Part shown: positions 1-19,593 of the stretch, one piece after another | How the letters are laid out: every line of letters starts with the position of its first letter | Position numbering within the stretch: position 1 is the first letter of the stretch | NCBI GenBank assembly: GCA_001179505.1 | Contig: CDMY01000793.1 | Span: 1-19,593 of the forward strand | DNA from: Vitrella brassicaformis CCMP3155 | Taxonomy: Eukaryota; Protista; Chromerida | Reading direction: 5' to 3' | Length of the DNA: 19,593 nt | Translations under genes and position numbers: made by a program | Notes under the pieces: generated by a model | Databases searched by the model: none | What the model was told of the DNA's origin: nothing | Seen by the model: the letters and a program-made list of their open reading frames with translations, nothing else

Positions 1-64
1 CCAGCGGGCAGCGGGCGAAGGAATGACATGTTTATTTGTGCGTGTTTGCACCTTCATTCATCAG

Positions 65-3000
65 GGCATCTGCTGGCGATTTGCATTTCGTTTCTGGCCG
101 AGTGGAGTCCCGACATGGACACGAACCGGGCGGCCATCAAGCTGGAGCTCTGGCGTAACAGCTTCGACACCTTCTGGGACGCCAACCTGCGGTTCGACAA
201 GGATAACCGACTGAACGGAGCCTTTATCATGCTCCAGCAGTTCCCAGGGACCACCAGCTTCAGCGATCTGAAGGCGGTGGCACCCGAGGCCGTTGCCGAA
301 GTCCCCATTCAGATCCCCATGCCGAGCTTCGAGTCGAGATTCATAGGCTGCCCCCCCGGCACCTTTAATGATGGTCGGTCGGTTGAACAAGCAAGACCTG
401 CAGCGAAGGCTGGCAACTCACGCCGATTGATTGACGGTTGTGTTCTCTCTCTCTCTCTCTCTCTCTCCGTGTGTGTGTGTGTGTGTGTTATGTATGCAGG
501 GCTGGAGTGCAGAAACTGCTCCGCCAACACCTTCTCGGACACGACAAATGCCACTCGGTGCGAGTTCTGCCCACCTGGTAGGTATCCACGTCTTTCAAGA
601 CACCAGCACACACGGAGACAGGCGAACGGAAAATGGTCTTTGTTCGTTTGTTGCCGAGTGTGATGTGGTGTGGTACATATGGATGGCTGCCATTGACATA
701 TGTACCCCTGCATGTGTGCGTGTGTGAATGAACGTATGCACATATGTGTGTACACACGTGTCAGGGCAAGGCCAGCCGCTGGAGGGTCAGACGAGCTGCA
801 CCGACTGCGAGGTCGGCCAGGCCAACCCGGGCGGATCTGCTGAAGGGTGCCGGGACTGCACCATGGGCACCTTCTCGGACAGAAAAGGGTCGAGTGTGTG
901 CCAGCGATGCGCCACGGGGGAGTTTAATGACAGAGAGAGACAGAGCGGCTGCACCAAGTGCGGCAAGACACGTACCACAGGAGAGCTTGGCAGTGTGTCG
1001 GCCAAGCAGTGCGTGTGCAAAGAGGGCTACTTCTTCACTGGTCAGTCTACTCACTCGTACCAACTCACTCACTGACTCACTCATCCAGGTCGCCAGACTG
1101 AAATGAGTGTTTGTGTCTCCGTGTGGTGAGTGCAGGACTGTACGAGCTCGTGGGAGACACAAACAAGACCAGCTTCAAGGGGACCACAGAACCTCGGGAG
1201 CTCATCAATGCGACGATCCCAGAAGGCACCTGCAAGCTGTGCAATGACGACCTCTACGAATGCAGAGGTGGCTTTGTCTCTCTGTCTGTCTATCCGTTAA
1301 AAGATGTCATATACATATGTATGTACAAGTTCGTGTATGAGTGTATGTGTGCATTGCAGGGAGCTTCCACCCGCCCAAAGCAAAGGATGGATTCTACATG
1401 GAAGCCTATGACATAACATATCGGGACGACAACGGCTTCCCCGCCATCTACGAGTGCAGCCCGCGGTCCTCTTGCGAAGGCGGCGCCCCACAAAAGTGCA
1501 AAAAGCACCGCACGGGAATTGCTTGTGGCCGGTGTGAAGACGGATACTCCAAGGTCAGAAAGAAGGACTGCACGCAGACAGACAGACAGACAGACGGACA
1601 GGGCAGGTAGGTGGGTGGGCAATGGGAGAGGAAAACTGATAGCTAAGGAGTCAGTCATCAGTCGGTCAATCCTCGTGTGTACGTCTTGTGTGGTCCTGTC
1701 CTGTGTTGTGTCGTGCTGTGCCGTGCTGTGCTGGTCCTTCCCGTACGCACGCAGAGCCGGGGTGGCAGGTGTAACAAGTGCTCGATCAAGGGCAACCGAG
1801 CCGGCTTTCTGATCATTTGCCTGCTCGTCATGCTGCCGATCGGCGCCTACTTCTACTCCAAGACGTCCTATGAGGACCCGCGCAAGGGCGACGGCACACT
1901 GAGCGCGTCCACCAGGAGCGTCATGAGTAGTCGGACGGACCGCGAGGCGGCCGACGACCCCAACAAGGCGTTTCTGATCATCCTGTCGTTTCTGCAGCAC
2001 ATCGGCATCATCAGCAGCTTCAACCTCAAGATGCCAGTCGATGTGCTGACACTCTTCAGCATCCCGCGCATCTTCATGCTCGACCCGAGCATCCTCAGCA
2101 TGTCGTGCTGGGGTTTTGACACATATGGCAAGCAGCTCGCCTTCACCTACTCCATACCCCTTATCTTCGTCGCCTCCGTCATCGTACTCCACTTCTCATT
2201 CAGGGTACCTATCCATCTGCATACCGATCTACACGCACCAACCAACCCATTAAGCAACCATCAAAGAGCCCCGTGTTGTGCGGACATGTGTGTGCAGCTT
2301 CTTGGTCATGTCGGCGGCAACTGGGCCCCTCTCAACCCCGCACGCTACTCGGGAAAGAAGGCGGCGTTTCTGCAGGTGCGAACCCGTATGTGCACGCCAA
2401 TGGAGACAGTGATGAGGATGTCTGTCTCGTTCTTTGTACGTACGCACGCGTCTGCTGCAGTGGTTCCGCAAGAGGTTCATCGATGGATCACACGGTGTCG
2501 GATCCATCAGAGTGCGTGAGACATGGGCAAGCTTGGCATCCATTCGCCTCTTCTCGCTGGCTGACATGTGCTCTGTATGCGTGGTTTGCCACGTGCCATG
2601 TGTCTGTGTGTGGGTGCAGATTCTGGCGACCGTTGCCCAGACGAGCTCATTCCTCTACGTGGCCCTTTCCAGTCTCGCTACCGCTGGCATCGACTGCTAC
2701 CGCGTAATGACGACACGAAACAAAGATCAATGGAATGAGCCAAATGTGATTGAATCTGTCTGTCTGTCTGTCTTGCCGCACTCACGCTTATGTCTGCGTC
2801 TGGTCGCGGCCCGCAGCACCCCTCTGGCGACTACACGGTCCGTTCTCACCCATACATTTTCTGCCATGCCGCCCGCGCATACGGGGGGCGCGAGCCGGAA
2901 GACCGGGAGAAGGAATACAGGGACCAGCTGTGGATGGTGGGGCTGGCCATGTTCCTCTACATATTCTGCCCCTATATCATCGCCATTGTCGTGTCCTTCC

Positions 3001-4965
3001 GAGTGCAAAACCTCGTCAACTTCAAGAGAAAGAACGGCAGGAACCTGGAAGGTGCGTATGAAGAGTGTGCTCCCGGCACAAGCCCACACATTGTCACACA
3101 ATCTAGTGAACGTGATGTGTGTGTGTGTGTCTGTCTGTCTGTGTCTGTGTCTGTCTGTCTGTCTGTCAGAGTCGGACGCCATCTTCAAGGCGGCCTTCAA
3201 ATATGTCGTGGTACGTGCATGTGTGATGAATTCCTTCGCCTGGCTTGGCTGTCGGCTCCGCATTGTCCACACGCCAATTGTGCGAGTGTGTGTGCGTGTC
3301 AGGGCAAGTACCGCAATGGAATGGTCTGGTGGGGTAAGAAGCATCAAAAGCACACTCAGACACACTTTTCATGCCCAACACTTCTACAACATCTGGAAAA
3401 TATGCGTGATGATGGCGACGCATGCTCTTGTGTGTGTGTATATGGATGTCTGTCCCCCGTGCCACACAAGAGTGCATTTGGATGGTGAGCGCCAGTGACC
3501 GAAGGGGACCAAAGAAAGAAATACTCGCTCAGGTGTGGCTTTTCCTGACTGCTGCAGGCCCGAAATGCCGTGCTCGCGCTCAGCACGGTGCTCCTTCCCA
3601 ACCTGGGTGCGTGGCCGGATGAGTGGGAGACATCGGCATGGGAGAGTGTCTGTGTGTGTGTGTGTGTGTGTTTGTGTCCAGGCCAGCTGCAGCTCATGTA
3701 CTACGCAGTCATCCTGACCTTCTACGTAAGTATGTGCCATTTTGTTCCATCCAAGCCCATTGGATGCTTGGGCTCTTGTGCTTACCCTTGTGGTTGACAG
3801 AATTTCGGAACGGTGAGCGTGCACGTCTCCCTCCCTCCCTCTCTCCCCTCTCTCCCTCTCTCCCTCCCTCCCTCCCTCCCTCCCTGCCTGCCTGCCGCCT
3901 GCCACTTGCTGTTTGTACACATACATGCCTCGATCGTATCCGTTGCATGTGTGTATACATGTGTATTGTGTATTGTGTGATTACATATGTACATAGCTGT
4001 CGCTGGCTCCCTGGCGCCGGTCGGCCAACAGCAAGCTTGATGTGGCGCTGACGCTCGTGCTTCTGCACATAATCACCATGGTCGGCCTCTTCTACACCTT
4101 CCCCGTCCCCGATGATAACATCAACATGTCTGCCGCCAGGTTCTCCACCGGTAGGGATTGAGTGGCCTTGCCGGGAAGGAAGCGAAACAGGACACCCAAA
4201 GACGCATGTACGCATGGAGGTGTCTGTGCGTGCGTCAGCTGTGCTGCTCTTTGTGGAGGTGCTGGCCCTGGTGCCCTTCCTGTACTTGTTTGGGTCAGGG
4301 GTGAGCGATGCTCGGCCAGACAAGGGGATACAAACGACAGACACCCTTCACTCCCTCTGTGTGTGTGCTCCGTGTGTCAGTTCAAGAAGGGCAGCAGCAG
4401 TTCGCGCCGCTTCAGTGCCATTTTCCAGTCCTCGAGGCGCGTCTCGAGGATGCACGTGGGTGGCGCAAGTGAGAAGAACATCAAGCCACTCAACGACGAC
4501 GAGTCGTCCATCAGGAAGCAAGAAAAGAAGGTGGGGCTGGGCGACTGACTGACTGACGCGTGTTAATGTTGAATAAGTCGCGGGCGTTTGACATTTCACC
4601 ATGAGTGCTCTGTCTCGCTGGCTGCCTGCAGGGGGCTGCCATTCACCCGGCCGAGCAAAACATGGTACCATGCAATCAATCGATACAAAAAATAAAGCCA
4701 GTTTTTTCTGTGTCCTTTCTCTCTGTCTCTCAGCCTGCCACCCAGTTGCCTGCCACCACGCAATACGCTGAGCAGCCAGCTACCGCCAAGGTATGACGTA
4801 CGTGTGTGGTGTGAGTGAAGGCATTCATCGTGCATTCAACTCACGAACGCATCGGATGCCGCGTGTGGCTGCCCTGTCATGTGGTGTCATGTGGTGTCGT
4901 ATCGATCGATCGATCCTCACCATCAGGCGCACTCGTCAGAGATTGACGCCATGGATCTCGCCTAG
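65..4965 (+). CDS. 5'-truncated multi-exon gene: PBP1/Venus-flytrap-like C-terminal end + Cys-rich GCC2/GCC3 (ephrin-receptor-like) repeats + about 9-TM domain (CRMP-like membrane receptor), about 841 aa in window
   Basis: Exons 65-373, 500-577, 765-1040, 1136-1267, 1360-1553, 1755-2204, 2298-2375, 2461-2511, 2620-2703, 2817-3051, 3170-3210, 3303-3333, 3471-3484, 3558-3606, 3682-3725, 3997-4150, 4239-4300, 4381-4530, 4734-4790, 4927-4965. All introns are GT-AG and phases stay in frame to TAG at 4963-4965. Motifs include CPPGTF, CxxCxxGTFSD, CxxCxxGEFN, CVCKEGYF and CGRCEDGYS, followed by nine hydrophobic segments. Confidence 0.88.
500..1790 (+). other. Cys-rich ectodomain of gene 1 (GCC2/GCC3-type CxxCxxG repeats plus juxtamembrane CxxxRxGxxCGxCxxGY module)
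   Basis: Spliced translation: CRNCSANTFSDTTNATRCEFCPPGQGQ...CTDCEVGQANPGGSAEGCRDCTMGTFSDRKGSSVCQRCATGEFNDRERQSGCTKC...CVCKEGYF...CKKHRTGIACGRCEDGYSKSRGGRCNKC. Confidence 0.85.
3827..3894 (+). repeat. Intronic (CCCT)n/(GCCT)n microsatellite, an example of the SSR-filled introns
   Basis: Read directly. Similar tracts occur at 445-488 (CT/GT), about 1575-1600 (GACA), 6836-6859 (ATCC) and in many other introns. Confidence 0.95.
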
Positions 4966-5004
4966 GGACGTTGGCGCCAAACGACAAGCCCCCCTAAGAA
5001 ATAG

Positions 5005-5119
5005 GTAAGTGAGTACGTCAGTGTGGTGTCTCCTTGCTCGCTCACCCACTCGCGTGGCTGGCTCGTGTCGTGTGTGTGTGTGTGTATGCCATCCATCAGC
5101 ACTTCGTGTGTGCCCGCAG
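5005..5119 (+). other. Putative intron in the 3' UTR of gene 1
   Basis: AG|GTAAGT donor at 5005, internal (TG)n tract like the coding introns, and GCCCGCAG acceptor ending at 5119. It starts 39 nt after the stop codon. Confidence 0.5.
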
Positions 5120-5747
5120 CCGGCATCACGAAGCAGTCAGCTCATCAAGACCCGCCCGTAGGAAGGGCAGCAACCTCTCTAGTCGGTAGCAGCATCATCT
5201 GCGTGTTTCTTCCGGTCGGTCGGTCGATCGGTCGATAGTCAGTAGATAGAAGGCTCGTAGATCAGGGTAAGTAAAGAATAGCTGTACGTTAGCTGCCGGG
5301 CGTCCCATCATGTCGCCCCCCGATCGGGCGCGGAAGTCGCGCCCGTGTGGACAGCAGTGTAGCACCGTATTCTATAGATGGTGCACGGAAAGAGGAGAAA
5401 GGGAAAAAGAGAGAGGAGCGCGGCTTCCCCTAGTGAGCACACAAATGTTGTCTCCATGCCTGCCTACCGCGGAGGTGTAATTAATTGTGGACACTGCATC
5501 CACTGAATGTGCGAATGAATCCATCCATCCATTCATAAAAGCTCGTCTAAGGGTTTCTCTCAGTCTTTCTCCACCGCTCTGATCCGCCCAGACATGCACA
5601 CACGCAGAGCGGACGGGCAGTCACACATCGACCATAGGCACACAAACTTTGTGGAAGACGTTGCCACAGTGACAATGGGTGGCTTTCTGACGAGCTCTTT
5701 CTCTTTCTCTCTCTCTCTGTGTGAGTGTGTGTGTATGTGTGTCAGTG

Positions 5748-8700
5748 CTATGTTTGGTGGCTGCTCATCGTGTCCGTGTAAGCCTTGGATGGCTTGGGGT
5801 TGGTCTTGAGCTCCATGGCCAAGTGCTCACTCCCGGCGAACCGACGACGATACTCACACAAACACAACTCGACGTCCTTCTGCACACACATGACGTCACA
5901 TGACGTCACATGACGTCACACCACATGCCGCCATGGGATGGGCACAAGCAAGAGGGAGAGAGATGCTGCTCACGCGAGGAGGGTTCCGCCAGCCCCTGGT
6001 TGCGTTGACGTTCCAGTTCTTCTCGAAACGCGCCTTCATCAGATACCTGAGAGACACAGCACAAGACACAGGCATGTGTTGGATGGATGGATGGATCTGT
6101 GGTCGCTGGCTCACTCGTTGATGTCCATTATGTCGAGCTCCTCGGGGACACTGTAGCTCTGCAGCTGCGATAGGTCCCTGCACGAGCCGCGAGGTGGGGC
6201 CTTCCCATAAGAACCCTCCATCGCGCGAGGCAACTGCATTACAGACACATCAACGACATGGACGACGTACCGTTCTTCGCACTGTGCGTGTCTCCATCTC
6301 TCCTCCTCCCGTTGCCTCCCCTGCCCTCCCTCCCTCCCTCCCTCCCTCCCTGTCTCTGGTCTGTACATACCCATCTGATGTTGTGTGTGTAATTGGGGGA
6401 CTTGTACACGCCCAGCACGTGTATGTCCATCGCCAGCTCGCCGTACACGAAGGTGAAGGGCGCCTCGCCCCGCAGCACACTCTCGGGCAACATCGTCACC
6501 AGACGTGGCGCCGAGCCGCTGCACAAGTAGTAGTCTGAACCACACACGGAGAGAGGGAGGGATGCAGGGAGGGAGGCGTTTTTAGAGAGGGAGGGAGGTA
6601 GGCTGGTTGGCTTACTGGCGTCTGTTGGGCCGATGGTGCGGCCATCTGGGAAGCGAAACTCGTGATGAATCTCCGCCGAATCGTCCTGAGAGTTCGGAGA
6701 ATGAAGAAGGACGGCTGTCTCTGTGTGATGTTTCTGTGTCTATCTCACTGACAGGGTAATCGAATGTGGCCAGAAACACACGGCAGAGGTTCCACAATGT
6801 GATGTTCATCCACAGCTGGCCAGCACACAACACCGATCCATCCATCCATCCATCCATCCCCTGACGGCTGCCTCTGCTGTTCACTCACCCCTAGGTATCT
6901 CACGAGGCAAGAGCCCTCAGCAAACTGCTCGCTCACCGCCCGCACCTCCAGCACGTCAAGCGAGTTGATGACGTCCGGATCCTCAGACACACTACCACCT
7001 CCACCACCACCACCACCACCAGCCGCCTTGCTCCCCTCCCTCTGTTTCTTTTTCTCTCTCTCCGCGCCCCCTCTGCGTCTCATGAGGTGGGCGTCCGCCC
7101 CTCCCGCCATGTGTGGGATGAGTGTGTCGCTGTGTATGGCTGCGTCGGGGACAGTGCGGATGGGGTTGCTGATGGGGAAGCGCCGCTGGCGGGCCGACGC
7201 GAAGAGCACGCGGAAGCGGTCCAGCTCGCTCTCGTGCATCCCTGCAGACAGAAGGCCCGAGAGACAGAGGCAGAGAGACAGAGGGAGAGGTGTGCCGGAC
7301 TTGAGTTGCTGGTGGAGCTCTTTGTGTGTACATGGCAGTCGCTCTGCGGGCTCCCATACGGGCTCTTTGAAGCGCTTCTTCACCTGAACGAACAAACGAA
7401 CAACGAACAGGGAAGGGAAGGCACTTTCATGTGTGTGGGGTGTGGTTGAATGGCTGTGTCTCGTTGTCTACCAGGTACAGGTAGCGCCGGCCGTTCCACT
7501 TGGAATCGAGCAAACCTGAAGACACAACACAAACCACACAATACACACCAGATACACACATGACAAACACGACCACCCATCCACCGATCCACCCATCCCT
7601 CCATCCATCCATCTGACCTTCGAACATTGATTCGTCTGCATCTTCCTCCTCCTCTTCCTCCTCCATACGCTCGTCATCCTCACACTCATCCTCACCACCA
7701 ACGCCCACACCCACACCCACCAGCGGCCCTCGCTTCACCCCCTGGCCGCCCCCAGACGCCAGACGAGGGCCCCGCTTGCCCGACCCCACAGCGCGGCGGC
7801 GCTGGGTGGTGCCCATGTAGCCTGACGAGCTGCTGCTGGTCGCCTTCGGTTTGGACGCTGGGCGCGACGGGCTGGATGAGGAGGGGGTCAGCGATGGGCT
7901 CGACGTGTGACGGCGCGACCGTGACTGCGACTGGGGCCGTGGCCGTGGTGTGCCGCTCCGACCCATGCGGGCCTTCTTATGCTGTGCCTGCTCCGCCTGC
8001 GCGGCCGCCTCCAGCCGCCGCTTGGCGTTCATCTTGGCGTGGCGGTGGGCTCGGTTGTCTCTCCCCGCCCCCTCCTTCTGCCCCTGCCCCTGCCCGTCTT
8101 TGATGGACAGCCCAAACACGGCGGGCATCCTGATCGGGCCAGCCCGCAGGTCGCAGCTGACCGGGCCGGTGAGGAAGCAGCCGCGGTGCAGCGCCCGGCT
8201 GACGCGGCCCACGCGGCCGGCTCCACCATCCAGATGGAGTGGCTCCAGAGTGCCGTTCTGGGCGTGCTGCTTGACGAGGCCCCTCAGGTGCGCTGCCAGG
8301 GGGGCGGCCTTGCCGTTGCCCTTGCCCCCACCAATGGCAGCGTGGGGGACAGGGAGATGCGGGCGCTGCTGGTGCTGGTGCTGGTGGCGGTGCTGCTCGC
8401 GGTGGTGGTGGGGCTGTTTGTCAGCGTCTTCGGCATTGTGATCGTCATATGTGTGTGTGGAGAGGGAGAGGCCGTCGGGCAGTGTGCGGGAGGAGGCGAG
8501 CTGGGTGAGCTGTGAGATGAAGTCGCGGGGCGGGAGGACGTAGAGGGCACGGACGAGCCGCTCCTGCGCCTTGCGCGAGAGGTGCTGCCACACAGACGCA
8601 CAGACACGGAGATGGACACGGTGTGGTGGTGTGTGGTGGGGAATGGGTGTGTGTTGTGATGACTGACTGACCTTGGTGGGCACCGTGGGCAGGTCGCGGG

Positions 8701-11700
8701 CCCGGTTCTTCTTGCTATTGGCAGCGAGGTTGGAATTCCACCAGCTCCCCTGCAGCTCCCTGCTCACACACAGACACAGACAGACACACATAGCAGTCAG
8801 TACAGTATAGGTGCAATCGATTGCTGATATTCCTTCCACGCGTGGAGTGGAGTGGAGTGGAGGGGGGAGGGGGGCGTGTAGAAATGTCGACCTGTTGATT
8901 CTGAGTATGTCGATGGGTGCGTTGTTGTCGGGGTACATGGCCAGCCGGCCCTCATCGGTGACGATCCGACGCGACGGCGCGACACCCACACTGCCCTCAG
9001 CCACCAAACGCGGAAACTGACCAAACACCCGGAAACACACACATCCATCCATCCATCCCTCTCTCTCTGTGTGTGTGTGGGGCACTGCACCCATCCGATC
9101 CGCCCACCGACCGACCGACCCATTTGTGTAGGTTAAGCAGGCCGGCCCCCCTGTCCTCCATCCGCTGCTCGTACACGATGACGTCCTCGACGACCACGTG
9201 GAATGTGACGGCGCCGTAGACGAGCTTGAATGTGGTGCCGATGAACGACCTGTCCTTGTCGAAGTCGGGCCGGGGGCAGCGGGAGCCGCTCTGGTTCTTG
9301 TAGTCGAAATCTGAACACACACAACACACACACACACACACGCATCCACCCTTGTGTGTATGTGTGTGTGTGTGTGTGGTAGTGTTGATGGATGTGTCGG
9401 GGTGGGGGCCGGCCTGACCTGTGTGTGGCAGTATGGAGCCGTCTGGCAGCTCCCAGTGGTGCGGGACAGTGGACTGGCCCTCGTTGACCCAATGCTGAAC
9501 ACACACCCAGAGAGAGAGACACGCCTGGCGGGATGGGGGCAGCAGTGTTGTGTGACAGGGTCACCTCGACTTCATGGTCCAGCGACATGGCCAGCGCACG
9601 GTACAAGTTGTACCACGTCAAACCTGCACACACACACACACACCGCACTTAAGGAGTGAGAACGATAGATACCGTCAAGTTTGCGTGCTGTGTGTCCGTG
9701 TGTGTGGTGCTGCTTTACTTCCGAGGCATGCGATCCGTCTGACGACCCTCTGCCCGCCCACAACGGCCTCAAACTTATACATCAGCACACCGGGCTTACG
9801 CTCACCCATCTTACGATTCGCAAACCTACCGGCGCCCCCGCCGCCCCTCCTACCCCCCCTCACGCCCACATCCCCCTTGTCATTGGCCTTGTTCTCACCA
9901 CCACCACCACCACCACACACACCCTCTCCCTCTCCCTCTCCCTTCGCCACCATGCGCATCTTCCGCCGCTTGAGCCGGTCGTGTGCTGCTGCTGCTGGTG
10001 CTTCGTCGGGCCATGTGAGAGTGTGTTGCGGCTGCATCTTGATGGAGCTGACGAATGCGTGGCGGCTGTGCGTGTCTGCGAGGAATGGGGCGATGGGTTT
10101 GGCGAAGAGCTGGTCGAGCCGATGGGACAGCAGCAGGTCGACCGGGGGAGGGATGCTGTCCTGCACACACACACATACACATACACACACACTCAAGGGA
10201 AGCGTATTAGGGCCGCCTTGTGGGGTGCGTGTGGTGTGTGCTGGTGACATACATACATACCGGTAGCTGCAGAAGGCGACGCAGCGTTCTGTCACGGAAC
10301 TCTCTGACACCAACCAACCAACCAAGCAGCCAGCCAGCCATGGAAAAGGCCAATGTGGTCATGTGTGTGTGGTTTTGTGTGTGGGGTCGTGGTGCACCCA
10401 CCCATTGATTTCGTGTACGTCGACGTCGGTCTGCACACGATGGGCGGCGAGGCCATACGGCGACCCGCACGCATCCACAGAAGGGGCCGTGCCTCGAGCA
10501 CTCGACACACGGGGAACCTGCAGACACACACACACACACACACACAGACAGACAGACATGATGGATGGCTTCTCATGTGTGTATGTCAGTGACACATACA
10601 TACCCATTGCAGGTCACTGTCTGTGAAAGTGACGATGTCTGTGAGTGTGACGGTGAGCTGCAGGACGCCGAACGAGTAGCCGAAGGTGCCTCTGCGGCCG
10701 ACGGCATGTGTGCTGAGGACGTCGTGCAGACGGTGGTCGTCCGTGCACATGGAGCCGGCATTGGCCGACGAGTAGATGGCGTCAGAGAAGAAGAAACAAT
10801 GCCTATGGGCATCGTTGCCCTGCACACACCACACACACCACATCACACCCACCACACCACACGTACGTCCTGCCCTCCCCAGCCCCCTCTCTGCACCCAC
10901 CGGCCCCACCTGCATGTCAAGGGCCGTCAGGAAACACACGTGCAGCTGGTACAACGACAGTCTGGCCGGCACCGCCACCACACGACGCACCTCCCCTTCT
11001 CGAAACGACCGGCACTCGAGCAGCAGCTCCACCCCATCCTCGCACCCCACACCCGCGGGCGCATCACCACCACCCACAGCAGCCCCGCGCGGCACATCGC
11101 CTGCCGACGGGTCGTCTTGTGAGAAGTTCATGCACTCGGCACTGTGGGCCATGTCGTCACTCGAGGCGTACTTGAGGGGCGAGGGCGGGGAGGGGGAGGG
11201 GCAGATGGAGAAGGCCGGGCCAGATGGGGTCACCGTGGTCTTGGTGGTGGTGGTCTTGCGCTTAGAAGGGGGAGAGGGGGGGATGTTGCTGAGAAGACGG
11301 TTCAGACGCCCAGACGCCAGAAGCTTATGCAACTGCCATAGATCAAGACACCATCAAAGGTTTCCTGGAGCTGCCAAATCCCGCTAGCCCTTTCTGTGGG
11401 TGTGTAGGTATGTACCTGCTTCACAGTCATCTGGGGGAACACGATATCGCGGCATCCAACCAATGGCATCCCCGTCGCCGACGGACAGAAGGCCGAACGC
11501 GCCGCCTTCAAGTTGCCCATGGCCACAAACGGGACCTTGGCCGCTGCTGCCGATGGCTTAGGATTAGGCATGTGATCTGCCGCCGGACGGTCCTCCTTCT
11601 CGCGCGGCGCATCTTCTGGATCTGCCGTGGCGTGGGTGGGGAGAGGGGGAGGGGGAGGGGCCATCGGAGCAGATTCTTTGGATGGATGGCGCGGGTCAGT

Positions 11701-11721
11701 AGGTAGCTGGGAATCAGCCAT
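5748..11721 (-). CDS. About 1373-aa protein with three pRiA4b-ORF3-like (MM3350/TnpR-like) domains, one degenerate chromodomain and basic/acidic low-complexity linkers
   Basis: Exons (minus strand) 11721-11416, 11332-10910, 10819-10604, 10517-10402, 10303-10261, 10160-9719, 9623-9565, 9494-9419, 9310-9120, 9016-8892, 8759-8672, 8584-7618, 7515-7472, 7383-7332, 7241-6889, 6815-6753, 6685-6616, 6534-6371, 6233-6115, 6046-5974, 5879-5748. Total 4122 nt, all introns GT-AG, one continuous frame from MADSQL to SSHQT*. Confidence 0.85.
5891..5920. repeat. Perfect 3x 10-bp tandem repeat TGACGTCACA in the last intron of gene 2
   Basis: Read directly at 5891-5900, 5901-5910 and 5911-5920. Each unit contains the palindrome TGACGTCA. 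Confidence 0.95.
6115..6960 (-). other. pRiA4b-ORF3-like domain, repeat 3 of gene 2
   Basis: ITLWNLCRVFLATFDYPDDSAEIHHEFRFPDG...PFTFVYG...W-LPRAMEGSYGKAPP...LDIMDIN. Confidence 0.6.
7215..7640 (-). other. Chromodomain-like module preceded by an acidic tract (gene 2)
   Basis: Spliced across four exons: EEEEEEEDADESMFEGLLDSKWNGRRYLYLVKKRFKEPVWEPAERLPWMHESELDRF. It matches the chromo pattern E-x-I/L-L-D...Y-L-V-K...W-E-P-x-x-x-L...L-x-x-F. Confidence 0.6.
8892..9785 (-). other. pRiA4b-ORF3-like domain, repeat 2 of gene 2
   Basis: VRRIACLGSLTWYNLYRALAMSLD...PHHWELPDG...TFKLVYG...W-FPRLVAEGSVGVAP...IDILRIN. Collinear with repeats 1 and 3. Confidence 0.55.
10402..11026 (-). other. pRiA4b-ORF3-like domain, repeat 1 of gene 2
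   Basis: RRVVAVPARLSLYQLHVCFLTALDMQGNDAHRHCF...TFGYSFG...W-VPRVSSARGTAPSVDACGSPYG...DVDVHEIN. This resembles the family pattern I recall for PF07929: RRIxVPxxxTLxxLHxxIQxxFxWxxxHLHxF...YxYDFG...YPxxxxGxxAxPPEDxGGxxGY...FDxxxIN. Confidence 0.65.
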
Positions 11722-12683
11722 CACGGAAAAGCAGGAGAACGAGGGGAAAAAGGTCACGCGAGTCGTAAATTGATACTTCTGTGCATGCCGCGTCATGCTG
11801 CAATCATTGCAATGTAGATCTTTGAATGGTACTGTGAGGGTCGGCTAAATGGGACGCTGCTTATATGGGAAACTCGTTATACTGTACATGTATGGGAAAA
11901 TCCCATTTAACCGTTTGTAATTCGTTATCACCTAAACGGACTTTTTCTCGTGAAAACAGACTTCAGCGTGCACTCCTGTGATCGCTCTGCTCCTTTTTTA
12001 GAGGTCTCACAAATCAGTGCCGCTGGATAAGGCATGAACGGACGAATCACTCTGTCAATCTCTCGAATCATTCTCTCGAGTCACACGATTGTGTGCTTGC
12101 TTGTCAGTCAACAATCAATGAGGGATCATTGTCATTCATTCATCCATTCATTCATTCAGTGAATCACTTCATCACTACAGACAACCCTCCTCGGTTGCTT
12201 CGCTTGGGAGTGGCCGGCCATGGGTGTCTCACATCACCCATAAGAGAAACACACACCATCTCCCTCGTCGGGTTGCCCGCCGGGGCAGTATTGCAAACAT
12301 TGCTTCCCAGTGCTCGATTGAGGTGTGTTGGTGTGGTGCGTGACTGTCTCTGCATGATTCATGTGTGTTTTTGGACATTCCATCACTCAATCTGTCGAGT
12401 GCTCGTCGCATTCCGTCACTCATTCGCCAGTGAATCACTCCTGCTTGTCTGTCTCGCCCAAGCGACGCTCAAGCAACTGCTTTGCTCGCTCTCCTCGTCC
12501 TCGCCGCCGGCCGGGTTGCTTTTTTCTTCTTTTTTCCGGGCCAAGCTCGACGCCAGGCGAGTCAGGTGGCCTGCTGGGATGCCCTGGTGACTCAGACGTA
12601 CAAGCAGAAGGCGTGTGAATTTAGGCCGGATAAGTGGGACACGGATATATGGGAAAAACGTTTAATGGGACGACCCTGACAGT

Positions 12684-12767
12684 CAGAGTAACCATACGGT
12701 TCCGGTAACAGAGTAACCATACGAGCGCACGGAGAAGTCCGTTTCACTCCGAGAAAAAGTCCGTTTC
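12684..12767. repeat. Two pairs of short direct repeats just 3' of the gene 3 stop codon
   Basis: CAGAGTAACCATACG at 12684-12698 and 12709-12723; AAGTCCGTTTC at 12735-12745 and 12757-12767. Confidence 0.85.
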
Positions 12768-15014
12768 TAATGAGAGCGAATTTGGTTTGGACTGTCAGTC
12801 CTTTTGCTGACAAAGGACGACACGTAGCATGTCCGTTTGCACCGGTGCTTCTTGACGTAGTTGTGGCATATCCCCAGGTGGGGCAGCCCCGGTATGTCAC
12901 CCAGAGTCTTCTGCACACAGAGGCAGGCAGGCAGGCAGGCAGGCAAACGACGGCATCAACAGATGAGTGAGTGGGATGGGTGTCTGTGTGCACGTGAGCG
13001 GCACTTGCCCGATAGATGTCGGCCAGTGTCCATAGAGAAGGCGCGCTGGCGAGGGCAGGCAGGTTCAGCCTTCCCAAGTCCACATTCACACACAGATCAC
13101 CCCGAGACACCAGCCCACCCTCCAGCCAAGTCACCACCCTTCTCAGCAGCTCCCCTCTGGCGGCCTCTTCGTTTGCCGTCCCCCCCTCCCTCGCCGCCAC
13201 CCATCCCTCGATCTCCCCAGTCTGCAGGTCGTCACATGGGAATCCCGCCTCAGGCTGTGGCGCCCCTGAAGGAGACGCCAGGAACATGTTGGCCCACTCG
13301 GCTTTCCTCTCCATGTTGATGCGAAAGTTGGGCTCGAGGAGGCGCAGACCCCTGAACTTGGCCGCGATGTAGTTGATGGGGATGATGCGGTGCACAGGCA
13401 CTCGCCTGCCCCGCACAAACACGGCGGGGATGAGCAGATCTCGTCTGGTGAGGATGGCCAGGTGGATGAGAAGGAAGAGCGACTGGCGGCCCACAATGCC
13501 GATGACGGTTTCGTCCTTCTTGGGGCCTTCGAGATGGATCTCCGCCTGCAGGATCTGCCTGCCTCGGAGGTCGTAGTGCGAGGGCGTCCACCACACGCCC
13601 AGCATTCGCATGATGAACACCTTGAGCGGCTTCATCTCGAAACACGTCGCGTGGAAGCCCGCCGAAGGCCGGGTGAACTCGTCCAGCAGCGGCTGCTCGC
13701 CAAGAGTCCAGGGGCTGTTCCGATGGAGCATCATGTTGCGAAGGGCCGTCTCAGGGATGACCTGACACAGCGGCTTGAGCCTCCTGCGAAGGATCCGCCA
13801 GTCGTGGCCGCCAAGGGCCTCGGCGAGAGCAGGGTTGGCGGGGTCTCTGCCTTGCTCCCCCAGCGGCAGCTTTGGCTGTGTGGTCTTGCCTCTGAAGGCG
13901 AGTTCGATCAGGTTTTGGTTGTGGTGGAGGTTCTCGTCACAGGCCGCTTGTGTGAACTTCTGGCCGTACTTTTGGGGATCCATATTGCTGACCTGCAATG
14001 CACACAGAGACAGGGGGACAATGGGCGACCCCCCTCACTCAATCTGCTCATTGCCCATTCATTCATCAGTCACCTGGAGCATGTAGTCCCTCTGCCCGAA
14101 GTCGATGGCCTCTGGAGTCGACCGCAGCAGGACGGCACCGATGTTGAGGAGCGGTCGCCTGTTGACGCGCTTATTGTAGGAGAACTGGATCTCCCATGAG
14201 GGGTCGGAGAGGGGCTTGAAGGCCCGGAGAGGATTGTTGGCAAAGCCCACATCCAGGTCGGTCAGCAGCACATTGTTGCCGCGCCGCAGTGTCTTGACGC
14301 TGACACACACATAGATAGAGACATAGAAACGAAACTCAGAAGAGATCTCCGTCTGTCTGTCTGTCTGTCTGTCTGTCCCGTCTGTTTAAGGCGTACATAC
14401 ATATATTCCTTCTTCTGCGAGTCGGAGCTGAGTCTGCTGAGTGTGTAAGTGTTCTCCTCGTTCTCGTGGCCCCCCGCCTTCATAAACTTGTTCCTGCTGT
14501 ATGTCTCAGCCTGCCCCGAAACCACGCTCTCGTTGGCCCGCATGCAGTGGACACAGGGGAACCGACCACACTCACGCAGGCACCGCTCGTCAGTGCAGAT
14601 GACGTGCAGCGGCCGCTGCGGCAGCCAGTTGAACCGCAAGGCGGCGTAGTAGAGGTTCTCAACAAAAGCCATGAAACTCCCGCCGGCAATGGCAATCATC
14701 ACCGTCTCGGCGCCCCTGACGTCCTGCTCCTGGTGCAGAGAGCCGAGCTGATCACGGAGAGAATCCCACGGCACGAAGACGCCGGCCTTGCTGGTGCTGT
14801 TCTGAGCGCATTTGGGAGCCCATGTGCCGGTGGTGGAAGGGCTCTTGCGATGGGCTGGATGCCTTCGTTGGCCGTCTGGGTGGCTGGGATGGAATGGCCG
14901 TCCGATCGGCAGAATGAAGAAAACAACGAGTATGTGCAGGCTGAATGTGACGGCAGCCAGCAACACGCGTCTGACGGGACATTTCTGAGCCGCAGATCTA
15001 TCGAGAAACGGCAT
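12767..15014 (-). CDS. Type II membrane nucleotide-diphospho-sugar transferase (GT77 family, XEG113-like two-module architecture), about 655-660 aa
   Basis: Exons 15014-14401, 14299-14074, 13992-13009 (GC donor; alternatively to 12994 with a GT donor) and 12910-12767. Features: N-terminal signal anchor VLLAAVTFSLHILVVFFILPI, GT77-like KKEYIVKTLRRGNNVLLTDLDVGFANNP with a DxD motif, LNIGAVLLRST, FHAT, and LAILTRRDLLIPAV. Confidence 0.82.
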
Positions 15015-15228
15015 TTGTGGGGGAAGATCTGCTCGCTAAGCTCGCACTGAGAAGGAAGGGAACCACGACTGACCTCCAGCTGTAGCGCTAAGCCTTCATC
15101 TGTGTGGGTCTGAGCCCTTTCTTTCCCCTCTCACCGCCAGGCCAGGCAATCCGCAAGTCTGATCATCGCGCTAACGCACGAGCCATCGCAGCTGATTGAG
15201 GACCAAGCCGCTGGCCTCGTTGGTCACA
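15015..15228. promoter_or_regulatory. Probable compact bidirectional promoter between head-to-head genes 3 and 4
   Basis: Only 214 nt separate the predicted ATGs at 15014 (-) and 15229 (+). The segment lacks the microsatellites typical of introns here. Confidence 0.5.
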
Positions 15229-18200
15229 ATGGACGAGGTCGCACCAGCTGACGCCAGTGCGGCCGCCCCCGCTGCAGACATCGACATGCCCGATGGACCT
15301 TCTGTAGGAGCATCGGCGCATCAGGGGACGGGAGCAGCGATGAGGCGCGAGCAATCAAGTTTGGCGAGTGCGGAGAATGGTGGTCCAGATGAGGTGGGCA
15401 AGAAGGTGGGAGGTGAGCGGGGTTGCCTTGTGGAGAGGCGAGAGCATCACGGGCCCTCAACACTGGCTGCAACACGGGAAGGTGATTATGGCAGGCATGG
15501 CATGGCATGGGGGGATGGCATCATCGTATGTATGCCTGTGTGTGTGTGCGCGTCTGTGTGTATGTGTCTATCAGGGGCTTTGTCAGCGTTGCGTTGCTTG
15601 CTTGGGCAGATCGGCATTGTGTCTGGCCACGTCCCTGTGGCCTCCACAGGTACAGGCAAGATGAACAAAGACACACACCACGGCAGCAGATTGAGAGCAT
15701 CATGTGCACTGCGCCTGCCTGGCTGTCTGTCTGCCTTTGCAGATTGGCGCATCCTGTATGACGTCAACCACGACGCTTTCTGGGCTCGTCTTGTCGCCAA
15801 CGGATACGAGAACATCTATGGGTGGGAGAGGCGAATATACACATGCACACACACACACAGAGGGGCGCTGCACTCACATGACATGATGCGTGTCATGTGT
15901 GTGTGCATTTGCCCATCCATTCATCAGTCCGTATGTGACGTTGGATGACGCCCGCAAGCGTCACGACCTGGAAGCAGTCCGGTCATTCGGACCAAGGGTG
16001 AGCGGCACAGCACACAGCACACGTCACCCACTGACATACCTACCCACCTACACATCCACCTATATCTCCCTTCCTCCCTCCTTTGTTGCCTTGCTGCAGG
16101 ACGCCGCCTCCATGGCATTCGACAGCAGTGCCCTCATGGCCGCCAACATGGACCCTTCCCTTAGAGACCTGTTGATACATCCCTCGCCCTCCACACACAC
16201 CGGTGTGGATGACGAGAAGACCAGGGCGGCAGCGGCAGACGGCACTGAGGACCCACATGCACCACGACCATCGGCAGCAGCCGGGCCGTCACCGTCCACA
16301 CAAGGATTCGCCCCCGATGCGCCGCAGAGCCTTAGTGTGGGCGTCGGCACGTCAAGGTCTTCGGCAGAGCTGTGCGACTACGATGCTATCGTCATTGGAG
16401 CCGGCACTGCTGGGCTGGTCGCCGCTAGGGATTGCCTCTCACACAAGCTGACAGTGGGCGTCTTCGAGGCCCGTGACCAAGCCGGCGGCCGCATCCGCTC
16501 ACACACACTCGCCGGCACACCAACGCACTCACACCCATCATCGCAGGCCAGTGCATCATCCGCTGGCCAAGCAGCACCCACCAGTGCCGCTGGTGCTGGT
16601 GCTGGTGCAGGTGCAGCAGCAGCCAAGGAGGATGGCGTGATGGTAGAGTTGGGGGCCAACTACATCCATGGCTTGGGCGGTGTGGGGCCCGTCGATAAGA
16701 ACCCCTTGATCGGTTTGGCGAGGGCTCAGGGGCATGCCCTTGGTTGGGTGCCGGGACGGGAGGGCGTGAGCGAGCCGTGCGACATCGCCGCCTTCATGGA
16801 TGTGGGCAGCGGGACGCGTGTTGACCCCGTCAAGGTGGCCAAGTGTGACCTGGTCTTCAGGGCAGTCCTCCAAGAGATCAAACGGAGAGGTGCGTGTGTG
16901 CCAACATGACCATGACCACGGAGGCATAGCGGCACTCATCATCTTTATGCCTGCCTGCCTGTACATGTGTGTGTGTGAGTGTGTGTTCAGCTCGTCACGA
17001 GTTCAATCCGTGTCAGAAGCATCCCCTGTGGCAGCAGACGCCCCCCACCCTGATGCACAGACAGTACGACCTCGCCATCGGCAGCCAACACACCACCGGA
17101 CGGGTGTGCGCACCCGATGACCCACGCCACCACCGCCCCAACGAGCCATCTGCCGTTGCCATATCCTCCACTGTTGCCATCCGCGAGACCACCCGGCGTC
17201 ACGAGATCCAGTTGTGGAAGGACCATCAGGGCGAGATCAGCCGTCTTGTGGACACCATCCTCCGCCCCCCCACATCGAAATGGCCTGAGGCACAGCTCCC
17301 CCTTTCGTCGCACGACGCCCTTCGGCGACGCCGCGCAAAGCACCGCAACCCGCACAGACCGTCGTACGCCGACATCGCCCTTGCTACCACGAGACCAGGC
17401 AAGCTGAAGGAGCAGTTTGAGGCCCTGCTGGCCGCCACGGCTCCCCATGACTCCCTCCACATCCAGTGCGTGCACCTCTTCCGCAACAGCATCGCCTGGT
17501 GCGTCGACGTGCCAGGCAAAGACAAGGCGTATGTCCCCATCATGGTTCGCACACGCGAGAGCGCTCGGGCGGCACTCGATCGGGCGCTGTTGATCCGCGA
17601 GAGGCTGCGTCGGCAGGCCGGATGGACACCCTCGCAGCACCAGCAGCCGGCCGATGGATGGACCGGCGAGGTCGATCCCGCAGCCGTCCTGGAGGCGGCA
17701 GCAGCGCGGCCTGACGAGAGTGACGACGAGAAGAAGAACAACGAAGAGCGGCCCAAGAAGCGGCACAAGACGGCGCGCGGCGGGATCAAGGGAGAGGGAG
17801 GCGGGAAGGACAGCCGTGGGCAATCTGCAGATGGCCCGCGTGTTGCCAAACGCAAGCCGCGACGCAAGAGCAATTGGGGTGGGCCTCGCCCTGGTGCGGG
17901 CAAGTGGATAAGGCGGCCGAGGACGCCAGATGGAGACCCCCAAACCTCTGACGACGATGATGCGAACGAGTCGATGATTCTGGCTGATCGATCCGGCCTC
18001 TGGGGCGACACTCTGGTGCTGCGCAGGCGTCTGCTGCCCAAGCCTGCCAGGGGGTCGGGCCCCAGCGGACAACCGGCGAGCGGCAGTGACAGCGACAGCG
18101 AGGGGGCGGAAGGCAATGCCGTGGTGGACCAACCGGATGGTGACGATGGTGATGATGGTGACATGGAGGGTGAGTTCGGGTCGGATGACGGCCTCTCGGG

Positions 18201-19593
18201 GGACGGCTGCCTGACGAGGGCAGTGGGCGTGCGGGGGATCAAGGGGGCAGTGGCCGTGCGGGGGTGCCAGGTGGAGCTGCAGCGGCAGCGTGCGGCCGAT
18301 GGCGGCACCTCCCACATCTCCCTGAACGTCCGCAAGTCAGCGGGGCGCATGGTCAAATCGATATCATTTGACGTGCGGGTCACATCTGGCGCTTCACATG
18401 GGAAACTTCTCGCGTCCATTCAAGTAGAGCGCCCGTGGAGGCGAGAGCACATCCGTGCCGCCCTCCAGAAGGCCGTCGAAGCTAGGGACCAGGTACGTAC
18501 CGTGCGCACGCACTGGGAACGACATTTGAAGGGGATGGGGTGAGTGAGATGCATGCTGCTGTCGTTTGTGTCTTAATCTCTTTCTGTCAGCACTATTGTG
18601 GCTCCGGCAACCAGCAGACGGCTGGGGGAGATCATGACGCTCAGGCAGATGGCACTGCCATGGACATGGACCACAGTGGTGGTCTCCGACTCCGCAATCG
18701 TCTGCTGTCCAAGCCCAGCACGGCCGCCCGCGTCAATGGCGAACCCAAGTCGCCCTCCGCCAGACCCAGCAGGTCACCGTCAGCGAATGGCAGCCGCAGC
18801 AAATCGCCCCCTCTCCCGTCCTCTCCCGCCTTGCAGCATCGCGAGCAGACAGAGGACGTCGACATGGACTGCGATGACAGCAACAAGGATGAGCCTCCTG
18901 TCAACTCGACCCGCATGGACAGGGGCGACCCAGACAGCGAGCCGCCGGAGCAGAACAGCGGCAGCAAGACACCCCGTGCCGAGGGCGCTGGTCGCACGCC
19001 ACAGCCCCCCCCACCGCCAGCTTCTGCAGAGGAGAAGCCAGCAGCTGCGGGCAAGAAGCGGCGTCGTTCATCCGAGGGGGACAATGTCGAGTCACTCGCA
19101 AAGGATGAGGACGAGATGGACGACGGCGACATCCAGGGCAGGGAGGAGGGGGAGGAGGGCAATGGGGCTGACGGCACCATGACACGCGAGGAGGCCATCG
19201 CATTTGCTCGTGCGGAGTTGGATCGTCATGGCAGGCCCAAGAATCTGTGGCTGGAAGTGCCCAGCAGCAGGGAGGCATTCAGGTTGACGGTCCACTTGGC
19301 CAGGGGCACCGAGCGGCTCAGCAAGACGCTGTCGGTCTCACCCCCGTGGACGGCGCAGTCGGTCCGCGAGTCTTTGCGTGAGGCCATGGCCAACCGCGAG
19401 GCCATGATCGCCCGTCGGCATGCCATCGCCACACGGCAGGGGTCCCGCAGCCGGAGCCGCTCCAAGCGTCAATCCCGCCGGCAGTTCCATGACAACAGTA
19501 GCGACGACGGCAGCGGCGAAATGAGTGAGGACAGCAGCAGCAGGAGCGGCAACCACCACAGCAGCCAGGTCCCCGAGGAGGGCCATTCCAACA
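15229..19593 (+). CDS. 3'-truncated gene: possible SAM-like segment + N-terminal FAD-binding half of a flavin amine oxidase (LSD1/PAO family) + three AP2-like repeats in disordered sequence
   Basis: Exons 15229-15481, 15575-15649, 15743-15821, 15928-15997, 16100-16889, 16991-18492 and 18591->19593. Phases are consistent and the last exon is open to the window edge. Motifs: DAIVIGAGTAGLVAA, FEARDQAGGRIRS, VELGANYIHG, KNPLIGLA. Confidence 0.85.
16376..16889 (+). other. Rossmann FAD-binding start of an amine-oxidase domain, with an about 45-aa Ala/Ser/Gly-rich in-frame insertion
   Basis: GxGxxG, EARDxxGGR and ELGAxxIHG occur in the canonical PF01593 order. The insertion lies between GGRIRSH and VELGA. 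Confidence 0.9.

What the first reader, a model, noticed from the sequence alone, without database searches (positions are those of the whole stretch)
5748..11721. Large protein combining three bacterial-type pRiA4b-ORF3-like domains with a chromodomain
Seen: a 21-exon, about 1373-aa frame invisible in the ORF track, with three collinear divergent domains (R1 6-strand/helix pattern ...LHVCFLTALD...HRHCF...PRVSSARGTAP...DVHEIN; R2 ...LYRALAMSLD...HHWEL...PRLVAEGSVGVAP...DILRIN; R3 ...LCRVFLATFD...HHEFRF...PRAMEGSYGKAPP...DIMDIN), a chromo-like module and basic NLS-like tracts (KRRKMR, KRRLE, HKKAR). Knowledge: pRiA4b ORF3/MM3350/IS1096-TnpR-like domains are mostly prokaryotic, functionally uncharacterised and often associated with mobile elements. 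Inference: a domesticated, triplicated prokaryotic module recruited to a nuclear chromatin role. I know of no described protein with this architecture.
Basis: partly seen in the sequence, partly recalled or inferred. Interest (0 to 1): 0.85.

Follow-up and report, generated by a model that had tools for sequence, protein, structure and literature searches.

The report
Triple pRiA4b-like domain protein of Vitrella
This is a real, intron-rich gene of the alga Vitrella brassicaformis whose 1377-residue protein carries three very divergent copies of a domain otherwise typical of bacterial plasmids and transposons (function unknown); the proposed chromodomain could not be confirmed.

Summary
The gene is real. 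It lies on the minus strand at 11721..5748 and has 21 GT..AG exons. Its product is identical to a public Vitrella brassicaformis protein of 1377 aa (P0001), named only 'unnamed protein product'. One spliced RNA contig joins exons 1-6. The rest rests on open frames and comparison with a paralogue.

Three intron positions and phases are shared by all three repeats. The triplication therefore happened in an intron-bearing eukaryotic gene.

A Vitrella paralogue (P0002) carries one R2-like copy, with dN/dS 0.20.

The chromodomain is not confirmed: no HMM hit, and the model was unusable. The nuclear role is inference, from NLS-like tracts, DNA-linked bacterial fusions and a fold resemblance to SNAPC3.

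Earlier scan notes report four more pRiA4b-like loci in this genome, so the family is expanded there. I class this as a new variant of a known domain family, of moderate interest.

The parts
5748..11721 (-). Whole coding region: 21 exons, 1377 aa, identical to public protein P0001 (Vitrella brassicaformis CCMP3155, 'unnamed protein product')
   Evidence: Exact mapping of P0001 onto the window; all 20 introns are GT..AG. Identity and organism.
9967..11628 (-). Part covered by one spliced RNA contig (run X6, record 22, 1331 nt) that joins exons 1-6. Introns removed: 11333-11415, 10820-10909, 10518-10603, 10304-10401, 10161-10260.
   Evidence: Boundaries corrected at masked repeats.
10149..11047 (-). 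Repeat R1 (aa 198-372; exons 2-6). The only repeat that passes Pfam PF07929.
   Evidence: PF07929 E=6.3e-7, 29.7 bits against a cutoff of 26.6, profile 14-139 of 173. tblastn against plasmids: 5 of 6 weak hits fall in PF07929 genes.
8582..9788 (-). Repeat R2 (aa 493-700; exons 6-12)
   Evidence: BLASTP to R3 E=5e-10. ESM atlas: 96 of 100 nearest clusters are PF07929, score 0.91, 173 shared features. 75% identical to the single domain of paralogue P0002, dN/dS 0.20.
5847..6966 (-). Repeat R3 (aa 1146-1345; exons 15-21)
7216..7654 (-). Proposed chromo-like stretch (aa about 1010-1062; end of exon 12, exons 13-14, start of exon 15). NOT confirmed.
   Evidence: No Pfam Chromo hit. No chromodomain chain by phmmer against PDB. 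AF2 pLDDT 52. Only an ESM lead of 0.85-0.87.
7242..7331 (-). Annotated intron 14: 90 nt, in frame and free of stops. If retained it adds 30 aa, so the splice is optional for frame continuity. No RNA evidence either way.
7973..8035 (-). Basic tract aa 883-903 holding KRR-x12-HKKAR, which fits the bipartite NLS pattern
   Evidence: Regex on P0001. Pattern match only.
7618..8584 (-). Exon 12: 322 codons of G/R/A/S-rich linker joining R2 to the chromo-like stretch and R3
   Evidence: No in-frame stop. Only 26 of 20000 shuffles stay open, and the other two frames have 4 and 7 stops.
10820..10909 (-). Shared intron position 'a' (phase 0, just after the first helix, ..LDxx|). This is the R1 copy; the homologous introns are 9495-9564 in R2 and 6686-6752 in R3.
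10518..10603 (-). Shared intron position 'c' (phase 0, directly after an invariant Trp, W|xPR). This is the R1 copy; the homologues are 9017-9107 (or -9119) in R2 and 6234-6370 in R3.
10304..10401 (-). Shared intron position 'd' (phase 2, two bases after the invariant ..IN). This is the R1 copy; the homologues are 8760-8891 in R2 and 6047-6114 in R3.
9311..9418 (-). Phase-1 intron shared by R2 and R3 only (R3 copy 6535-6615). Absent from R1 and from paralogue P0002.
9108..9119 (-). 12 nt (VGRS) that the public model includes in exon 9, probably wrongly. The paralogue and the other two repeats splice directly after the Trp.

Best explanation
This is a genuine, transcribed host gene of Vitrella brassicaformis. 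It encodes a 1377-aa protein that is largely low-complexity and basic, with three folded modules embedded in it. Each module is a strongly diverged member of the PRiA4_ORF3 / MM3350-like family (PF07929), a beta-grasp-type core with a C-terminal extension.

Shown:
- The three modules arose by internal duplication after the gene had acquired introns.
- The family has further copies in the genome.
- At least the R2-type module is under purifying selection.

Inferred:
- The modules have lost the family's YDFGD and PED-GG motifs. They probably act as non-catalytic binding modules, for a protein partner or for DNA.
- They are strung on flexible basic linkers as a multivalent nuclear scaffold or transcription-associated factor.
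- The chromo-like stretch is at best a degenerate relic. It should not be counted as a methyl-lysine reader.

My confidence is about 0.85 for the identity and anatomy, and about 0.35 for the nuclear DNA/chromatin-binding role.
For: Gene and expression:
- The public protein maps exactly as 21 GT..AG exons.
- A spliced RNA contig joins exons 1-6.
- Exon 12 is open over 322 codons, p about 0.001 by shuffling.

Family:
- R1 hits PF07929 at E=6.3e-7, above the gathering score.
- 5 of 6 tblastn hits of R1 in 72,556 plasmids lie in PF07929 domains.
- R1-R3 E=6e-8 and R2-R3 E=5e-10.
- The profile of the repeats finds only 2i1s in PDB, E=1.2.
- hhalign of the repeats against 20 bacterial members is collinear over 109 columns, E=0.0026.
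- ESM neighbours of R2 and R3 are 96 of 100 PF07929.

Duplication in a eukaryotic setting: three intron positions and phases are shared by all three repeats, and a fourth by R2 and R3.

Constraint: dN/dS 0.20 over 241 codons against paralogue P0002.

DNA-linked context of the family:
- Bacterial fusions to a tyrosine recombinase and to LexA and Fe_dep_repress HTH domains.
- A neighbouring ISKra4 transposase.
- p-MULT transposon passengers (PMC3942029).

Nuclear hints: a bipartite NLS-type pattern and linkers with 16-17% K+R.
Against: - R2 and R3 have no Pfam hit of their own.
- Against a narrow bacterial HMM they score no better than shuffles.
- hhalign probability is only 11.6%.
- The AF2 model of R3 was made with an alignment in which 20 of 24 rows are bacterial PF07929 proteins. 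Its match to MM3350 is therefore partly circular.
- No RNA junctions were seen for exons 7-21.
- No relative outside Vitrella was found. phmmer of R1 against 1.84 billion representatives found only the protein itself. Word-indexed searches with the whole protein and with the repeat profile found only P0002 or nothing.
- No test of localisation or binding exists. The NLS pattern is a regular-expression match in a basic low-complexity linker.
- The chromodomain and the paralogue's AP2 and Tudor domains are not confirmed by any HMM.
Confidence: 0.6

Rival explanations
1. The anatomy is the same, but the role is not nuclear. The three beta-grasp-type modules would act as protein-protein adaptors in the cytoplasm or an organelle, and the basic tracts would be mere low-complexity linker.
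For: - The chromodomain is not confirmed.
- Apart from MM3350 and SNAPC3, all fold neighbours are ubiquitin-like, RA or FERM-type interaction domains.
- The function of PF07929 is unknown in the held literature.
Against: - A bipartite NLS-type pattern and K/R-rich linkers are present.
- Family members in bacteria are fused to DNA recombinase and HTH domains.
- An earlier scan note reads the paralogue as carrying AP2-like and Tudor-like parts. This is unverified.
Confidence: 0.25
2. The public 21-exon model fuses two or three neighbouring genes (an R1 gene, an R2 gene and an R3 gene) through linkers wrongly read as coding.
For: - RNA junctions were obtained only for exons 1-6.
- The linkers are low-complexity and unconserved.
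- Paralogue P0002 has a single domain and ends about 125 aa after it.
Against: - The RNA contig runs into exon 6, and that same exon encodes the first strands of R2 with no intron between them.
- Exon 12 stays open for 322 codons, p about 0.001.
- All splice phases are consistent from ATG to stop.
Confidence: 0.1
3. The gene is the passenger or accessory gene of an active or recently active eukaryotic mobile element, not a domesticated host gene.
For: - Bacterial relatives ride on transposons and plasmids.
- The family is multi-copy in this genome. Earlier notes, unverified, describe a tandemly amplified bacterial-type copy inside a repeat unit.
Against: - No transposase or integrase domain was found in the larger ORFs of the window.
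- The paralogue sits beside ordinary Vps54-like and Arf-like genes.
- dN/dS is 0.20.
- The introns are numerous and positionally conserved.
Confidence: 0.07
4. The resemblance to PF07929 is not homology. The repeats would be a lineage-specific beta-grasp domain that scores weakly by chance.
For: - R2 and R3 lack any direct HMM hit.
- The family's YDFGD and PED-GG motifs are absent.
- The structural support is partly circular.
Against: - The R1 Pfam hit is above the curated cutoff over 125 collinear residues.
- 5 of 6 tblastn hits fall in PF07929 genes.
- R2 and R3 each independently get PF07929 as 96 of their 100 nearest ESM clusters.
- The only PDB sequence hit of the repeat profile is MM3350.
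Confidence: 0.05

Closest known systems
PRiA4_ORF3 family (Pfam PF07929; plasmid pRiA4b ORF-3, IS1096 passenger TnpR, NGR234 y4hQ; structure MM3350, PDB 2I1S)
   Same: - The domain order is collinear.
- Several positions are kept: the Arg of the first strand, the Leu of the first helix, the His of 'H-x-F', G-S, and two Pro before and within the C-terminal loop.
- R1 passes the Pfam cutoff.
   Different: - It is eukaryotic and intron-rich.
- It has three copies in one 1377-aa chain separated by long basic linkers.
- Identity to bacterial members is 16-22%.
- The hallmarks G-W, Y-x-Y-D-F/M-G-D-x-W-x-H and P-E-D-x-G-G are lost in R2 and R3 and only vestigial in R1.
- R2 and R3 are invisible to the Pfam model.
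SNAPC3 / SNAP50 core domain (PF12251; PDB 7XUR chain B, 7ZX8 chain b)
   Same: - It is a nuclear, DNA-contacting subunit (PMC9652321, PMC9758055).
- One bacterial ESM cluster carries both PF07929 and PF12251 hits.
   Different: - There is no sequence-level hit in either direction.
- SNAPC3 has two structural zinc sites and lasso and wedge parts that are absent here.
- This is a resemblance of fold only.
Chromodomain (PF00385)
   Same: The motif '..LLDSKWNGRRYLYLVKKRFKEPVWEPAERL..' recalls the Y-L-V-K-W-K-G ... W-E-P core. 58 of 100 ESM neighbours carry PF00385, at scores of 0.85 or below 0.9.
   Different: - No HMM or phmmer hit.
- By my own alignment from memory of HP1, two of the three aromatic-cage positions are not aromatic.
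- No usable model.
Vitrella paralogue P0002 (830 aa, contig CDMY01000833)
   Same: - One R2-type domain, 75% identical over 247 aa.
- 5 of 6 intron positions are shared.
- dN/dS 0.20.
   Different: - It has a single domain.
- It has no chromo-like stretch.

Membership tests
PRiA4_ORF3 (PF07929) | Score above Pfam's gathering threshold (26.6 bits) | tested here: met
   Whole protein 29.7 bits, E=6.3e-7, through R1 alone (aa 215-339, profile 14-139 of 173). R2 and R3 scanned alone give no hit at E<=1. The feature is therefore met for the protein and for R1, and not for R2 or R3 on their own.
PRiA4_ORF3 (PF07929) | MM3350-like fold (beta-grasp-type core plus extension, as in PDB 2I1S) | tested here: inconclusive
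   [not shown]
PRiA4_ORF3 (PF07929) | Family motifs: W-R-R strand, L-H helix, G-W..H-L-x-F, Y-x-Y-D-x-G-D-x-W-x-H, P-x-C..G..(C/A)-P-P-E-D-x-G-G | tested here: not met
   Alignment A4. Kept in all repeats: the Arg, the Leu, the His of H-x-F, G-S and two Pro. Lost in all three repeats: G-W, the D-x-G-D-x-W-x-H block and P-E-D-x-G-G. R1 keeps a vestige (P-S-V-D..G..Y-G). The repeats are thus a derived subgroup, not typical members.
PRiA4_ORF3 (PF07929) | Homology of R2 and R3 to a member that passes the threshold (transitivity) | tested here: met
   R1-R3 E=6e-8 and R2-R3 E=5e-10. ESM nearest clusters are 96 of 100 PF07929 for both R2 and R3.
Chromodomain (PF00385) | Pfam or profile match | tested here: not met
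   No Chromo hit at E<=1 on aa 980-1090, nor at E<=10 on aa 1003-1075. phmmer against PDB returns no chromodomain chain.
Chromodomain (PF00385) | Three-stranded sheet packed on a C-terminal helix | tested here: inconclusive
   The single-sequence AF2 model has pLDDT 52 and is all-helical, so it is unusable.
Chromodomain (PF00385) | Aromatic cage for methyl-lysine | not testable with these tools
   Only a by-eye alignment to HP1 recalled from memory. It suggests that two of the three cage positions are Ser/Met and Lys. This is a lead, not a test.
SNAPC3 (PF12251) | Pfam or profile match | tested here: not met
   [not shown]

The most novel reading that the evidence does not exclude
The PF07929/MM3350-like domain is the prokaryotic counterpart of the DNA-contacting core of the eukaryotic promoter factor SNAPC3. 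In chromerids a horizontally acquired copy diversified into a small family of nuclear DNA- or chromatin-binding factors: this triple-domain protein, an AP2/Tudor-linked paralogue, and others. That would give the first functional handle on a large 'unknown function' family of plasmids and transposons.
Probability: 0.15. Interest if true: 0.7.

Novelty: new variant of a known kind. Interest (0 to 1): 0.45.

Why it matters
PF07929 is a large, widespread family of bacterial and archaeal plasmids, transposons and integrase fusions. I found no functional study of it in the held literature.

A eukaryotic, intron-bearing, internally triplicated version under purifying selection would matter for three reasons:
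- It shows that the fold can be recruited as a repeated module in a host protein.
- It provides a contrast set of what is kept and what is lost: the PED-GG and DFGD motifs are dispensable here.
- Together with the SNAPC3 fold resemblance and the recombinase and HTH fusions, it points to a testable DNA- or partner-binding role.

For chromerid and apicomplexan biology it adds a candidate lineage-specific family of nuclear factors. The limits are plain. There is no relative outside Vitrella, no confirmed chromodomain and no experimental datum, so the finding is of moderate rather than high interest.

Tried and rejected
1. Pfam on raw ORF pieces gave only PF07929 at E=0.15, because introns split the domains.
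2. My own dynamic-programming exon finder found an open path ending at the same stop. It missed small exons and chose wrong donors, so I replaced it by manual modelling and then by the public model.
3. My manual model differs from the public one at three places.
   - The paralogue supports the public donor at HEVE|.
   - The paralogue supports my donor at KW|.
   - Intron 14 stays undecided.
4. phmmer of R1 against 1.84 billion representatives found only the protein itself. In hindsight R3 would have been the better query.
5. A word-indexed search with the four-row repeat profile found nothing.
6. An HMM of 120 close bacterial members cannot tell R2 or R3 from shuffles, and R1 only marginally: 6.4 bits, 1 of 500 shuffles.
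7. Chromodomain tests all failed: Pfam, phmmer against PDB for both splice variants of the second half, and an AF2 single-sequence model.
   - I did not scan the composite sequence that retains intron 14. It has no single reference, and I did not type it.
8. AP2 and Tudor in paralogue P0002 are not confirmed by Pfam or PDB.
9. I first thought the invariant Cys and His of the bacterial rows marked a metal site lost in Vitrella. MM3350 itself lacks those Cys, so I dropped the idea.
10. A sequence-level link between PF07929 and SNAPC3 was not found.
Full report
LOCATION AND GENE MODEL

The window has about 53-65% G+C. No single ORF spans the finding.

I laid four public runs on 5748-11721 (5974 letters). 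One contig of run X6 (1331 nt) skips five stretches. After I corrected the ends at masked microsatellites, these are exact GT..AG introns of 83-100 nt. That contig joins exons 1-6 of a minus-strand gene, so the gene is transcribed and spliced.

The other three runs gave no splice junction at an annotated intron. X5 and X2 hold contigs that run unspliced through annotated introns.

My own exon finder and manual reading of the three frames gave an open path from the ATG at 11721 to the stop at 5750-5748.

phmmer of exon 2 + intron 2 + exon 3 (a stop-free reference) against 1.84 billion representatives returned one protein, P0001 of 1377 aa. P0001 maps back onto the window exactly as 21 exons with 20 GT..AG introns. 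Its sources name it an 'unnamed protein product' of Vitrella brassicaformis CCMP3155.

Exon 12 is the 322-codon linker that ties R2 to the C-terminal third. Only 26 of 20000 shuffles stay open over that length. For exons 7-21 I have no RNA junctions.

THE THREE REPEATS

In P0001 the repeats are R1 at about 198-372, R2 at about 493-700 and R3 at about 1146-1345.
- BLASTP gives R1-R3 E=6e-8 over 161 collinear residues.
- BLASTP gives R2-R3 E=5e-10 over 193 residues.
- R1-R2 is not significant on its own.

They are therefore homologous, through R3.

Three intron positions coincide in all three repeats, with the same phase:
- after the first helix (phase 0);
- directly after an invariant Trp before x-P-R (phase 0);
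- two bases after an invariant I-N (phase 2).

R2 and R3 share a fourth intron, in phase 1. It means the triplication took place in a gene that already had introns, that is, inside the eukaryotic lineage.

FAMILY ASSIGNMENT

Pfam hits the spliced protein with PF07929 (PRiA4_ORF3) at E=6.3e-7 and 29.7 bits. That is above the 26.6-bit gathering score, and it comes through R1 only. R2 and R3 give nothing.

Independent lines of evidence:
- tblastn of R1 against 72,556 plasmids gave six weak hits (E 0.3-5). Four lie in genes annotated 'plasmid pRiA4b ORF-3 family protein'. A fifth lies in the C-terminal PF07929 domain (E=1e-45) of a Burkholderia tyrosine-recombinase fusion.
- A profile of the three repeats finds a single PDB sequence, MM3350 (2i1s), at E=1.2.
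- hhalign of the four Vitrella domains against 20 bacterial members is collinear over 109 columns, with E=0.0026 but probability only 11.6%.
- For R2 and for R3 separately, 96 of the 100 nearest ESM-atlas clusters are PF07929, with scores 0.90-0.91 and 173-181 shared features.

An AF2 model of R3 has mean pLDDT 67, with 74-94 over residues 1-70 and 81-110. Its matches are:
- 2i1s, as the only Foldseek PDB hit below 1e-3;
- y4hQ in Swiss-Prot;
- pRiA4b-named clusters in AFDB and in the atlas.

Caveat: 20 of the 24 alignment rows were bacterial PF07929 proteins, so this structural match is partly circular.

Negative result: an HMM of 120 closely related bacterial members does not separate R2 or R3 from shuffles.

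My overall reading is that all three are real but strongly derived members. The combined alignment keeps the first-strand Arg, a helix Leu, the His of H-x-F, G-S and two Pro. It loses G-W, the D-x-G-D-x-W-x-H block and P-E-D-x-G-G.

OTHER COPIES

The whole-length search found one further protein, P0002 (830 aa, Vitrella, another contig). It has a single R2-type domain that is 75% identical over 247 aa.
- Its gene shares five of six intron positions with R2.
- It lacks the phase-1 intron and has a private one.
- Intron 6 still aligns at about 77% identity.
- dN/dS over 241 codons is 0.20, with dS 0.82. The domain is under purifying selection.
- P0002 sits next to Vps54-like and Arf-like genes.

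Earlier scan notes list four more pRiA4b-like loci in this genome, including another triple-domain gene and a Tudor+AP2+AP2+pRiA4b protein. I could not fetch those. The latter may be P0002. Its N-terminal half holds an internal repeat (E=7e-6), but it gets no AP2 or Tudor hit from Pfam or PDB.

No relative outside Vitrella was found. These searches were limited by length windows and by my choice of R1 for the one exhaustive search.

THE CHROMO-LIKE STRETCH

Residues about 1016-1053 read like a chromodomain core. The tests do not bear this out.
- Pfam gives no Chromo hit even at E<=10.
- phmmer against PDB gives no chromodomain for either splice form of the second half.
- The single-sequence AF2 model is unusable.
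- The only support is an ESM lead below the tool's own 0.9 line.

Annotated intron 14 (90 nt, in frame, stop-free) lies inside the would-be C-terminal helix, so the exact sequence here is itself uncertain. I treat the chromodomain as unconfirmed.

FUNCTION

Nothing in the held literature assigns a function to PF07929. It is recorded as a passenger of Mutator-type bacterial transposons (PMC3942029).

Context seen here:
- an ISKra4 transposase next door;
- a recombinase fusion;
- fusions to LexA and Fe_dep_repress HTH domains and to SEC-C.

The Vitrella protein has a bipartite NLS-type pattern and linkers with 16-17% K+R.

From this I infer, but do not show, a non-catalytic, multivalent nuclear binding protein.

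VERDICT

The chromodomain and the chromatin role are unproven. The protein is one member of a family that the scan has met several times in this genome.

Noticed in passing
[not shown]
   Followed up: partly
L004:6001-9732 (Vitrella contig CDMY01000833), protein P0002: A paralogue with one R2-type domain. Its N-terminal half contains two copies of a unit of about 50 aa (BLASTP E=7e-6). Pfam and PDB searches do not confirm either.
   Followed up: partly
L004:8305-8443 compared with window 9311-9418: Intron turnover between the paralogues. P0002 precisely lacks the phase-1 intron of R2 and has a private 80-nt intron 17 codons further on. Intron 6 is still alignable at about 77% identity.
   Followed up: partly
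window 10820-10909 and 7242-7331: Two introns are exactly 90 nt, in frame and free of stops. RNA shows the first is removed. The second has no RNA evidence, and retaining it would add 30 residues inside the chromo-like stretch.
   Followed up: partly
L003:3-2474 (Burkholderia pyrrocinia plasmid p2327): One bacterial protein combines DUF3701, a Phage_integrase catalytic domain and a C-terminal PF07929 domain (E=1e-45). This links the family physically to a DNA recombinase.
   Followed up: partly
L001:2941-5197 (Martelella sp. NC18 plasmid): A 220-aa PF07929 gene lies directly upstream of an ISKra4-family (Mutator-type) transposase. This matches the published passenger-gene association.
   Followed up: no
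The 524-aa ORF that follows (16969-18543) has no Pfam hit.
   Followed up: no
window 28-663, plus strand: An ORF with weak Cys-rich hits (Ephrin_rec_like and NCD3G, E about 1e-4 to 1e-3). It belongs to the receptor-like gene noted at the start of the window.
   Followed up: no
window 7427-9502, minus strand: A 691-codon ORF arises because exons 10 and 12 lie in the same frame and the sequence between them (introns 10 and 11, and exon 11 read out of frame) happens to be stop-free. It is not an exon, and it shows how misleading ORF lists are in this G+C-rich genome.
   Followed up: yes

Follow-up and report, generated by a model that had tools for sequence, protein, structure and literature searches.

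A Vitrella brassicaformis gene in which the start of a flavin amine oxidase is followed by candidate AP2-type modules

The window considered in this work is the entire contig CDMY01000793.1 of Vitrella brassicaformis (19,593 bp). On its plus strand, from position 15047 to its last base at 19593, it carries a seven-exon gene that is real, expressed, missed by annotation and cut by the end of the contig; no public gene call exists at the locus. The encoded protein joins the beginning of a flavin amine oxidase to 835 residues in which three modules of ~85 residues lie between acidic and basic linkers (Table 1). The reading that we prefer as a whole, to which a probability of roughly 0.55 can be given, is that of a Vitrella-specific paralogue, a split-oxidase gene carrying an array of AP2-type modules near the site occupied by the Tower in LSD1.

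Table 1. Positions in the window of the exons, introns, short motifs and modules of the gene
Feature	Position	Strand	Description
Exon 1	15047..15481	+	5' UTR, then start codon at 15229; low-complexity aa 1-84
Exons 2-4	15575-15649, 15743-15821, 15928-15997	+	aa 85-159, in-phase translation
Exon 5	16100..16889	+	aa 160-422; N-terminal part of flavin amine oxidase
Intron 5	16890..16990	+	GTGCGT...TTCAG, 101 nt, TG microsatellite, phase 1
Exon 6	16991..18492	+	aa 423-923; modules A and B, basic NLS-like clusters, acidic linkers
Short motif LVDTILRPP	17245..17271	+	regular-expression scan of the spliced protein
Module A	17377..17625	+	aa 552-634; predicted helix, three strands, helix
Short motifs LRRRLLPKP, LRNRLLSKP	18019-18045, 18690-18716	+	recurrences of the short motif, same scan
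Module B	18208..18492	+	aa 829-923; three strands and C-terminal helix; RPW...helix motif at end
Intron 6	18493..18590	+	GTACGT...GTCAG, 98 nt, phase 0
Exon 7	18591..19593	+	aa 924-1257; Ser/Pro/acidic linker, module C, RS-rich tail
Module C	19161..19436	+	aa 1114-1205; alpha-beta-beta-beta-alpha

The structure of the gene is documented by RNA. Spliced RNA contigs from the RNA-like runs X4 and X5 back five of the six introns, all of the GT-AG type, while the remaining one (15482-15574, GT..AG, 93 nt) is deduced from record-length arithmetic together with the sequence. The joints of the three introns between exons 2 and 5 (15646>15740, 15820>15927 and 15996>16099) were seen in both runs, as were those of introns 5 and 6, the two that fall within the region covered by the preliminary description. 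The intron 5 joint lies at 16887>16989 (cut +2), and read-through of this intron meets a stop codon; that of intron 6 lies at 18489>18588 (cut +3), and the frame is maintained afterwards. The spliced frame comprises 1257 codons, unbroken up to the contig end, and opens with an ATG that has in-frame stops upstream. The region named in the preliminary description begins at 16376; the gene itself starts much earlier, at the ATG at 15229, four exons upstream. RNA contigs begin at 15047 and 15055 in exon 1, cover 17080-18218 and 18233-18489 in exon 6, and 18648-19052, 18710-19132 and 19129-19470 in exon 7. The expression level is about that of the neighbouring gene, and GC3 is 0.75 in exon 6 (0.75-0.77 in exons 6 and 7), similar to the 0.70 of that neighbour. 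Exons 2-4 encode what looks like a short globular N-terminal region.

The preliminary description had also named the case that would undo it, namely that the sequence from 16991 onward belongs to a separate gene or is skipped by splicing from the oxidase exon to further oxidase exons. In the RNA contigs, however, the oxidase exon is joined without a gap and in frame to the sequence starting at 16991, and RNA coverage is colinear to the contig end, so that there is one transcript and not two genes, and the region is retained. The alternative of two separate genes was therefore rejected, as RNA joints and phase-exact splicing link exon 5 to everything from 16991 onward.

Within exon 5 lie the opening ~170 residues of a member of the PAO/LSD1 superfamily of flavin amine oxidases. 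The FAD-binding start initially recognized at 16376 (DYDAIVIGAGTAGL...EARDQAGGR), and the close of exon 5 at ...LQEIKRR (16889), were borne out by Pfam, which returned, each above its cut-off, NAD_binding_8 (5e-11, 43.1 bits) and Amino_oxidase (5e-8, 33.1 bits versus a cut-off of 19.8), the latter match spanning only positions 2-38 of the 443 in the profile. The elements of the beta-alpha-beta dinucleotide-binding motif (GAGTAG, FEARD and GGR, at 16373-16519, aa 259-290) are all intact. Consistently, the best clusters in an Atlas feature search with exon 5 were all PF01593 (score 0.94), and the best PDB sequence matches were putrescine oxidase and 6-hydroxynicotine oxidase, in both cases over the same 50 residues only. 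An insertion rich in Ala, Gly and Ser (~16508-16630) lies within the oxidase part and is followed by ELGANYIHG...NPL, which resembles by eye the PAO/SMOX type. The stretch from aa 335 to 422, which the preliminary description equated with part of LSD1, is recognizable by eye only; it has no Pfam match, and phmmer returned nothing but chance hits in the PDB.

A complete flavin amine oxidase domain, of the GR2 FAD family, comprises ~440 positions and includes a substrate-binding domain and a C-terminal FAD-binding segment. In this fold the N-terminal segment is unable to hold FAD by itself, and the preservation of its motifs here speaks for the split-oxidase reading. A regular-expression search for C-terminal oxidase motifs found none in any frame of the contig. 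It had been stated that the frame continues for more than 800 residues devoid of oxidase motifs, and this holds for the spliced protein, whose 835 residues after exon 5 contain none detectable by Pfam or regular expressions, but not for a single genomic frame, because intron 6 shifts it. Similarly, speaking of an interrupted oxidase domain presupposes a C-terminal half, while the contig stops within the gene.

The three modules that occupy the region downstream of the oxidase part align loosely with one another, at 20-25% identity (alignment A1), and no internal repeats were detected by BLAST self-comparison. Only for module C could a usable AlphaFold2 model be obtained (pLDDT 79.4, pTM 0.66), in which three strands (E29-32, E40-48, E51-59) are followed by a long helix (H65-91) and preceded by an additional N-terminal helix. 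A single-sequence AlphaFold model of exon 6 reached a pLDDT of 39, unusable for a fold search, and the secondary structure read from it for module A (H135-149, E156-162, E166-172, E179-184, H188-208; pLDDT 44-54) and module B (E425-432, E440-448, E452-461, H484-498) is of low confidence. Every copy of the short motif (LVDTILRPP, LRRRLLPKP or LRNRLLSKP) precedes a module. We propose that the region is built from at least three repeat units, in each of which an L-R-x-R-L-L-x-K-P-like motif is followed by a module of ~85 residues, with a disordered linker of acidic or basic character as the third component.

The notion that these modules are AP2-like, as put forward in the preliminary description, found support at the level of fold only, and for module C only; neither the sequence searches nor the BLAST search for repeats bore it out. 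An AP2 domain, of ~60 residues, has an antiparallel sheet of three strands that packs against a C-terminal helix. At E<=10, Pfam gave no AP2 and indeed no family, whether queried with exon 6, with exon 7 or with the pieces for the three modules, and the profile made from alignment A1 had no match among PDB sequences. An exhaustive HMMER search of 1.84 billion representatives with exon 6 recovered only P0001, a protein annotated in a partial duplicate of the locus, plus one low-complexity hit; exon 6 thus has no detectable sequence relative apart from its own partial duplicate. Word searches with exon 6 and with the oxidase-coding stretch of exon 5 likewise found no annotated full-length protein, only P0001 and the low-complexity P0002. 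Atlas feature scores for modules C and A (0.78-0.80) were noise. As for structure, the best VIA match of module C among 48,161 chains was 9g6k_UG (Z 6.5, rmsd 2.4 A, 64 aa), and 9i05_Xz (Z 5.7) and 9hqv_Yn (Z 5.3) were also in the top 20, all of these fold matches lying below the Z of 7-8 typically reached by unrelated models. The matched chains are mL153 and mS130 (AP2IX-6) of the Toxoplasma gondii mitoribosome, each of which is listed as "AP2 containing". No canonical ERF or PfAP2 structure was among the top 50, and re-alignment of the Foldseek top 1000 yielded no AP2 entry besides 9hqv_Yn. The Atlas shape matches include Arm-DNA-bind_3, an integrase arm-binding cluster (TM 0.54). On the basis of this model, the modules may be very divergent nucleic-acid-binding domains of the AP2/integrase type. 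The earlier suggestion that the protein carries its own nucleic-acid-binding modules has thereby gained some support, as module C shows the alpha-beta-beta-beta-alpha order and has an AP2-containing protein as its best structural neighbour.

These same data can be read in a different way, which we consider somewhat unlikely: the modules could adopt another small two-layer alpha/beta fold, such as that of dsRBDs, HPF/YfiA or chaperone-like proteins, and bind RNA or proteins, in which case there would be no DNA targeting. The additional N-terminal helix of module C gives the alpha-beta-beta-beta-alpha order of a dsRBD, and Foldseek, which retrieved nothing from the PDB for this module at E<=0.001, listed dsRBDs at E 0.4-0.5; at the sequence level there is no AP2 signal. 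Moreover, the VIA band of Z 5-6.5 is shared by HPF/YfiA, YbjN-like proteins and type III chaperones, which tie with the AP2-containing chain at a distance of at most one Z unit, and the Toxoplasma AP2 proteins to which module C was matched are themselves located on rRNA (PMC11742926). Nevertheless, the tightest superposition is that with the AP2-containing chain, the top 20 of all chains searched include two of the four mitoribosomal proteins that contain AP2, and AP2 domains have undergone massive expansion and divergence in Vitrella (PMC4501334). The question of whether the oxidase is more than a stump is a separate one. The initial third of an amine oxidase might have become attached to a module-array gene by partial duplication or rearrangement. 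The product would then neither bind FAD nor catalyse anything; it would act, if at all, as a module-array protein, similar to a transcription factor, or the gene would be a transcribed, decaying one. The lack of oxidase motifs in the 835 residues and elsewhere on the contig fits such an origin, as does the fact that the later oxidase part is too divergent for sequence methods and contains a long low-complexity insertion. In addition, segments of this locus have been copied piecewise: contig CDMY01000262.1 carries a scrambled partial duplicate of ~600 bp, the sole other copy, in which window positions 16484-17150 are found in direct and 18694-18902 in inverted orientation. Yet GxGxxG, the acidic residue and GGR have all been kept, and a frame of 1257 codons is open across six introns, expressed like its neighbour and still open where the contig ends, so we regard this origin as unlikely.

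The repeated nature of the locus also raises the possibility that the oxidase exon and the module-array gene derive from different paralogous loci and were wrongly joined during assembly at a repeated junction. The segment 16458-17048 is multi-copy, with a depth 3-4 times higher, DNA unitigs break at 16664-16838 and at 17009-17080, and variants of the paralogue type are present at 16785, 16790 and 16822. However, the identical junction of exon 5, intron and exon 6 is present in the second genomic copy, where it is annotated as part of P0001, and this indicates that the join is not an artefact of assembly. Furthermore, one DNA unitig spans 16838-17009 without a mismatch, RNA contigs on either side have similar depth, each of two runs contains spliced contigs that span the junction, and the splice phase is exact. 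A false join is, in consequence, very improbable. The RNA contig from run X5 that lies over intron 5 carries paralogue-type bases. The contig itself probably ends in a repeat, and the position of the gene at a contig end within a multi-copy segment suggests that the family is under-assembled and under-counted.

If the preferred reading of a split oxidase with AP2-type modules is correct, the gene would be a truncated and, given the lack of sequence relatives of exon 6, at best very divergent paralogue in a Vitrella-specific family uniting an amine oxidase with arrays of AP2-fold modules, in which the modules would be inserted in the oxidase domain close to the Tower position of LSD1 and the remaining oxidase would lie on DNA that was unassembled or separately assembled. 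In this scheme, the basic clusters would confer nuclear targeting, the modules would then anchor the protein on DNA (or RNA), and the flavin domain would finally oxidise a nearby amine, which might be a histone methyl-lysine or a polyamine. AP2-fold modules within an oxidase domain would amount to the built-in aiming of an eraser enzyme, and they would show the extent of AP2 module shuffling in the ancestors of the malaria and Toxoplasma parasites. LSD1-type demethylases usually reach chromatin via partners such as CoREST or via accessory domains. A bolder version, which appears distinctly unlikely, would have an intact oxidase half downstream and an LSD1-like demethylase in which an AP2-fold, DNA-reading array replaces the CoREST-recruiting Tower, within a chromerid-specific family missed by annotation; a single polypeptide would then both locate genomic targets and erase histone methylation.

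Compared with known systems, the Vitrella protein shares with LSD1/KDM1A the Pfam family PF01593 and the presence of a big non-oxidase segment after the first ~120-160 oxidase residues. The Tower of LSD1 is an antiparallel coiled coil of ~100 residues that is inserted in the substrate-binding subdomain and binds CoREST, whereas the Vitrella insert exceeds 835 residues and combines disordered linkers with small alpha/beta modules, with no long helical hairpin. The break presumably falls ~10-30 residue-equivalents before the Tower exit, counting from GxGxxG against the LSD1 numbering and subtracting the low-complexity insert; the Tower position proposed from the outset thus fits by residue counting only and not by alignment, since aa 335-422 have no Pfam or PDB sequence match and the Vitrella protein does not align with LSD1 beyond the Rossmann motif. 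Hallmarks of LSD1/KDM1 are a SWIRM domain N-terminal to the oxidase, a catalytic lysine and a cavity for the H3 tail, the last two belonging to the portion of the domain that is absent from this contig; Pfam found no SWIRM in the genomic frame 15196-15945 or exon 1, the candidate region (aa 85-159) being split over three exons of ~25 residues. The likeness to PAO, SMOX and PuO lies in the putrescine oxidase found among the best PDB matches and in ELGANYIHG...NPL as judged by eye, although enzymes of this kind have a compact build (~450-550 aa) and are devoid of nucleic-acid-binding modules. Finally, in apicomplexans and the algae related to them, ApiAP2 factors are the chief specific DNA-binding proteins, and no ApiAP2 protein with an amine oxidase has been described in the literature searched. 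The Vitrella modules differ from theirs in lacking any PF00847 hit at E<=10, and module C also in its additional N-terminal helix. However, the sheet and C-terminal helix of module C superpose on mL153 (Z 5.7-6.5) and mS130 (Z 5.3) in PDB entries 9I05, 9HQV and 9G6K, and, as in ApiAP2 proteins, several modules are distributed along a long, mostly disordered protein.

The window takes in all 19,593 bp of contig CDMY01000793.1 (Vitrella brassicaformis CCMP3155, assembly GCA_001179505.1). The public gene calls on this contig end at the minus-strand gene for P0003, a nucleotide-diphospho-sugar transferase-like protein of 655 residues, and no gene is called there between ~15014 and 19593. An entire seven-exon gene on the plus strand is absent from these calls, yet it is covered by two RNA-like runs, at a depth similar to that of the neighbouring gene. 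Four public runs were compared over 13700-19593: X1 and X2 were DNA-like, and X4 and X5 contained spliced contigs. Colinear RNA coverage extends from contig starts at 15047 and 15055 to at least 19470. Splicing gives a frame that begins at the ATG at 15229, downstream of in-frame stops, and continues for 1257 codons to the final base of the contig without meeting a stop. Its third-position GC content is 0.75-0.77 in exons 6 and 7 versus 0.70 in an exon of the neighbouring gene. The gene is unannotated, truncated by the contig end and very divergent. The six introns all measure 93-106 nt, two of them exactly 93 nt, and TG/CA microsatellites occur in several. The P0003 gene and the plus-strand gene are transcribed divergently, and the 5' ends of their RNA contigs, at 15026 and 15047, lie only ~20 bp apart. 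The oxidase is preceded by an N-terminal region of non-repetitive sequence (15575-15997, aa 85-159; DWRILYDVNHDAFWARLVANGYENIYGPYVTLDDARKRH) that is spread over three small exons.

Exons, introns and complex blocks of the plus-strand gene
Feature	Position	Strand	Remark
Exon 1	15047-15481	+	joined frame
Intron 1	15482-15574	+	GT..AG; deduced by record-length arithmetic
Exon 2	15575-15649	+	joined frame
Intron 2	15650-15742	+	GT..AG; spliced contig, 15646>15740
Exon 3	15743-15821	+	joined frame
Intron 3	15822-15927	+	GT..AG; spliced contig, 15820>15927
Exon 4	15928-15997	+	joined frame
Intron 4	15998-16099	+	GT..AG; spliced contig, 15996>16099
Exon 5	16100-16889	+	joined frame
Intron 5	16890-16990	+	GT..AG; spliced contig, 16887>16989
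Exon 6	16991-18492	+	joined frame
Intron 6	18493-18590	+	GT..AG; spliced contig, 18489>18588
Exon 7	18591-19593	+	joined frame
Module A	aa 552-634	+	embedded in linker
Module B	aa 829-923	+	embedded in linker
Module C	aa 1114-1205	+	embedded in linker

The FAD-binding start of an amine oxidase, reported in the preliminary description, was borne out by exon 5, which encodes intact GAGTAG, FEARD (with its acidic residue) and GGR motifs and exceeds the Pfam cut-off (NAD_binding_8, 43 bits; Amino_oxidase, 33 bits against 19.8), with the oxidase match limited to profile positions 2-38 of 443. The PDB sequences that match do so over this same stretch of ~50 residues; they are putrescine oxidase, 6-hydroxynicotine oxidase, protoporphyrinogen oxidase and further amine oxidases. 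In a language-model feature search the exon 5 segment grouped solely with N-terminal fragments of PF01593 proteins (score 0.94). The assignment of this N-terminal segment to the amine-oxidase family is thus sound. An Ala/Gly/Ser-rich insertion follows, then ELGANYIHG...NPL, and then the stretch previously likened to LSD1, 88 residues that gave zero matches in Pfam or PDB sequences; any placement on the LSD1 or the PAO branch would come from reading motifs by eye. Counting residues from GxGxxG minus the low-complexity insert, which is a tally and not an alignment, and using human LSD1 numbering for the Tower exit point, exon 5 would end ~10-30 residue-equivalents ahead of that exit.

More than 800 residues had been said to follow with no further oxidase motif. 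Indeed, there are 835. Pfam detected no such motif in them, and a regular-expression search for the C-terminal motifs of the oxidase was negative both here and across all reading frames of the contig. Pfam returned no family for them at E<=1 to 10, and an exhaustive HMMER search of exon 6 against 1.84 billion representatives matched only P0001, a product annotated on CDMY01000262.1, and one low-complexity protein. The stretch is chiefly linker, acidic, Ser/Pro-rich or basic (RPKKRHK, KRKPRRK, GKKRRR), with three more complex blocks of ~85 residues, modules A, B and C. These can be aligned only loosely (20-25% identity, with a common ...V.PPW/RPW...helix end). A short motif stands ahead of each block, LVDTILRPP (17245-17271), LRRRLLPKP (18019-18045) or LRNRLLSKP (18690-18716), and may signal where a repeat unit begins.

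Module C was modelled from a small alignment that included three other blocks, and the model (pLDDT 79.4, pTM 0.66) shows a helix, three strands and a long helix; the single-sequence model of exon 6 was poor (pLDDT 39), and in it modules A and B had the same order of elements. Foldseek found nothing significant for module C in the PDB. An exhaustive structural alignment of this module with 48,161 representative chains ranked first residues 317-386 of 9g6k_UG, from the large subunit of the Toxoplasma gondii mitoribosome (Z 6.5, with an rmsd of 2.4 A over 64 residues), with further matches to 9i05_Xz over the same residues (Z 5.7) and to 9hqv_Yn (Z 5.3), all of them below the Z of 7-8 that unrelated models often attain. 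The publication behind 9I05 and 9HQV names chain Xz mL153 and chain Yn mS130 (AP2IX-6), both labelled 'AP2 containing' as whole chains (PMC11742926). Given the identical residue range, 9g6k_UG and 9i05_Xz are presumably one protein. When the ESM Atlas was searched by shape, the matches included XisI, HPF and SH2 and, with them, an integrase arm-binding family (TM 0.54). Several points speak against an AP2 fold: the low Z, the ties with HPF/YfiA, YbjN-like proteins and type III chaperones (within one Z unit of the best match), the absence of canonical ERF and PfAP2 structures from the top 50, and an extra N-terminal helix, which gives module C the element order of a dsRBD. On these models, an AP2/integrase-type fold would be the best single candidate, with odds somewhat better than even, and the AP2 label is plausible, if weakly supported. 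The 'AP2-like repeats' described earlier are not confirmed: Pfam gave no match and BLAST self-comparison no internal repeat, and what speaks for them is the 'AP2 containing' chain that ranks first for module C.

Part of the gene is multi-copy. Over 16458-17048 the depth of the DNA runs is 3-4 times that of the flanks, and at each of the variants 16785 T>C, 16790 G>A and 16822 T>G the alternative base is the one carried by a second copy, on CDMY01000262.1. This copy, L001 (7441-8373), is a scrambled fragment that contains window 16484-17150 at ~88% identity with deletions, including the exon 5/intron 5/exon 6 junction, and 18694-18902, a piece of exon 7, inverted. Its annotated product P0001 (336 residues) resembles the studied gene over ~150 residues only, and the latter half of it is probably not genuinely coding. 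DNA-run contig depth of 1.5-4 times baseline and paralogue-type variants characterize 16458-17048, 18625-18821 and 19019-19593 as multi-copy. X2 and X4 combine 16785 C and 16790 A with 16822 T, a mixture absent from both assembled copies, which hints at an error in the reference or at a third copy. Since the variants in 16458-17048 are second-copy bases, the X5 spliced contig across intron 5 may derive from a paralogue. The exon 5-exon 6 join at the studied locus is nevertheless safe, given the X4 contig, RNA depth that is equal to either side of it, a DNA unitig matching 16838-17009 exactly and a phase-exact splice.

Two alternatives raised beforehand, that a separate gene begins at 16991 or that splicing skips the sequence from there on, do not apply: RNA joints link the oxidase exon to 16991, and RNA coverage runs on colinearly beyond it. 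The frame does continue, as had been claimed, once two introns are removed, but not as one genomic frame, which the second intron shifts. In outline the earlier observation is real, with the gene structure corrected. An assembly artefact is highly improbable; the second copy has this junction too, which speaks against a chimera. A complete enzyme is favoured by the intact FAD motifs and by a long frame that has been kept open, and an N-terminal oxidase segment is by itself unable to hold FAD. The oxidase would then be split by the modules, with its remainder beyond the contig end (probability about 0.55). Toward that end, depth is 1.5-2 times baseline and variants occur at 19356, 19367 and 19421, which suggests that the contig stops on entering a repeat common to other loci. 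A protein with an oxidase stump alone is a less likely, rather doubtful arrangement. For the studied copy, both the 'interrupted' oxidase and the Tower analogy are unproven. Full-text literature searches on AP2 together with an amine oxidase, LSD1 or a demethylase in Vitrella or Chromera turned up no account of such a fusion. The chromerid genome paper, which makes no mention of amine oxidases, describes the ApiAP2 genes of Vitrella as greatly expanded and rich in paralogues, with one cluster comprising 50 genes (PMC4501334).
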